Shown here: positions 1 to 64,000 of the stretch, one piece after another
Layout: each line of letters opens with the position of its first letter
How positions within the stretch are numbered: position 1 is the first letter of the stretch
From: an uncultured Acidobacteriota bacterium
GTDB taxonomy: Bacteria; Actinomycetota; Acidimicrobiia; Spongiisociales; ZC4RG35
Direction of reading: 5' to 3'
Length of the DNA stretch: 64,000 nucleotides
NCBI GenBank assembly: GCA_963828465.1
Contig: CAWHEU010000018.1
Location: forward strand, 128,001 to 192,000
The notes under the pieces: model-generated
What the model was told of the DNA's origin: nothing
The model's input: only the letters and a program-made list of their open reading frames with translations
Databases searched by the model: none
Made by a program: the position numbers and the translations under genes

Positions 1-926
1 TCCTCCAGCTGGCGGGCGGTGTCCTCGAGAGCACGCTTATTGATCTCCCCACCGGTTCCCTCGTCGAGGAGGCTGAGCGGCGGCAGCTTGTAGCCGCTGT
101 TCTTCGGTTCTCCTGACGGTGGTGGCACCGGGAGCGGTTTCGGCTTCGGAGTGACGGCCTCTTGGGGCTTCTCGGCCTTCGGACGAGAGGGCTTTGGCCA
201 CGCGTGTCGCCCCCGAACGTCAGGTGCCGGTTTGGCGATCCGATCGGACACCTCAGCAGCACGCTCGGCACGAGCGCCGATCACGGCAGTGGACGCCATG
301 GTCCGGGTCGACCGGTACAGGTCGGCGATGCCTGCGGCCAACTCACGAACACTGGTCTGGGTCATGATGAGCACGCCCATCCCCATCGCCGAGGCGAGCA
401 CGACGAAGGCCCCCCACATTCCGAGGATCCTCCGCATAGGGAACGCAATCAAAGAACCGACTGCGCCACCGCGGTCCTCGACCAGTTCCAGGCTCGGCGC
501 CAAGGCCACGGCCCCGGTCATGAGGTGGAACAGGGCGAGTGAGCCGATGAAGGTGACGATGCCACCGGCGACCAGGCGCTTGGCGCCGTCCCTCGGCTTG
601 CCGACGATCATCGCCACTCCAATGCCGGCCAGTGCCACCGGGAGGGCGAATCGCCACACCCCGAACAGGAATCGGCTTCCGCCGGCCATTCCCTCGCCAA
701 CCGGGCCGGCGAGATCGACAAAGGCAAGCAAGATCAGGATGGCGAGAACCACGAGGATCATGCCCCAGATGTCGTCGGTCTGACGCCCGAGGGTGTTGCG
801 CACCGAGCCGCGGACCGCCTCCAGCTTCAGGCGGATCGCGCTCAGTGGCGCTGTCTTCTTTTTCTTCGCTGTGGACACCCGTCTCCGCCCGGAGGACCCC
901 TTCCGGGTGGGTGTCCTGGTTCCCAT
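1..926 (-). CDS. ftsK: DNA translocase FtsK/SpoIIIE, N-terminal part (runs off window start)
   Basis: Not in the ORF track; read manually from ATG at 926: MGTRTPTRKG...DDIWGMILVVLAILILL (TM segments), Pro/Lys-rich linker, then YKLPPLSLLDEG...ALEDTARQLE, the typical start of the FtsK motor domain; dapA-rnj-ftsK order is common in actinobacteria. Confidence 0.85.
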   Translation of the reverse strand, partial: MGTRTPTRKGSSGRRRVSTAKKKKTAPLSAIRLKLEAVRGSVRNTLGRQTDDIWGMILVVLAILILLAFVDLAGPVGEGMAGGSRFLFGVWRFALPVALAGIGVAMIVGKPRDGAKRLVAGGIVTFIGSLALFHLMTGAVALAPSLELVEDRGGAVGSLIAFPMRRILGMWGAFVVLASAMGMGVLIMTQTSVRELAAGIADLYRSTRTMASTAVIGARAERAAEVSDRIAKPAPDVRGRHAWPKPSRPKAEKPQEAVTPKPKPLPVPPPSGEPKNSGYKLPPLSLLDEGTGGEINKRALEDTARQLE

Positions 927-1051
927 GTGCTCTGAAACAATACATGGGAGTTGGATTTGGTCGTGGAATGCTCCTCTGAGGTCTAGGTCGAGCCGAACCT
1001 GAGGCGACTCGACCCGCATCCGGGCCGGGGAACCTGAGGTTCGCTGCCGGG

Positions 1052-2686
1052 CTAGAGCTCCATCACCACCGGGACGATCACTGGGCGGCGGGCGGTTTCG
1101 GCGCGTATGACCCGGCCGACGGCCTGACGGATCGTCTTCTGCAGCTCGCCGATGTCTGACCGGCCCGAGGCATGCTCCCCGATGGCCTCGGTCACGGCGT
1201 CCGCCGCTTTGGTCAGGACCGTGGCCGGGTCGTCCATCAGACCGTGGCTGTCCAGATCCGGCCCGTAGAGGACCGCTCCTGTGTCATGGTCGATGCCGAC
1301 TGTGACCACGACCACACCCTCGTCGGCGAGATGAGAGCGGTCTCGCAGGACGGCCGACTGGACATCTCCAACGGCAGAGCCGTCGAGATAGACGTATCCG
1401 GCCGGCACGGCTCTCCGCTGGACCTGGGTCTTCTTCCCGTTGAGGATCACGCGATCGCCGTCCTCCAGGACGTCGACGTGACGCACACCCATCTGTCGAG
1501 CCAGCTCGGCATGAGCGTGAAGATGCCGGTACTCCCCGTGGACCGGCACGAAGGCCTGGGGCCGTACCAGGTTGAGGAAGGTGAGCAACTCCTCCCGGTT
1601 GGCGTGGCCGGACACGTGGACATTGGCATTCGTCCCATGCACCACGCGCGCACCACGTCGTATCAGGTTGGAGATCACCTTCGAGACCGCCGTCTCGTTG
1701 CCCGGGATGGGCTTGGCCGAGATGAGAACGGTGTCGCCGTCACCGAGCTCGACGAACTTGTGCTGGCCCTGGGACATCAGAGACAGCGCTGCGAACGGCT
1801 CACCCTGACTGCCGGTCGTGATCAGGAGCTGTTGGTTCGCTGGCAGTTGCGCCAGGTCCTTGATGTCCATCACCGATTTCTGGGGGACATCCAGTTCCTT
1901 CAACTCGGCGGCGAGGCCGGTGTTGCGGTGCATCGAGCGACCGAAGAACGCGACCTTGCGGCCGTTGCGAATGCCGGCATCGGCGATTTGCTGGACCCGA
2001 TGTATGTGGGAGGCGAAGCAGGCGGCGATGACTCGTCCGCCGGAGTCCCGGATGACATCTGCGATCGGCTGGCCCACCGAGCTCTCCGAGGGCTCGAACC
2101 CCGGTCTCTCCGCATTGGTGGAGTCGGCGAGTAAGAGTCGCACTCCGCGTCGGCCCAAGTTGGCGAAAGCCGGAAGGTCGGTCGGCACCCCGTTGATCGG
2201 CGTCGGATCGAGTTTGAAGTCCCCTGAGTGGAGAACCACGCCTTCGGGAGTCTCCATGGCCACGGCGGTGGCGTCGGGGACCGAGTGACTGACCGGGATC
2301 AGCTGGAAGCGAAATGGCCCGTGATCGACCCACTTTTTGACCTGGACCTGCCGGAGGTCGGCCTCCACGCCGAGCTCATCGATCCGTCCTCGGGCCAGCT
2401 CGATTGTGAACTTGGTGCCGTAGACAGGCACATTTACGTCCCGGAGGAAGTAGGCGAGAGCGCCGGTGTGATCCTCGTGTCCATGGGTCAAGACGACACA
2501 TTCGACATCGTCCGATCGTTCGATGAGCCAGGACCAATCGGGGAACACCAGATCGACGCCGAGCATGTCCTCCTCGGGGAACATGAGGCCACAGTCGATG
2601 AGTGCGATCTTCCCGTCGACCTCGACAGCCGCACAGTTTCGGCCGATCTCCCCGAGACCGCCGAGAAATGTGACGGAGACGCTCAC
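1052..2686 (-). CDS. rnj: Ribonuclease J
   Basis: GGLGEIGRN N-terminus, THGHEDH MBL motif, GDFK, TTGSQGEP, HVSGH, PVHGE, C-terminal RRPVIVPVV. Confidence 0.96.
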   Translation of the reverse strand: MSVSVTFLGGLGEIGRNCAAVEVDGKIALIDCGLMFPEEDMLGVDLVFPDWSWLIERSDDVECVVLTHGHEDHTGALAYFLRDVNVPVYGTKFTIELARGRIDELGVEADLRQVQVKKWVDHGPFRFQLIPVSHSVPDATAVAMETPEGVVLHSGDFKLDPTPINGVPTDLPAFANLGRRGVRLLLADSTNAERPGFEPSESSVGQPIADVIRDSGGRVIAACFASHIHRVQQIADAGIRNGRKVAFFGRSMHRNTGLAAELKELDVPQKSVMDIKDLAQLPANQQLLITTGSQGEPFAALSLMSQGQHKFVELGDGDTVLISAKPIPGNETAVSKVISNLIRRGARVVHGTNANVHVSGHANREELLTFLNLVRPQAFVPVHGEYRHLHAHAELARQMGVRHVDVLEDGDRVILNGKKTQVQRRAVPAGYVYLDGSAVGDVQSAVLRDRSHLADEGVVVVTVGIDHDTGAVLYGPDLDSHGLMDDPATVLTKAADAVTEAIGEHASGRSDIGELQKTIRQAVGRVIRAETARRPVIVPVVMEL

Positions 2687-3576
2687 AAGCCCTGGAGGGC
2701 GCCGACCGCCTTCTCGACGGCGACCAGGGTCTCCTCGGACGCTCTCACCAGTGGAGGCCTGACATCACCGACCGGCTCCCAGAGCCGGTCCATGGCGCCC
2801 TTCACCGGTGACGGGTTGGTCTCGAGGAAACATGCTTCACACAGAGGCAGGAGCAGATGGTGGAGCCGGCGGGCCTCGGCGAGATCTCCGGCCAGCGCCG
2901 CCCGCACCATCGCGGCAACCGCTCTCCCCGCGAGATGTGAGACCACCGACACCACGCCCACAGCACCGATCGCCATCATGGGCCAGGTGTACGAGTCCTG
3001 GCCGCAATAGACGGTGAGGCCGGGCACCCGATTGATGGTGTGACCCGTGAACTCGATGTCCAGGGCGGCATCCTTCACGGCGACGATGCTCTCGTGTTCG
3101 GCGAGCCGGGCCAAGGTGTCGATTTCGATCCGCGTGCCGGTTCGGCCGGGGATGTTGTACAGCATGACTGGCAAACCGACATCGGCGATTGCGCTGAAAT
3201 GTCCTACCAAGCCGGCCTGATCGGGCTTGTTGTAATACGGGGTCACAGCCAGCACGCCGGCACAACCGAGTTCGGCCGCCCTGCCGGAGAGCTCCACCGA
3301 TTCCGCTGTGTTGTAGGTGCCGGTCCCGGCGATCACGTGGGTGTCCTTGCCGGCTACCGCGTCGACGACCGTCTTGTAGAGGGCCAGCTTCTCGACGCTG
3401 CTTAGGGTCGGGGACTCACCGGTAGTCCCGGTGACGACAAGGGCGTCGCTTCCGTTGTCGGACAGGAAGCGGGCAAGACGCCATGCCTTCTCGTGATCGA
3501 CGTCACCCGAGACAGTGAACGGGGTGATCATGGCCGTGGCCACATTGCCGAACGGCGCGGGCAGGAATGAGCTCAC
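2683..3576 (-). CDS. dapA: 4-hydroxy-tetrahydrodipicolinate synthase
   Basis: AMITPF, GTTGESPTL, TPYYNKP, LYNIPGRTG, AVKDA, ETNPSPVK; start trimmed to GTG at 3576. Confidence 0.95.
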   Translation of the reverse strand: MSSFLPAPFGNVATAMITPFTVSGDVDHEKAWRLARFLSDNGSDALVVTGTTGESPTLSSVEKLALYKTVVDAVAGKDTHVIAGTGTYNTAESVELSGRAAELGCAGVLAVTPYYNKPDQAGLVGHFSAIADVGLPVMLYNIPGRTGTRIEIDTLARLAEHESIVAVKDAALDIEFTGHTINRVPGLTVYCGQDSYTWPMMAIGAVGVVSVVSHLAGRAVAAMVRAALAGDLAEARRLHHLLLPLCEACFLETNPSPVKGAMDRLWEPVGDVRPPLVRASEETLVAVEKAVGALQGL

Positions 3577-3614
3577 CGGACCCAGGTTACCGATCGATCC
3601 ACTAGAACACCCGC

Positions 3615-5102
3615 ATGGAGCTGCGTCTGCCCGCGCCCTGCCTGGTGGTGTTGATCGGCGCCTCCAGTTCGGGCAAGAGCAGCTGGGCGGCCACGACGTT
3701 TCGCGAGACAGAGATCGTCTCCTCGGATCGCCTTCGGGGGATGGTGGGCGCCGGTGAGGACGATCAGCAGGCCGGTACGGCTGCTTTCTCGATCCTGGAA
3801 CAGATCGTGGCAGAGCGAATGCGCCGGCGGCTGACGACGGTGGTCGACACGCTCGGCTTGGACCGGGACAATCGACGGAGATGGGCGGGTCTGGCCCACG
3901 AGGCTGGGCTCCCAGCCTTCGCCGTCGTGTTCGACACCCCGGCGCACCAAGCCCGGGCCCGCAACACGGAGCGCCCACGACCCATCCCGAAGTCGGTGCT
4001 CGACAAGCAGCTGAGCAGGTTTCGAGCCGTCCGGGCAGAGATCGACGACGATGGTTTCGACCGCGTCATCGTCGAACAGCCCGTGGCCCTGGTGGCCCCC
4101 TCGATCGCCGTCGCCAAAGACGAAGCAGCCGAGGACCGATCGGCCACGGCGGGACATCGTTTCGGGCTCGTGATCAACAGATTCGATTGGGACGAGGATC
4201 GATCCCAGATGGCGCCCCGCCTTGCCTCCATCGCCTCTCGGGCAGAAGCCGCCGGATTCGACGACCTGTGGGTGATGGACCACTTCCGCCAGATCCCCCA
4301 GGTCGGGCGCCAATGGGAGGACATTCCCGAGGCCTACACCGCGCTGGCATTCCTGGCCGGGGTCACCAGCAGGATCAGGTTGGGAACGCTCGTTACCGGG
4401 ATCGGGCACCGCCATCCTGTGGTCCTGGGGAAGACGGTGGCCACCTTGGATGTCCTCTCCGGGGGCCGGGTGAACCTTGGTCTGGGCATCGGATGGGATC
4501 GGGCGGAGCACGAAGGCTATGGGATCCCGTTCCCACGTGTTCCGGCTCGGTACGACCAGCTGGAAGACACCCTTCGCATGCTCCCACTCCTCTGGGGCAA
4601 GGGCTCTCCATCTTTCTCAGGCAACACGTTCTCCGCATCGGAATTGATCTGTTACCCCCGACCCATCCAGGACCCCATCCCGATCCTCATCGGAGGGTCC
4701 GGCGAGAAACGGACGCTGCGGCTGGTCGCCAGATATGCCGACGCCTGCAATCTCTTCGGCCGTCCCGATGTCATACGGCGCAAGGTCGGAATACTTCACC
4801 AGCATTGTGCGGAGGTCGAGCGGGACCCTGCGGAGGTCGAGGTCTCACACCTTGTGAATGTGATGACAGCGACAGACCGGGAGACCTTGCGAGAGCGAGT
4901 TGAGCTGCTGCGAGGGCGAAACATGTCAGCCGAGGCGTTCATGGCCCGGCACAACGCCGGCACCATCGAGGACCAACTCGATCACATGACCGGCTATCGC
5001 GCAGCTGGGGCGAGCCACTCGATGGTGGCAATTCCCGACGTGCATCTCGACGGCAGCATCGAGGCATTCGGCGAGGTGATCGAAGGCACGCACCACCCTT
5101 AG
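3615..5102 (+). CDS. Fusion: AAA_33/PNKP-like P-loop kinase domain + LLM-class (probably F420-dependent) oxidoreductase
   Basis: N-term GASSSGKS, SSDRLRG, VVDTLGL, RARN..RPRPIP; C-term WVMDHFRQIP, RIRLGTLVT, LSGGRVNLGLGIGW, PILIGGSGEKRTLRLVARYAD. Confidence 0.85.
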   Translation: MELRLPAPCLVVLIGASSSGKSSWAATTFRETEIVSSDRLRGMVGAGEDDQQAGTAAFSILEQIVAERMRRRLTTVVDTLGLDRDNRRRWAGLAHEAGLPAFAVVFDTPAHQARARNTERPRPIPKSVLDKQLSRFRAVRAEIDDDGFDRVIVEQPVALVAPSIAVAKDEAAEDRSATAGHRFGLVINRFDWDEDRSQMAPRLASIASRAEAAGFDDLWVMDHFRQIPQVGRQWEDIPEAYTALAFLAGVTSRIRLGTLVTGIGHRHPVVLGKTVATLDVLSGGRVNLGLGIGWDRAEHEGYGIPFPRVPARYDQLEDTLRMLPLLWGKGSPSFSGNTFSASELICYPRPIQDPIPILIGGSGEKRTLRLVARYADACNLFGRPDVIRRKVGILHQHCAEVERDPAEVEVSHLVNVMTATDRETLRERVELLRGRNMSAEAFMARHNAGTIEDQLDHMTGYRAAGASHSMVAIPDVHLDGSIEAFGEVIEGTHHP

Positions 5103-5111
5103 ACTGGCGCC

Positions 5112-5696
5112 ATGTCTGCTACCTCAACGATGCTCCCGCTCGGAACAAAGGCGCCCGACTTCACCCTGCGAGATGTCGTCTCGGAACGAGACGTCTCTCT
5201 TGGCGATTTCGACGGCTCGAAGGGCATGCTCGTCATGTTCATCTGCAATCACTGCCCCTATGTCCAGCACGTCCGCGACGAGCTGGCGCGCTTCGGGATG
5301 GACTACCAGGACTCCGATCTCGGGATCGTGGCGATATCCGCCAACGACGCCGACCAGTATCCGGACGACGGCCCCGATGCGATGAGGAAGGAAGCCGTTC
5401 GCTATGGCTACACCTTCCCCTACCTGTTCGATGCCGACCAGAGCGTGGCTGCCGCCTACACGGCCATGTGCACGCCCGACTTCTTCCTGTTCGATTCGAA
5501 TCGAGAGTTGGCATATCGAGGCCGTTTCGACGAATCGAGGCCAAACAGCGGGATCGCGGTCACCGGCGCCGACCTACGCGCAGCCGTCAACGCAGTCCTG
5601 TCCGGGCAGCCGGCAAGTTCCGAGCAATTGCCCTCGATGGGCTGCTCGATCAAGTGGAAGCCAGGCAACACCCCAGCCTATGTCGGGGCGGCTTGA
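5112..5696 (+). CDS. Thioredoxin-fold AhpC/TSA family protein
   Basis: APDFTL, FICNHCPYV, CTPDFFLFD, YRGRFD, SMGCSIKWK. Confidence 0.9.
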   Translation: MSATSTMLPLGTKAPDFTLRDVVSERDVSLGDFDGSKGMLVMFICNHCPYVQHVRDELARFGMDYQDSDLGIVAISANDADQYPDDGPDAMRKEAVRYGYTFPYLFDADQSVAAAYTAMCTPDFFLFDSNRELAYRGRFDESRPNSGIAVTGADLRAAVNAVLSGQPASSEQLPSMGCSIKWKPGNTPAYVGAA

Positions 5697-5748
5697 CCGA
5701 AGCCTCATCCGCTCCACGTTCTACGTTTTCGACAGAAAGAGAGGCCGC

Positions 5749-6258
5749 GTGGCCAACCAATACCCGTCTCCCCCCGAGCTCACCATCGATCTGGACAAGG
5801 GCTACACAGCGACCCTCGACACCAATCACGGCGAGATCGTCATCGAGCTCGACCCCGCTCGCTCACCCCAGACCGTCAACAACTTCGTCTTCCTGGCCCG
5901 CGACGGGTATTACGACGGAGTCATCTTTCATCGAGTCATCAAGAACTTCATGATCCAGGGCGGCGACCCGACCGGCACCGGAACCGGTGGCCCCGGCTAC
6001 AAGTTCCGCGACGAGATCGAGGGCCCGGGCGGCTATTCGAGGGGGACGGTGGCCATGGCCAACGCCGGGCCCAACACCAACGGCTCCCAGTTCTTCATCT
6101 GCCACAGCGACGCCAGCCTGCCTCACTCCTACACCATCTTCGGGAAGGTGACGTCAGGGATGGAGGCCGTGGACTCGATCGCCACAACAACGACCGATCG
6201 CGGCGACAGGCCCGAATCAGAAGTGGTCATCAACAAGATGACTATCTCGGAGAGCTAG
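5749..6258 (+). CDS. Cyclophilin-type peptidyl-prolyl cis-trans isomerase
   Basis: FHRVIKNFMIQGGDPTGTGTGGPGY, AMANAGPNTNGSQFFI; GTG start at 5749. Confidence 0.95.
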   Translation: MANQYPSPPELTIDLDKGYTATLDTNHGEIVIELDPARSPQTVNNFVFLARDGYYDGVIFHRVIKNFMIQGGDPTGTGTGGPGYKFRDEIEGPGGYSRGTVAMANAGPNTNGSQFFICHSDASLPHSYTIFGKVTSGMEAVDSIATTTTDRGDRPESEVVINKMTISES

Positions 6259-6875
6259 CCGGTGCGGACGATCCGCGCCAACCATGCACGTGCCGGTTCC
6301 GGTGCCCAATGCTCCTTGACCTCGATGAGCGCCGGTTCGATCCGCTGAATCACCCAACCGTCGGCGAAGGAATCGAAGAGCTCCGTCTGAGTCACACGAC
6401 GCGGCCCCTCCTCGCCGGGTGTGTGCTCGGAGAAGCACAGGAGATGGAGCACACCGCCTGTCTCGATCGCCGAGGACAGACTCTGGACATAGCGAGGTCG
6501 CCCGTCATCGTCGAAGAGGTGAAACACGGCTGAGTCGATGATCGTCGCGAAGCGCCGATTCAGCCCATCCAGTTCGAGGGCATCACCCACGAGAAAGGTC
6601 ACACCCAGACCACGTTGCTCTGCCTTCGACCGTGCTCGGTCGATCGCGATGGTGGATATATCCATCCCGACGACTTCCAGCCCTCGGGCGGCAAACAACA
6701 GAGAGTGCTCGCCCGTCCCACAACCTATGTCGAGGACGGGAGGAATGATCTCGCCGGCAGCCTCGAGATCGATCCACGCCTGCTGGGGGTGACCTATGTC
6801 CCACGGAGCCCACTCGTCGACATAGGCCCGATCCCACTCCGCCCCGTGCGCCTCTGACCTCTCTTCGGGTACCAC
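6255..6875 (-). CDS. Class I SAM-dependent methyltransferase
   Basis: PWDIG, VLDIGCGTG, FLVGDAL, IDSAVFH. Confidence 0.9.
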   Translation of the reverse strand: MVPEERSEAHGAEWDRAYVDEWAPWDIGHPQQAWIDLEAAGEIIPPVLDIGCGTGEHSLLFAARGLEVVGMDISTIAIDRARSKAEQRGLGVTFLVGDALELDGLNRRFATIIDSAVFHLFDDDGRPRYVQSLSSAIETGGVLHLLCFSEHTPGEEGPRRVTQTELFDSFADGWVIQRIEPALIEVKEHWAPEPARAWLARIVRTG

Positions 6876-6954
6876 GGGCCGATCCTACGGCTACGGGTAA
6901 AGGTCAGGCTCCGCGTTTTCGTCACATGCGCGCGGGAATTCCACTACATTTCCG

Positions 6955-7082
6955 CCCGCTGCTTCGGCGGCGACTCGTTGGCTTCCCGTCCAGCATTGCG
7001 ACCGGATCGAGGGCAGGGTCGTACCGGACACATGGCGAAGGGCTGCCAAGAGGCCCTTCAATTAGAAAGGATGACGGGAGTC
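6955..7082 (+). promoter_or_regulatory. Structured 5' leader of the RRM gene (putative cis-regulatory RNA)
   Basis: cgctgc-TTCG-gcggcg hairpin 6957-6972; gaagggc/gcccttc hairpin 7037-7059; ttcccgtc 6983-6990 complementary to gacgggag 7073-7080 just before the ATG. Confidence 0.4.
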
Positions 7083-7343
7083 ATGAACATCTATGTGGGG
7101 AATCTTCCCTTCACCACAACCGCCGCCGATCTCGAGACCCTGTTTGGTGAGTACGGGGCAGTGGACAACGCTGCAATCATCAATGACCGTGAGACCGGCC
7201 GCTCCCGTGGCTTCGGATTCGTCGAGATGGCGAACGACGCCGGCGCCAAGGCGATCGAGGAGCTCGACGGGGCCGACTACAACGGCCGGAACCTCAAGGT
7301 CAACGAGGCGAGGCCACGCGAGGAGCGAGGTCCGCGTCGCTGA
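7083..7343 (+). CDS. RRM (RNP) RNA-binding protein
   Basis: RNP2 IYVGNL, RNP1 RGFGFVEM, LKVNEARPRE; ATG at 7083 after AGAAAGGA. Confidence 0.95.
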   Translation: MNIYVGNLPFTTTAADLETLFGEYGAVDNAAIINDRETGRSRGFGFVEMANDAGAKAIEELDGADYNGRNLKVNEARPREERGPRR

Positions 7344-7395
7344 GCGACGCCTGATCGACACCGTCGCTGAGCGACGCCTGATCGACACCGTCGCT
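7335..7395. repeat. 27-bp tandem repeat (2 full copies + 7 bp) containing a palindrome, between convergent genes
   Basis: Unit cgtcgctgagcgacgcctgatcgacac at 7335-7361 and 7362-7388, partial 7389-7395; core cgtcgct-g-agcgacg is an inverted repeat. Confidence 0.9.
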
Positions 7396-7397
7396 AT

Positions 7398-8189
7398 CTA
7401 GACCGACCGATCCCGATGATCGTGCCGCCCCGGGACGGGGCGGTGGGCTGGATCGTCGATGAACAGCCTCTCCCCCTCTACATGGAGGAGATTGGGCCCG
7501 TAGGCGGCTGTCAGATTCTCCACCGTCAGGACTTCTTCGGCCGCGCCCGAGGCAACAACGCGGCCCGATAGCAGAATCACGTGATCGGCCACCTGGGCTT
7601 CGGCCAGGTCGTGGGTCGTCATGACGATGGTGCACCCCGTCTGAGTCTCGTCGTGGATGACACTGTCGATGGCCTGAGCGGAGGTCAGGTCCAGTCCGGT
7701 CAATGGCTCGTCGAGGAGCAGGATCTCGTGCTCTTGGGCAAGGCCCTGTGCCACCAGGACGCGCTGACGCTGCCCTCCCGACAGCTCGCGTAAGTGCCGT
7801 CCGGCGAGGTGGCTGATCCCCATCCGCCCCATAGCCTCGTTTACTGCGACATGGTCCCCAGTGTCGAGACGACGGGCGTTGGAGCCGGCGTATCTCCCCA
7901 TCGTCACTACTTCCCTGACGGTCACCGGCAACGTGTCGTTGACCTTGGTGCTCTGCAACACGTAAGAGATCCTCTGATCCGACCCATCCGGTCCGAGCAC
8001 CTCGATCGACCCACCGATTGGATCGATGAGACCCGCCATGGCGCCGAGGAGGGTCGACTTCCCCGATCCGTTGGGGCCGATCAAGACGGTGATCCCACCC
8101 CTCGGGATCTCGAAGGACGACGCGGCGAGAGCGATGTTCGGACCGTACGCCAGAACCAGATCCTCCCCTCTGACGGCCACGGGTCTCAC
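7398..8189 (-). CDS. znuC: Zn/Mn ABC transporter ATP-binding subunit
   Basis: GPNGSGKST, LSGGQRQR, LLLDEP, TTHDL; GTG at 8189 overlaps the upstream Fur-family stop (GTGA). Confidence 0.9.
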   Translation of the reverse strand: MRPVAVRGEDLVLAYGPNIALAASSFEIPRGGITVLIGPNGSGKSTLLGAMAGLIDPIGGSIEVLGPDGSDQRISYVLQSTKVNDTLPVTVREVVTMGRYAGSNARRLDTGDHVAVNEAMGRMGISHLAGRHLRELSGGQRQRVLVAQGLAQEHEILLLDEPLTGLDLTSAQAIDSVIHDETQTGCTIVMTTHDLAEAQVADHVILLSGRVVASGAAEEVLTVENLTAAYGPNLLHVEGERLFIDDPAHRPVPGRHDHRDRSV

Positions 8190-8620
8190 CGGCACCTCGC
8201 GCAACGGCCGTCTACCTCGAGCGAGTGGCCGCCGGCCGAGAAGGAGGCCCACGCCGACACCTGGCCGACAAGACGCTCCAACTCCACTTCCAGCGGCTCC
8301 GGGAGCTCGATGTCCTCGACCGCCCCGCACTCGATGCACACGAGATGGTGGTGATGACCGGCGAGCCACTCGGCCATCTCATACCTGGTGATTCCCCTTG
8401 CGCCGTGATGCGGCTCGACCACACCCGCCTCCTCGAGCACCGCCAGCGTCCGGTACACCGATGAGACCGGCACCGCCCCTCCCATCTCCAGATGAAGTTC
8501 GGCCGCCGAAAGCGGCCCGTCCACTCGTTCCAGTGCGGATACGACGTGGCGTCTCCCCGCTGTGTAGCGAACACCCGCCTCGGCGAGCCGCTCCTCGATC
8601 TGTCGGTCCTGGACTGGCAT
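8186..8620 (-). CDS. zur: Fur-family regulator, probably Zur
   Basis: SSVYRTL helix, HHHHLVCIECG, terminal CARC; next to a Zn ABC transporter and a Zur-type box. Confidence 0.85.
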   Translation of the reverse strand: MPVQDRQIEERLAEAGVRYTAGRRHVVSALERVDGPLSAAELHLEMGGAVPVSSVYRTLAVLEEAGVVEPHHGARGITRYEMAEWLAGHHHHLVCIECGAVEDIELPEPLEVELERLVGQVSAWASFSAGGHSLEVDGRCARCR

Positions 8621-8644
8621 TTGTCGGTTACCCGATCCTACCCT

Positions 8645-8665
8645 TGTTGATAATGATTCTCATTA
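8645..8665. promoter_or_regulatory. Zur box between divergent zur-znuC and znuA-znuB
   Basis: TGTTGATAATGATTCTCATTA fits the actinobacterial Zur pattern (TnTTGAnAAnnnTTnTCATTA); contains ataatga-ttc-tcattat dyad; AT-rich island in GC-rich DNA. Confidence 0.8.
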
Positions 8666-8675
8666 TAGGCATGAG

Positions 8676-9563
8676 ATGAGAAACGCCGGCAGGCTCCTGC
8701 TTCTGGCCCTGACACTCGCCGCCTGCGCCGGTGGCACAGAAGACGCTGAGGAGGGTCTGGCGGTCGTGGCCACCACCTCGATCGTCGGTGACATCGCAGC
8801 CGCAGTGGTTGGCGACGAAGGGGACGTGGAGGTACTGATCCCGATCGGTGTCGACGCTCACGACTTCTCCCCCTCCTCCCAGCAGGCGAGCCTGCTGGCG
8901 ACGGCCGACCTGGTGCTCGCCAATGGGTTGGGCCTCGAAGCCGGGTTGGAAGACGTGCTCGCATCCGTGGCGGACGACGGGGTGCAGGTGTTGGAGCTGG
9001 CTCCCTTGATCGAACCGATCGAATTCCGTGATGGTGGCGCCCTCGACCCCCATTTCTGGATGGATCCCGTGCGGGTCGGCGATGCCGCTCACGCCGTGGC
9101 CGAGGCACTCGATGCCCACCATCCCGGTGGCTGGCAGGAACGCGCTGCTTCCTACGCCGCCGGAATGGAGGCGTCCGATGTGGAAATTGAGGGAGTCCTC
9201 GCCGTCGTGCCGCAGGATCACCGGGAGATGGTGACCAACCACGAGGCATTCGGGTACTTCGCCGCCCGTTACGGGTTCGAGACGATCGGCGTGGTGATCC
9301 CGGGTGGTTCAACGCTCACCGAGCCATCTTCGGCGGAGCTTGCCGATCTGGTCGAGGTCATGGAGCAATCGGGCACGAGTGCGATCTTCGCCGAGACGAC
9401 TCAGCCGACCGCACTCGCCGAGGCGGTGGCCGCGGAGCTCGGCGACGATGTCGAGGTCGTGGAGCTGTTCACCGAATCTCTGGGTGGGCCGGGATCGGGG
9501 GCCGAAACGCTCTCGGAGATGCTTCTCACCAATGCTCGGCGAATCTCGGAGGCCCTGGGATGA
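8676..9563 (+). CDS. znuA: Metal (Zn) ABC transporter substrate-binding lipoprotein
   Basis: Lipobox LAAC, DAHDFSPS, DPHFWMDP, TNHEAFGYFA, IFAE. Confidence 0.92.
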   Translation: MRNAGRLLLLALTLAACAGGTEDAEEGLAVVATTSIVGDIAAAVVGDEGDVEVLIPIGVDAHDFSPSSQQASLLATADLVLANGLGLEAGLEDVLASVADDGVQVLELAPLIEPIEFRDGGALDPHFWMDPVRVGDAAHAVAEALDAHHPGGWQERAASYAAGMEASDVEIEGVLAVVPQDHREMVTNHEAFGYFAARYGFETIGVVIPGGSTLTEPSSAELADLVEVMEQSGTSAIFAETTQPTALAEAVAAELGDDVEVVELFTESLGGPGSGAETLSEMLLTNARRISEALG

Positions 9564-9581
9564 GGCGGTAGCTTCGACCTC

Positions 9582-10424
9582 ATGGACTGGCTGATCGAGC
9601 CCTTCGAACTCGCCTTCCAACAGAGGGCCCTGGTTGCGGGTGTCCTCGCCGCGCTGGCCCTTTCGGTGGTCGGCACCTGGGTGGTCATCCGGGGGATGAC
9701 CTTTCTCGGCGACGCCTTGGTCCATGGTGTCGTCCCCGGCATCGCCATCGCCATCATCTTCGACTTCAACGTTCTCATCGGCGCCGTGCTAGCCGCTATC
9801 GCGATGATCGGCGGAATCAACTTCGTGCACCGCCAGACTGGGTTCTCGGAGGACACCGGCATCGGCCTTCTGTTTGTCGGAATGCTTGGCCTCGGCGTGA
9901 TCCTGATCTCGAGGACCGATTCCTTCGCGGTCAACCTGTCAACCATTCTGTTCGGCGATGCTCTGGGCGTCACCAGAGGAGACCTCATCGCGCTGGCTGT
10001 CGTTGCCGTGATCGTCGTGGCGATGACCATCGCCTTCTACCGGCATTTCCTGGTGCTCTCGTTCAACGAGCAGAAGGCCAGCCTGTTCGGGCTGCGACCA
10101 GGCATGACTCACATCGCTCTGCTCTCTCTGATCACGTTGTCGATCGTCGGCTCATTCCAGACCGTCGGGACCCTTCTGGTGTTCGGGCTGCTCGTCGGCC
10201 CGCCGGCCACAGCTGCCCTCCTCGTCAAGCGGGTGCCCTCGATGATGGCAACGGCGGCTGCGATCGGGATCCTGTCGGTCATCGTGGGCCTTCTCGTCAG
10301 CTACCACGCCAACACATCGGGTTCGGCGACCATGGCTGTCATCCCAATCGTCCTGTTTTTCCTGGTCCTGACCTTCAGATCGGTGCGTCGCCCCATTCCC
10401 GCCGTCTCGAAAGCGGGGAGCTAG
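9582..10424 (+). CDS. znuB: Metal (Zn) ABC transporter permease
   Basis: FLGDALVHGVVPG, EDTGIG, ILFGD, VGTLLVFGLLVGPPATA; multiple TM helices. Confidence 0.92.
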   Translation: MDWLIEPFELAFQQRALVAGVLAALALSVVGTWVVIRGMTFLGDALVHGVVPGIAIAIIFDFNVLIGAVLAAIAMIGGINFVHRQTGFSEDTGIGLLFVGMLGLGVILISRTDSFAVNLSTILFGDALGVTRGDLIALAVVAVIVVAMTIAFYRHFLVLSFNEQKASLFGLRPGMTHIALLSLITLSIVGSFQTVGTLLVFGLLVGPPATAALLVKRVPSMMATAAAIGILSVIVGLLVSYHANTSGSATMAVIPIVLFFLVLTFRSVRRPIPAVSKAGS

Positions 10425-10425
10425 C

Positions 10426-11136
10426 TCACTTCCCCCAGGTCTCGCCCGGTTCCAGCTCTGCGACTTCAGCTCTGGTGTGTTGGCGAAGCTCGTCGGGAGT
10501 ACCGGTCAGGATGGGGAAAGTCGCGTAGTGGATCGGGATCACTGTCGACACTCCAGCCATGTCGGCCGCCCGGCCGGCGTCGCGTGGGCCCATCGTGTAA
10601 TGCCCCCCGATCGGGAATACACCGATAGTCGGGCTGTAGCGCTCGCCGATCAGGGCCATGTCACCGAACAGATCGGTGTCGCCGGATTGGTAGACGACCG
10701 TGCCATCCTCGAACTCGAGAATCCAACCCCAGCACCCGAGATCGCGGGTCACCTGGTCACTCCCGGTTCCCAGCGTGGCGCCCCCGCTGTGGTCGGCGTG
10801 GACCATCGTGAACTTGACCCCAGCTGCCTCCACAGTCCCGCCGTTGTTCATGCCGATCGACTCGATCCCGCGGGATCCGAGCCATATCGACATCTCATGG
10901 GACCCGATCACGGTGGATCCGACGATCTCGGCCAGCTCGACCAGATCGGCGCAATCGTCCCCGACGTGGTCGAAATGACAGTGGGTGGGAGCCACAACGT
11001 CGACCTTCTCAGCCGTTCGGTACTCCTCGGCGTAATTGGGGGCGCCAGTCCATCGGTCGACCCAGATCCAGGCATCACCCGGCGACCGATAGAGGACTCC
11101 CCCATGCCCGAGCCTGGTGATGCGCAGATTGGCCAT
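10426..11136 (-). CDS. Metal-dependent hydrolase, MBL fold (UPF0173-like)
   Basis: LGHG, THCHFDH, HADHS, YQSGDT, PIGGHYTMGP, IPIHYATF. Confidence 0.88.
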   Translation of the reverse strand: MANLRITRLGHGGVLYRSPGDAWIWVDRWTGAPNYAEEYRTAEKVDVVAPTHCHFDHVGDDCADLVELAEIVGSTVIGSHEMSIWLGSRGIESIGMNNGGTVEAAGVKFTMVHADHSGGATLGTGSDQVTRDLGCWGWILEFEDGTVVYQSGDTDLFGDMALIGERYSPTIGVFPIGGHYTMGPRDAGRAADMAGVSTVIPIHYATFPILTGTPDELRQHTRAEVAELEPGETWGK

Positions 11137-11190
11137 GCTGTCTCCTTCCCGTTCAGCCGACGTCGATGGCGGTCAGATCGGGGAAGCTAC

Positions 11191-12096
11191 TCATCGGAGC
11201 AGCGCCAGGACCTCCCCCATCTCGGTGACGGCCCGGGCATCGATGGGGTCGAGGACAACCTGAACATGAGTGATGCCCGCTGCCCCGAAACGCGCCAACG
11301 ACTCGGCCATCTCCGATGTCGAGCCGCTAATCGGCTTCACGTCAGGTCGTTCGCCGCTACCCGCGATCCGGCCGGTGCCACGCTCCAGCCCGACCAGAAC
11401 GGCGACGGTGCGATCGACATCGGCCGGATCCCGACCGACCTGGCGACAGGCTTCGTCGACGGTGTTCAGGAGCGGTGGGAGACCCGCGGGATCGTTGTCG
11501 AAACCGGTGTACCAGCTGTTCCAGAGGTCGACATGCGGGACGGCGATCCTGAGCATCCGCGGCCCATTCGATCCGATCAGTAGCGGCATGTCGTTTCGGG
11601 CCCTGGGCAGCAGCTCCATCTCCCGATGGGTGTAAAACGGGCCATCGTGGTCGATCGAGCCCTCCCTGATCAGGGTTCGGATGATGGTGAATGCCTCCTC
11701 GAAACGCGACACACGATGGTCGAACGGAAAGCCGAAGGCGGCGTATTCGGGTTGATTCCAGCCGGCACCCAGACCAAGCACGAGCCGGCCTCCGCTGATG
11801 TCATCGACCGTTGCCGCCTTCTTCGCGATCATCGCCGGATTGTGGAACGAGGTGGCTGCCACGAGTGGCCCGATGAGGGCCCTGTTGGTGGCCTCACCAA
11901 GGGCGGCCAGCAGCGACCACGCCTCGAGCGGACCACGCACTCCGGTCACCGCATCGCGAAACAGGAGATGGTCGCCGACCCATATCGAGTCGAATCCGAC
12001 CTCCTCGGCGGTATTGGCGATCTCGCGCACCTCCCGCCAGGACACCTGGCGCTCTACTTCGGGAAGCTGTATGCCAACCTTCATCTGACCGCTCAT
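11191..12096 (-). CDS. LLM-class flavin/F420-dependent oxidoreductase
   Basis: GFDSIWVGDH, IGPLVAA, ISGGRLVLGLGAGW, LLIGSNGPRML. Confidence 0.9.
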   Translation of the reverse strand: MSGQMKVGIQLPEVERQVSWREVREIANTAEEVGFDSIWVGDHLLFRDAVTGVRGPLEAWSLLAALGEATNRALIGPLVAATSFHNPAMIAKKAATVDDISGGRLVLGLGAGWNQPEYAAFGFPFDHRVSRFEEAFTIIRTLIREGSIDHDGPFYTHREMELLPRARNDMPLLIGSNGPRMLRIAVPHVDLWNSWYTGFDNDPAGLPPLLNTVDEACRQVGRDPADVDRTVAVLVGLERGTGRIAGSGERPDVKPISGSTSEMAESLARFGAAGITHVQVVLDPIDARAVTEMGEVLALLR

Positions 12097-12103
12097 GGAT
12101 GCG

Positions 12104-13810
12104 ATGGTACGTAACCGGAGGCCAGCCTCTTCCAGCCTCAACCCCGCCCAGCGCCGGGCTCATCTGCGACGCATGGGCGAGGAAACCTTCGACATCGTGG
12201 TGATCGGTGGCGGAGTAACCGGGTGCGGGGTTGCCCTGGACGCGGCCTCGCGAGGACTGTCGGTGGCGCTGGTCGAGCAGCGGGACTACTCATCGGGGAC
12301 ATCGAGCCGCTCGAGCAAGCTATTCCACGGCGGGCTTAGGTATCTGGAGCAGAGGAATTTCAGACTGGTGCGTGAGGCGCTGGCGGAGAGAAACCTCATG
12401 CTCAACCGTCTCTGCCCCCATCTCGCCGAGCCGGTGTCCTTTCTCTACCCGCTGCAACACCGCGTTTGGGAGCGTCTCTACGTCGGCGCAGGCGTCCTTC
12501 TCTACGACATGTTCGCCTCGGCCGCCGACAGCCCGTTGCCCCGCCACACCCATCTGACCCGCAAGGCAGCTCTCGAGATGGCGCCGGCACTGGCGGGGAG
12601 CGACCTGGTGGGGGCGGTCAGGTACTGGGATGCCGTGGTCGACGACGCCCGCCACACGCTGATGCTGGCCCGGACCGCCTCCGCCCACGGTGCCCTGCTC
12701 GCCAGCAGCGTGAGAGCCCGCTCCCTCATCCTCGAAGCCGGGCGCGTCTCAGGCATCGAGGCCACTGACCTCGAGGACGGCAGCGAAATTCGGATCAGGT
12801 CCCGAAGTGTGATCAACGCCACGGGTGTCTGGAGCGACGACATCCAGGCCATGGCCGGGGATCGCGGGCTCGATGTGAAGGCATCCAAAGGGATCCACAT
12901 CGTCGTGCCGCGAGACCGCGTTAGGTCCGACACCGGGTTGATCTTGCGCACCGAGAAGAGTGTCCTTTTCGTCATCCCCTGGGATCGGCACTGGATCCTC
13001 GGGACGACCGACACTCCCTGGGACCTCCGCCGGGCCCATCCCGCCGCCTGCAGCAGCGACATCGACTATCTCCTTACGACGGTGAACAGCGTTCTCGCCG
13101 ACCCTCTCACCCCGGAGGACATCGTCGGCGTGTATGCCGGGCTCCGCCCCCTCCTCACCGGCGAGTCGGATGACACCAGCATGCTGAGCCGGGAGCATGC
13201 CGTCACGGTGTCGGCCACGGGGCTCATCAGCGTCGCCGGCGGCAAATACACCACCTACCGGATCATGGCCCGCGACGCGGTCGATGCCGCCGTCGCGGAT
13301 CTCGGGATGACGGATACCGAATCCCGCACCGACGAAATCGCCCTGGTCGGCGCACGCGGATGGGCCGAGTTGATAGAGGATCCGTCCCGGATCGGCCTAC
13401 CCGATCCCGTGCGGCTTCTAGGACGGTACGGCTCCGAGGTAGGGAGCCTGGCCGCGCTGGTCGAATCCGACCCGTCGCTGGGGCGGCCCCTCGTCGAAGA
13501 GGTCCCCTATTTGCGTGCCGAGATCGCGCTGGCCGCCCTGGAGGAGGGCGCCCTGCATCTCGACGATGTCCTCACCCGTCGCACCAGGATCTCGATCGAG
13601 ACACATGATCGGGGCCTGAGCGCCGCCGAGGATGCGAGCCGGATAATCGGGCCCATCCTCGGCTGGGACGAAGCATCGTTCACCCGGGAGATCGATCACT
13701 ACAGGGCGCGTGTGGCGGCCGAACGAGAATCGCAAGGCCAACCCGACGACAACACCGCCGACGCCGCCCGTATGGGTGCTCCCGACGTGAGAACGGGTCG
13801 GAGCGAGTGA
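12104..13810 (+). CDS. glpD: FAD-dependent glycerol-3-phosphate dehydrogenase/oxidase
   Basis: IGGGVTG, GTSSRSSKLFHGGLRYLEQ, INATGVW, SKGIH, GTTD, YAGLRPL, GGKYTTYR. Confidence 0.93.
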   Translation: MVRNRRPASSSLNPAQRRAHLRRMGEETFDIVVIGGGVTGCGVALDAASRGLSVALVEQRDYSSGTSSRSSKLFHGGLRYLEQRNFRLVREALAERNLMLNRLCPHLAEPVSFLYPLQHRVWERLYVGAGVLLYDMFASAADSPLPRHTHLTRKAALEMAPALAGSDLVGAVRYWDAVVDDARHTLMLARTASAHGALLASSVRARSLILEAGRVSGIEATDLEDGSEIRIRSRSVINATGVWSDDIQAMAGDRGLDVKASKGIHIVVPRDRVRSDTGLILRTEKSVLFVIPWDRHWILGTTDTPWDLRRAHPAACSSDIDYLLTTVNSVLADPLTPEDIVGVYAGLRPLLTGESDDTSMLSREHAVTVSATGLISVAGGKYTTYRIMARDAVDAAVADLGMTDTESRTDEIALVGARGWAELIEDPSRIGLPDPVRLLGRYGSEVGSLAALVESDPSLGRPLVEEVPYLRAEIALAALEEGALHLDDVLTRRTRISIETHDRGLSAAEDASRIIGPILGWDEASFTREIDHYRARVAAERESQGQPDDNTADAARMGAPDVRTGRSE

Positions 13811-15059
13811 TCAGTGAAGCTTCCAACTCGGCGTCGGTGGGAAGGGCGGCACGGTCGAAGTTGCTCACCGCGTTCCAGAGGATCCAGCCCACGCCGAGAT
13901 CCTCCGCCGCCTGTATCGATGTCCTGATCTGAGCGTTGGTCCACCAGAACGCCTGCAGCCACGGCCGCAAGACGACACCCTGCTCGATGCGCTCCTGGGC
14001 GTCCTGGATGGCGTCCGAGGTGACGTCGTAGGGGTGCTCGTTGGGGTCGTCGAGGCCGAGCCAGCCCGGTGAGTAGTGACTGGGGTACACCATTGGGCTG
14101 AAGGCGTCGAGGTGACGGGTCAGCTCTTCGGGCCGCTGCCCGATCCCCTGATCGTTGTTGGCCGAGACCACGATGGCGAACACGTCAGCGCTCACTGCAC
14201 AGCCCTCGGCATGGATCCTCTCCTGCGCCGCTCGGAGAAAGCCCTCGATCACGGTGGTCCGCTCCTCTTCCGTCATCTCGAGCTGACCGCTGATCTGTGC
14301 CGCCTCCTCCGACGGGAATCGCACGTAGTCGAACTGGATCTCGTCGAACCCGAGCCGGCACGCCTCCTCTCCGAGGGCAATGGGGTACTCCCATGCCGAT
14401 GTTTTGGTCGGGTTGATCCATTTCCCGTCATACGCCTCTTCGGGCCGGAATTCCGCCCGGTACGAGTCCTCGAACGTGACGATGCGGGTGATCGTGTAGA
14501 GATCATGCTCCTTGGCCTGGGCGATCCGCTCTGCGGGGTCATAGACATTCACCACGGCGCCCGACTCATGGGCCTCTGCAACCTCGGTGTCATAGAACAC
14601 CTTCCCGCCTTCCTGCTTGGTATCGAAGACGAACGCGTTTATTGCGGTCTCATCGGCCAGGGTGAGCAATGCGGCGAACCTCTCGTCGTCTCCGGCGCCC
14701 TCCGCTCCCACCCGCAAGGCACGAAGGCGACGGGGTTCCATCGCCACCTGGGTGAACGCATTCGATCCATCCCAGGCCGACTCCACGCCTACCCACGCCG
14801 GCTTGTCGACCTGAAGCGGGCCGGGGGTGGCGAGCATGTCGAACCAACCATCCGGGGCGGTGACTGCTGAGTTCGCTCCTACCGTCACTGTTGCCCGGGG
14901 TACAGGGATGCCGCTGGGGTCGGTCACCTTCCCGAGGAGCTGGATCCCTGGGACTGTCGTGGCGGCAGCGAGATCCCCCGCTCCATCGCCCCCCTCCTCA
15001 CCGGACGTACAGCCAGCAAGCAACAGAAGGATCGTGATGAGGACGGCGCGCCGGCTCAT
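13680..15059 (-). CDS. Lipoprotein with carboxypeptidase-regulatory-like domain + putative glycoside hydrolase (DUF4015-like)
   Basis: Lipobox LAGC, GKVTD..G.P, TRIVTFED, GFDEIQFDYVRFP, SPMVYPSHY, RPWLQAF, WILWN; last ~40 aa overlap glpD and may be indel read-through. Confidence 0.75.
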   Translation of the reverse strand: MSRRAVLITILLLLAGCTSGEEGGDGAGDLAAATTVPGIQLLGKVTDPSGIPVPRATVTVGANSAVTAPDGWFDMLATPGPLQVDKPAWVGVESAWDGSNAFTQVAMEPRRLRALRVGAEGAGDDERFAALLTLADETAINAFVFDTKQEGGKVFYDTEVAEAHESGAVVNVYDPAERIAQAKEHDLYTITRIVTFEDSYRAEFRPEEAYDGKWINPTKTSAWEYPIALGEEACRLGFDEIQFDYVRFPSEEAAQISGQLEMTEEERTTVIEGFLRAAQERIHAEGCAVSADVFAIVVSANNDQGIGQRPEELTRHLDAFSPMVYPSHYSPGWLGLDDPNEHPYDVTSDAIQDAQERIEQGVVLRPWLQAFWWTNAQIRTSIQAAEDLGVGWILWNAVSNFDRAALPTDAELEASLITRSDPFSRREHPYGRRRRCCRRVGLAILVRPPHAPCSDRSPG

Positions 15060-15070
15060 GTCCGACCCGG

Positions 15071-15526
15071 TCAGGCTCCGAGGCGGAGCACCATCGCCGT
15101 GATCGTGAACAGGAGAAGGACGGTATCGAGGATCCCGAAGCCGGCCAGCCGTCCCCTGGCGGCGTTCACCGCTTCCTGATCACCGGCATCGATTGCGTCT
15201 GCTGCCCGAACCGAGCCACGCTCGAACACGAAGATGCCAAGCAAGGTGCCGATGAGGATCATGGCGAATCCGATAGTCACGAAGGTGCTGCCGAATCCGT
15301 ATGCCTCGTTGATGAGCACCATCCAGATCCCGGTGGCGAGCAGGACGATGGCAGCCGGCATGTAGAGACGGGTGGACAGGCCCGCGGCGATTCGGAACCA
15401 CCCGGCGGCTGCGGCCGGGCCTTGCCGTGCCGCCATCGATGGCGCCATCGCCTGGACGAGGTTGGCCCCGAGCCAGCTGCCCGCAGCGGCGATGTGCAGC
15501 ACCAGCAGGATTTCGCTCAATTCCAT
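15071..15526 (-). CDS. Membrane protein (DUF2269-like)
   Basis: LHIAAA..WLG, LLATGIWM, four hydrophobic helices. Confidence 0.65.
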   Translation of the reverse strand: MELSEILLVLHIAAAGSWLGANLVQAMAPSMAARQGPAAAAGWFRIAAGLSTRLYMPAAIVLLATGIWMVLINEAYGFGSTFVTIGFAMILIGTLLGIFVFERGSVRAADAIDAGDQEAVNAARGRLAGFGILDTVLLLFTITAMVLRLGA

Positions 15527-15611
15527 GGGACTCCGATCGCTCAGGGAAAAGGTACCCGGATTGAGTGTTTCTTCGTGGGCTTACCATCGCCGGCCCAAAT
15601 CTAAGGCAACA

Positions 15612-15986
15612 GTGGCAAGCAAATCTGAAGGCATCGGCTGTCGGGACGCGGCGCTCTCCACCGTTTTCCTGGTCGCCTTCGGGATCGTCTTCTTCGCCAC
15701 CGGGCTCACCTTGATCAATCGCGACGTCTGCACGGGGCTCTGCGAGACCCTCGGGCTCACCCTTCTCTATGCCGGTGGTCCTGTATCGGCGCTGTTCGGG
15801 ATCTTCAGCGACTCTGTGATCGTGGCCTGGCCGCTCGATGTGATCCTGTGGGTCGTGCTCGGTTTCGGGGTGGCACGCTACGCATCGAACCGTCGAATCC
15901 AGCCCTGGGGACCTCTAGTTGCCCTTCTTGCTTTCTTTCTGATCTACGGACTAGTCCTTTCGCAGTTAGTCGAATTGACCGTCTAG
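15612..15986 (+). CDS. Hypothetical membrane protein
   Basis: Several hydrophobic segments; fills the gap; start uncertain. Confidence 0.6.
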   Translation: MASKSEGIGCRDAALSTVFLVAFGIVFFATGLTLINRDVCTGLCETLGLTLLYAGGPVSALFGIFSDSVIVAWPLDVILWVVLGFGVARYASNRRIQPWGPLVALLAFFLIYGLVLSQLVELTV

Positions 15987-16018
15987 AAGTGCCCGCTGAG
16001 TGATGGGTCCCGGCTTCA

Positions 16019-16369
16019 ATGATGGAGGTGCTCCGGGTTCGAAATCTCTCCGCATTGGCAGCTGTCCTTCTCCTGACGGCGGCCTCGCTGGGCACCACCG
16101 CACTCTTTTCGGCGGATGGTCCCGGAGCGGATCTACACCCCGTCGACGGGGCCGATGAGGTCGTGCAGATCCTTCAGGGCAACCGGACGGTGCTCTGGAC
16201 CGCTCTCACCGGCTCGGTGGGGATGTACCGGGTCGAAGGCTGGCCGGTCACCGAGAACGGCAACGACCTGGGCGGCGCGTTGGTGATCCAGCGCCCCGCA
16301 GACGGCTCGGCCGGCGTGATCGAGTTCGGCGAGAAGCCGAAGTCGATCGTCTTCGATCTCGACGGTTAG
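16019..16369 (+). CDS. Hypothetical secreted protein
   Basis: Signal-peptide-like N-terminus, normal codon pattern, abuts the next gene. Confidence 0.55.
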   Translation: MMEVLRVRNLSALAAVLLLTAASLGTTALFSADGPGADLHPVDGADEVVQILQGNRTVLWTALTGSVGMYRVEGWPVTENGNDLGGALVIQRPADGSAGVIEFGEKPKSIVFDLDG

Positions 16370-17623
16370 TCAGACCGCCAGATACTGATCCAACTCGCCT
16401 TCCTCGTAAGGCCCCACCGCGCCGATCATGCGCTGACCCCGGTACATGTCTGTGGCGATGGACTGGACCTCATCGAGGCTGACTGCCTCCAGTTTCGCCA
16501 GCCGCTCGTCGACCGACAGGTGGGGCATGCCCGCCAGCTCGTCCCGGCCCAGCCTCACCATCCGGCTGTTGGGATCCTCCATGGCGAGGGCGAGACCGCC
16601 ACGCATCGAGCCCTTGGCCCGCTCCAGCTCCTCGACCGTGATCCCCTCTTCGACGACCTTGTCGAGCTCCTCTTTGATCACGGCCATCGCGGTCTCGGTC
16701 TGGCTCGGCGTCGTTCCCACGTAGACACCCCAGGCACCGGCGTCGGCATATGCCATCTTGAAGCCGTACACCGCGTAGGCCAGCCCCCGCTCCTCCCGGA
16801 TCTCGCGGAAGAGACGGGAAGACATGCCCGAGCCCATGACGTGGTTGAGCACCTCGAACGCCCAACGCCGCTCATCGCTCCTGGTAAGGCCCTTGCCTCC
16901 GATGACGAGGTGGGCCTGCTCCGTCTCCCGATGTGTGATCTTGACCACCGGCCAGGGGGCCGCTTCGGCCTGCTCATGCTTCACGGTCTCTCCTGACCAG
17001 TCGCCAAACCGTTCGGCCACCATGTCCACGACGGCCTCGTGGTCGATCGATCCGGCTGCCGCCACCACCATGGAGCCTGCCCCGTAGCGCCGGTTCCAAT
17101 AGCCGAGGATGTCGTCCCGGGACATGGCCCGTATCGATTCGCGGGTTCCAAGCACCGGGGCCTCGAGCGGGTGGTCGACGAATACGGCCATCGTGAAGTT
17201 CTCGAAGGCGACGTCGTCGGGGTCGTCATCGTTCATGTTGATCTCTTCGATTACCACCTGACGCTCGGCGTCGATCTCGTTCTGCCGGAAGGCGGGTCGC
17301 TGCAGCATCTCGGACAGGACATCGAATCCGGTACCCAGGTCCTGATCGAGGAGCCTCACCCAATAGCAGGTGCTCTCTTTCGATGTGAAGGCATTGGACT
17401 CCGCTCCTATTGCGTCGAAGATCTCCGACACCTGACGCGCCGACAGCTTCTCCGAGCCCTTGAAGAGGAGATGCTCCAGGAAGTGCGAGGCGCCGTGTTC
17501 ACTGGGCAACTCGTCGCGGGTCCCGGTGTCGACCCAGCAGCCGAGGGCAACCGAGCGTAGGGAGGGCATGGGCTCGGTTATGACACGAAGCCCGTTGGGG
17601 AGGGTGGTGAGGTCGTAATGCAC
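16370..17623 (-). CDS. M16 family (pitrilysin-like) zinc peptidase
   Basis: HFLEH inverzincin motif, NAFTSKE, SSRLFREIREERGLAY. Confidence 0.95.
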   Translation of the reverse strand: MHYDLTTLPNGLRVITEPMPSLRSVALGCWVDTGTRDELPSEHGASHFLEHLLFKGSEKLSARQVSEIFDAIGAESNAFTSKESTCYWVRLLDQDLGTGFDVLSEMLQRPAFRQNEIDAERQVVIEEINMNDDDPDDVAFENFTMAVFVDHPLEAPVLGTRESIRAMSRDDILGYWNRRYGAGSMVVAAAGSIDHEAVVDMVAERFGDWSGETVKHEQAEAAPWPVVKITHRETEQAHLVIGGKGLTRSDERRWAFEVLNHVMGSGMSSRLFREIREERGLAYAVYGFKMAYADAGAWGVYVGTTPSQTETAMAVIKEELDKVVEEGITVEELERAKGSMRGGLALAMEDPNSRMVRLGRDELAGMPHLSVDERLAKLEAVSLDEVQSIATDMYRGQRMIGAVGPYEEGELDQYLAV

Positions 17624-17702
17624 GGAGGGGAGTGTATGGGCCTGCCGCCAATAGCGTTTGGGGCCTCGGCCCAGTTTGACACCCGTGAGACAATGACTGG
17701 CT

Positions 17703-19786
17703 ATGCGCGGGACGCGACCAGACCTTTCTCACCGACCTGATCGGGCCCGAAGACCAGGCGATCGAGGCTGTGGTGAGCCGCTATCGAGCGCGTCGCCCCG
17801 GCCGTCACCCGCTTCGCCAGGACGCTATCCAACAACCCGAATCTGCGGGTTCGACTGGGCTCCGAGGCGGCGGCGTCGGCCGACGAAGTGGTCTGCGATC
17901 CGCGGATCTTCCAGGCGGCATACCACCGCAACGCCCCGGTCACCCCCGATGAGGTGGCCATCGCCTCCGCCCTCCACGAGGTGATGCACCTCGTTTCCAC
18001 CAACCTCGACGAGGTGAGGGAGATACCCGACGGCTGGCCGGTCGAGGGTGAATTGGCTCCCGAAGCCAAGGTCGACCTGCTCACCGCCCTCGAGCGGACG
18101 AACAAGCCTGTGGCCGAAGTCCTCTTCTTCTCCCTCGAAGACGCCCGGCAGGAAGCACAGGGTCTCGCTGCCTATCCCGGTGCGCGATCAGTCCTCGCCG
18201 ACCTGTACATGTCGTCCCTCAGCCAGGCGATCTCGCGTTCGGGGGCTTTGAGCCAGTTCGTACTCGGATGCTTTCTCCTCACCGGCGGTTACATCGAACG
18301 CGAGGTCCTGGAGAAGCGGTTCGAGTCACGCGCCACTGCGGCGATCGACGACGCCAGCCATCATTGCGAGACGGCCGCGGATTCGGATGATCCGTGGGAG
18401 GTGGCGCAGCTTGCACTGGAGTTGGAAGCCATCGCACGCGCCCATGGCCTGATCACCGAAGTCCAGGCCAACGACACGCACGCCAAGCAACAACACGCCG
18501 CTCAGGCGGACGCCGAGAAGGCCAAGGACGGGGTGGATGCCGTGCGCATGACCTCGCCGATCCTCAACGACGCCGACTCCTACCAGGACACCAGACGATC
18601 GAGCGAGGCCCGCTCCGGGATGTCCGATCGGAAGGGTGCCTCCGACATCGCCGACGAGGAGTCGACCGATCAGCTGCTCCGGGTCAGTCAGGCGCCTGAC
18701 ATCTTCCTCCCGACCGGTCAGGGCGGAAAGCTGGTCGTGGGGCCGATCCCGTCGTCATTCGCTCGTTTCTCCAATGAGGGGTCGGAGTCATTGGTCCGGA
18801 TGGCGCAGCGCTGGGGCATCGCGCAGCGTCGCGTCTCCGGGGAGTTGTTCCCGCTCTTCGCCGCCAACCAGAGGCGTGGGCTCCGCTCCGGCTTCGACCA
18901 GGGTGACGTGTCCCCACACGCAGCTCTCTTCATCGGGGCCGGGCTCTATCAGCGCCTCTACGAGCGGAGAGCGGCTCGCACCAGACGGACCTACGCCGTC
19001 TCGCTGCTCGTCGACGCGTCGGCCTCGATGCTCAGTCCGGGTAAAGCGGGAAGCTCGTGGGCGATGCCGGCGGCCATGCTCGGTGCCTGGACCATGGCCA
19101 GGCTTTGCGACGAGCTGCAGATCGACTTCGAGGTCGCTCTTTTCAATCGCGGCTTTGCCGCACGACCCGATGACACCGAGGACACCTACCGGCGGAAGAG
19201 ATCGGCGGCCACGGCCGGCCTTCGACGGACCCAGGGCACGGCTGCCGACCGTCTCACGTCGACTGTGAACCACTACGTCGTCAAGCCGTTCGAGCGCCGC
19301 TGGCGAGACGCCGAGCCCACTCTGGCCGGCCTCTTCTACACAGCGGCTGAGCCGAAATCAGCGGCCACGCTGGCCCGCCGGGATCCCAAGACGGCACCAC
19401 CGGTGTCCCTGTTCGAGAAGGCGGCCAATGTGGACGAGTTCAACATCATCCATGCCGCCGAGCGCATGGCGAGGCTCGGTGCCCAGGTGCGTGTGCTCAT
19501 GGTGCTTGCCGACGGGATGACCCGAGGATCGCTCGAGGCGTTGGCGAAGTCGGTGGCAGCCGTCGAGGCAAGCGGCACCACTGTGATCGGAATCGGGATC
19601 GGGGACCACACCGTGGACGAGGCATACCGTCGTCACGAGGTGGTGTCCCAACCGGAGGACCTGACCCAAGCGATGATCAACGGAACCAGAAACGCCCTGC
19701 GCCGGAGTCTGGCCCTGTGGGGGATGGACACATGGTGGCTCAGGGCATCAGAGGTCAAGACATACCAGGAGACGGCTGTTGCCTAA
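17703..19786 (+). CDS. CobT-like protein: HExxH domain + C-terminal vWA domain (5' end apparently frameshifted)
   Basis: LHEVMH...SLEDAR; MIDAS DASAS...LMVLADG, IGIGIG; coding sense continues upstream of 17888 across apparent +1 indels near 17706 and 17785 (RDQTFLTDLIG.../ERVAPAVTRFARTL). Confidence 0.72.
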
Positions 19787-20768
19787 GAAAGTCATCTTTG
19801 AAGACCCTGCCGGCGAAGGGCCGGCCATCACACTCGAGCGATTCGAGATTCCCGACGACGTGCCAGACACCGAGCTGAGGCATCGCAAGGTCCCCGAGCC
19901 AGACCCTCACTACGTCGATCTGGGAATGCTCTACCGGTTCGCCCAATTGGAGCACGCCCGCGTGTCGGGAGCGGAAGGTCTCGTGCCGCTTCATGTAGCG
20001 GTGCGCGGCCACATGGGGACGGGGAAAGACCACGACATCGAGCAGTTCGCTGCCGCCATGGGCCTCCCCTATTTTCGAATCCCACTCACCGGTGAGGTGC
20101 GCGATGTCACGCTCATCGGATCAACCCGACTGCATGGTGACGGGAAGGGAGGCACCGAGAGCCGCTGGGAGGATGGGGACATCACCCGAGCCTTGCGCGG
20201 CCCCTCCCTGCTCAACCTGTCGGAGCTGAATGCCGCCGGGGCGGAGACCTTGTTCGCCCTCCACGGCTTGCTCGATCGCTACTCGTCCCTCGACCTGCCT
20301 ACGGGGGAAACGGTGCGTCTGCGCCCTGATGTTCGGATCTTCGGGACCATGAACCCGACCGACCTACGCGACTACGCAGGGACCCAGACGCTGAACAAGG
20401 CGTTCGCCGATCGATGGGTCATCTGGGAGAAGAACTTCCCCGGCGGAGACCAGGTCGAGGCCATGCTCACCCGCAGGTACCCACGCTTGAAAGAGGAGTA
20501 CGTGACGGCCATCGCACGTCTCGCGGTCGAGGTGAACGCCTCATTCGAGGCCCAGGATTCGGGGGTCAGGGTGGAGACGCCGCTATCGCTGCGATCCGTG
20601 CTCGATCGGCTCCCCACTGGTTTGGTGGTTCATTCCGACCGCCCCGATCCCCTCCGCCAGGCATGGGAGGAGTACGTGCTCCCCCATGTCGACCTGTTCG
20701 ACCGGGACCACTACGAGACGGTTTGGAACGCCGTGGTGCGGAAAGGCCCGGCCGTCAAGCCGTTCTGA
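19779..20768 (+). CDS. MoxR/CbbQ/CobS-like AAA+ ATPase
   Basis: GHMGTGKD, WEDGDITRAL, LLNLSELN, IFGTMNP, YAGTQTLNKAFADRW, LSLR; overlaps the vWA gene stop. Confidence 0.85.
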   Translation: MPKKVIFEDPAGEGPAITLERFEIPDDVPDTELRHRKVPEPDPHYVDLGMLYRFAQLEHARVSGAEGLVPLHVAVRGHMGTGKDHDIEQFAAAMGLPYFRIPLTGEVRDVTLIGSTRLHGDGKGGTESRWEDGDITRALRGPSLLNLSELNAAGAETLFALHGLLDRYSSLDLPTGETVRLRPDVRIFGTMNPTDLRDYAGTQTLNKAFADRWVIWEKNFPGGDQVEAMLTRRYPRLKEEYVTAIARLAVEVNASFEAQDSGVRVETPLSLRSVLDRLPTGLVVHSDRPDPLRQAWEEYVLPHVDLFDRDHYETVWNAVVRKGPAVKPF

Positions 20769-20802
20769 CGCCCATATCCGCTATCTGAGTACCGTCGGTG
20801 TC

Positions 20803-21885
20803 ATGCCTTACGACCTGGGCAACCCGGAGCTAGATGCCAGGCTCGTCGAGCTCGTGTCGGCGGCCACGACCACGCCCCACCCCGACCTCATCAACGAGAT
20901 GATCGTCACCGCGATCAAACTGGGAAGGGACGGCGCCTCCCGGGCAGACCTGAAGTTGATCAACACCGCCCTCAAGGAGATGCGGTACTCCAATCTCGTC
21001 TTCGCCCGGCACAAAGAGCCGAAAGTGACCATCTATGGATCGGCCCGGATCAAGGAGGGCGACCCCAACTTCGCCCTGACCGAGGAATTCGCCTCGATCA
21101 TGGCCAACAGCGGGTGGGGCATCATCACCGGGGCAGGCCCCGGGATCATGGAGGCGGGTAGCCGCGGCGCCGGCATCGACCACGCCTACGGCGTGAACAT
21201 CCGTCTTCCCTTCGAGGATGAGGTGCCGAAACACATCGCTCCCGAGCGAACGGTCAACTTCAAGTACTTCTTCACCCGCAAGCTCGGCTTTGTGAAGGAA
21301 GCACACGCCTTCATCCTGCTTCCCGGCGGATGGGGCACGCTCGACGAGACCTTCGAGCTGCTCACGCTGGTCCAGACCGGCAAGAGCGATCTACACCCGG
21401 TGGTCTTGCTCGAAGCGGAAGGGACCGGTTACTGGGAGCCCATGATCGAGTTCATCCAGGAGCAGCAGCTTGCCCGGGGACTCATCAGCGAGTCGGACAT
21501 GGCCCTGTTCTTCCGGACGACGGATGCCCAGGCGGCCGCAGAGCACATGTGGCATTTCTACGGCAACTACCACTCCTCCCGCTACTCGGGAGGGAGGCTC
21601 GTCCTGAGACTCAACGAAGAGCCGTCGAACGAGACGATCGAGAAGCTCAACGAGGACTTCGCAGACATCGTGGTCGATGGCCGGATCGAGAAGGTGGCGC
21701 CCAGCGCGGCTGAGTTGGAGGACACAGACGCCCTCCACCTGCATCGCATCGCTTTCGTGTTCGACCGGCGCCATTTCGGGCGTCTGCGGATGATGATCGA
21801 CGCCCTCAACGACCTAGTTGTCGCCCCGAAACCCTCCCATTTGCCCGAGCCAATGACCGAAGAGCACGCAGAAAGACCCTGGTAA
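20803..21885 (+). CDS. LOG-family (TIGR00730-like) nucleotide phosphoribohydrolase
   Basis: IYGSAR, ITGAGPGIMEA, FKYFFTRK, PGGWGTLDE. Confidence 0.9.
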   Translation: MPYDLGNPELDARLVELVSAATTTPHPDLINEMIVTAIKLGRDGASRADLKLINTALKEMRYSNLVFARHKEPKVTIYGSARIKEGDPNFALTEEFASIMANSGWGIITGAGPGIMEAGSRGAGIDHAYGVNIRLPFEDEVPKHIAPERTVNFKYFFTRKLGFVKEAHAFILLPGGWGTLDETFELLTLVQTGKSDLHPVVLLEAEGTGYWEPMIEFIQEQQLARGLISESDMALFFRTTDAQAAAEHMWHFYGNYHSSRYSGGRLVLRLNEEPSNETIEKLNEDFADIVVDGRIEKVAPSAAELEDTDALHLHRIAFVFDRRHFGRLRMMIDALNDLVVAPKPSHLPEPMTEEHAERPW

Positions 21886-21935
21886 TGCATGGTTTGGCCT
21901 GGGATTAAAAACGGGCCTCCGGCTACAATTGGGAC

Positions 21936-22667
21936 GTGCGCGACATCCTTTCGGACCTGGTAGCCGAGCAGCAGTTCCTCGATCAGTCCCTCCAGAGGAT
22001 CCCCATCAAGATCTGGGACATGGTCACGCCGTCCAAGCCATGGACGGTTCGGGACACGATCGCCCATCTCGCCGACTACGAGGAGCTGGCCGCCGACACC
22101 ATCGCCGGCGGCAAAATGCTGAAGCGCTGGCAGAACGCTCCCAATCTCGGCCCGCTCCGCGCCGAGGCGATCAAGAAGGGCCGAGGCATGCGCCCTCAGG
22201 ACGTGATCGAATGGTGGCGCGGCGGTAGGGCCAAAGTCGTCGAGCCCCTCTCCCACATGGAGGCCGAGGACAGGATCGAGTGGATCGAGGGCGACATGAG
22301 CGCCCGCACCTTCGCCACCTTCAGGCTCATGGAGACCTGGATGCACGGTCTCGACATCTACGCGACTCTCGGGATCGAGGTAGAGGACACCGCCCGGATC
22401 CGTCACGTCTGCTGGCTGGGATGGAAGACCCTTCCCCACGCCTTCAAGCACGCAGGCGAGGATTACGAGCCGGTCCGGGTCGAGGTGATCGGCCCCGGCT
22501 ATGCCAAATGGGTGTACGGCCCGGAGGACACCGATGAGTTGATCAAGGGCTCGGCGTCGGATTGGGCCCGGATCGCAGTGCGGAGGATCAAGCCGCGGGA
22601 GACCAGCCTCAAAGTCTCCGGCGAATACGCCGAGAAAGCGATGCAGGTAGCCAGGGCATACCTTTGA
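21936..22667 (+). CDS. Maleylpyruvate-isomerase/DinB-family mycothiol-dependent enzyme (TIGR03084-like)
   Basis: TPSKPWTVRDTIAHLA, RLMETWMHGLDI, RIRHVCWLG. Confidence 0.8.
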   Translation: MRDILSDLVAEQQFLDQSLQRIPIKIWDMVTPSKPWTVRDTIAHLADYEELAADTIAGGKMLKRWQNAPNLGPLRAEAIKKGRGMRPQDVIEWWRGGRAKVVEPLSHMEAEDRIEWIEGDMSARTFATFRLMETWMHGLDIYATLGIEVEDTARIRHVCWLGWKTLPHAFKHAGEDYEPVRVEVIGPGYAKWVYGPEDTDELIKGSASDWARIAVRRIKPRETSLKVSGEYAEKAMQVARAYL

Positions 22668-23455
22668 GCCCGATCCCCCGTCTCGTGGGGATGATCCATC
22701 TTCTCCCGCTTCCTGGCTCACCCGGGTTCAGGGGATCAATCGACGAAGTGCTCGAGACCGCCGTGGCCGATGCCGGGAAACTGGCCGGCGCCGGGTTCCC
22801 CGCCCTGCTCATCGAGAATTTCGGTGACGCCCCTTTTCACGCGGACAGATCCGACCCGGAGACGGTCGCCGCCATGACCTTGGCAGCGCGGGTGGTGAGT
22901 GATGCCACTTCCCTCCCCTTTGGCGTCAATGTGCTGCGCAACGATGCCCTCACTGCACTTGGAGTCGCCGCGGTAACTGGAGCCGCGTTCATCCGGGTGA
23001 ATGTGCTCACCGGGGTCATGTACACCGATCAGGGCCCCATCGTCGGCCGTGCCGACGAATTGGCCCGACGCCGCGCTGCCCTGGCTCCGGAGGTGGAGAT
23101 CTGGGCCGATGTGCTGGTGAAACACGCCACTCCCCCGCCCGGTCTCGACATCAGGCAGGCGGCCGAGGACACGGTGATCCGTGGCCTTGCCGACGCAGTG
23201 ATCGTCTCCGGCGCCGGGACCGGGCTGGAGCCAGATTTGCAAGAGGCCGGGCTCGCCCGATCGGTGATACCCAAGGGCACCCGACTGGTCATCGGGTCGG
23301 GCGCGGAAGTCGGGAACCTCGCTCAGCTCGTCGAGATCGCCGACTCCGTCATCGTGGGCTCATCGCTCAAAGCCGACGGCAAGGCCAGCTCACCGCTGGA
23401 CATGTCCCGGGTCACGACCTTCGTCGAGGCGGCCCGGCACCACGGCCTGGCCTGA
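22664..23455 (+). CDS. BtpA/SgcQ family protein
   Basis: GMIHLLPLPGSP, IENFGDAPF, GVNVLRND, FIRVN, ADVLVKHA, VSGAGTG. Confidence 0.9.
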   Translation: MSPIPRLVGMIHLLPLPGSPGFRGSIDEVLETAVADAGKLAGAGFPALLIENFGDAPFHADRSDPETVAAMTLAARVVSDATSLPFGVNVLRNDALTALGVAAVTGAAFIRVNVLTGVMYTDQGPIVGRADELARRRAALAPEVEIWADVLVKHATPPPGLDIRQAAEDTVIRGLADAVIVSGAGTGLEPDLQEAGLARSVIPKGTRLVIGSGAEVGNLAQLVEIADSVIVGSSLKADGKASSPLDMSRVTTFVEAARHHGLA

Positions 23456-23456
23456 C

Positions 23457-23939
23457 CTAGATCGGCCTCCGCCGTCGGGACGAGATCACACCGGTGTTGA
23501 AGCCGGCCAGATGCAGACTGCCCGAGAATCGGGCATGTTCGATCTTTAGACAGCGATCCTGGACCACCTGGAGCCCGGCGGCGCTGGCCTTGGCGGCAGC
23601 CTCGTCGTGTCGGAGCCCCAACTGGAACCAGACCACCTTGGCCCCGATCGCGATCGCCTCATCGACGACGTTCGGCAACTCGTCGTGCCGACGAAAGACA
23701 TCGACGATGTCGGGGACCACGGGAAGGTCAGCCAGCGACGGATAGCTCTTGAGCCCGAGGACCTCGTCGTACATCGGGTTCACCGGGTACATCTCGAGAT
23801 CGGTTCGGACCAGATAGGTGGCGACGAAGTTGGACGAGCGCAAGATGTTGGCCGACACGCCCACCAGGGCCACGGTCCGCGCTGTTTGGATGATTTGGAG
23901 ACGCTCCAGCGCGCTCGCCTCGTGGAGGACGGTGGTCAT
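23457..23939 (-). CDS. CoA-binding protein (YccU-like)
   Basis: VALVGVS, YPVNP, DIVDVFR, VWFQLG, DRCLKIEH; coupled to metY. Confidence 0.9.
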   Translation of the reverse strand: MTTVLHEASALERLQIIQTARTVALVGVSANILRSSNFVATYLVRTDLEMYPVNPMYDEVLGLKSYPSLADLPVVPDIVDVFRRHDELPNVVDEAIAIGAKVVWFQLGLRHDEAAAKASAAGLQVVQDRCLKIEHARFSGSLHLAGFNTGVISSRRRRPI

Positions 23940-25222
23940 TCCCCTTCCCCTTCCAGAGCCTGGCCAAGGTCCCAGAGGATGTCGTCGACATTCTCCAACC
24001 CGACAGAGATCCGGATCATCTCGTCACCGACACCGGCCGCACGCCGCTCCTCCACCGGCACCTGCTGGTGGGTGGTGCTGGCAGGATGGATCACGAGTGT
24101 CTTGGCATCCCCGACATTGGCGAGATGGGAGGCCAGCTCGACCCTGGCGATGAACTCGGCGGCCTGGTCGAAGCCGCCCTTCACCCCGAACGTGAACACC
24201 GCGCCAGGGCCTTCCGGGACGTACTTGTTCGCAAGGTCGGTCCATGGGTTGTTGGGGAAGATCGGGTAGCGGACCCATGCCACGTCGGGGTGCTCGGAGA
24301 GGAACTCTGCGACCCTCCGTGCGTTCTCGGTGTGCCGGGCCATGCGCAGAGAGAGTGTCTCCAGCCCAAGCAGGAGCAAGAACGAGTTGAACGGCGAGAT
24401 CGCGGCGCCGATGTCGCGGAGGCTCTCCACCCGTGCCTTCATCAGAAAGGCGTACTCCCGGAAGTTCTCCCAGAACATGAGGTCGTGATAGGCAGGTGAT
24501 GGCTCTGTGATTCCGGGGAAGTTTCCGTTGTCGTATGGGAAGAGGCCCGATTCGACGATCACCCCGGCGATGGCGACGCCATGGCCGCCGATGAACTTGG
24601 TGGCCGAATGGACCACGATGTCCGCCCCGTGCTCGATCGGCCGGCACAGATACGGAGTGGCGAAGGTGTTGTCGACGATCAGCGGTATCCCGTTGTCGTG
24701 AGCGATATCGGCGATGGCGCTGATGTCGAGGATGTCGGCTGCCGGATTCCCGATGGTCTCGCCGTAGAGGGCCTTGGTCTTGGGTGTTATCGCATCCTTG
24801 ACCGCGCCGTGATCCGAGATGTCGACGAATGTGACATTGATCCCCATGCGGCGCAGCGTGACGTCGAACTGGGTGAAGGTGCCGCCGTAGAGTGATCGGG
24901 AGGCCACGATCTCATCTCCGGCGTTACACAGGGTGAAAATCGAGATCAGTTGCGCTGCCTGGCCGGATGACGTGGCCAGGGCTCCCAATCCCCCTTCCAG
25001 CGAGGCCATCCTCTCTTCGAAAGCCGCGGTGGTGGGGTTGCCGATCCGTGTGTAGATGTTGCCGAAGTTCTGCAGGGCGAACAGGTCGGCGGCTTGCTGG
25101 GCATCCTCGAACACGAACGAGGTTGTGGCATAGATGGGCATCGCCCTGGCCCCGGTCTCGGGGTCCGGTCGCTGCCCGGCGTGGATCTGACGGGTATCGA
25201 ACCCGAAATCTCGATCTCTCAT
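23936..25222 (-). CDS. metY: O-acetylhomoserine aminocarboxypropyltransferase/sulfhydrylase
   Basis: [38 protein letters not shown] (PLP Lys), [20 protein letters not shown]; start ATG 25222 after GGAG. Confidence 0.93.
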
Positions 25223-25282
25223 GACGGTTTCTCCTGTCTCTACGCGCTCTTCCGAGCACCGTGACGGATAGCCGTCCTCGGC

Positions 25283-25365
25283 CACTCATCGTTCAGGCAT
25301 TGGCACCGTTCGAGTCGGTTGCCGCGGTTTCGCAGGGCCTGTCCCTCCACCGCTCTTGATGAGCG
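25283..25365 (-). ncRNA. SAM-I clan riboswitch (no P4) upstream of metY
   Basis: Minus strand CGCUCAUC-AAGA-GCGGUGGAGGGACAGGCCCUGCGAAACCGC-GGCAACCG..CGGUGCC-AAUGCCUG-AAC-GAUGAGUG: P1, kink-turn P2, P3 GCAACC/GGUGC core, L2-J3/4 pseudoknot CAGG/CCUG. Confidence 0.92.
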
Positions 25366-25527
25366 CGTCTTTCGCTTGGACCGAAAGTTAGCGAAACGCG
25401 GCATCTGGCTCCAACTCTGGGATGGCCGGCGGCAGCGCTAGTCCATATTGGCGACGGCATATAGTCCATTCGGCCCATACCCCAGTCTGCGACCTCCAAC
25501 CAGACTTCCCCATCGGGTGATTTCGTA

Positions 25528-26103
25528 ATGCGGGAACTTCCAAGAGACATATTGATCGAGGTCATGGAGGACGTGATCGAGGACCTGCACGGTCACGTGC
25601 ACCGGGTCTCCGATCTCGCCGTGAACCTCGGCATCGGCATCGGGCTCGGCGAAATCGAACTCGACCGCCTTGCCCTGGCCGGGGTACTGCACGACGTGGG
25701 CAAGATCCACCTCGATCCCGGCATCCTCGGCAAGCCGGGCCCGCTCGATTCCACCGAGCGGGAGCTGATGAACCGTCATCCCGAGCTCGGTTTCGCCATG
25801 ACACGCAATCGTCTCGACCCCAAGGTCGCCGAGGCGATCCTCTATCACCACGAGCGTTACGACGGCCGTGGTTACCCCTTCGGCCTCGGTGGCGAGGAGA
25901 TCCCGATCCTGAGCCGGATCATCCTCGTTGCCGACGCATTCGACGCGATGACGTCGACCCGCTCCTATCAGAGTGCCCTCCCCGTCGAGTTTGCGGTGAA
26001 TGAAATCCGCAAGCACGCCGGGACCCAGTTCGACCCGCACGTGGTCGATCTCTTCCTCGAGCTGGCCGCCATCAACCGGCTGCCACTCGAACTCTCTGCC
26101 TGA
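25528..26103 (+). CDS. Stand-alone HD-GYP phosphodiesterase
   Basis: HVHRV, LHDVGKI, HHERYDGRGYP, VADAFDAMTS, GTQFDP. Confidence 0.92.
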   Translation: MRELPRDILIEVMEDVIEDLHGHVHRVSDLAVNLGIGIGLGEIELDRLALAGVLHDVGKIHLDPGILGKPGPLDSTERELMNRHPELGFAMTRNRLDPKVAEAILYHHERYDGRGYPFGLGGEEIPILSRIILVADAFDAMTSTRSYQSALPVEFAVNEIRKHAGTQFDPHVVDLFLELAAINRLPLELSA

Positions 26104-26207
26104 TCCCGCTCGATCTCCTCGAAATTGGGACGGAGAGTTGTCACATGCGGGAATGTGGCTCCCAATCACGGACAATTGTTGTCCTGGACCTCTGATACCT
26201 TCCCGAT

Positions 26208-29200
26208 GTGGACCCGCTCGGCGCCTTCACCCCGGCAACCCGCACTTGGTTCGAGGCCTCGTTCAACGAGCCAACCCGAGCCCAGGCCCTGGGCTGGCCC
26301 GCCATCGCCGACGGCCATCACACGCTGATCCATGCCCCCACCGGGTCCGGCAAGACACTGGCCGCTTTCCTCTGGACACTCGACAAACTGCTGACCGAGC
26401 CCCAGCCCGAGAAGGCCAGTCGATGCCGCGTGCTCTACATCTCGCCCCTGAAGGCCTTGGCCCATGACGTCGAGCGCAATCTCAGAGCGCCATTGGCCGG
26501 GATTCGCCACGCCTCGAGCCGCATCGGTGGCCCGACCTTGCCCACAGTCGACACCTTCATCCGCACCGGTGACACGCCATCCGACGCCCGACAGCGGATG
26601 CGACGAAACCCGCCCGACATCCTGATAACCACACCCGAATCGCTCTATCTCATCCTCACGTCTGCGGCCCGGGAGATACTGCGCAGCGTACGTTGGGTGA
26701 TCGTCGACGAAGTGCACACGGTGGCGGGCAGCAAGCGAGGGGCGCACCTCTCGCTCTCACTCGAGCGTCTGGAGGAGGTCACCGATGTCCCGCCACAGCG
26801 GATCGGCCTCTCGGCAACGCAGCGCCCTCTCGAGGACATCGGGCGGTTCCTCGGCGGCGGGACCCTCGACGACGACGGGACCTGGGTGCCACGGCCAGTC
26901 CGTCTCATAGATGTGCCACATGACCGGGACCTGGACATCCAGATAGTGGTCCCGGTAGAGGACATGAATGAACCGGGCGAACCCGATCCCCTCGACCCTG
27001 ATCAGCGGTCGACCCGCTCCATCTGGCCGGCCGTCTACCCCCGGTTGCTCGAGCAGATCCAGGCCCATCGCAGCACGATCGTGTTCGCCAATTCGCGTCG
27101 CCTTGCGGAGCGACTTTGCTCCGAGATCAACAACCTGGCGGGCGAGGAAGTGGCCAAGGCCCATCACGGATCGGTATCCCGCGAGCAGAGGCTCCTCACC
27201 GAGGAGGCGTTGAAGCGGGGCGATCTCCGAGCGGTGGTCGCCACTTCGTCACTCGAGCTCGGCATCGACATGGGTGCGGTGGACCTGGTGCTCCAGGTCG
27301 AGGCGCCGACCTCCGTCGCCTCCGGACTGCAGAGGGTGGGCCGCTCGGGCCATCAGGTCGGCGGGGTGTCCAAGGCACGAATCTTCCCCAAATACCGGGG
27401 CGATCTCCTGGTTTCGGCCGTCGTCGCCAATCAGATGCTGGAGCGACAGGTCGAGACCACGAAGATCCCGGCCAACCCCCTCGATGTCCTCTCCCAGCAA
27501 CTCGTCGCGAGGGTGGTGGCCGGACCGGCCAGCGCCGACGATCTCTACGAGATGGCGACCAGGGCGGCGCCGTACTCGGGGCTGAGCCGGGCCGTCTTCG
27601 ACGAGACGCTGGACATGCTGGCCGGGCGCTATCCCTCGGATCTATTCGCAGAGCTGAGACCCCGGATCAACTGGGATCGGGTGACAGGCGAGGTGACGGC
27701 TCGGCCCGGGTCGCTGCAACTGGCCGTCACCAACGCAGGCACCATCCCCGACCGAGGTTTGTTCCGCGTCACGCTCCCTGATGGGAGTCGGGTCGGAGAA
27801 CTCGACGAGGAGATGGTCTATGAGTCGCGGGAGGGAGACGTCTTCCTGCTCGGCAGCACCGCCTGGCGGATCTCACAGATCGGCCACGATCGGGTCGAGG
27901 TCGTGCCGGCGCCCGCCGAAGGCGCGGCCCGCATGCCGTTCTGGCATGGCGACTCGATGGGGCGGTCGATAGAGACCGGCAGAGCGGTCGGTGCCTTCGT
28001 CCGCGAGACGGGACGTCTCGACCCGGAGGAAGCGCACGAGGACCTCATGACCCGCTTTCACCTGGACGACCTGGCGGCGAGGAATCTCGTTGGGTATCTC
28101 ACTGAGGAACGGGAGGCGACCGGGGTGTTGCCCACCGACCAGACCCTTGTCGTCGAGCGGTTCCGTGACGAGATCGGGGACTGGAGACTCGTCCTGCTCT
28201 CGCCGTTGGGCGCCCGGATCCACGCCCCGTGGGCGATGGCCCTGCGTCATCGGTTCCGCGACCGCTACGGAGTCGACGTCGACGCCATCTGGTCCGATGA
28301 TGGCATCGCGTTCCGGTTCCCCGATGCGGACAACCCCCCCGGCCCTGAGGATCTCCTGCTCGATCCCGAAGACGTCGAGGCTTTGCTCCTCGAGCACCTC
28401 GGTGACACGGCGTTGTTCGCCGCCCGATTCCGTGAGGCGGCCGGGCGCTCTCTGCTGCTGCCCCGGCGTCGTCCCGGCGAGAGGACACCGCTCTGGCTGC
28501 AGCGCCGCCGATCGGCCGACCTGCTCGGCGTCGCCAAGCAATTCGGCTCCTTTCCGATCATGCTCGAGGTGTACAGGGAGATCCTCCAGGACGACTTCGA
28601 CTTGCCCTCGTTGATCGAGGTCCTGACCGACATACGGGCACGCCGCATCAGGATCGCATCGGTCGATCTCGACTCTCCGAGCCCGTTCGCCTCATCGCTG
28701 CTCTTCTCGTTCATCGCAGCGTTCCTCTACGAGGCCGACGCCCCTCTGGCCGAACGTCGGGCGGCGGCCATGACGCTCGATCGGGACCTGCTCCGTGAGC
28801 TGCTCGGTGAGGGGGAGCTCCGCGAGCTGATCGACCCCGAGGTGGTTGCCGCCGTTGAACTCGAATTGCAATACCTGACCGAGCGCAGGCGAGTCAAGAG
28901 AGCCGACGGGGTCCACGACATGCTGAGGGACCTCGGCCCGCTCACCGTCCAGGATCTCGAGGTGCGGACTGACGGGCTGGATATCCCGTCGGTGCTCAGT
29001 GAGCTCACCGGCCAGAGAAGGATCGTCGAGATCACCCACGGTGGGGTCACCCGATGGGCCGCGGTCGAGGACGTTTCGAGGCTGCGTGATGCCCTCGGGG
29101 TCCAGCCACCTGCCGGCATCCCCCATGTGTTCCTCGAGCCGGTCGATAATCCGCTGGGCGATGTGGTCGGCCGGTATGCCCGAACCCACGGCCCATTCAC

Positions 29201-30581
29201 CGCCCGAGAGGCGGCCGATGCCCTGGCCATCCCTTCCGGCATCGTCGAGACCATCCTCCGGCAGCTGGAGGCGTCGGGGCGGGTCGATGTCGGCGCCTTC
29301 CGTCCGGGCGGGCAGGGACGGGAATGGATCGACCGCGACGTGCTGAGACGGCTCAAACGTCGGTCCTTGGCCGTTTTGCGCCGGGAGATAGAGCCGGTGC
29401 CTCCCGCCTCCCTGGCTGCCTTCAACATTGCGTGGCAAGGAGTTCGGGACGACCCGCCGTCGAGCTCGACTGCCCTCACCGATGCGATAGCCCGACTCAC
29501 CGGCGCGGTGATCCCGGCATCCGTACTGGAGCGCGACGTCCTCGCCTCGAGGGTCGCCGACCCTGCTTCCCACCTCGATCGGCTCCTCCTCGATGGCGAC
29601 CTCGTCTGGGTGGGACATGACTCGCTCGGGCCCGGCGATGGCAAGCTGGCCCTGTACCCGCGATCGAGTCTCGGCTTGCTGTGGAGGGGTCCTCGTGAAA
29701 TGCCGGAAGGGCCCGAGGCCGAATCGATCCATGACTTCCTGGAGCTGAGGGGAGCCAGCTTCTTCCGGGACATCTACGTCGGCACGGGGGGTGGCGACCC
29801 CGTCGACCTCCTCGAGCATCTCTGGGACCTGGTCTGGTCCGGCCATGTCACCAATGACACCCTCGCCCCGCTCCGCGCCTTCATCCAACAGCGCAGCACG
29901 AGACGGACCGGCCGTCCCGGGCTCTCATCACAATTCCCCCCTCAAGCGGGTGGGCGCTGGTCGTTGACCGGCCAACTCGTAGGTGGGGATGTGAGTGATA
30001 CCGAGCGTCACGCCGCCTGGGCCCATCTCCTCCTCGACAGACACGGCGTGGTCACTCGGAGTGCCATCCTCGCCGAGGGATACCCGGGCGGCTTCAGTGC
30101 GATCTACCCGGTGTTCTCCCATCTGGAGGAGACGGGGAGAGTGCGTCGTGGATACTTCGTCGAGGGTTTGGGCGGCTCACAGTTCGCACTTCCCGGCGCG
30201 GTCGACCGTTTGCGCACCGATCCGCCCCGCCAGTTGACGGTGCTGGCCGCCACCGACCCTGCCAACCCCTACGGGGCCACACTTCCCTGGCCCGACGTCG
30301 AAGAGGCTCGACTGGCTCGCGACGCCGGCGCCTATGTCTTCCTCTGGGAGGGCCAGTTGCTCGGTTACCTGGACCGGGGCAGGCGGCACCTGACCGTCCT
30401 CGCCGAAGACATGTCGATCTATGGCAACTTGGGCCGAGGGCTCTCCGAGATCGCCACCCGACATCGACGCACGACGGTCAACACGGTCAACGGCCGGCCG
30501 GCGCCCGCCTCTCCGATCGCCCCGGCACTGGCAGAGTGGGGGTTCGCCACCGCCCCGAGAGGCCTCACCTACCGCGGCTGA
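26208..30581 (+). CDS. lhr: Lhr-family SF2 DNA helicase, long form with C-terminal winged-helix/HTH_42 region
   Basis: APTGSGKT, SPLKAL, TTPESL, DEVH, SAT, HHGS, LELGID, QRVGRSGH, GTIPD, C-terminal RRGYFVEGLGG.QFA and ATDPANPYG. Confidence 0.95.
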   Translation: MDPLGAFTPATRTWFEASFNEPTRAQALGWPAIADGHHTLIHAPTGSGKTLAAFLWTLDKLLTEPQPEKASRCRVLYISPLKALAHDVERNLRAPLAGIRHASSRIGGPTLPTVDTFIRTGDTPSDARQRMRRNPPDILITTPESLYLILTSAAREILRSVRWVIVDEVHTVAGSKRGAHLSLSLERLEEVTDVPPQRIGLSATQRPLEDIGRFLGGGTLDDDGTWVPRPVRLIDVPHDRDLDIQIVVPVEDMNEPGEPDPLDPDQRSTRSIWPAVYPRLLEQIQAHRSTIVFANSRRLAERLCSEINNLAGEEVAKAHHGSVSREQRLLTEEALKRGDLRAVVATSSLELGIDMGAVDLVLQVEAPTSVASGLQRVGRSGHQVGGVSKARIFPKYRGDLLVSAVVANQMLERQVETTKIPANPLDVLSQQLVARVVAGPASADDLYEMATRAAPYSGLSRAVFDETLDMLAGRYPSDLFAELRPRINWDRVTGEVTARPGSLQLAVTNAGTIPDRGLFRVTLPDGSRVGELDEEMVYESREGDVFLLGSTAWRISQIGHDRVEVVPAPAEGAARMPFWHGDSMGRSIETGRAVGAFVRETGRLDPEEAHEDLMTRFHLDDLAARNLVGYLTEEREATGVLPTDQTLVVERFRDEIGDWRLVLLSPLGARIHAPWAMALRHRFRDRYGVDVDAIWSDDGIAFRFPDADNPPGPEDLLLDPEDVEALLLEHLGDTALFAARFREAAGRSLLLPRRRPGERTPLWLQRRRSADLLGVAKQFGSFPIMLEVYREILQDDFDLPSLIEVLTDIRARRIRIASVDLDSPSPFASSLLFSFIAAFLYEADAPLAERRAAAMTLDRDLLRELLGEGELRELIDPEVVAAVELELQYLTERRRVKRADGVHDMLRDLGPLTVQDLEVRTDGLDIPSVLSELTGQRRIVEITHGGVTRWAAVEDVSRLRDALGVQPPAGIPHVFLEPVDNPLGDVVGRYARTHGPFTAREAADALAIPSGIVETILRQLEASGRVDVGAFRPGGQGREWIDRDVLRRLKRRSLAVLRREIEPVPPASLAAFNIAWQGVRDDPPSSSTALTDAIARLTGAVIPASVLERDVLASRVADPASHLDRLLLDGDLVWVGHDSLGPGDGKLALYPRSSLGLLWRGPREMPEGPEAESIHDFLELRGASFFRDIYVGTGGGDPVDLLEHLWDLVWSGHVTNDTLAPLRAFIQQRSTRRTGRPGLSSQFPPQAGGRWSLTGQLVGGDVSDTERHAAWAHLLLDRHGVVTRSAILAEGYPGGFSAIYPVFSHLEETGRVRRGYFVEGLGGSQFALPGAVDRLRTDPPRQLTVLAATDPANPYGATLPWPDVEEARLARDAGAYVFLWEGQLLGYLDRGRRHLTVLAEDMSIYGNLGRGLSEIATRHRRTTVNTVNGRPAPASPIAPALAEWGFATAPRGLTYRG

Positions 30582-32433
30582 GACTCGAGGATCTCGTAGG
30601 TCGTCGATCGCAGTGCGGGCCGGCGCCCGGCCGCCTCGATGACCTCCCGGAACTCCTGGGGGGTGACCTCCTGACCATGGGCTGCACCGGCGGAGCGGGT
30701 GATGATCTCGCCCATCAGGGTCCCACCGAGGTCGTTACATCCCGCGTCCAGGAGACGTCGACCGCCATCGAGCCCGAGCTTGACCCAGGAGGCCTGGATG
30801 TTTGGCACAAGGCCATCGAGGGCGATTCGGGACACGGCATGTATCAGCACCACCTCGTCCCAGGTGGGCCCGGGGCGTGACCGCCCTCTGAGGAAGATCG
30901 GCGAGCCCATGTGGACGAACGGCAACGGAACCATCTCGGTGAATCCGCCGGTCCGGCGCTGGATGGCGCGGATCACTTCGAGATGGTTGGCCCAGGAACG
31001 CGGATGGTCGATGTGGCCGAACATGATCGTCGAGGTAGCCCGCAGCCCGAGTTCATGGGCAGTGATCATCACCTCTGCCCACTGGGAGGTCCGGATCTTG
31101 TCCGGGCAGAGGTGTGCTCTGACGTCGTCGTCGAGGATCTCGGCGGCGGTTCCCGGAAGGGTGCCCAGACCGGCGGCCTTGAGCTCCTCGAGAAAGCGGC
31201 GCACCGGTATCCCCAGGGTCTCGGCCCCCTGCCAGACCTCGAGCGGGGTGAACCCGTGGATGTGCATGTCGGGCAGCTCCGACTTGATGGCATTGACCAC
31301 GTCGACATAGAAGTTGCCCGTGAAATCGGGATGGATGCCACCCTGGAGGGTCACTTCGGTCGCACCCCGCCCCCAGGCCTCGAGAGATCTCTCCACGATT
31401 TCGTCGAGTCCCATGAGATACGGCTCGCCTCGGAGATTTAGGCTGCGCGGGCCCTTGGAAAATGCGCAGAAGCCACACTTGAAGTAGCAGAGATTGGTGT
31501 AGTTGATGTTCCGGTTCACGACATAGGTGACCGTGTCACCGGCCGCCCGCTCTCTGAGGATGTCGGCGACGTGCGCGACCGCGTCGACCTGGTCCCCCCG
31601 GGCCCGGAACAGCGCCTCCACCTCCGTTGTCGTCGGCGCGGTGCCTTCCAATGAGCGCTCCAGGATCGGAGCCAACTCCGCCGCCGACCCAGGGAAGGAG
31701 GTCGATGTGCCGTCCAGCCAGGAGCCGTCGAGCCACTCCGCAGACAAACGACCGTCCGGCACCGGTGGCGAGAGATCCTTCCCGGGCGCCCATTCGTATC
31801 GCGGCCTGGCCACACCGGCTCCGTCGACCTGGCTCAGCCAGGCGGTGAAGGTCTCGGCGGCCAACACAGAGCGGGCCTCGTCGATCTCGATGCCTGGGGG
31901 AACGCGGTCCTCTCCACGAGTCGTCTCTCGCCGAGAGCCGCCCGCAGCTCGCCGATCCCTTCCACGTCCCAATCGCGCAACAACAAGTCGGTGGCACCCT
32001 GGTCGACCGCCCTCAGGGCCTGTGAGACATCATCGACGAACACGGACACCGAGAAGTCGACCCCGGGCAGCGAGGACAAGGCCGCTATCTCCGAGATCTC
32101 CGAGCGAGTGGAGCGCGCGAAAGACGCCCCTGACCTGGCCAGGGCATCGAGAATCGATTCCCTGGAGCCGTCGGCCACGACGGTCATCCGCCACCCTGGA
32201 ACACCGCGCCCGGCGAGGCTCAGCGCCTCCTCGGGCTTGACGACCCAGGCGGCAGGCTCCACGTCGGTGACGCTCTCCGACAGCACGAGAACACCAGCCT
32301 TGTGGGCTGCGGTCAGCTCGGCGCTGGTGGGTGACAGCATCTCGACCGCCGTCGTTCCCTCCCGACGCCTGCTGGTCGCCGTCGGCTCGGCAAGCCTCTC
32401 GGCGGGACGCACTCTGAGAAACGTGATCGTCAT
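30569..32433 (-). CDS. cofH: FO synthase subunit CofH with N-terminal degenerate CofG-like extension (one frameshift in a G run near 31895)
   Basis: NRNINYTNLCYFKCGFCAFS radical-SAM motif, LQGGIHP, PGTAAEILDD, STIMFGH, NIQASWVKLG, NDLGGTLM; ORF 31834-32433 joins 30569-31972 at TTCCCCCAGG. Confidence 0.85.
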
Positions 32434-33569
32434 CTTGCTCCTGATGTCTCCGGGATGAGTGCCAGACCGTCCTTGTCGGCGGCCGCCACTACATCTGCGT
32501 ACAACTCGGCGTGTATCCAATCCTCATTGATGAATTCCGGATAGACCGGCAGGCGGGGCCGCAGGGCAAAGCCGGCGGCTTCGGTTCGACTTCGCAGCTC
32601 GTCGAGATGGGGCCATGGCGCCTCGGGGTTCACCCAGTCGATGGTGAGCGGTGAGACGCCTCCCCAGTCGTTGATGCCGGCGTCCAGGTAAATCTCGAAC
32701 TGCTCGGTGAGGTTCGGCGGCACCTGGACATTGGCCTCGGGCCCCAGGATCCATCGAGCCAACGCGACGACACGGGCGAACCAGCGCGGCACCGGCTCGG
32801 CCGAGTGCCGCATCGGAGTGTCGGCCTTGGCCCTGAAATTCTGGATGATGACCTCCTGGATAGCACCGGTAGCCCGGCCGAGGTCTCTCAGGGCGAACAG
32901 CGAATCGACGATCTCGTTTCTCGTTTCTCCGATGCCGACCAGGATTCCCGTCGTGAAGGGGACCTTCGCCCGGCCGGCGGCCTCGATGGTCGCAACCCGG
33001 CGAGAAGGGTCCTTGGAGAGGGTCCCGTGATGGGGCATTCCCGGCTCCATGAGCCGGGGCGAGATGTTCTCCAACATCATCCCCATCGATGGATTGGTCG
33101 GGCGCAGCAACCTCATATCGTCATCGTCGAGGAGGCCCGGGTTGGCGTGGGGGAACATGGAGGTTTCCGTGCGCACCAGCGCAGACATCTCGGCCACATA
33201 GGCGATCGTCGAGTCGAGGCCTCGGGCGCTGAGGAAGGAGGCGGCCTGGGGCCAACGCTCCTCGGGCCGGTCCCCCAGGGTGAAGAGGGCCTCGGTGCAC
33301 CCGGCTTCGTCCCCGGCCTTGGCGATGGCCAGGACCTCATCTGGCTCGAGGTACATGCCGCCGGCACCTGGCGGTTTGGCGAAGGTGCAATACGTGCAAC
33401 GGTCGCGGCACAAAGTGGTGAGGGGGATGAAGACCTTGCGGCTGTAGGTGACGACTTGGCCCTTGCCCTCGTCACGGAGCGCCCGGGCGTGGGCAAACAG
33501 AACGTTGTCGTCGAGGTCGCCTTCCAGATAGCGAAGGGCCAGATCGGGATCGGGTGCCGGGTAGGTCAG
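32430..33569 (-). CDS. cofG: FO synthase subunit CofG
   Basis: TYSRKVFIPLTTLCRDRCTYCTF, EALFTLG, PHANPG, PFTTGILVGIGE, QEVIIQNF, INDWGGVSP; frame open upstream of 33413 to about 33569 without ATG/GTG. Confidence 0.92.
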   Translation of the reverse strand: MTYPAPDPDLALRYLEGDLDDNVLFAHARALRDEGKGQVVTYSRKVFIPLTTLCRDRCTYCTFAKPPGAGGMYLEPDEVLAIAKAGDEAGCTEALFTLGDRPEERWPQAASFLSARGLDSTIAYVAEMSALVRTETSMFPHANPGLLDDDDMRLLRPTNPSMGMMLENISPRLMEPGMPHHGTLSKDPSRRVATIEAAGRAKVPFTTGILVGIGETRNEIVDSLFALRDLGRATGAIQEVIIQNFRAKADTPMRHSAEPVPRWFARVVALARWILGPEANVQVPPNLTEQFEIYLDAGINDWGGVSPLTIDWVNPEAPWPHLDELRSRTEAAGFALRPRLPVYPEFINEDWIHAELYADVVAAADKDGLALIPETSGAR

Positions 33570-33588
33570 TGTTTGCTCGCTCTGCTGC

Positions 33589-34365
33589 TCAGGCTATGCC
33601 AGACGAAGACGCTTCACTCATTCCCCCGTCGACTGGGAGGATGACACCGGTCATCCAGTCGGCGGCATCGGAGGCCAGGAAGACGATGGCACGGGCAATG
33701 TCCTCGGGTGTCCCCAGTCGCCCCAGCGGGTGCATAGCTGCTGCTGCCGCTTCGTCCTGCCAGAGCATCTCCGAGAGCCTCGTCTTGACCACGGCGGGGG
33801 CAACTGCGTTGACCCGGATCGACGGCGCCAATTCCAGGGCCAATTGCCTGGTCATGTGGACCAGACCTGCCTTGGAAACGTTGTAGGCGCCGGTGATCGG
33901 GCTTGGGCGCAGGCCTCCCACGGAGGAGACATTGACAATGGAACCCCCGTTCTTCTCCATCGATGCCCGATAGGCCGCCCTGACCCAGAGCAATGGAGCC
34001 CTCAGATTGACTGCCCAGGTCTTGTCCAGAGCGCCGAGGTCCACCTCCATCAGGGGCCCGGCCGATGGGTTGGTGCCCGCGTTGTTTATGAGGATGTCGC
34101 ACGACCCGAAGCGCTCCACCGTGGCCGCTACTGCCTCATCGGCCGACTCCTCGGAATCCGCCCTAGCCGGCAGCGCTAGGAGCGTCCCCTCGTCGACTCC
34201 AGATTCGATCAACTCCGCCGCTGCCGTCTCTATGTTCTCCGGTCTCCGGGACGTGATCGTGATTCCGGCGGCACGACTCCTGGCGAACTCCGCGGCGGTC
34301 GCCTGCCCGATGCCACGGCTGGCACCGGTGACGAGCACGACCTTTCCCTCAACCGAGACTTCCAT
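33589..34365 (-). CDS. SDR family oxidoreductase
   Basis: TGASRGIG, NNAG, YNVSK, RVNAVAP, VDGG. Confidence 0.93.
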   Translation of the reverse strand: MEVSVEGKVVLVTGASRGIGQATAAEFARSRAAGITITSRRPENIETAAAELIESGVDEGTLLALPARADSEESADEAVAATVERFGSCDILINNAGTNPSAGPLMEVDLGALDKTWAVNLRAPLLWVRAAYRASMEKNGGSIVNVSSVGGLRPSPITGAYNVSKAGLVHMTRQLALELAPSIRVNAVAPAVVKTRLSEMLWQDEAAAAAMHPLGRLGTPEDIARAIVFLASDAADWMTGVILPVDGGMSEASSSGIA

Positions 34366-34392
34366 GATCCTCCTCGCACCCGCTCGGGGGTA

Positions 34393-34890
34393 TCAATGAC
34401 CGCCCCTCCGCACCCCGCCGTACTTCATCCTCGTGTCAGACATAGAAGCCGCCTGCCGCTCGTCGTCGTTGACCCCGGCATCGACGAGCTCGCCGACGAA
34501 GAACGTGTGGGTCCCGAGATCGATCGAGTGACGCAAACTGCATTCCATCCATGCCAGCGATTCTTCGAATATCGGGGCACCGGTCACGCCCGGGCGAACC
34601 GGGCGGCCATTGAGCGTGGCGTCCTCCCTCATAGCCGGCTTGGAGAACTTGACGAATACCCGGGTGTCGTCTGATGGCCACAAGTTCACGGTGAACGACC
34701 CGCCCTCGCTGATCAGACGGTGGGTGACCGCTTTGTTGTCGACCCCGACACCCATGAGCACGGGCTCCATCGACACCTGCGTGACCCACGACGCGGTCAT
34801 CCCGTTCCATTCCTCGCCCGATGCCGAGCCGATCAGGGCCAGGGCGTTGGGGATCTTCCAGGTGACCTTGTTGATGAGTTCCGGGTCCAC
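34393..34890 (-). CDS. Flavin reductase family protein
   Basis: NGMTASWVTQVS.EP, TGAPIF, WMEC, GTHTFFVGE. Confidence 0.9.
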   Translation of the reverse strand: MDPELINKVTWKIPNALALIGSASGEEWNGMTASWVTQVSMEPVLMGVGVDNKAVTHRLISEGGSFTVNLWPSDDTRVFVKFSKPAMREDATLNGRPVRPGVTGAPIFEESLAWMECSLRHSIDLGTHTFFVGELVDAGVNDDERQAASMSDTRMKYGGVRRGGH

Positions 34891-34937
34891 GTGACTCGCA
34901 TAGGCAAAAGCGGTGCCGACACCCTAATCTCAGCCGG

Positions 34938-35447
34938 GTGCGCATCCTGATCGCCACGACCGGGGTACTTCCAGCAGCCCCGGTAGCAGACCTTTGCCGG
35001 CGCCTCCATTCCGATGACGGGAGTGTCACGGTCATGACTGTGGTGAGGGTCCCTCGCTCCTTCCTCGAGGCTCTCGACGACGACGTGCGTCGCTCCTTCC
35101 TCGACGACGCCCCAATTGGCTCCTCCGATGCAGAGGTCAAGGCGGCCAGATATCTGGAAGAGCGGGGCCAGAAAGCGGTGGAGCCGATCGTGGCCGGGCT
35201 ACACGCCGTCGGGCTCGACACCGACGTTCGCTTCGTCGAGGGCGACGACCCTGCCGAGGCAATCATCAACACGGCCGACGAAGTAGGGGCCGATCTGGTG
35301 ATGATGGGAGCCACCAGGCGTCTCTTCACCGAGGAGGCCTGGCGAAGCGTGTCCGCCCGGGTGATGGACAAGTCGCATCTGCCAGTGCTCCTGGTGCCCG
35401 GCACGCGCTTCGAGGACACCTCGGAGATGCCGGCTTTGGAGATCTAG
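34938..35447 (+). CDS. Universal stress protein
   Basis: RILIAT, GDDPAEAI, ADLVMMGA, SVSARV, PVLLVP. Confidence 0.88.
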   Translation: MRILIATTGVLPAAPVADLCRRLHSDDGSVTVMTVVRVPRSFLEALDDDVRRSFLDDAPIGSSDAEVKAARYLEERGQKAVEPIVAGLHAVGLDTDVRFVEGDDPAEAIINTADEVGADLVMMGATRRLFTEEAWRSVSARVMDKSHLPVLLVPGTRFEDTSEMPALEI

Positions 35448-35492
35448 ATCTCCGGCGAGAATCTGTCACACCTCCTTCTTAGCTTCTCCATC

Positions 35493-35858
35493 ATGAATGT
35501 TTCTCCATGGTGCGAGCACAAGCCGGTATGGGTCGGACATGTCGCCGTGACCGCCTGCGCCGACTGCGGGACGATCGATTGGTTCTCGGACAGCGGTCCG
35601 GTGGATCACGCCGAAGCCATGGCCTACCTGTTCGGAAGCTATGACCTCATCGGTCACCTCGATGCGCTGGGCGGGCCGACATCGAGCGTTCTCGCCTACG
35701 CCGCCCCCAACTCCCGTAAGCGGAAGAACCTCGATGCGTTGCCCAAGCACGTCTGGCTCGAAGTGGGCCCACGTCTCTGGCTTTCCCACGACGGTGAGGT
35801 CCTGCTCCTGGCGACCGACCACCAGTTGTTGATCGAAAACCTGACCCGCGGCGCCTGA
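35493..35858 (+). CDS. Hypothetical protein, possible N-terminal zinc ribbon
   Basis: WCEH...CADC; fills the gap with a normal codon pattern. Confidence 0.6.
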   Translation: MNVSPWCEHKPVWVGHVAVTACADCGTIDWFSDSGPVDHAEAMAYLFGSYDLIGHLDALGGPTSSVLAYAAPNSRKRKNLDALPKHVWLEVGPRLWLSHDGEVLLLATDHQLLIENLTRGA

Positions 35859-35869
35859 GGCCGGCCAGG

Positions 35870-37759
35870 TCAGGCGGTGGCGGCCTCGATGAACTGTGTC
35901 TGGTACAGGGAGGCGTAGAGCCCGTCGGCGGCGACCAACGAGGCGTGGGTCCCCCGCTCGGCGATCTCTCCATCGTCGATGACGAGGATCTGGTCCGCCG
36001 CCCTGACTGTGGACAAGCGATGCGCGATGACGATCGAGGTCCGACCCTCCATCACCTTTTCCAGGGCTTCCTGGATAAGCGCCTCGGACCTCGAATCGAG
36101 GTGGGAGGTCGCCTCGTCGAGGATCAGGATCTTGGGGTCCTCGAGAAGGACCCGGGCAATGGCGATACGTTGCTTCTCCCCTCCGGAGAGGCGGTATCCC
36201 CTCTCCCCCACCACCGTCTCGTAGCCATCGGCCAGCTTGGAGATCATCTCGTGGATGTTGGCGGCACGCGCCGCCTCCTCGATTTCCTCCTGGGTGGCGT
36301 CAGGACGGGCGTAGCGCAGGTTGGCAGCGATGGTGTCATGAAAGAGATAGGTCTCCTGGGTGACCACCCCCACCGCCGCGGCCAGATCCTTCAGCGCGAC
36401 CTTCCTCACGTCGTGCCCGTCGACTCGAACTGCGCCCTGGGTGACGTCATAGAGGCGCGGGATGAGATAGGAGATGGTGGTCTTCCCTGCCCCGGACGGC
36501 CCGACCAGTGCCGTCAAGGTTCCGGGTTCGGCCACGAAAGCGACATGATGCAAGGCCCACTCCCTGGTGCCGGCTCTGGTGGGGGCCACCTGTTCGGGTG
36601 CGGCCCGTCTCCAGCGTCTGACCGCGGCGAGGCCCTCAGGGCCGTCACCCTGATACCGGAAGGAGACGTCGGCGAACTCGACCCGACCCCGTACCAGACC
36701 CATCGGCTCCGGGGAGGAAGGGTCAGGGATGTCGGTCTCGAGATCGAGCACCTCGAACACCCTCTCGAAGGACACCAGCGAGGTGGCGAATTCGACCCTG
36801 GAGTTGGTGATGGCCGAGAGCGGACCGTAGAACTGGGTGAGCAGGGCGGCGAAGGTGACGATCTCGCCTACCTCGATCTCACCGTTTATCACGAGGACGC
36901 CGCCAACCCAGAAGACGGCGGCGGTCCCCACGGCCGAGACGAGGCCCAAGGCGGCGAAGAAACCCCTGCCCACCATCGATCGCTTCACCGAGGTGTCGCG
37001 GACGAGGGCAGCCTGGTCGCCGAACCGCTTGGCCTCCTGGTCCCAGCGGCCGAAGAGTCGGACCAGCATCGCCCCACTGACATTGAATGTCTCCTGGAGG
37101 ATGCCCGACATCTTCGCCTCGTGCTCCATCAGGTCCTGGGTGACCCGTTTCAGTATCTTGGCCACCCGACGAGCCGGTATCACGAAGAGGGGCAATGCGG
37201 CCACCGCGAGAATCGTGAGCCGCCAGTCGATGGCGATCATCGTGACCAGGATGAACACGACGGAAACGACATTTGACACGATGGAGACGAATGTGCCGGT
37301 GATGGCGGATTGGGCTCCCTCCACGTCGCTGTTGAGACGGCTCATCAGTTCGCCGGTCTTGGTTGCGGTGTAGAACCGGAGTGACATCCGCTGCAGGTGC
37401 TCGTAGAGCTCGCGGCGCAGGTCGAAGATGATCCCCTCCCCGACGTTCGACGACCACCAGCGCTGGGCCACGCCGACCAGGGCACTGATCAGAGGAACGA
37501 GGATCATGCCCAGACCGAGCACCGTCAGCTGACCGATGTTGCCGGTGGGGATCGCCACGTCGATGAGCCGCCCCATCAGTATGGGCGGCACCACCCCGAG
37601 GCCAGAGATGACGAGGATCGTGATCAGGACCCCGATGAGACCCGACAAATAGGGGCGGCCGTAGGACCAGACGCGGCGGAGCAGAGCCCGGTCCAGGTCG
37701 GGTCTGTCCTGTTCCTCGTCGTATTGCAGGTAGCTCCACCAGCCACCGGAGTGATAGAT
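35870..37759 (-). CDS. ABC exporter, fused permease + ATPase
   Basis: TM domain, GPSGAGKTT, LSGGEKQR, ILDEATSHLD, IAHRLST; frame extends upstream of 37648 to an ATC 6 nt after GGAGG. Confidence 0.92.
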   Translation of the reverse strand: MYHSGGWWSYLQYDEEQDRPDLDRALLRRVWSYGRPYLSGLIGVLITILVISGLGVVPPILMGRLIDVAIPTGNIGQLTVLGLGMILVPLISALVGVAQRWWSSNVGEGIIFDLRRELYEHLQRMSLRFYTATKTGELMSRLNSDVEGAQSAITGTFVSIVSNVVSVVFILVTMIAIDWRLTILAVAALPLFVIPARRVAKILKRVTQDLMEHEAKMSGILQETFNVSGAMLVRLFGRWDQEAKRFGDQAALVRDTSVKRSMVGRGFFAALGLVSAVGTAAVFWVGGVLVINGEIEVGEIVTFAALLTQFYGPLSAITNSRVEFATSLVSFERVFEVLDLETDIPDPSSPEPMGLVRGRVEFADVSFRYQGDGPEGLAAVRRWRRAAPEQVAPTRAGTREWALHHVAFVAEPGTLTALVGPSGAGKTTISYLIPRLYDVTQGAVRVDGHDVRKVALKDLAAAVGVVTQETYLFHDTIAANLRYARPDATQEEIEEAARAANIHEMISKLADGYETVVGERGYRLSGGEKQRIAIARVLLEDPKILILDEATSHLDSRSEALIQEALEKVMEGRTSIVIAHRLSTVRAADQILVIDDGEIAERGTHASLVAADGLYASLYQTQFIEAATA

Positions 37760-37787
37760 GCCTGGCCTCCAGCTCGGCTAGCGAAGG

Positions 37788-38528
37788 TTATCCGCGGGTA
37801 GTGCCTAGCTCCGAGAGCGGGACGAGGCCGGCGGCCATCTTCTGAAGGGCGGCCGGGGCCACATAGGCGCGTCCGAATAGCTCATATCTGTAGTCGCCGT
37901 CGAACCAGACCATCGTGGTGCCATTCGACGCCTCCAGGGACCAAACGGGACGCCCGCCGACCGTGGCAACGGCACAGACCTCGGTGCCCCTGTCCGCGAA
38001 GCGCTCACACGAGTTGTCGGCGCCGGGCGAGGCCACATCGGCGGCGACCTCCGGGTCGACGGAGACACTCATGATGATCATCTGTGCGACGGAGCGAGAC
38101 CTGGTGTAGGGCTCGGATGACCATATGCCGAAGGCGGCCACCGGGTCATCGGCCAGATCGCCCCTCTCGTCGAAGACGAGCTGTGAGGTCACGTACTCGG
38201 ACAGGTAGGGAGTCGATGTTGGAAACTTCACTTCGGGTAGGAGGGCGGCGATCTCGGTGCGGCTCGCCTGGATGAACAGGTCACCGGCCCGGCGGGCGAA
38301 CACTGCCACCTTCAGCGCGGCCGGGTCGTCGAGCGGCGCTCCACTCAGTTCGTCGTTGAACCACTTGAGGACGTTGGCGTCTACGACGATCGGAACCGTC
38401 GTCGCGACGGTTGTCGTGGTCACCACGGTCGGCTCACCGATCCACCCTGAAGTGCGCTGACCCAGAGATGTGAAGGGCGCGTCTCCGCAAGCGGTCAAGA
38501 CGAAGACCGCGGCCAAGACCGTTGCCAT
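37788..38528 (-). CDS. Hypothetical lipoprotein
   Basis: Lipobox LTAC, Thr-rich linker; start uncertain (38528 or 38564). Confidence 0.7.
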   Translation of the reverse strand: MATVLAAVFVLTACGDAPFTSLGQRTSGWIGEPTVVTTTTVATTVPIVVDANVLKWFNDELSGAPLDDPAALKVAVFARRAGDLFIQASRTEIAALLPEVKFPTSTPYLSEYVTSQLVFDERGDLADDPVAAFGIWSSEPYTRSRSVAQMIIMSVSVDPEVAADVASPGADNSCERFADRGTEVCAVATVGGRPVWSLEASNGTTMVWFDGDYRYELFGRAYVAPAALQKMAAGLVPLSELGTTRG

Positions 38529-38703
38529 GTGGGCACGGGTGCGCACATTCCCTCCGAGTCGCATTGGCCCCCAACTCGGCGTGGGGACCTACTGCTTGTT
38601 AACGAGCCGTCCGGCTTCGCTGGTTCCCCGCTTTTCGACACGGATTCCCAGCCCACAGCGCCGATCCACTGACGGTAACAGCGGGTTCCTTATCCTCCCG
38701 GTT

Positions 38704-39459
38704 GTGCGCCGATACACACTCGTCACCGATTCCTATCCCGGGCACCCTGCCCTCGACGTCGCGGTCAGCCACGCCGCACTTGGCGCCGTCGCCCGTGGCG
38801 AGATCGACGGTCTGATCCGTCTCCACGTCCCGGGGCCTGTGGTGGCTTTCGGGGTCATCGATCGTGTCCAGCCCGGATACGCCCAGGCAGTCCGCGCCGC
38901 CCGCGCCAACGGGTTCGAGGCGGTCGAACGTCTCGCTGGTGGAAGGGCCGCCGTATTCCACGAGCAGACCCTTGCGTTCGCCTGGGCCACGCCGGAAGAG
39001 GAGCCGAGAGCAGGGATAACGGAGAGGTTCGAGATGGTGGCCGGGTTCATGGTGGACGCGTTCGAAAGCCTCGGGATCGACGCCCGCATCGGAGAGCTAC
39101 GCGGCGAATACTGCCCGGGGAAGTGGTCCGTCAACGTCGGTGGGCGAGTCAAAGTGATGGGCGTCGGTCAGCGTCTGGTTCGTGGCGCCGCTCACGTCGG
39201 TGGCGTGGTTGTCGTGGACGACGGGGAGCGCATCCGGGACGTCCTGATACCCGTTTACCGGGCGCTTCGGCTCGACTGGGATCCGCGCACCACCGGTGCC
39301 CTGGCCGACCGCGCCCCTGGTCTCGACAACGAGAAGGTGTCCGCTGCCATCATCGCTGCGATGTCCAAGCGATTCGAGCTCGTCACCGGGGAAATGCCCT
39401 CCTCTGTGCTGGATGAGGCGCACGGGCTCATTGCGGAACATCTCCCACAGGTCGCCTGA
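38704..39459 (+). CDS. Lipoate-protein ligase A / octanoyltransferase-like protein
   Basis: RLAGGRAAVFH, GEYCPG, KVMGVGQR. Confidence 0.82.
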   Translation: MRRYTLVTDSYPGHPALDVAVSHAALGAVARGEIDGLIRLHVPGPVVAFGVIDRVQPGYAQAVRAARANGFEAVERLAGGRAAVFHEQTLAFAWATPEEEPRAGITERFEMVAGFMVDAFESLGIDARIGELRGEYCPGKWSVNVGGRVKVMGVGQRLVRGAAHVGGVVVVDDGERIRDVLIPVYRALRLDWDPRTTGALADRAPGLDNEKVSAAIIAAMSKRFELVTGEMPSSVLDEAHGLIAEHLPQVA

Positions 39460-40547
39460 TGCGGGTCCTGGTGCTCAACGGTCCCAACCTGAACTTGCTT
39501 GGCACCCGTGAGCCGGATGTCTACGGCGACACCACGTTGGAGGACCTGGAGGGCCTCATCGAGCGCTGGGGTGCGGCCCTAGGTATCGAGATCCTGTTCT
39601 CCCAGTCGAATCATGAGGGCGAACTGGTGGATGCGATCCATCGCACCGATGGAGTCGATGGCCTGATAATCAACCCTGGTGCGTTGACCCACACCTCCCG
39701 CTCGATCGGGGATGCCATCGCATCTGTGGGTGTGCCGGCGATAGAGGTACATATCTCCAACGTCAGGCAACGGGAGCCATGGCGTGCGATCTCTCTCGTG
39801 GGGCCGAGTTGTGTCCGAACCATATTTGGCCGCGGCATTGGCGGCTATCAGGACGCTCTGCGCCATCTCCAGAACCGGGCCGCAACCCCTTTCGAGACGG
39901 TCGGTTACGGGCCGCACCCGGACAACGTCGGTGATATCCGTCGGCCTGACGGCGAGGTGGGGGGTTTGGTGATCTTGATCCACGGTGGCCTTTGGCGGCA
40001 GGAATACGAGAGAGACAGCACCGAGACGCTTGCTGTCGATCTCACGGACCGCGGCTATTTGACCTGGAACATCGAATACCGGCGGGGGCAGCAGGGTCAC
40101 TGGCCCGCCCCCGCTCACGACGTTGTGTCAGCGATGGACTTCATCACCAGGGAGATGCCCGGAATGCCGACCGGGATCGTGGGTCACTCGGCCGGAGGTC
40201 ATCTCGGGCTTTGGGCAGCCGTCCGCCGGGCCGACGACATCAGTCTGTTCGTGGGTCTCGCCCCGATCACAGACCTGGCCGCCATGGCGGAGGCCGGAGC
40301 TGTCGGATCCCGGGACGCCCAAAGCTTGCTCGACTCCGGTGCGCCACCCGCTGTTGACCCGATCGACGGAAGGACGCTCCTCGTCCACGGCGAGGAGGAC
40401 GAGATCGTCCCCGTGTCACACTCCACCCGTCTGTCCACAGGATCCCGCGTCGAAGTCGTCCCGGGAATGGGTCATTTCCCCATGCTCGACCCCGAGAGAG
40501 AGCATTGGCCACTCGTAGTGGCCGAGTTGGGGAAATCCCTCGTCTGA
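39459..40547 (+). CDS. aroQ: Type II 3-dehydroquinate dehydratase fused to an alpha/beta hydrolase
   Basis: LNGPNLNLLGTREPDVYG, QSNHEG, INPGALTH, EVHISN; then IHGGLW, NIEYRR, GHSAGG, HGEEDEIVP, GHF. Confidence 0.9.
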   Translation: MRVLVLNGPNLNLLGTREPDVYGDTTLEDLEGLIERWGAALGIEILFSQSNHEGELVDAIHRTDGVDGLIINPGALTHTSRSIGDAIASVGVPAIEVHISNVRQREPWRAISLVGPSCVRTIFGRGIGGYQDALRHLQNRAATPFETVGYGPHPDNVGDIRRPDGEVGGLVILIHGGLWRQEYERDSTETLAVDLTDRGYLTWNIEYRRGQQGHWPAPAHDVVSAMDFITREMPGMPTGIVGHSAGGHLGLWAAVRRADDISLFVGLAPITDLAAMAEAGAVGSRDAQSLLDSGAPPAVDPIDGRTLLVHGEEDEIVPVSHSTRLSTGSRVEVVPGMGHFPMLDPEREHWPLVVAELGKSLV

Positions 40548-40655
40548 GTCGATTCCGAGTTGCCGCGGTTATCCACAGGTCGGTAGGGTCTGGGCCGGGC
40601 TGTGGTGGTTCTGCGCACCGCGCAGGCCCTCGATCCACAGCGGAGTCAACTTCAT

Positions 40656-41243
40656 ATGCGTTTGAGACGCCTCTCGTTTATTGCTGGATGGGCGGCAGTC
40701 GCACTGCTGGCCGTGGCCGGTTTTGCGGCGTTTGGTACTTCGGGCAGTACTCAGGCCGAACTCGAATTCGACGCGACCGAACCAGGTCTTGGCCACACCA
40801 CCGGCGCTCAAGCGGGGTTCAACTTCGCGGTCCTCGCCGGACAGAGCACGGCTGCTGACGGCGATGCCGCCACCGCGACCACTGTCGCGACCGAGCAGGC
40901 GATGGCCACCACTGAGCAGTCCTCAGAGACAATCGCCCCGGACGAGTCGGGGTGGCTGTCCCAGGTCCAGGTTCGCGCCCTTGTCGCCGAGTACTTCGCC
41001 GCCGAGGATGTGAACAAGGCGGTCCGTGTCGCCTGGTGCGAATCGCGTTTCAACCCGGCTTCGACCAATTTGCGCACGGGGGCAGTGGGGCTTTTCCAGC
41101 ATCTCCCTAAGTACTGGGCGGAGAGGGCGGGGAACGCCGGGTTCCCCGATGCCGACCCCTCCGATCCTGAGGCCTCGACCGCCGCCGCGGCATGGGCGGT
41201 CTACAACGAGGGTGGTTGGGACACGTTCGTGTGCCGCGGATGA
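40656..41243 (+). CDS. Secreted SLT-type lytic transglycosylase domain protein
   Basis: Signal peptide, Ala/Thr linker, AWCESRFNP, AVGLFQH, GGW. Confidence 0.78.
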   Translation: MRLRRLSFIAGWAAVALLAVAGFAAFGTSGSTQAELEFDATEPGLGHTTGAQAGFNFAVLAGQSTAADGDAATATTVATEQAMATTEQSSETIAPDESGWLSQVQVRALVAEYFAAEDVNKAVRVAWCESRFNPASTNLRTGAVGLFQHLPKYWAERAGNAGFPDADPSDPEASTAAAAWAVYNEGGWDTFVCRG

Positions 41244-41658
41244 GAGTGACCCGGCGAGGGCCGAGCTGATCAGCCAAAACGTCCTTGGCGGCGATCTTGA
41301 CCCATGCGGCACGGACCCGCTCACAGGCTTCTACCGGGACGGTGATTGCACCACAGGCGTGGAAGACGTCGGAAGTCACACGGTCTGCGCGGTCGTCACC
41401 GAAGAATTTCTCGATCACCAGCGTCAGATCGGCAACGACCTGACCACTCCGATGCCCGAGTATCGATTCCCGGGTCTCGTTCCCGGAGACAGGTGGTGTG
41501 TGACCGCAACGAATTGGTTGAGGGCGCATTTCGATGGGATGGCGGCGCCCGTCGTGCTTGCCTCGACCCATGAGCGAGCGCTGGAGATCATCCCGCTCGA
41601 AGTACTACAGGAATACGCCGTGGATGTTCCTCCCGACCCTGGTGCCCTGGGGATCTGA
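41240..41658 (+). CDS. DUF2237 family protein (start out of frame by an apparent 2-nt insertion)
   Basis: NVLGGDLDPC, PLTGFYRDG, GSHTVCA, GNDLTTP, GDRWC, STHERAL. Confidence 0.85.
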
Positions 41659-41708
41659 GCCAGCAACCGACCTGGGTGGAGCTTCCGTGACCCGGTACGA
41701 TTTGAGCC

Positions 41709-42935
41709 GTGAAGCGGCGGTTCATTGCACTCCTCGTCACCTCTTTGGTGATGGTCGCTTGCGCCCAAACTCCGCCCGACCGCGGCGCCCTGCCTGATGT
41801 CGGCGAGGCCGTCGACCCACCCGCCCAATGCACGTTCCTGGTCGGGGAGCCACAGGGCGTGTTGGTGCAGGAGGTCACTCCCGATTCGGCAGCCGACGGG
41901 CTTCTGATCGTCGGTGATGTGATCGTGTCCTTCGACAATCAGCCAACCCTCGATTCCGAGTCCTTGCTCGCCGCCCTGGGCGAGAAAGAGGTGGGGGACG
42001 TCGTCGAGGTCTCTGTCATGAGAGGGGATGAGGAAACAGAGCAAACGCTGACCCTGGGCGATGCCTCCGGGGAGCCGAGGATCGGGGTCATGATCAGGAC
42101 CCAGTACCAGGCCGTCGAGGCGGCTGACATCGACACCGAAGTGGAGCCTGGGGCCCTGACACGCCCCATTGCCATCTCCGGCCTCATCTACCTGTTCAAC
42201 GCCGGCAGCAATGTATGGGAGCGCACCGAAGTCGAGGTGGCCGAGGAGATCAATTGGGTGGCGACCACCGCCGGCATCTACGGGATCCAGGACGAGGTCA
42301 TCACCGACCTGGTCGCGGGCGAGGAGATCACCCATGACGGGTTCGAGGGCTGGGAGCCGATCCGGGTCATCGGGTCCGTCGGCGAGGACTTGATCCTGGT
42401 CGTCACCCAGGAGGTCCCCGACGAACCAGAGCGAGTGGCTGTCGGCGTGTCACGGTTCAGCCCGTTCACGTCTGAGACCACCTGGGCTCAGCCGGTCGTG
42501 GAAGGATTCGGCATCCCCATCTCAGCGTTGGGATCACCTGATGGCAATGCAATCGCTGTTGTCGGTGTCAACGAGGGGGGCTCGGAGATAACGGGGATCG
42601 ACATTTGGGATGGTGATGGGACCCCCGGTGGCGTGGAGGATCTGATCGCGCTCGGGACACCGGTCGGTTGGATGGACGACAAATCCTTGCTGTTCAGGAC
42701 CGACGTCGAGGTCGCTTCCGTGCTCACCGTGCCCGGCGGCGCCACCGAGGAGATCACCCTGGAGCCTGCCATCGGAGGCCTTCCGCTGTTCCCCGTGGGT
42801 GACGGCCGGGGCGTACTTGCCCTCGACAGCCAATCCCTCGTCTTGGACGACGTGACTCTGGTCGGGGACCTGCAGGTTCTGGCCGAGAATTGCGATTTCA
42901 GTCGGGTCGGCGAGCCAGGCTGGAGCGTCGCCTAG
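41709..42935 (+). CDS. PDZ-domain lipoprotein
   Basis: Lipobox MVAC, GVLVQEVTPDSAA..LIVGDVIVSFD PDZ signature, acidic beta-rich C-terminus. Confidence 0.78.
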   Translation: MKRRFIALLVTSLVMVACAQTPPDRGALPDVGEAVDPPAQCTFLVGEPQGVLVQEVTPDSAADGLLIVGDVIVSFDNQPTLDSESLLAALGEKEVGDVVEVSVMRGDEETEQTLTLGDASGEPRIGVMIRTQYQAVEAADIDTEVEPGALTRPIAISGLIYLFNAGSNVWERTEVEVAEEINWVATTAGIYGIQDEVITDLVAGEEITHDGFEGWEPIRVIGSVGEDLILVVTQEVPDEPERVAVGVSRFSPFTSETTWAQPVVEGFGIPISALGSPDGNAIAVVGVNEGGSEITGIDIWDGDGTPGGVEDLIALGTPVGWMDDKSLLFRTDVEVASVLTVPGGATEEITLEPAIGGLPLFPVGDGRGVLALDSQSLVLDDVTLVGDLQVLAENCDFSRVGEPGWSVA

Positions 42936-45247
42936 CTCTTCTCCCCTTCGATCGTCTGTGGGTTGTTGCTCGTCGACGCCACTTCGCGTCCGGAACGCTC
43001 CAGGGCGACACGCTGTCGCTCTCCGGCCACCTCGTCAGACACCGCCTGCCATCCAGTCGGCTCGCGCATGGCCTGTGAGCCCGGCGCACTCTCCATGATC
43101 TCGGCCACCTCATCGCCGGAGATCGTCTTCTTCTCCTCGAGGACGGCTGCCAGTTCGAGAATCTTGTCCTGATTCGCCTCGAGCAGTTCGTTCACCCGCT
43201 CGTACAGGATCTCGAGGCTGGCTTCGATCTCGGCGCGCTGCTCACGGAGTGCGATCGACACCGGGCTCGCCTGCCCACCCATTCCCGACTCGCGGGTATT
43301 CATCGCCGAGGCGAGACCCGAGCCCATGCCAAAAGACCCTTCCATCAGGGCGGCCACGGTCGAGGCAGAAGAAAGGTCCCCGGAGACCCCCGAGCTGTTG
43401 TCGCCGGCGAAGAACAGACGCTCACCTGCGAGAGAGGCCAGTGACACCATGATGTCGGTCTCCATCTCGGAGCGCCATTGGGTGAACCTCTCCTCCTGGC
43501 CCATCGACTTGACCATGCCCAGCGTGGAGGCTCTCTTCTCGATCGACACCATGTCGATCCGACGATGGGCGCCCAGAAGATGGGCGGTCACGGCGTGGCA
43601 GGCCTCGTGGATGGCGACGGCATGGCGTTCCCGCTGGATGTAGTCGACGTCCTCTGGTGGTCCGAGCTCTTTGAGAGACTTGGCCTTCCAGATGTCCTTC
43701 CACTCGATGGCCTCGCGGTCGTCCCTGACGGCGATGATGAGGGCCTCGTTGACCATGTCCTTGATCTTGGCTCCGGAGTACATCGGGGTCACGACGGCGA
43801 GACGTTCGATGTCATCCTCGGTGAGGTGATGCTCCACCTTGTTGAGGTATCCGACGATGGTCTGCTTGCGCCCCTCCTTGGAGGGATATCCCATCTTGTA
43901 GATCCGGTCGATGCGGCCGGGGCGAAGCATCGCCTCATCGAGGGCGTTTGGCATGTTGGTCGCCATGATGTGGAGGAGGCGGTACTTGGGAGGTGGCTTT
44001 GCCCGGAACCCGAGCAGCTTGCGAAACTTGTTGGTGATTCCGCGTGGCTTGGCCAGTCCGTTCATCTCGGTGAGCAGAGCCTGAAGGACACCCATGCCTC
44101 CGCCACCCCCCATCCCACCCATGATGATGCGGTCGATGAACCCGGGGTTTGGCTCTTCGACGGCGCGAGCCTCCTCGCCGGCCCAGTGGTTGGTCAGCAT
44201 GTCCTGAGTTTGCGGGGTCAAATAGTTGAACCCATTGCAAGAGAAGCCCCCGTAGGACATCGCCGCCGCTCCGAGCTGGCCAGTCGGTGACCCCATCTGC
44301 CCTCTCGACCCCAGCGAGTCCGCCTCGTCGAAGAAAACGATGACCCCGCCATGACGAAGACTGAGCTTGCGCAGCTTGCGGTAGAGACCCTTGACCTTGA
44401 GCAGTCCGATGCCCATGAACATGTTGACGAAGGCACCGGGCTCGACGAAGACATATGGCCGCCCTGTTTCCCCGGCTACTGCCTGAGCAAGCAGGGTCTT
44501 TCCCGTTCCCGGAGGGCCCCAGAGGAGGATCCCACCGGGTATGTAGCCACCCTTTTCCTCGATCTCGTCAGGTTTCTCCAGAAAGGCGATGTTCTCCCGG
44601 ATCAGATCGAGGACGTGGTCCTGGCCCCACACGTCGTCGAAGCGTGTGGTGACCTCTTCGGGGAGGATCACGTCGGTACCACCCCGGGACAGCAACCAGA
44701 AGATCCCGATGAACTGGATGGCGACGAAGAGGAAGCCAAACGAGAGCTGGAGAATGAAGGGGAAGGCCTGGGCAAAGAGACGCGGTGCCGCGGCCAGCGC
44801 TTCCAACGGCCCGTTGACCTCGGCGACGAAATAGTCGATGAGCAAGGCGGCCACGAAGATGTAGATCACCCTGCGGATGAAGCGACCCACCCGGAACCTG
44901 GTCCACGGTTTCATGTGGGCGTGGGTCCAACGCTCGATGCCCCCGAAGAAGCTGTCCTGCCAGAACGAGTTGTACGCCGCTGACCTTTCGGACAGCCAGT
45001 AATGGATCTGTCGGGTCAGCTCGAGCAGGAAAAGGATTCCCAGCGCCATCCCTGCCGTGGACGTGAAGAAAACGGCGGCGGCCTCCCAGAAGCTGATGAA
45101 TCCGACATCCTCGCTACTGGCGATGATGGCGCCGATGATGACGGCGAGGAGCACGAGGATCTTGATCCGGTCCCACGTGTCGGCCCGGCGCCTGGTGGCG
45201 CGTATGTCCCGCTGCCTGGTGTTCAAGCCCTCTTGTTTACGAGCCAT
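42932..45247 (-). CDS. FtsH-like membrane AAA+ ATPase with peptidase M41 domain
   Basis: N-terminal TM helices, GPPGTGKT, VFFDEAD, ATN...LDEAMLRPGRIDR, AIHEACH, SSGVSGDL. Confidence 0.88.
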   Translation of the reverse strand: MARKQEGLNTRQRDIRATRRRADTWDRIKILVLLAVIIGAIIASSEDVGFISFWEAAAVFFTSTAGMALGILFLLELTRQIHYWLSERSAAYNSFWQDSFFGGIERWTHAHMKPWTRFRVGRFIRRVIYIFVAALLIDYFVAEVNGPLEALAAAPRLFAQAFPFILQLSFGFLFVAIQFIGIFWLLSRGGTDVILPEEVTTRFDDVWGQDHVLDLIRENIAFLEKPDEIEEKGGYIPGGILLWGPPGTGKTLLAQAVAGETGRPYVFVEPGAFVNMFMGIGLLKVKGLYRKLRKLSLRHGGVIVFFDEADSLGSRGQMGSPTGQLGAAAMSYGGFSCNGFNYLTPQTQDMLTNHWAGEEARAVEEPNPGFIDRIIMGGMGGGGGMGVLQALLTEMNGLAKPRGITNKFRKLLGFRAKPPPKYRLLHIMATNMPNALDEAMLRPGRIDRIYKMGYPSKEGRKQTIVGYLNKVEHHLTEDDIERLAVVTPMYSGAKIKDMVNEALIIAVRDDREAIEWKDIWKAKSLKELGPPEDVDYIQRERHAVAIHEACHAVTAHLLGAHRRIDMVSIEKRASTLGMVKSMGQEERFTQWRSEMETDIMVSLASLAGERLFFAGDNSSGVSGDLSSASTVAALMEGSFGMGSGLASAMNTRESGMGGQASPVSIALREQRAEIEASLEILYERVNELLEANQDKILELAAVLEEKKTISGDEVAEIMESAPGSQAMREPTGWQAVSDEVAGERQRVALERSGREVASTSNNPQTIEGEKS

Positions 45248-45885
45248 GAATCGACCACTCCCTCGATCGCGTCTTGATTGGCGATGAAACATTCACGATT
45301 GCACCCGGCGATCATCGAATACATGCGGGTGTCGTCCTCATTGGACACGGAGATCAGATAGGCCACTCCCTGGGCGGTCGCCGCCTCGTCCTGGAAAGCG
45401 ACAAGCACTCTGACCCCGTCGAACCCGTTGCCGAAGCTGAAGTCCTCTTTGGTGATCTCCTCGCTGTTGGAGAGCCCGTAATACGGAAGGACGGACTGGG
45501 TCAGCATTGCACGGGAGAGGAGGTCTTTCTCGACCTCGCCGACCTGCCGCACGGACATCGATCCAATCGGGTATTCGGCCTCGGCGAGGTCTTTCGCCAC
45601 ATTGGAGACGTCGCGTACCGGGCCACCGTCGAATCCGACGCTGCTGATTGCAGGAAAACTGAAGCCCTGGACCTGCTCGTCGAAGGGCATGTCCTCCAGC
45701 TCGGAGAGCTCGGAGTGCTCGTAGACATGCCATGACTCCGGCAGATCGAACCGGCTCAAGCGCTCATCGTCGGTGAAGGTGACCACACCATCCGACTCCC
45801 CACCGGAACACGCCGCGAGCAGGAAGAAGAAGCTCGCCGCGATCATCAACCCGAGACGGGAGGTAGCGATCCTTCTGATGGCCAC
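45223..45885 (-). CDS. Hypothetical lipoprotein
   Basis: Lipobox LAAC; overlaps the start of the FtsH-like gene. Confidence 0.75.
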   Translation of the reverse strand: MAIRRIATSRLGLMIAASFFFLLAACSGGESDGVVTFTDDERLSRFDLPESWHVYEHSELSELEDMPFDEQVQGFSFPAISSVGFDGGPVRDVSNVAKDLAEAEYPIGSMSVRQVGEVEKDLLSRAMLTQSVLPYYGLSNSEEITKEDFSFGNGFDGVRVLVAFQDEAATAQGVAYLISVSNEDDTRMYSMIAGCNRECFIANQDAIEGVVDSWLVNKRA

Positions 45886-45950
45886 CAGCCTAGAGCCAGT
45901 GCCGAGTTTGTTGGCCAGAACCGGGATGTTTGCCGCTATCTTCCCCAGCC

Positions 45951-46856
45951 GTGAACCCCGTCACGAGACATCTGGTCCTCCGTGCTGAGGATGCCCGTTA
46001 CGACGTGCCATCGGAGATGGCGGATCACGTTTCCGGGTATGCCCGATGGTCGATGGTCGACCACACCACCCCCGGAGCCGTGCACACCGGATTCGGGGTG
46101 AGCAGGCTCAACGCCGGCGGGATGGTCGATGCACATGTCCACTCGTTCGAGGAGTCGTTCTACGTGCTGGATGGCTCGGTCATCGTCGAGACCCCTGAAG
46201 CAACGGTCGAGCTGGTGCCTGGTGACTACGGGATGGTCCCGATCGGCCTGCCCCATGCCTGGCGAAACGAATCAGGTCAGGATGCGAGCTGGGCCGACCT
46301 GATGACACCTCAACCCCGCCCGTGGTTCGACGGCGACACCTACTTCGTTCCCGGGCCGCCCGAACAAAAGCCGATACCGGTCGATCCCCGTGACCCGAGG
46401 ACCCGTTCCTTCGGGCACATCGCGCCGGAGAACATGGATCCGGGCAGGCAGAGCCAGGACCTCTTGGCGGTGTCGGCCAGCATGCGTACGGCCCTGCTCG
46501 TCTACACCGGCATCACGGTCAAGATGATGTCCGACACCGACCTTGGCGCCCAACTGTCCACGATGTTCATGGTCCAGTACGACCCTCGGGGTGGTCCCGG
46601 ATTCCACGACCATCCACTCGAGGAGACCTACTTCATCCTCGATGGCGAGGTCGAGGCATGGTTCGATGGCGAGCAGTATCTGCTGAAGGCCGGCGACGTC
46701 GCCTTCGCCGGGGTGGGAGCGGTTCATGCTTTCAACAACGCCACCGAGACCACGGTGCGCTGGCTGGAGACACAAGCGCCGGGCCCTCCGGCACGACATT
46801 CCTACCGCTTCGCCCGGGACTGGGACTATTTGACCGAGCGTCTCGGCGAGGGTTGA
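45951..46856 (+). CDS. Bicupin protein
   Basis: Two cupin motifs HVHSFEESFYVLDG...PHAW and HDHPLEETYFILDG...VHAF. Confidence 0.85.
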   Translation: MNPVTRHLVLRAEDARYDVPSEMADHVSGYARWSMVDHTTPGAVHTGFGVSRLNAGGMVDAHVHSFEESFYVLDGSVIVETPEATVELVPGDYGMVPIGLPHAWRNESGQDASWADLMTPQPRPWFDGDTYFVPGPPEQKPIPVDPRDPRTRSFGHIAPENMDPGRQSQDLLAVSASMRTALLVYTGITVKMMSDTDLGAQLSTMFMVQYDPRGGPGFHDHPLEETYFILDGEVEAWFDGEQYLLKAGDVAFAGVGAVHAFNNATETTVRWLETQAPGPPARHSYRFARDWDYLTERLGEG

Positions 46857-46858
46857 GC

Positions 46859-47765
46859 TCAGTCCTGCGTCAACGAGAGCCGGTCATAGGCGATGCCTCG
46901 CCCGAGCTCCTCGGCCCGACAGGTCAGGTAATCGGGTTCGTGGAGCTCCCGAGCCCCAACCTGGACCCGGTAATCGATCCCCTCAGGCACGCGAAAGACC
47001 ACCTCGGCTTGATCGTGGCTGGAACGTCGATATTCGACGATCGTGAGATCGTCGAGTCCGGTCAAGCCCATGGACTCGCGTAGGAAGTGCTCGGCAGCCT
47101 GTAGTAGCCGGGGATGGATGCTCCTACCGCGGTGATGAGAGAGGTCGAGCCTCCCCGCCTCGTACTCTGCGACGACATACGCCGCATCCTCTGGCCCGAC
47201 ACGACCGAAGTAGTCACCTCGTGGGAGCACGAGGACATTCCCGGCGAAGCGGTCTCCTCCTATGTGGGAGACCTCCCACGTCTGATCCGGGCGGAGCTGT
47301 GACATAGCTCGATAGAGGGGCCGTCCGTTGTCGGCGCAACATATGTCATGTCGGCCGTGCGTGCAGACGAGATAGACCGGATCCTCGACCGGCTCGCCGA
47401 ATTCGGACATCCTGCCCTCGGCCAGACCTGCGATGTCGAGACCGGCGACCTCGGCCGGATCTGAGAACGAGCCTGCAACCAGCGAGGGCTGGCGATCGAG
47501 CGCCGCCGGAGCTCGCCAGGTAGATGACGGGTGGCCGATCCTCACCATTCCGTCTCCGTATGAGCAAGGTCCTGATCCCGAGTCGGTTCGCGGCTTCGGT
47601 CAGCGGCCTGGCACTCTCCGGGAACCCGCTTTCGGTGAGGGCGTCGGGGCCCCACGCTCCCGGCTGCTCGAACAGGATCCAGGCATTGACCAGCGAGGCG
47701 GTCGCGAACAATTCCTCCTCACGCCCCAAGGACTCGCCGGAGCAACGAGGGCGCCCCGGGATCAC
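46859..47765 (-). CDS. Sucrase/ferredoxin-like (Apd1/Aim32-type) [2Fe-2S] protein, one frameshift near 47500
   Basis: N-part WILFEQPGAWG (ORF 47346-47765); C-part LVCTHGRHDICC, WEVSHIGGDRFAGN, YFGR, HRGRS, terminal LTC (ORF 46859-47548); GTGA overlap with the JmjC gene. Confidence 0.82.
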
Positions 47766-48952
47766 TCGACGACCTCGAGCAATCCTTCCACGATGAGACG
47801 GCGGACCAGCACGATGCGACCGGCTTCGTCGAGATATGGGGCCAATTGCGATACCGGGAGTTGCTCGTGTCGGAGCATGATCTCCACGGCGGGTTCGAGC
47901 CAGGCCGGCATTCTCAACTCCCGGTCACCGAGGAGCACGGACAGCTCACCATCTGCCGACGAAAGGGCGCACATGGCCCCCTCCCGCTTTCGTACGACGG
48001 ACTCGTCTGCGAGATCGTCGAGCGCAAGCAGCTGGTGGATCTGTCCACGTAGGACGGGTTGTCGCGTGGTCAGAAACCGTCGGCGGAGCCGTTCGGTGAT
48101 GATGCCGGCGTCTGCCTTGGCGAGCAGGGCGCCAAGTTCGGTGAGCCGCTCCTCGACGATCTGACCCAAGTCGTTCTTGTCGGCGAACCTGAGGGGCAGA
48201 GGCTCATTGACTATCAGATCCCCGCTGGTGAGCTTCACGGCCTCGTTCAACACCGTCGCCCAGGTGAGGCTGAGGATGCCGACCGTGATGTGGACCGACG
48301 CATCATCCTGCGTGCTGGCGGAATGTGGGAACCCGGCCGGGATGTAGAGCGAGTCACCCGGGCCGATGGCCGAATCGATCAGCGCTGGCCTGGTTGGGGG
48401 CAAGTCGTGCCGCTCGTGAACCTTCCATTGCTTCGTGCCGTGCGATTGCAGGACAAACACGTCGTGCTCATCCTCGTGGGCGTCAAATCCCTGCGATCCG
48501 GGTGGTGTGACATAGGCGTTGGCCTGAACGGGATGCCCCAGAGACTGTTCGAGTTGCCTGCAGAACAGAGCGAGAGGCTCCCAGTAGCGGTGCATGCCCT
48601 GGAAAACCATGGTCGCTCCAGAGCCAAACTCGCTGAACACCGCCCTGGCATCGAGCACGCCAATCGCTACATCGGAGCCGGTCCGGGTCGTCTTCGTGTA
48701 GCTGCCCGAAGGAAGGCTGTCTCCGTCCTTGACCAATCGAAAGGCCGGTAGGCGCAGACCTTGGGAGGAGACGATGCGATCGACGTCGTCCAAAGAGAGG
48801 AGGTCGTCGAACCCCCCACCCCCGTCGGCCCTCCGATACAGGGGTCTCTCACCCCAGAATTCTTGTTCGAATCGTCCCGGATCACCGACGCACCGGCTGA
48901 GGGCGCCGGGATCCGAGGGTTCGATTGGGTCGGACTCGGAATGCAGGGTCAG
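47762..48952 (-). CDS. JmjC/Cupin_4 (ROXA/NO66-like) 2OG-Fe(II) oxygenase
   Basis: QANAYVTPP, GFDAHEDEHDVFVLQ (HxD), GTKQW, YIPAGFPHSA (distal His), SVHITVG, C-terminal LVRRLIVEGLL; frame open upstream of 48793 (FEQEFWGERPL..R) to a CTG overlapping the peptide stop. Confidence 0.9.
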   Translation of the reverse strand: MTLHSESDPIEPSDPGALSRCVGDPGRFEQEFWGERPLYRRADGGGGFDDLLSLDDVDRIVSSQGLRLPAFRLVKDGDSLPSGSYTKTTRTGSDVAIGVLDARAVFSEFGSGATMVFQGMHRYWEPLALFCRQLEQSLGHPVQANAYVTPPGSQGFDAHEDEHDVFVLQSHGTKQWKVHERHDLPPTRPALIDSAIGPGDSLYIPAGFPHSASTQDDASVHITVGILSLTWATVLNEAVKLTSGDLIVNEPLPLRFADKNDLGQIVEERLTELGALLAKADAGIITERLRRRFLTTRQPVLRGQIHQLLALDDLADESVVRKREGAMCALSSADGELSVLLGDRELRMPAWLEPAVEIMLRHEQLPVSQLAPYLDEAGRIVLVRRLIVEGLLEVVE

Positions 48953-49176
48953 CTGTCCCGGGAGTCGGTGTCGGTTGTGTCGACACCATCCGTGTCCGTC
49001 GTGTCTACCCCGTCGGTGTCGGTGGAGTCGACTCCGTCGCTATCTGTCGAGTCGACGCCGTCCGAGTCTTGATCCGTCGAATCGCTGTCCCGCGTGGTCG
49101 CCGTCGGTCCCGCAGGAACGACCGTACGGATGTCTTCGTCGCTCAGGGTCCCGGGAGTGGTCTCACTCTCGCTCAT
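48949..49176 (-). CDS. 75-aa Asp/Thr/Ser-rich repeat peptide, putative RiPP-like precursor
   Basis: SD GAGGAG 8 nt before ATG; leader containing LSDEDI; core DSDSTDQ-(DSDGVDST)2-(DTDGVDTT)2-DTDSRDS; repeats diverge mainly at synonymous sites. Confidence 0.82.
   Translation of the reverse strand: MSESETTPGTLSDEDIRTVVPAGPTATTRDSDSTDQDSDGVDSTDSDGVDSTDTDGVDTTDTDGVDTTDTDSRDS
48973..49068 (-). repeat. Four imperfect 24-bp tandem repeats encoding D-[ST]-D-G-V-D-[ST]-T
   Basis: gactcggacggcgtcgactcgaca / gatagcgacggagtcgactccacc / gacaccgacggggtagacacgacg / gacacggatggtgtcgacacaacc (minus strand). Confidence 0.9.
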
Positions 49177-49247
49177 GTCGTCTCTCCTCGATCGAGGGCG
49201 TTCAAGCCCGAAGGTACAGGCGGATACCTACCCGGAATCAACCGGAT

Positions 49248-49610
49248 CTACGCAGACGCCTCGACGGCAGCGTTGTCACTCGTCGCCAGCACGAGCTGCC
49301 CGTCGCAGGAGATGTAGACCACCTCGATGTTGGCGCCGGCATTTGCCACGCGTCGACCGATCTCGCCCATCTCGCCGGGGCGGTTCTCGAAGGCGACTTT
49401 CACGACTTCATTGTCGGCGCCAACCTGGATACCCGCTTCGGTGAGGGCCGACCTCGCCGCGGCGGCGTCCTCGACGAGGATGTGCACCTCGCCGGACCCG
49501 GCCGTGCCCGAAATGCCGTCGATGTTCACGCCGGCACGTCCCAGTGCATCGCCCATATCGGCCAGAGCGCCAGGGCGGTCCTCCAATGTGACTGTCAGAT
49601 CGCGTGCCAT
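49248..49610 (-). CDS. Tandem ACT-domain protein
   Basis: LEDRPGALA...AGVNI and FENRPGEMG...AGANIEVVY. Confidence 0.9.
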   Translation of the reverse strand: MARDLTVTLEDRPGALADMGDALGRAGVNIDGISGTAGSGEVHILVEDAAAARSALTEAGIQVGADNEVVKVAFENRPGEMGEIGRRVANAGANIEVVYISCDGQLVLATSDNAAVEASA

Positions 49611-49667
49611 GAGTGCTCCTTTCTGACGGTCGAAACCTACGCCGATGGGTTGGTCTACGGTTGGAGG

Positions 49668-50057
49668 ATGGCTACGTGGGACGACGTCCGCCGAATCGCA
49701 CTCGATCTCCCGGAGACGTCGGAGCGTACGAATCAGGGAGTGCTGCAATGGCGGGTCAAGGAGAAGCCATTGACCTGGGAGCGTCCCCTACGTCGGGCGG
49801 ACTACCAGGCGCTGGGGGATTCGGCTCCGGAAGGACCGATCGTCGCAGTCTGGGTCGATGACGTGGGGGTCAAGGAGGCGCTCCTTTCCGAAGACCCCGA
49901 CGTGTTCTTCACGACACCCCATTTCGACGACTACGCCATCGTCCTGATCCGTCTCGAGGAGATTTCGGTGTCTGAGCTCGAAGAGCTGATCATCGAGGCC
50001 TGGCTCGACCGCGCCCCGAAACGATTGGTCAGCGAGTACCTGAAAGTGTCTGAGTGA
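49668..50057 (+). CDS. MmcQ/YjbR family protein
   Basis: MATWDDVRRIALDLPET, WERPLR, FFTTPHFDDY, EAWLDRAPKRL. Confidence 0.88.
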   Translation: MATWDDVRRIALDLPETSERTNQGVLQWRVKEKPLTWERPLRRADYQALGDSAPEGPIVAVWVDDVGVKEALLSEDPDVFFTTPHFDDYAIVLIRLEEISVSELEELIIEAWLDRAPKRLVSEYLKVSE

Positions 50058-50061
50058 CTGG

Positions 50062-50610
50062 TTAGCTAGAGATCCGACCGAGGAACCAAGCCACGCCATC
50101 GCCCTCGTAGTCCGCCAGAATCTCGAGTTCGGCGAAGGCTTCCCGTAGCTCTCTGGGCCCTGCGTGGAAGCGACCAGGCTCGCCACCGACTTCGCTGAGA
50201 CTGGCGATGGCGAGCAGTCCACGGGGCGCCAGCCGCTCGATCAATTCTCGATCCAGCCGTGGCTCCCGATACATATGGCACACCACTAGATCCATCCGCG
50301 GCCCCGGAGGCAAACCCTCATCCAAATCCCAGACCTCGAACCGACACTGATCGGCAACACCGCTGCGTTGCGCCAGCTCGCGGGCGAATTCGATGGCGAT
50401 CGGCGAGACATCGACACCGAGCACATCCAGACCCCGAAGGGCCAGCCAGATCGACAGCTCGCCACGGCCGGAGGCGATTTCTAGGGCGCTGCCTTCGACC
50501 GGGAACAGATCCTCGATCACAGCGAACACAGATGGCGGACCCGGGTCACCGGAAGCAGGACCCGCCTCGGCGTGCCGCTCGTCCCAACGTCGGCGGTCAG
50601 CTTCACTCAC
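50062..50610 (-). CDS. Class I SAM-dependent methyltransferase (TehB-like)
   Basis: DRRRWDERH, ALEIASGRG, GVDVS, WDLD, LAPRGLL; GTG start at 50610. Confidence 0.85.
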   Translation of the reverse strand: MSEADRRRWDERHAEAGPASGDPGPPSVFAVIEDLFPVEGSALEIASGRGELSIWLALRGLDVLGVDVSPIAIEFARELAQRSGVADQCRFEVWDLDEGLPPGPRMDLVVCHMYREPRLDRELIERLAPRGLLAIASLSEVGGEPGRFHAGPRELREAFAELEILADYEGDGVAWFLGRISS

Positions 50611-50622
50611 GGCTGGCACAAT

Positions 50623-51018
50623 ATGGCCTTGGCCGATTCCGATCCGGTTTCCCTGATTCGTCCCGATGATCGAGTCGATGGTGACCAAACACCAGGAATG
50701 ATTCGCGAGCAAGCGCTGGTTACTGGCGACATGTGGGCGGGTTTGGTGAGGACCGAGCCGCACATGGTTTCCGGATGGCACCACCACGGCGACCATGAGA
50801 CCTCGATCTACGTGATCTCGGGTGCATTACGAATGGAATCCGGTCCTGAAGGTGAGTCAATAGTCGAAGCCGCTCCAGGCGACTTCCTCTACGTCCCCAA
50901 GGGAGCGGTTCACCGTGAGGCCAACCCCGGGGACGAGGAGAGCCAGATCGTCGTGGTCCGGGTCGGGCACGGGCCCACTGTCATCAATGTGACGACTCCC
51001 GCGAGCCGTCAAGCCTGA
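50623..51018 (+). CDS. Cupin_2 domain protein
   Basis: SGWHHHGDHETSIYV, PGDFLYVPKGAVHRE. Confidence 0.88.
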   Translation: MALADSDPVSLIRPDDRVDGDQTPGMIREQALVTGDMWAGLVRTEPHMVSGWHHHGDHETSIYVISGALRMESGPEGESIVEAAPGDFLYVPKGAVHREANPGDEESQIVVVRVGHGPTVINVTTPASRQA

Positions 51019-51719
51019 AATTCCACGTGGCTTGGTGAGAGCGAGCCCGAACGGATGACTGCATTGGGCTGGTACTCCCCGAGAAGGTCGAGCAGATCCT
51101 GAGTGGCTCCCGCAACATCTGCTTCGGCATCGGGATGTTGTCCTTCGACTGTGATCAATACCTCGACTGTGGTGGCACGGGCGGCGCTTTGGTCGCTCTG
51201 TCTCCAACACCACCGACGTGCGCTGACCAATCCCGCCTCGTCGACAAAGACAACTTCACCCGGCTCCGGGTTCGTCGGCAAATCGCTCCCGAGATCCGTG
51301 AATTGCTCCTGTCCTTCGGCGAATCGAACCGTCGTGAAGCCAGTTGCCACCGCTTGATCGAACACTGCGACCGGCATCCGCCATCGGATGCTCACCATGT
51401 TGGCCAGGTCTACCAACGGGTTGATCGCCGGGATATCACCTTGCTTGGTCAGACGTCGGAGAAGCGCCTCGGCTGCGCTGCGGTATTGGGTGGGTTTGAC
51501 TCCAAACCCACTGAAGGTCGCTCGCCATGCCTTCAGGCTGGGGATCTCGGATAGAGGCATATCACCGATCGCGTCCCTCGCCTGCGCCTGCTCCGCCCGA
51601 TAACGCTGGTCGAGTGATGACGGTGAGATCGTGTTCTCGAGTCCACGGGCGTGGATAACGCCACCACGGGTCGCGGGAAATGCGGAGATGACGTCGTCGG
51701 AATAGCGGAACCCGACCAT
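51009..51719 (-). CDS. Stand-alone B3/4 (PheRS-beta editing-like) domain protein
   Basis: AWRATF..FGVKPTQYRSAAEALLRR, INPLVDLAN, PGEVVFVD, RRWCWRQ. Confidence 0.9.
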   Translation of the reverse strand: MVGFRYSDDVISAFPATRGGVIHARGLENTISPSSLDQRYRAEQAQARDAIGDMPLSEIPSLKAWRATFSGFGVKPTQYRSAAEALLRRLTKQGDIPAINPLVDLANMVSIRWRMPVAVFDQAVATGFTTVRFAEGQEQFTDLGSDLPTNPEPGEVVFVDEAGLVSARRWCWRQSDQSAARATTVEVLITVEGQHPDAEADVAGATQDLLDLLGEYQPNAVIRSGSLSPSHVEFQA

Positions 51720-51800
51720 TCCCCTCAGTCTGACATCAGCGTCAACGGACCGATTGTTCCAGGGCCCTGTTGATGTCGCCTTCATTGCCGGTCAAGGTGC

Positions 51801-54800
51801 TCAGCCCTGTCTGATCTCCTCCAGCGTCGGGCAGGGATCGATGTGATAGGTGGTGCACTCGGTGTCGGTGAACCCTCGAGTGACTCTTGATCGGGCGATG
51901 CCGAGCAGCTCTTCGGTGTCGCTGGTGACCTTCCGCAGTTCGCCGGTTTCCAGGGCGGTGACCAGCAGGTGCTGGGTGTCGCCCACGAAGTCGACTCCGC
52001 CCACGTCACCGGTCGGTGACACCGGGATTTGATGGAGCAACGACCTGGTGGCGACGTCCCAAACTCGGACGAACCCGTCGACCCCGGCCGAAGCGAGCAG
52101 GCTCCCGTCCTGGTTCAGGGCGAGATCGTTCACCCCTCCCTGGTGTGCAATGGTTATCTGATCGAGGTGCTCCAGGGTGGTCCCGTCCATGAACACGATG
52201 TCCCCCGGTCCGAAACTGGCGTAGAGCGGCGCCGATCAGAGTCTCACCATCTGGGGTGAAGGTGAGATTGTCAAACGGGAACCTCGCCCGTAGTCGGGGT
52301 CAGGTACTGGGCGACCTCGCGCCAATCGTCCGTGGAGAACATCCACAGCTCCGGACCAAAGGAAGCAGCAAGCCGGTCGCCGGTCGGGCTGAAGACTGCA
52401 TTCAGGACCCAGTTGGGGTCGATTGTCGTGCGGCACGGTCGGCGTGGCGATGATCTCGCCGCTCGAGGTGTCCCACACCACCACCGCCGGCGTGTTCTGA
52501 CCACTCATGGCCAGCATCGAGCCGTCGGGCGAGAAGACCAGGTCCCAGGGCCAATCGGGGAACGGGGTGTCGGGGAAGGAGACACAATCATGCCCATCGC
52601 TATCGGGTCCCCACGGGCCGCCATCAACCCATGCGCAGAGCCCGTCCATGAACCGCACAATCTCCCCGCTCGTGAAGTGGCCGGAGGACGATCGGGCCGA
52701 TGCGAGATAGTACCTTGCCTCACCTGTATGAAGGCATGGCCGGTCTGACTGGCCACGAATCGGCCATCAGGGGATAGTGCGCTCCGCCGACCACTCTGGT
52801 CAGTCACGATCGCCCTCATCTCGAGTGTTTCGGCGTCGAGCAGGTACTGCGGCTGCGCCTCAGAGGACAATCGGCGAAGACGGAGGCAATCCCACCGGCA
52901 ACGTCCACGAAACCGCTTTGGATGAAGATCTGGTCGCACAGCTTCACCGCTGGGCCGAGCTCTCCTCCATGGGCAAGATCGAATATAACTGTCTTCTCAT
53001 CTCCGTTGACCGCATATCGCAGTCCATCGTCGCTGGTCGACACCTCGCCGTTGGAGCCGAGACCGGTGCGAAGTACCCGTTCGACCTCGCCGGTCCGTGA
53101 ATCGATCAGGTCGACGGTGGGTCCGTTCACGCTTGCCACGGTGCTCCCATCCGGCGACAGCCGGGAACTTATATAGAAGTCCATTGTCGCCAGCGGCTCC
53201 TCTGGTTGACCGGCGGAGACATCCCAGGTAGCGACCCCTCCGTCTTCGATGTAATCGGTGAGGACGACAGTCCCGTCTGCGCTGATTCCGGCTAGGGATC
53301 CGGGCAACACCGCCACCTCATCTCCCGACGGTCTATCCACGACGCGGCTTGTCGATTCCTCGTCGCTGTCCACGCCTTCGATGAGCAGCCGGCTCCCATC
53401 GGGAGTGGAATGCACGCCCCTGTCTTCTTCAGCCAGCACTTCGATCTCGCCGGTGGCGAGGTCGACAAAGGACATCGAGCCAGCGAGCGTGTCGACGTAC
53501 GTACAGTCTGAGTCGCTGGAGATATCGGCCAACAGATGCGACCCGGCTCCGGGACCGACGACACGCAAGCCTTCGTATCCCAGCCCGCAGGGCTGGATTG
53601 GCAGGTAGTCGATCGGGGCACCCGTCCTGGCGTCGAATCGATGGACTCCCAGCTCCCCGTTCAGTGCCGGATCAATGGATGACTTGTCGGGACCAAACCA
53701 TCCGACGGTCGCCACCACACCGGAGCCATCGGAACTGAAGGCGGTGCCCGCGATCGCTCCCTCGGCGAACTCCCTGCTCCAGAGCCTCTCGCCGGTATCC
53801 ACCTCCACCACCTCGATGTAGTTCCCTCCCCCACTCGTCGCCAAGAGCAATCCGTCCGGGCTGAGCGTGGCAAATGGTTCCAATCCTTCCAGGTTGGTGG
53901 GCAACTGGTAAGTGAGGATCTTTTGATGCGCCAGCCAACGACTCGTGAATGGCGGAGACCGACTCAATGGGAGGGTCAGCGACACCGGCCGCCTGCAGAG
54001 CGAGAAGAACACTGAGCTCGGGGTCCTCGTCTAGAACACTGATAGCGGAGGCAGCAAGTTCTCTCGACGCTGCGATCTCGGCATTGCGAGTGGCACTGAA
54101 TGCAAAGACCCCTGCGATCACCGCGGCGGCTCCAAAACCGGCGGTGATCAGGTTCCGTCTCCCGCGGCGGCGACGCCCGCGCGCGATCCGCCTCTTCACG
54201 ACTAGTGCTGACGAAATCGATCTCGGAGGGGGCCAACGTGAGGTCGGTGGAGCCCGCCCAGGCGTCGAACTGGGCCAGCCGGCCACCTGTGAGAAGGTAT
54301 GCGGCCTCGCGATCACGGTCCTCCCATTCGGCCAGCCCATCTCGCAGACGACCGTGAAGAAGCAGATCCTCACCCGCCTCGTCGAGCCACCCGAGCCAGG
54401 CGCGGCCAGCTGGTCAGTAGCGCCTCATGGGCCACCTCGGCGGTGGGACTGCGGCTGATCGGGTCCCGGTCGAACACGAGCAACCTCGCATCGCCGAAGG
54501 TGGCGAGGACGGTTCCCACCTCTCCCGGATCTCCAAGTGCGTTCAACTCGACGAGTCGAGCCCGTCGTCGGGTGGCCTCCCCGGCTGATCGAACGGTGAC
54601 CAGCCGCAGGAACAACTGCCTGCGCCAGGGCCTGATGTGATGGGTCGAGTCTGGCGAACGCCTCCTCGGCCCTGCCGGCCAACGCGCCGAGAACCCCGCC
54701 GTTCTGCAGATAGACCTGGTGGGTCAGTTCGTGGCCAGTTCGCGCCGCGAACAGCTCGGTGAGGGCATATTGGAGGAGAGGCAGGGTCCCGGGGGAACCT

Positions 54801-57516
54801 GAAACGTCAGCGAGGATCTGCTCGGGGAGACCCGGTTCCCAGGACGCGCCCACTACTTCTGCAGGCCGTTTGATCGCATCGATCAGCTCGTCATCGGTGG
54901 GGACGGTGAGGGGAACGATCCCTTGTTTGAGCAATTCGCCGAAATCCGGGTACTGCAAAGGGCCGGTCGAAGAAATCCGCTCGCAACGTGAGCACGACCC
55001 TCGTATCGGAGCGCTCGTCGTTGGCAAGGTTGACCAGAGGCGGAGAGCAGGCGGTTCCTCGCCACCTCGTCATGGGTGAGAGTGAACAACTCTTCGAATT
55101 GGTCGATAACCAGGAGCAGCCTCGTGTCGGTGGGGAGGATCCGCTTGATGACACGGCCGAGACCACGGTCGTCGTTCTCCAGCTCGTCCATCAGGGCCCC
55201 CGGATCCTCCACCGCCACGCGGTCTCAACGCAGACTCGAGCTCCTCGAGCGGATAGGACCCGGGGAACATGTCGGCGACGACCCAGTTCGTATGCGCCAT
55301 CGAGGGCTCCGGCACGAACCGCCGGGATCAACCCGGCATGGACCAACGACGACTTGCCGGATCCGGACGGTCCGACGACCACGATCAGCTTCAGGTCGGT
55401 CAACAGCCCAACCAACTCGGACACTGCCTCAGAGCGTCCGAAGAAGTCTTCCGTGTCCGCCTCCTGGAACGCGGACAGTCCCTTGTAAGGGTTGCGCAGC
55501 GGCGTCAGGGCCGGCTCTGGCACATCGAGCCCGATGGCACCAGCCACGGCCGAGATGAGCTCGTCGATGGATGGGTAGCGGTCGGCCGGCAGATCGGCAG
55601 TCGCCTGTTCGATCACCTCGCCCAGAGGGCCTTCGGTCCCGAGGATGTCGGCGATGAGACGACCCAAGCCGTAGACATCTGTGGCAGGTGTGAGCGGCCT
55701 CTCCATCCGCACACTCCGGAGCCAGATAGGCCGAATGGGCCTGAGGAGCCCCGGTAAGGCGGACGACAAGGCGGGTGGTGGACAAATAGCCGTTTCCCGA
55801 CGCATCGAGGTTGACAGCACGGGGTGAGATCGCACCATGGACGATGCCCTCCTGATGGGCATAGGAGAGGGCGCTTCCCAGCTGGGTGATGAGGCGGCGT
55901 CCCTGTTCGAGGTCTAGATGGCCGCGGGCGAGCTTGTCGGCCAGAGTGCCGCCTCCAAGCCACATCGTCACCAGATAGGCGCCTCCAGGATCACGCCAGT
56001 GATCGAGCAGCGGCAGCACATGTGGATGCTGCAATCGGCCGATGTGTTGGGTCTCCACTTCGAATCGGCTAACGAACCCGGTCTCCCCGGCCCACGCCGG
56101 GTCGATCACCGTCATCTCCACCTCCCTCCCTGCCGAGGGCTGGTAGGCGCGGTAAGTGGTGCCGGCCAGATCGGAAATGATCGGCTCGCGTAACTCGTAT
56201 CCGGCTACGGCCCGGCGATCGGTGGGCAGAGGAGGCGGATTCGCATCGAGCAGCAGCGGCGGGAACTCGCCGTCATGTCCGGCTAGGACCACCTGGAATA
56301 TCGGTTGTGAAGCCTCAACGCCGTGAACTCGATGCGTGCCGAGCGATCTCACCAAAGACCCGGAAGCCCCCGTTGCCGACAACGCCTGGTTGGCCTCAGC
56401 CGAGAGCAATACCTGGCCCGGATGGGCGGCGGCCACGAGCCCCGCAGCGCGACGAACCGGGGGGCCGGCCACCTCTCCAGAGTCGTGGAGCTCGATGTCG
56501 CCGTAGTCGATCGAGGCCCTCGGCAGGATGCCGGCCTTGCCGACTGTCGGCATCACATCCGCAATGGCGACAACGGCCTCATCCACCTTGGCGAACGACG
56601 CGTAGACCGCCGAGCCACGCTGGCTGGAGCCTTCGCCGCCGTTTCTCTCGATGGTTTCGTCGATGAGAGCCAACGCCTCAGTGATGGCCTGTAGCTCGCT
56701 CTCGGCCATGCGAGCCGAACCATCTGCCCCGGCCACCTCGACCACCAGGACTGCTCGCTGAGTGACGGAGGGTGCCGCGGGGAGGTCGAGGTCCGGGTCC
56801 TGCTCAAGGATCCTCTGCTCGAGATCGGCCAACTCCTTCGATGGGGTGATTCCGATCTCGTCGGCGAGGTAGGAACGGGTCCGCTCGAATCCTCGAAGCG
56901 CCTCGGTCTGGCGTCCGCAGCGATACAAGGCCAGCATGTGCTGGGCTCTGAACTTCTCTCGAAGGGGGTGCTCGACGGTCAATGCCTCGAGCTCCCCGGT
57001 GAGCTCACGATGCCTGCCCAGGGCGAGATCGGCGTCGATGCGGGCTTCCAGAGCGGCAAGCCGAAGCTCGCGGAGACGTGTTATCTCGGGCTCGAGGATG
57101 GCGCGGCTGTCGATGTCGGAATAGGGGTGGCCCCGCCACATGGCCAGGGCGTCTCGGAGTGCCGTTGCCGCCTGTTCCGGATCGGTCTCGACCATCGGGA
57201 GCGCCGATCGAACCTCGTTCTCGAACCTGACGGCGTCGATCGCCTCGGCCTCGACCGTGAGCACGTAGCCGCCGGCCGCCTGTTGGACGATGTCGCCGAG
57301 CTCTCGACGAATCATGGAAACGAGGGTCTGGACCGAGCGACGAGCTCCCTCTGGAGCGTCCTCCCCGTAGACGTCCTCGATGATCCGGTCGACGCTGACC
57401 GGGTGGCCCACCTCGGCAACGAGCAACGCCAGGATGCTGCGTTGCTTGGGACCTCCGATCGACACCGGTTCGCCCTGGTTCCGCACCTCGACGGGACCAA
57501 GGACAAGCAAGTCCAC
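51801..57516 (-). pseudogene. Giant SARP regulator: OmpR-type wHTH + BTAD + cyclase-like + kinase-like + nSTAND1 NTPase + TM + WD40-like repeats; broken by at least ten frameshifts
   Basis: VLGPVEV..GGPKQRSILALL, ALAMWRG, HPLRE, LALYRCGRQTEAL; RNPYKGL..F...D...FFGR, GPSGSGKSS, LVIDQFEELFT, LTLRADF, LPLLQYALTELF, LFLRLV, AHEALL; SPDG repeats; terminal RGFTDTECTTY. Pieces lie in successive frames; may be intact in vivo. Confidence 0.85.
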
Positions 57517-57600
57517 CCCCGAACGATACGCCAGAGGTTCAAGACCCGAGCGTTCAAACCAGTCGACGAATCCGTCACAACCAAACCCTCGTTCCAGCGT

Positions 57601-57620
57601 GTCAAAGACCAGTCAAAGAC
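57601..57620. promoter_or_regulatory. 11-bp-phased direct repeat GTCAAAGAC, candidate SARP operator
   Basis: gtcaaagac at 57601 and 57612 in the divergent intergenic region; inverted ctttgac at 57635. Confidence 0.5.
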
Positions 57621-57745
57621 ATCAGATGACACGGCTTTGACATGGCGTGGCCGTTTCAAGGCACGTTCTTGACCTCGCCATCCGAAGGTCGGGGAAGGTC
57701 TCACCGAACGCCGGTGGGGCCAGCCGACGAAAGGAAGGCGAGCAG

Positions 57746-57988
57746 ATGAGAAAGGTGATAGCAGCGACGGCCCTGGCAGCACTTCTGGCCCTACCCAGCT
57801 TGGCCCAAGCCAAGTATGAGGAAGGCGGAGGCGGCGGGAGCCCGAGCGGCGCCAGTGCCTGTGCCGACCAGGTCCTCGACATGGAGTTGTCGGCCAATGA
57901 GCTGTCGGCCAACGAGCGGATCATGGCCGATACCTGGAAGGGTCACCTCCCCTCCCGCAAGGCAGCGGCGTTGGAAGGCACCGATTGA
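57746..57988 (+). CDS. Small secreted hypothetical protein
   Basis: AAGGAAGG upstream; MRKVIAATALAALLALPSLAQA signal peptide with AQA cleavage site. Confidence 0.65.
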   Translation: MRKVIAATALAALLALPSLAQAKYEEGGGGGSPSGASACADQVLDMELSANELSANERIMADTWKGHLPSRKAAALEGTD

Positions 57989-58006
57989 AAGACCACAAAG
58001 CATGGA

Positions 58007-58104
58007 TCGGCCCGGATGGTGCCGCCGGGCCGATCCAGTGCTAACTCAAGGCAGCGACTGCCTCTTCGTACTTCTGCTCCCACCGATGGACATCCGCGTC
58101 CTCC
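58007..58104 (-). repeat. Orphan copy of the SRPBCC gene 3' end + downstream DNA (direct repeat of 59083-59180)
   Basis: 98-bp ungapped alignment, 12 mismatches by manual count; encodes EDADVHRWEQKYEEAVAALS*. Confidence 0.92.
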
Positions 58105-58128
58105 CTCTTGACGCGGATGAAGCCTCCC

Positions 58129-58145
58129 TTTGACACCCTTTTGAC
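58129..58145 (+). promoter_or_regulatory. 11-bp-phased TTTGAC direct repeat upstream of the lipoprotein gene
   Basis: tttgac at 58129 and 58140; reverse complement of the GTCAAA repeat at 57601. Confidence 0.4.
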
Positions 58146-58304
58146 CCCGCCGTCCGAAAGTCGTCAGACAGCCCGACCAGATAGGCCGGGAGTTGGACGA
58201 AGGGAACTCACGATGAGTCGGAGACGGATCGCAACAATGATCCTGACGGGGTTCACACATGTCGATCCAGACCAGGTTCAGTCGGTCATGTCAGGGGAAA
58301 CGTC

Positions 58305-59027
58305 ATGTCGAACACGGCGCATCGTCCGCTACGTGGCCATCGCTGCCATCGCGATGATCTCACTCGCAGCATGTTCCTCGGGTGCCTCCGACAACCCCAC
58401 GGTGGCTGACACCAGTGAGCCGACCCTGTCGACAACAGTGCCCCCCACCACGACCGAAGCAACGGCCACTGTCGGACCCGGAACCGGCACCGGTTACTTC
58501 GCCGGCTCAGCCCCGGAGGTGCCCGTCACATTCACCATGCCGGCCGGCTGGGAATCGGACGGCCCATTTGTCTCCAAGTCCGACGCCGACCCGGTCTTCG
58601 GGTTGGTGTTCATGAATGTCAGCAACCTGTACACCGATGGTTGTCAATGGGAGCTGGTCGACCCCCCGCCCGGTCCGACCGTTGACGACCTCGCCTCGGT
58701 GTATGCGAATTTGCCGGAGCTCGGAGCCACCCCGCGCGCGATGTCACCGTCGACGGGTTCGAAGGGAAGGAGATCCAGATGACAATTCCCGACTACAACG
58801 AGAACGAATGCAAAGAGGGCAGGTTTGGAATATTTCAGATACACGGTAATGCCGCGGGCGATGTCGCTCCGAACCTCTGGGCACAGGCCCCCCAGCAGCA
58901 GAACAAACTGTGGATCCTCGACGTGGACGGCACCCGGCTCGTGATCCTCGCGGGGTACCCCCCGAACATCTCGGCGCAGGACCGGACCGACCTCGACGGG
59001 ATCCTCAACACGATTCAAATCGGGTAA
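58305..59027 (+). CDS. Hypothetical lipoprotein (apparent indels just after the ATG and near 58735)
   Basis: RTRRIVRYVAIAAIAMISLAAC lipobox, Thr/Pro linker, VTFTMPAGW; continues in ORF 58779-59027 (LWILDVDGTRLVI...ILNTIQIG). Confidence 0.72.
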
Positions 59028-59082
59028 ACCTCCGGTTGGCCAGGGCGATACCTTCGCATAGACCTTGGAGGGTCTCATAGGG

Positions 59083-59180
59083 TCGGTTCGGATGGTGCCG
59101 CCGGAGCAATCCAGCGCTAACTCAAGGCAGCTACGGCATCTTCGTACTTCTTCTCCCACCGATGGACATCGGCATCCTCC
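59083..59180 (-). repeat. Second copy of the 98-bp direct repeat (functional SRPBCC 3' end)
   Basis: Matches 58007-58104; encodes EDADVHRWEKKYEDAVAALS*. Confidence 0.92.
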
Positions 59181-59641
59181 AACGGACCGACAGTTCCGGT
59201 ATCGAGGAGCTCGATCAGTTGGTCAAGGCAGACGTGGTACCCGGCGGCGGCGTCCTTGGCAATGTCGACGTCCTTGCCCAGCCACGTTGTCAAGGTCAGC
59301 AGGGTCCCGTCAGCAACAGCTTCCAGTTCCCACCGCAGCACGTCGGTATCCCAGGTCCACTCGAACACCCGGTATGGGTCCCACACCAGGATCTTTCCAT
59401 AGAGAACCGGTTCCTCGATCGAGTACCGCTCGATCTGCGCCGGCCAGAAGGGCAGTTCGATGTCCGCCCCCTCCTTCCGCTCACCAACGATGTCACAGGG
59501 CATCCAGTGTCTGAGCTGCTCCGACTCGGTCAGCGCAGCCCAGACCTTCTCCGGCGGATGGCGGAGCATTCGCTCGTATCGGAGACCCCATCGCCCGCCA
59601 TCGCGGAGAACGGTCCCCATCGGTTGGTCTCTTATGCTCAT
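59117..59641 (-). CDS. SRPBCC/AHSA1 family protein
   Basis: LRYERMLRHPPEKVWAALT, DPYRVFEWTW, LRWEL, AAGYHVCLDQL. Confidence 0.9.
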   Translation of the reverse strand: MSIRDQPMGTVLRDGGRWGLRYERMLRHPPEKVWAALTESEQLRHWMPCDIVGERKEGADIELPFWPAQIERYSIEEPVLYGKILVWDPYRVFEWTWDTDVLRWELEAVADGTLLTLTTWLGKDVDIAKDAAAGYHVCLDQLIELLDTGTVGPLEDADVHRWEKKYEDAVAALS

Positions 59642-59955
59642 ATGACCTCCATCTCATCGAGACGACGCTCGAGGGCATCTAGCCGCTCCGTCCAGACCCG
59701 TCGGTAAGGATCGAGCCAGGCATCCAGCTCGACCAGAGGCTCGAAGCGGGCTCGGTACATGCGTCGTTGGGCGTCGGGCCGGACCGAAACCAGGCCCGCA
59801 GTTCTGAGCACCCTCAAGTGCTTCGAGACACCCGGTTGTGAAATGCCCAGGGCGCGGACCACGTCACCAACCGGCCGCTCCTCCTCGAGGAGATACTGGA
59901 GAATCCGACGACGATTGTGATCCGCCAGCACCTCAAACGTGTTCACACGGGGCAT
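59638..59955 (-). CDS. ArsR/SmtB family regulator
   Basis: FEVLADHNRRRIL, ISQPGVSKHLRVLR.AGLV, W..RLDALE; ATGA-coupled to SRPBCC. Confidence 0.92.
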   Translation of the reverse strand: MPRVNTFEVLADHNRRRILQYLLEEERPVGDVVRALGISQPGVSKHLRVLRTAGLVSVRPDAQRRMYRARFEPLVELDAWLDPYRRVWTERLDALERRLDEMEVI

Positions 59956-59968
59956 AGTAGCATAGCCA

Positions 59969-59978
59969 GTTATATAAC
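59969..59978. promoter_or_regulatory. Palindrome GTTATATAAC just upstream of arsR, candidate autoregulatory operator
   Basis: Perfect 10-bp AT-rich palindrome 13 nt upstream of the start. Confidence 0.4.
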
Positions 59979-60120
59979 CGAACACGTATCTACCACTCAA
60001 TTCCCCGAAACTCAACACAGCCCCCCACAACTCCACCTACCCACACCCCAATTCCTCCTCACCAAAGACAGTGAAGCGAGCCCTCGGTGGTCTCGGACCG
60101 GGAGTCGGTAGCCTCGCCCG

Positions 60121-60627
60121 GTGCACCTGGCTCAGCTGAATGTCGGCCGTCTTGTCGACGATCCAGACTCCCCCGCCGTCGCCGAGTTCATACAGGCCCT
60201 CCCCGCCATCAACCTGCTCGGTGAGTCGAGCCCCGGATTCATCTGGCGGCTGCAAGATGACGAAGGGCCGGGAGCCCTCGAGCAGCGGTTCCCGGGGCAC
60301 GAAAATGACGATCGTTTCATCGTGAATCTGACCATCTGGACCGATTACGAATCCTTGCGTCATTTCGCAACCCGGTCCGGTCACGGCATGTATCTGAGAC
60401 GGAGGCTGGAGTGGTTCGAGAAGGCCTCCGAGCCAACAACCGTGCTGTGGTGGGTCGAGGAGGGCCACATCCCCGACCTGGAGGAGGCGGCCGACCGGCT
60501 GGCACATCTCCGTCGGCATGGGCCATCGCCTACCGCCTTCGACATGAAGACCACCTACCCGCCTCCCAATGAGGCGAACAGATCGGGATTGATCCACGAT
60601 GAACCCCGTCTAACGGAAGTCCCGTGA
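60121..60627 (+). CDS. DUF3291 family protein
   Basis: HLAQLNVGR, SPGFIWRL, IVNLTIW, RRRLEWF, VLWWV, HGPSPTAF. Confidence 0.88.
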   Translation: MHLAQLNVGRLVDDPDSPAVAEFIQALPAINLLGESSPGFIWRLQDDEGPGALEQRFPGHENDDRFIVNLTIWTDYESLRHFATRSGHGMYLRRRLEWFEKASEPTTVLWWVEEGHIPDLEEAADRLAHLRRHGPSPTAFDMKTTYPPPNEANRSGLIHDEPRLTEVP

Positions 60628-63600
60628 CTGCACGGTCTGCACACCGATCGGCTCGAAATCGCGGGCAACGATGTTGGTCACTCCGTCGTGGTACTCGAGT
60701 CGGCCGTGGATGACCAGCGCCGGGCTCTTGCGCACCACCTGACGATGCTTGGCCCAGACATCGGGGAGCACAATGATGTTGAGGAGCCCGGTCTCGTCTT
60801 CCAGGTTGAGGAAATAGACACCCTTGGCGGTGCCCGGCCTCTGACGATGAGTGATGACGCCGGCCACCTTGATCCTCGACCCGTTCCGCTCCATGGCTAG
60901 TGCCTCGGCCGCGGTCAGACATCCGACCATCTGGTCCCGGACGAAGCTCATCGGATGACGGTTGGAGACCCCGGTCGACCACAGATCGGCCCGATGCTCC
61001 TCCTCGGGAGCCATGATCGGCAGAGGAGGCGCATCCACCCCGGGTGACAGTGCCAGACGCTCGGGGTCGATCTCGGCCAGGGCGCCCGCCGCCCACATCC
61101 CCTCCCGGCGCCCGAGCCCGATCGACTCCAACGCGCCGGAGGCAGCGAGACCCTCCAAAGCCTCCACACCGAGCCCGGTCCTGGCTGCCAGATCCTCTCC
61201 CGAAATGAACTCCCCGCCCAGGATCCGGGCCGCCTCGACCCGTGTCACCTCTTTCTCCCCCATGTTTCGCACGTAGCGCAATCCCATCCGCACCCCGACC
61301 GGAGGCCGGATCGGGTCGTCGATCATCCCTCTCCCCCGCCGCCATCTCTCCCCCAGATAGCCCACGACGTCATCGGGATCTGCCTCGATCGGCTCGATGG
61401 TGCAGTCATGCCACGAGACGTTGACATCGGGAGCCATGACCACAACGCCATGCCGTTGGGCGTCCTGCACCAACGAATTGGGGCTGTAGAAGCCCATCGG
61501 CTGGGCGTTGAGCAGTCCGGCCAGGTACTCGGCGGGGTAATGGAAGCGAAGCCAGGCCGACATGTAGACGATGTAGGCGAAGCTCACCGAGTGGCTTTCG
61601 GGGAACCCGAAAGCGGCAAAGCCCTGGAGCTTCTCCCAGATCTCGTCGGCGGCAGCACCGACGATCCCGTTGCCCGCCATCCCTGCATACAGATCCTCAC
61701 GAAGCCGGCCCATCGCCTGCTCCGAGCGCTTGTGGGTCATCGCCTGACGGAGCCTGTCCGCCTGTCCTCCGTCGAAACCGGCGCAGACCCGGGCAAGCTC
61801 CATGAGCTGCTCCTGGAAGACGGGGACACCCAGGGTCTTCTCCAGGATCTCCTCGGTCGAGGGGTGGGGGTAGACGACAGGCTCCTCGCCGTTGCGCCGG
61901 CGCAGATAGGGATGGACCGATTGCCCCTGGATTGGGCCGGGGCGGATCAGCGCCACCTCGATCGCCAGGTCGTAGAAGGTCTTCGGCTTCATCTTGGGCA
62001 AGGTGGCCATCTGTGCCCGGGACTCGATCTGGAACAGCCCCACCGTGTCGGAACGGGTTATCGAGCGGTAGATGGCCTGTTCTTGGGGGATGGTGGACAG
62101 GTCGACGTCGATGCCGTGGGTGTCCTCGATCAGGTCGTGGGCGAGATGGAGGGCATTGAGCATCCCCAGCCCGAGCAGGTCGAACTTGACGATCCCCACT
62201 GCCGCCGAGTCGTCCTTGTCCCATTGGAGGACAGTGCGGCCCTCGAGTCTCCCCCACTCCAGGGGAACCACCTGCCACAGGGGCCGATCGGCGATCACCA
62301 TTCCCCCGGAGTGGATCCCGAGATGGCGGGGGAAGCCGTCGAGACGCCAGCAGATGTCGTAGATCATCTCGGCGGTCATCCCTTCAGGCAAAGGGCTGTC
62401 GAGACGGATCTGGGCAGGGTCCCGGGTGTCCACGTACTTGGACAGCCCGTCTACCTGGGCCTGGGTGAACCCGAAGGTCTTGGCCACATCACGGAGCACC
62501 GACCGTGCCCTGTAGGTGATCACGTTGGCCACCATCGCCGCCCGCTCCCGACCGTACTTGTGGTAGCAGAACTGGATCACCTCCTCCCGGCGATCGGCCT
62601 CGAAGTCGATGTCGATGTCGGGTGGGCGGCCCCGCTCTTCGGAGAGGAACCGCTCGAAGGGGAGATGGAGCCGGATCGGGTCGACCCGGGTCAACCCGAG
62701 ACAGCGGCATACCGCAGAGTCGGCCCCAGAGCCCCGAATCTGGCAGTAGATGTCTTGGGTGCGGGCGAAGTCCATGATGTCCTTCACCACCAAGAAGTAA
62801 CCGGGAAAGCCCAGGGACTCGATGATGTCCAGCTCGTGCTCGAGCCGGCGCCGGGCATTGGGGTCGATACCGTCTTCGCTCCCCGGGTACACGTCCCGTG
62901 CCCCTTCCCAGGTGAGATGACGCAGATACTCCATCTCGTCCCGGAAATGACCGGGCATGGGGAAATCGGGGAGATTGGGCGCCACCAGCCCGAGGTCGAA
63001 GGCGAGCCGACGGCCCAGCTCGGCACTCCTCGCCACTGCCCCGGGGTAACGGGTGAAGCGCCGGGCCATCTCGGCGGGATGTTTCAGGTATCGCTCGTCG
63101 CTGGCCGGGCGGAACCCGTCGGCGACTGCGAGGGTGCGGCGGCCTCCGATGGCGGCCAACACCTCGGACAGGTCGGCGTCTTGTGGGTCGTGATAGTGGA
63201 CCTGGTTGGTGGCAACGACGGGGAGGGAGAGCTTATGGGCCACCTCCCACATCAAGTCGTTACGAGGGTCATCCTCGGGCATGCGGTGATGCCAGAGCTC
63301 CAGATGAAGCCGGGGGCCGAACAACTCGCGGAGACGGGAGGCCTGGCGCATGGCACCGCCCAGATCCCCTCCGGCTGCAGCCTTGGGCACGGCGCCGGCA
63401 TGGCAACCGGTGAGGACATTGAGATCATGGTCGGCCGCGGCGGCGGCCAGGTCGTCCCAGTTGTAGATCGGGTGGCCCTTTTCCCCCCGCATCTGGGCTC
63501 TCGTCACCAGATTGGAGAGGGTCCGGTACCCGTTTGGGGATCCGGCGAGCAGCACCAGATGGTCGGTTTCGGGGAGATTCGTCGGCTTGGCGCCATGCGA

Positions 63601-63927
63601 GCGCACACTGCGTCCTCGACGCAGCCGCCCTTGACCGCCCTTGGCCCGGGCATGACGGTGCTCATCCCATTCCCGAGCGGCCGCCACCGGGTCACCGGGG
63701 CCGGCGGGATCGGTCTCGAGCCCGATCTCCACTCCGTAGATGGCAGGCAGCCCGGTTTCCTTTGCCGCCTGCCAGAACCTCGACACTCCGTAGAACCCGT
63801 CGTGATCGGTGACCGCCAGTGCCTCGTGGCCGAGATCGATGGCCCGTTCCACCAGGTCTTCGGGATGGGAGGCGCCATCGAGGAAGGAGAAATTGGTATG
63901 ACAGTGCAGCTCGGCGTACCCGCTCAC
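60610..63927 (-). CDS. dnaE2: Error-prone DNA polymerase DnaE2
   Basis: YAELHCHTNFSFLDGASHPE, RGSGADSAVC, PDIDIDFE, PRHLGIHSGG, QWDKDD, FQIESRAQM, FGFPESH, QRPGTAKG, terminal SRDFR motif of DnaE2. Confidence 0.96.
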   Translation of the reverse strand: MSGYAELHCHTNFSFLDGASHPEDLVERAIDLGHEALAVTDHDGFYGVSRFWQAAKETGLPAIYGVEIGLETDPAGPGDPVAAAREWDEHRHARAKGGQGRLRRGRSVRSHGAKPTNLPETDHLVLLAGSPNGYRTLSNLVTRAQMRGEKGHPIYNWDDLAAAAADHDLNVLTGCHAGAVPKAAAGGDLGGAMRQASRLRELFGPRLHLELWHHRMPEDDPRNDLMWEVAHKLSLPVVATNQVHYHDPQDADLSEVLAAIGGRRTLAVADGFRPASDERYLKHPAEMARRFTRYPGAVARSAELGRRLAFDLGLVAPNLPDFPMPGHFRDEMEYLRHLTWEGARDVYPGSEDGIDPNARRRLEHELDIIESLGFPGYFLVVKDIMDFARTQDIYCQIRGSGADSAVCRCLGLTRVDPIRLHLPFERFLSEERGRPPDIDIDFEADRREEVIQFCYHKYGRERAAMVANVITYRARSVLRDVAKTFGFTQAQVDGLSKYVDTRDPAQIRLDSPLPEGMTAEMIYDICWRLDGFPRHLGIHSGGMVIADRPLWQVVPLEWGRLEGRTVLQWDKDDSAAVGIVKFDLLGLGMLNALHLAHDLIEDTHGIDVDLSTIPQEQAIYRSITRSDTVGLFQIESRAQMATLPKMKPKTFYDLAIEVALIRPGPIQGQSVHPYLRRRNGEEPVVYPHPSTEEILEKTLGVPVFQEQLMELARVCAGFDGGQADRLRQAMTHKRSEQAMGRLREDLYAGMAGNGIVGAAADEIWEKLQGFAAFGFPESHSVSFAYIVYMSAWLRFHYPAEYLAGLLNAQPMGFYSPNSLVQDAQRHGVVVMAPDVNVSWHDCTIEPIEADPDDVVGYLGERWRRGRGMIDDPIRPPVGVRMGLRYVRNMGEKEVTRVEAARILGGEFISGEDLAARTGLGVEALEGLAASGALESIGLGRREGMWAAGALAEIDPERLALSPGVDAPPLPIMAPEEEHRADLWSTGVSNRHPMSFVRDQMVGCLTAAEALAMERNGSRIKVAGVITHRQRPGTAKGVYFLNLEDETGLLNIIVLPDVWAKHRQVVRKSPALVIHGRLEYHDGVTNIVARDFEPIGVQTVQSRDFR

Positions 63928-63939
63928 CTGCTCACTATA

Positions 63940-63955
63940 TCGAACATATGTTCGA
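63940..63955. promoter_or_regulatory. LexA (SOS) box
   Basis: TCGAACATATGTTCGA, perfect actinobacterial TCGAAC-N4-GTTCGA palindrome 12 nt upstream of dnaE2. Confidence 0.92.
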
Positions 63956-64000
63956 CTGTTCCCTCCTCGACTTAGGACTGAATGCGTCCTAGATGGGACT

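What the first reader, a model, noticed from the sequence alone, without database searches (positions are those of the whole stretch)
46859..49176. Candidate RiPP-like system: Asp-rich repeat peptide + JmjC oxygenase + sucrase/ferredoxin [2Fe-2S] protein
Seen: three same-strand genes joined by 4-nt stop/start overlaps (CTGA at 48949-48952, GTGA at 47762-47765): a 75-aa peptide, a JmjC/ROXA-like oxygenase with intact HxD...H triad, and an Apd1/Aim32-type protein. Known: JmjC/ROXA enzymes hydroxylate residues in proteins, and 2OG oxygenases make beta-hydroxyaspartate, a metal ligand in siderophores. Inference: the oxygenase repeatedly hydroxylates Asp in the repeats and the Fe-S protein supplies a redox step or reduces bound metal, giving a ribosomally made polyanionic metal (Fe/Ca) chelator or storage peptide. 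No protease or exporter is adjacent, so the product may stay intracellular and uncleaved. I know of no characterised pathway with this trio.
Basis: partly seen in the sequence, partly recalled or inferred. Interest (0 to 1): 0.88.

Follow-up and report, generated by a model that had tools for sequence, protein, structure and literature searches.

The report
Acidic repeat peptide–JmjC oxygenase–ferredoxin cassette
A small aspartate-rich repeat protein, an oxygenase predicted to grip that protein's conserved head, and an iron-sulfur protein form a three-gene unit that recurs across Actinomycetota and that I found described in no paper searched, so it looks like a new peptide-modifying system whose chemistry is still unknown.

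Summary
The three minus-strand genes are at the stated coordinates, with two corrections. The JmjC gene has no ATG, GTG or TTG before its conserved N-terminus, only the CTG of the CTGA overlap. The sucrase/ferredoxin gene is split by one extra base near 47498-47500. That base is missing from the covering contig in 3 of 3 DNA runs and from the two closest relatives, so it is probably an assembly error.

The trio is a conserved cassette. In 41 related genomes, the JmjC and the peptide occur in the same 18. The ferredoxin occurs in 17 of those 18. None of the three was found in the other 23. Relatives of the JmjC occur in 76 of 401 sampled genomes of the phylum, and at least 585 matched in the genome collection. 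Nearly every locus read carries the acidic ORF upstream and the ferredoxin gene downstream.

The peptides share a leader motif (L-x-D-E-D-I-x-T) followed by a variable number of Asp/Thr/Gly repeats. A complex prediction scored 0.69 against 0.00 for the best control. It places the leader on the oxygenase's C-terminal winged helix, in the manner of a RiPP recognition element.

Enzyme-substrate pairing is supported. Asp hydroxylation, the ferredoxin's role and metal binding remain untested inference. No protease or exporter is conserved nearby.

The parts
49184..49189 (-). Shine-Dalgarno-like GAGGAG, 7 nt upstream of the peptide's ATG
   Evidence: Read directly from the sequence. The consensus scan found no promoter-like site in 46600-49500.
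48949..49176 (-). Small acidic protein, 75 aa plus stop: the putative precursor or substrate
   Evidence: ORF. Conserved in all 20 loci at 53-97% identity. 63 database relatives, each named 'hypothetical protein' or unnamed, none with a Pfam domain. No Pfam hit for 5 such peptides even at E<=10.
49087..49176 (-). Leader region, about residues 1-30, with the conserved motif G-T-L-S-D-E-D-I-R-T-V (residues 9-19)
   Evidence: In alignment A2, I16 is invariant and D13 and T18 are at least 90% conserved across 25 sequences. Third-position codon variation is visible within the motif. Residues 7-13 and 15-21 form the predicted interface.
48964..49068 (-). Tandem octapeptide repeats, D-G-V-D-[ST]-T-D-[ST], forming the core
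   Evidence: Tandem Repeats Finder gives period 24 with 4.2 copies and period 48 with 2.1 copies. Copy number differs between relatives: peptides range from 55 to 148 aa. Core composition is D 34%, T 17%, G 17%, S 10%.
48949..48952 (-). CTGA: the peptide stop overlaps the probable CTG start of the JmjC gene
   Evidence: Of 47 loci, the same position reads CTGA in 14, GTGA in 3 and TTGA in 1. Ten of the CTGA loci have no canonical start codon at all.
47762..48952 (-). ROX-type JmjC 2OG/Fe(II) oxygenase, 396 aa if it starts at the CTG
   Evidence: PF08007 at E 4.1e-22. Sequence matches to NO66, MINA53 and YcfD. Model pLDDT 89.2. Foldseek to NO66 at E 1.6e-26, TM 0.70.
48257..48562 (-). JmjC catalytic domain (residues 131-232) with H159, D161, K174 and H210
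   Evidence: Pfam match range. Invariant columns of A1. Alignment to NO66.
47765..48004 (-). C-terminal winged-helix domain (about residues 317-396), the predicted leader-binding, RRE-like site
   Evidence: Secondary structure E319-322, E329-333, E336-340, E345-349, H350-361, H367-370, H376-388. Interface residues 343-349, 351-352 and 371-389. L341, R344, L346, P349, L382, R385 and L386 are invariant.
47762..47765 (-). GTGA: the JmjC stop overlaps the GTG start of the ferredoxin-like gene
46859..47765 (-). Suc_Fer-like protein with a thioredoxin-like [2Fe-2S] ferredoxin domain. In the window it is read in two frames: 47346..47765 and 46859..47548.
   Evidence: PF06999. Orthologs lie in one frame in 53 of 60 loci. 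A model of the 88%-identical ortholog has pLDDT 87.6, and its central domain of about 108 aa matches 1f37.
47498..47500 (-). Site of the one extra base that breaks the ferredoxin-like gene in this assembly
   Evidence: DNA alignment with L002, L007 and L003. One base is left out in the covering contig of 3 of 3 DNA runs.

Best explanation
The three genes form one translationally coupled module. The small protein has two parts: a conserved N-terminal leader and a variable number of Asp/Thr/Gly-rich repeats. The JmjC protein is a ribosomal-oxygenase-type (ROX) 2OG/Fe(II) oxygenase. Its C-terminal winged-helix domain captures the leader motif as an added beta-strand, the way a RiPP recognition element does. 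This tethers the repeat region near the active site, where it is oxidised several times.

The most likely reaction is beta-hydroxylation of Asp. Thr, Ser or Gly are alternative targets. The Suc_Fer-like protein carries a thioredoxin-like [2Fe-2S] domain and most likely acts as a dedicated one-electron partner, for example returning the oxygenase iron to Fe(II). Because no protease or exporter is conserved nearby, the modified polyanionic protein probably stays in the cell.

Shown here: the anatomy, conservation, co-occurrence, folds and intact catalytic residues. Predicted: leader-domain binding. Inferred: that the peptide is modified, which residue is hit, what the ferredoxin does, and what the product is for.
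For: Co-occurrence: in the same 41 genomes the JmjC is in 18, the peptide profile hits those same 18, once each and adjacent, and the ferredoxin profile hits 17 of the 18. The missing genome's contig ends inside the JmjC gene. None of the 23 JmjC-negative genomes has either.

Spread: 19 of 301 genomes of the order, 76 of 401 of the phylum, and 585 of 599 candidate stretches in genome contigs.

Cassette in loci: the acidic ORF lies upstream in 54 of 60 loci by script, with the other 6 seen by eye. In the second set it was called in 74 of 80 loci, with 3 at a contig edge and 3 not called. The ferredoxin gene lies downstream in 75 of 80, with 3 at an edge and 2 absent.

Coupling: the junctions are CTGA, GTGA or TTGA overlaps, an ATG 20-23 nt inside the peptide's 3' end, or a start 7-62 nt downstream.

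Binding model: ipSAE 0.69, 0.72 and 0.69 in three runs against 0.00 for the best of 3 controls. The tool's mark was reached by 58 of 80 solved complexes and 2 of 110 mismatched pairs. The runs agree in at least 28% of contacts. Partner pLDDT is 41. My own alignments were used, so the calibration holds only roughly.

Interface: it consists of the invariant leader residues and invariant winged-helix residues.

Enzyme: the Fe triad and the Lys are intact, and the fold is ROX-type.

Core composition: D 34%, with R+K+H about 3%.

Precedent: JmjC enzymes act on RiPP precursors, as with BipG and CzlI (passages read). PF08007 proteins with RRE-like winged helices have been noted (passage read).
Against: No modification has been observed, and the complex score is the model's own confidence. 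The partner's fold is uncertain (pLDDT 41), and only the leader is placed with confidence. Nothing shows a repeat residue in the active site.

Known ROX enzymes act on ribosomal proteins, not on dedicated peptides. Tight 1:1-style translational coupling would also suit a stable subunit or a regulator.

The ferredoxin-like protein has HxGGD where the yeast prototypes, as I recall, have HxGGH, so even cluster binding is unproven.

The cassette is often interrupted in assemblies. The JmjC is in pieces in G012, G015, G022 and G006 and in L031. The ferredoxin is in pieces in G000, G006 and G023. This could mean assembly error or decay.

Related genomes are not independent, so the co-occurrence counts overstate the number of independent events.
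Confidence: 0.55

Rival explanations
1. It is a classical exported RiPP natural product, such as a metallophore or antibiotic. The JmjC tailors the repeats, and the leader protease and exporter are encoded elsewhere or differ between lineages.
For: The precursor-like anatomy and the predicted leader recognition apply equally here. In a Nocardioides-type subset, the cassette sits beside a LuxR-type AAA_16+TPR+GerE regulator (18 of 80 loci), a P450 (11 of 80) and an MFS transporter (6 of 80).
Against: Apart from the JmjC (75 of 80) and the ferredoxin gene (49 of 80 by ORF calling, 75 of 80 by tblastn), no gene cluster is shared by more than 18 of 80 loci. The own window has no protease or exporter next to the cassette. 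Its neighbours are an ACT-domain protein, a methyltransferase and cupins. An FtsH-like gene lies beyond a convergent gene. The peptide has no signal-like N-terminus.
Confidence: 0.12
2. The JmjC is still a ribosomal-protein oxygenase. The acidic protein is not modified but is a bound regulator, a pseudo-substrate or mimic of an acidic surface, or a chaperone that holds the enzyme.
For: The closest solved relatives are all ribosomal oxygenases. Translational coupling suits a stoichiometric partner. The prediction places only the leader, not the core.
Against: Strict co-occurrence with a ferredoxin-like gene has no role in this picture. A variable repeat number behind a conserved leader is typical of substrates. 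The own genome gave only this one match to the JmjC query, so no separate housekeeping copy was seen with that query.
Confidence: 0.12
3. The acidic repeats bind Fe(II), Ca(II) or another cation without being modified. The protein then buffers or delivers metal to the two iron proteins encoded after it.
For: The core is 34% Asp, with D-x-D-G-x-D-like spacing in most members: DGxD occurs at least 3 times in 49 of 54 peptides. Both downstream proteins need iron.
Against: A conserved leader that docks on a winged helix is not needed for a metal buffer. No calcium- or metal-binding Pfam family matches any of the 5 peptides tried at E<=10.
Confidence: 0.08
4. The small ORF is not a separate gene. 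It is the N-terminal part of the JmjC protein, joined by a frameshift that is either programmed or a sequencing error.
For: In the window the JmjC frame has no canonical start and is open back into the repeat region. The assembly has at least one indel error nearby.
Against: A stop ends the peptide ORF in all 54 peptides called by script. The frame offset between the two genes differs between lineages, taking values 0, 1 and 2. Many lineages have their own ATG or GTG for the JmjC after or near the stop. A search among longer proteins found 3 hits of 140-233 aa and no JmjC fusion, which is weak evidence.
Confidence: 0.03

Closest known systems
Ribosomal oxygenases (ROX): E. coli YcfD/RoxA, human NO66 and MINA53 (Pfam PF08007)
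   Same: The Pfam family is the same. The model shows the same three-part build: JmjC barrel, helical middle domain, C-terminal winged helix. The HxD...H triad and a Lys aligned to the NO66 'GRKLW' Lys are present.
   Different: Sequence identity is only 16-21%. The gene is always paired with a dedicated acidic repeat peptide and a ferredoxin-like gene. The winged helix is predicted to hold a leader peptide. The residues that ROX enzymes hydroxylate, Arg and His, are almost absent from the repeat cores.
JmjC oxygenases of RiPP pathways: BipG (ornithine hydroxylase, biphenomycin) and CzlI (phenylalanine hydroxylase, curacozole)
   Same: These are 2OG/Fe(II) JmjC-type enzymes acting on ribosomal precursor peptides (passages read in PMC12707348, and PMC11575548).
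RiPP recognition elements (RRE), including RRE-like winged helices fused to PF08007 JmjC domains
   Same: [quoted passage not shown] The predicted leader binding is antiparallel strand addition plus packing on the last helix.
   Different: That paper reports such fusions in fish and algae, and cites bacterial homologs in other contexts (its references 40-45; I saw only the reference list). Nothing I read there describes this cassette. Supplements were not available to me and may list such families.
Apd1/Aim32 and the thioredoxin-like [2Fe-2S] ferredoxins (Aquifex Fd4, PDB 1f37)
   Same: The Pfam family PF06999 matches. The central domain superposes on 1f37 with target TM 0.72 over 108 columns. 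The Cys pair C134 and C142/C143 is invariant.
   Different: It has HxGGD rather than the HxGGH I recall for Apd1/Aim32 (not read here). It has extra N- and C-terminal domains with no structural match and two further invariant Cys, C8 and C281. There is no sequence match to any PDB chain.
FIH (factor inhibiting HIF), a JmjC enzyme that hydroxylates Asn, Asp and His in ankyrin repeats
   Same: It is a JmjC hydroxylase acting on acidic or amide side chains in repeated units. The chemistry is recalled. The fold match is E about 1e-8.
   Different: The relation is distant (TM 0.35). FIH has no winged helix, no leader and no dedicated substrate gene.

Membership tests
ROX-type JmjC 2OG oxygenases (PF08007) | Match to the JmjC_2 profile above the gathering score | tested here: met
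   78.5 bits against a cut-off of 22, E 4.1e-22.
ROX-type JmjC 2OG oxygenases (PF08007) | Fe(II)-binding HxD...H triad and a 2OG-binding basic residue | tested here: met
   H159, D161, H210 and K174 are invariant in 19 of 19 sequences and align to the NO66 motifs. That this Lys binds 2OG is recalled, not tested.
ROX-type JmjC 2OG oxygenases (PF08007) | Three-domain build: JmjC barrel, helical dimerisation domain, C-terminal winged helix | tested here: met
   Model pLDDT 89.2. Near full-length Foldseek alignments to NO66, MINA53 and YcfD. Dimerisation itself was not tested.
ROX-type JmjC 2OG oxygenases (PF08007) | The substrate is a ribosomal protein (Arg or His hydroxylation) | not testable with these tools
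RiPP-type pathway (leader-guided peptide modification) | A small precursor gene next to the modifying enzyme, with a conserved leader and a variable core | tested here: met
RiPP-type pathway (leader-guided peptide modification) | A recognition domain that binds the leader | tested here: met
   In silico only: score 0.69 against 0.00 for the best control, and the interface joins the leader motif to the winged helix. It needs a binding assay.
RiPP-type pathway (leader-guided peptide modification) | Covalent post-translational modification of the core | not testable with these tools
   No mass-spectrometry data. This is the key open point.
RiPP-type pathway (leader-guided peptide modification) | Leader protease and/or exporter in the cluster | tested here: not met
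   No such gene is conserved in the 80 loci with up to 7 kb of flank. An MFS transporter appears in 6 of 80 only. None lies beside the cassette in the window.
Suc_Fer-like / Apd1-Aim32 thioredoxin-like [2Fe-2S] proteins (PF06999) | Profile match and thioredoxin-like ferredoxin fold | tested here: met
   72.6 bits against a cut-off of 34.9. 1f37 target TM 0.72.
Suc_Fer-like / Apd1-Aim32 thioredoxin-like [2Fe-2S] proteins (PF06999) | Cys pair of the cluster-binding loop | tested here: met
   C-T-[HN]-G-x-x-D-x-C-C is present in all 47 rows. C134, C142 and C143 are invariant.
Suc_Fer-like / Apd1-Aim32 thioredoxin-like [2Fe-2S] proteins (PF06999) | C-terminal HxGGH bis-histidine motif (recalled from the Apd1/Aim32 literature, not read here) | tested here: not met
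   The motif is H-x-G-G-D-R-F-A. H167 and D171 are invariant in 20 of 20 sequences.
Suc_Fer-like / Apd1-Aim32 thioredoxin-like [2Fe-2S] proteins (PF06999) | Intact reading frame in this window | tested here: not met
   There is a frameshift at 47498-47500. The extra base is absent from the covering contigs of 3 of 3 DNA runs.

The most novel reading that the evidence does not exclude
This would be a new family of ribosomally made, leader-guided, poly-hydroxylated acidic repeat proteins. A ribosomal-oxygenase-type JmjC enzyme has been re-purposed: its winged helix reads a leader, and it converts many Asp residues to beta-hydroxy-Asp. A dedicated [2Fe-2S] protein keeps it reduced or reduces the bound metal. 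The product would be an intracellular, genetically encoded metal-binding polymer found across Actinomycetota. It would also give the so far function-less winged helix of ROX enzymes a peptide-binding role.
Probability: 0.2. Interest if true: 0.9.

Novelty: new variant of a known kind. Interest (0 to 1): 0.72.

Why it matters
If the pairing holds, it adds a widespread and very compact module to the known ways of modifying ribosomal peptides. The module has three genes and at least 585 loci, including cultured Nocardioides species.

It also links ribosomal-oxygenase-type JmjC enzymes to leader-guided catalysis. That suggests a testable function for their C-terminal winged helix.

It gives a bacterial role to the poorly understood sucrase/ferredoxin-like (Apd1/Aim32) family.

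Ten loci have no canonical start codon at a conserved CTGA junction. This makes the cassette a natural test case for CUG initiation by translational coupling.

The product, a polyanionic Asp-rich repeat protein that may be hydroxylated, could bear on metal handling in soil Actinomycetota.

Tried and rejected
NCBIfam gave no family for any of the 4 proteins.

Pfam gave nothing for 5 peptides at E<=10. A thrombospondin-type-3 or EF-hand-like calcium motif is therefore only a resemblance that I recalled.

The protein atlas returned only unnamed Actinomycetota clusters, best scores 0.93, 0.90 and 0.88.

The promoter and terminator scan found no promoter-like site and one terminator-like hairpin, against 1.3 expected from shuffles. 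That is no evidence either way.

My first neighbour clustering was spoiled by antisense shadow ORFs in high-GC DNA, so I redid it with a GC3 filter.

The pairwise codon count over the first 20 codons gave 457 synonymous against 690 non-synonymous differences. It does not by itself show purifying selection, because the first 10 residues vary. Only the motif codons show mainly third-position change, and that was judged by eye.

RNA evidence is weak. One 1057-nt contig of an RNA library, 93% identical, spans 48220-49250. DNA can be present in such libraries, and a contig across two genes shows no single transcript.

Parts of the stretch lacked cover in single runs. I draw nothing from that.

I considered a graspetide-like ester cross-link between Thr and Asp. 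I set it aside because no ATP-grasp gene turned up among the conserved neighbours.

The claim that this cassette is not in print rests on seven searches of the open-access library only. Subscription papers could not be read. One example is Xia et al. 2025, J Am Chem Soc, of which I saw only the reference entry; it is not held. Supplementary files could not be read either.


Full report
OBSERVATION

On the minus strand the window holds a 75-aa ORF at 48949..49176. A GAGGAG sits 7 nt before its ATG. The second half of the ORF is a tandem array of 24-nt units, 4.2 copies at 48968-49068, which encode D-G-V-D-[ST]-T-D-[ST].

Its TGA overlaps a CTG at 48952-48950. That CTG opens the frame of a JmjC protein ending at 47762. 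The list of ORFs begins this gene only at TTG 48793, which lies inside conserved protein sequence. No ATG, GTG or TTG precedes it in frame.

The JmjC stop overlaps a GTG, as GTGA at 47762-47765. Pfam gives JmjC_2 (PF08007, 78.5 bits, cut-off 22) and Suc_Fer-like (PF06999, 72.6 bits, cut-off 34.9). It gives nothing for the peptide. NCBIfam gives nothing for any of the four pieces.

THE THIRD GENE IS BROKEN IN THIS ASSEMBLY

It reads as two overlapping ORFs in different frames, 47346..47765 and 46859..47548. A DNA alignment with the closest relatives shows one extra base.

I laid contigs of three DNA runs from three studies on the stretch. In each run the single contig that covers the site lacks one base at 47498-47500. 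One such contig is otherwise identical over 213 nt. Two of the three have depth under 5, so each alone is weak, but they agree with each other and with the relatives.

The gene lies in one frame in 53 of 60 related loci. It is in different frames in 4, absent from the locus in 2, and partial in 1. I read the break as an assembly error or a private mutation, not as a property of the system.

Several relatives with few contigs also show broken copies. The JmjC is in pieces in G012, G015, G022 and G006. The ferredoxin gene is in pieces in G006 and G023. This fits indel-prone assemblies, but decay cannot be excluded.

THE TRIO IS A CONSERVED CASSETTE

Among 41 genomes (own, genus, order), the JmjC query matches 18. 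A profile of the peptide (A2) matches the same 18, once each, directly upstream. A profile of the ferredoxin-like protein (A3) matches 17 of those 18. In the missing one the contig ends inside the JmjC gene. None of the 23 JmjC-negative genomes has either partner. These genomes are kin, so the counts are not independent events.

More widely, the JmjC occurs in 19 of 301 sampled genomes of the order, in 5 of 98 genera. It occurs in 76 of 401 genomes of the phylum at E<=1e-15, in 48 of 249 genera. The record titles name Acidimicrobiia, Nocardioides species, Micropruina, Propioniciclava, Nitriliruptorales, Egibacteraceae and one 'Chloroflexi bacterium'.

In the first 60 loci a script found the acidic ORF in 54. 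The other six show it by eye: L021 is N-masked, L023 is cut by the contig end, L024, L035 and L051 have motif variants, and L029 is frameshifted. In the 80 loci of the second set the ORF was called in 74, with 3 at a contig edge and 3 not called. The ferredoxin-like gene was found downstream in 75, with 3 at an edge and 2 absent. The two sets overlap in species.

THE PEPTIDE

Database relatives of similar length number 63. All are 'hypothetical protein' or unnamed, and none has a Pfam domain. Atlas neighbours are unnamed Actinomycetota clusters.

Peptides are 55-148 aa. The alignment (A2, 25 sequences) has an invariant Met1 and Ile16, with D13 and T18 at 90% or more. These lie within the motif L-x-D-[ED]-[DE]-I-x-T. 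A poorly conserved linker follows, and then repeats whose number differs even between close relatives. Within the motif, the codons of close relatives differ mainly at third positions, for example four Arg codons and three Thr codons (by eye).

Across 54 peptides the cores are D 34%, T 17%, G 17%, S 10%, A 7% and V 6%. Arg, Lys and His together make about 3%, and there is no Cys or Trp. DGxD occurs at least three times in 49 of 54 peptides.

THE OXYGENASE

By sequence, the nearest solved proteins are NO66 (E 2.9e-14), MINA53 and YcfD. The model (pLDDT 89.2) superposes on NO66 at E 1.6e-26 and TM 0.70. MINA53, YcfD and the Rhodothermus YcfD-like enzyme follow, and FIH is far behind.

H159, D161, H210 and K174 are invariant in 19 of 19 orthologs. 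Residues 1-13 are disordered in the model. The C-terminal domain has four strands followed by three helices. That is the order which PMC12710340 uses to define RiPP recognition elements. The same paper notes RRE-like folds fused to PF08007 domains (passages).

PREDICTED CONTACT

A complex prediction of the JmjC (A1) with the peptide (A2) scored 0.69, 0.72 and 0.69 in three runs. The best of three controls scored 0.00. The tool's mark was reached by 58 of 80 solved complexes and by 2 of 110 mismatched pairs. The runs agree in at least 28% of contacts, and the partner's pLDDT is 41. Because my own alignments were used, the calibration holds only roughly.

The confident interface joins peptide residues 7-13 and 15-21 to enzyme residues 292, 295-296, 343-349, 351-352 and 371-389. 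The closest pairs (348 with 16, 346 with 18, 345 with 19) run antiparallel. So the leader adds a strand to the last strand of the winged helix and packs on its last helix.

L341, R344, L346, P349, L382, R385 and L386 are invariant on the enzyme side. This supports binding but does not show it. It also says nothing about where the repeats go.

THE FERREDOXIN-LIKE PROTEIN

I modelled the intact ortholog from L002, which is 85-88% identical to the two window pieces, with alignment A3. The model has pLDDT 87.6. Only its central domain of about 108 residues finds solved relatives, the thioredoxin-like [2Fe-2S] ferredoxins: 1f37 with target TM 0.72, then FeSI and the complex I 24-kDa subunit. There is no sequence match in the PDB.

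Invariant residues are C134, C142, C143, H167 and D171 (the last two within H-x-G-G-D-R-F-A), plus C8 and C281 in the flanking domains. As I recall, the yeast prototypes Apd1 and Aim32 carry HxGGH. Here the second position is Asp, so the ligand set may differ.

JUNCTIONS

In 47 loci, the peptide stop and the JmjC frame meet as CTGA in 14, GTGA in 3 and TTGA in 1. The TTGA case is L011, from the unpublished genome G018. In about 17 loci of one clade an ATG lies 20-23 nt inside the peptide's 3' end. In the rest a start lies 7-62 nt downstream. Ten CTGA loci, the window's among them, have no canonical start at all.

In the Acidimicrobiia loci that carry the overlap, the spacer from the CTG to the conserved A-L-x-R-C-V-G is always 16 codons despite many substitutions. 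I conclude that the JmjC is translated by coupling to the peptide, probably from CUG in this lineage. This is inference.

NEIGHBOURS

After GC3-filtered ORF calling and clustering of 80 loci with up to 7 kb of flank, only the JmjC (75 loci) and the ferredoxin-like gene (49 by ORF calling) are widely shared. Next come a LuxR-type AAA_16+TPR+GerE regulator (18), a probable antisense shadow (15), a P450 (11) and an MFS transporter (6). These are confined to a Nocardioides-type subset.

In the window the neighbours are an ACT-domain protein, a methyltransferase, cupins, a B3/4-domain protein and, beyond a convergent bicupin gene, an FtsH-like protease. No protease or exporter is part of the conserved unit.

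MECHANISM

The best-supported reading has three steps.

- The leader docks on the winged helix. This is predicted.
- The tethered repeats are oxidised repeatedly by the JmjC centre. This is inferred.
- The [2Fe-2S] protein serves as a redox partner. This is inferred from fold and strict co-occurrence.

Asp is the leading target because it is the one residue common to all cores. The usual ROX targets, Arg and His, are almost absent. JmjC enzymes are known to hydroxylate Asp (FIH; recalled, and stated in the CzlI paper's discussion). Thr, Ser or Gly cannot be excluded. A metal-binding product is plausible from composition alone.

WHAT IS KNOWN

JmjC enzymes already act in RiPP pathways. BipG is an ornithine hydroxylase and CzlI a phenylalanine hydroxylase (passages). 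The principle is therefore not new.

Seven searches of the open library found nothing on an acidic repeat peptide with a ROX-type JmjC and a sucrase/ferredoxin-like protein. Subscription papers and supplements were out of reach.

VERDICT

The chemistry and purpose are open. I file it as a new variant of a known kind, leader-guided 2OG-oxygenase modification of a ribosomal peptide. It is of high interest because it is widespread, compact, untouched in the literature I could search, and directly testable in cultured Nocardioides.

Noticed in passing
window 48949-48952; L001-L005, L012, L014, L022, L026, L042: Ten loci have no ATG, GTG or TTG for the JmjC gene, only a CTG overlapping the peptide's TGA. 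Other lineages have GTGA or TTGA at the same place. This looks like conserved CUG initiation by translational coupling.
   Followed up: partly
window 42932-45292 (-): An FtsH-like protein of 786 aa carries Peptidase_M41 and an AAA domain that Pfam matches in two stretches. It has a long N-terminal region and a Gly/Met-rich insertion. It may be an atypical FtsH paralog.
   Followed up: no
G006, G012, G015, G022, G023, L029, L031, L054: The cassette genes are often in pieces in relatives: the JmjC in 2-4 frames, the ferredoxin-like gene in 2-3, and one peptide frameshifted. Most of these genomes have few contigs, which suggests indel-prone long-read assemblies. G022 has about 580 contigs, so decay is not excluded.
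   Followed up: partly
L090, L102, L109, L112, L121, L122, L127, L133, L135, L136 and others: In a Nocardioides-type subset, a large LuxR-type regulator (AAA_16+TPR+GerE, about 985 aa) ends just upstream of the peptide gene on the same strand. A P450 and an MFS_3 transporter follow downstream in some of these loci.
   Followed up: partly
L061-L063 (record titles): Three records whose JmjC is 77-92% identical to the window's are titled 'uncultured Acidobacteriota bacterium'. Other close relatives are titled Acidimicrobiia. The label looks inconsistent.
   Followed up: no
window 48220-49250: A 1057-nt contig from a soil metatranscriptome library, 93% identical, covers the peptide gene and the 5' part of the JmjC gene. 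This is a weak hint that a relative's cassette is expressed.
   Followed up: partly
L002:1866-2765 and alignment A3: The cassette's ferredoxin-like proteins have an invariant H-x-G-G-D and two further invariant cysteines (C8, C281) in flanking domains that have no structural match. A second metal site or a redox-active Cys pair is possible.
   Followed up: no
window 45930-46856 (+) and 50572-51018 (+): A bicupin and a single cupin flank the cassette region on the opposite strand. They are conserved only in the closest relatives, and no link to the cassette was seen.
   Followed up: no
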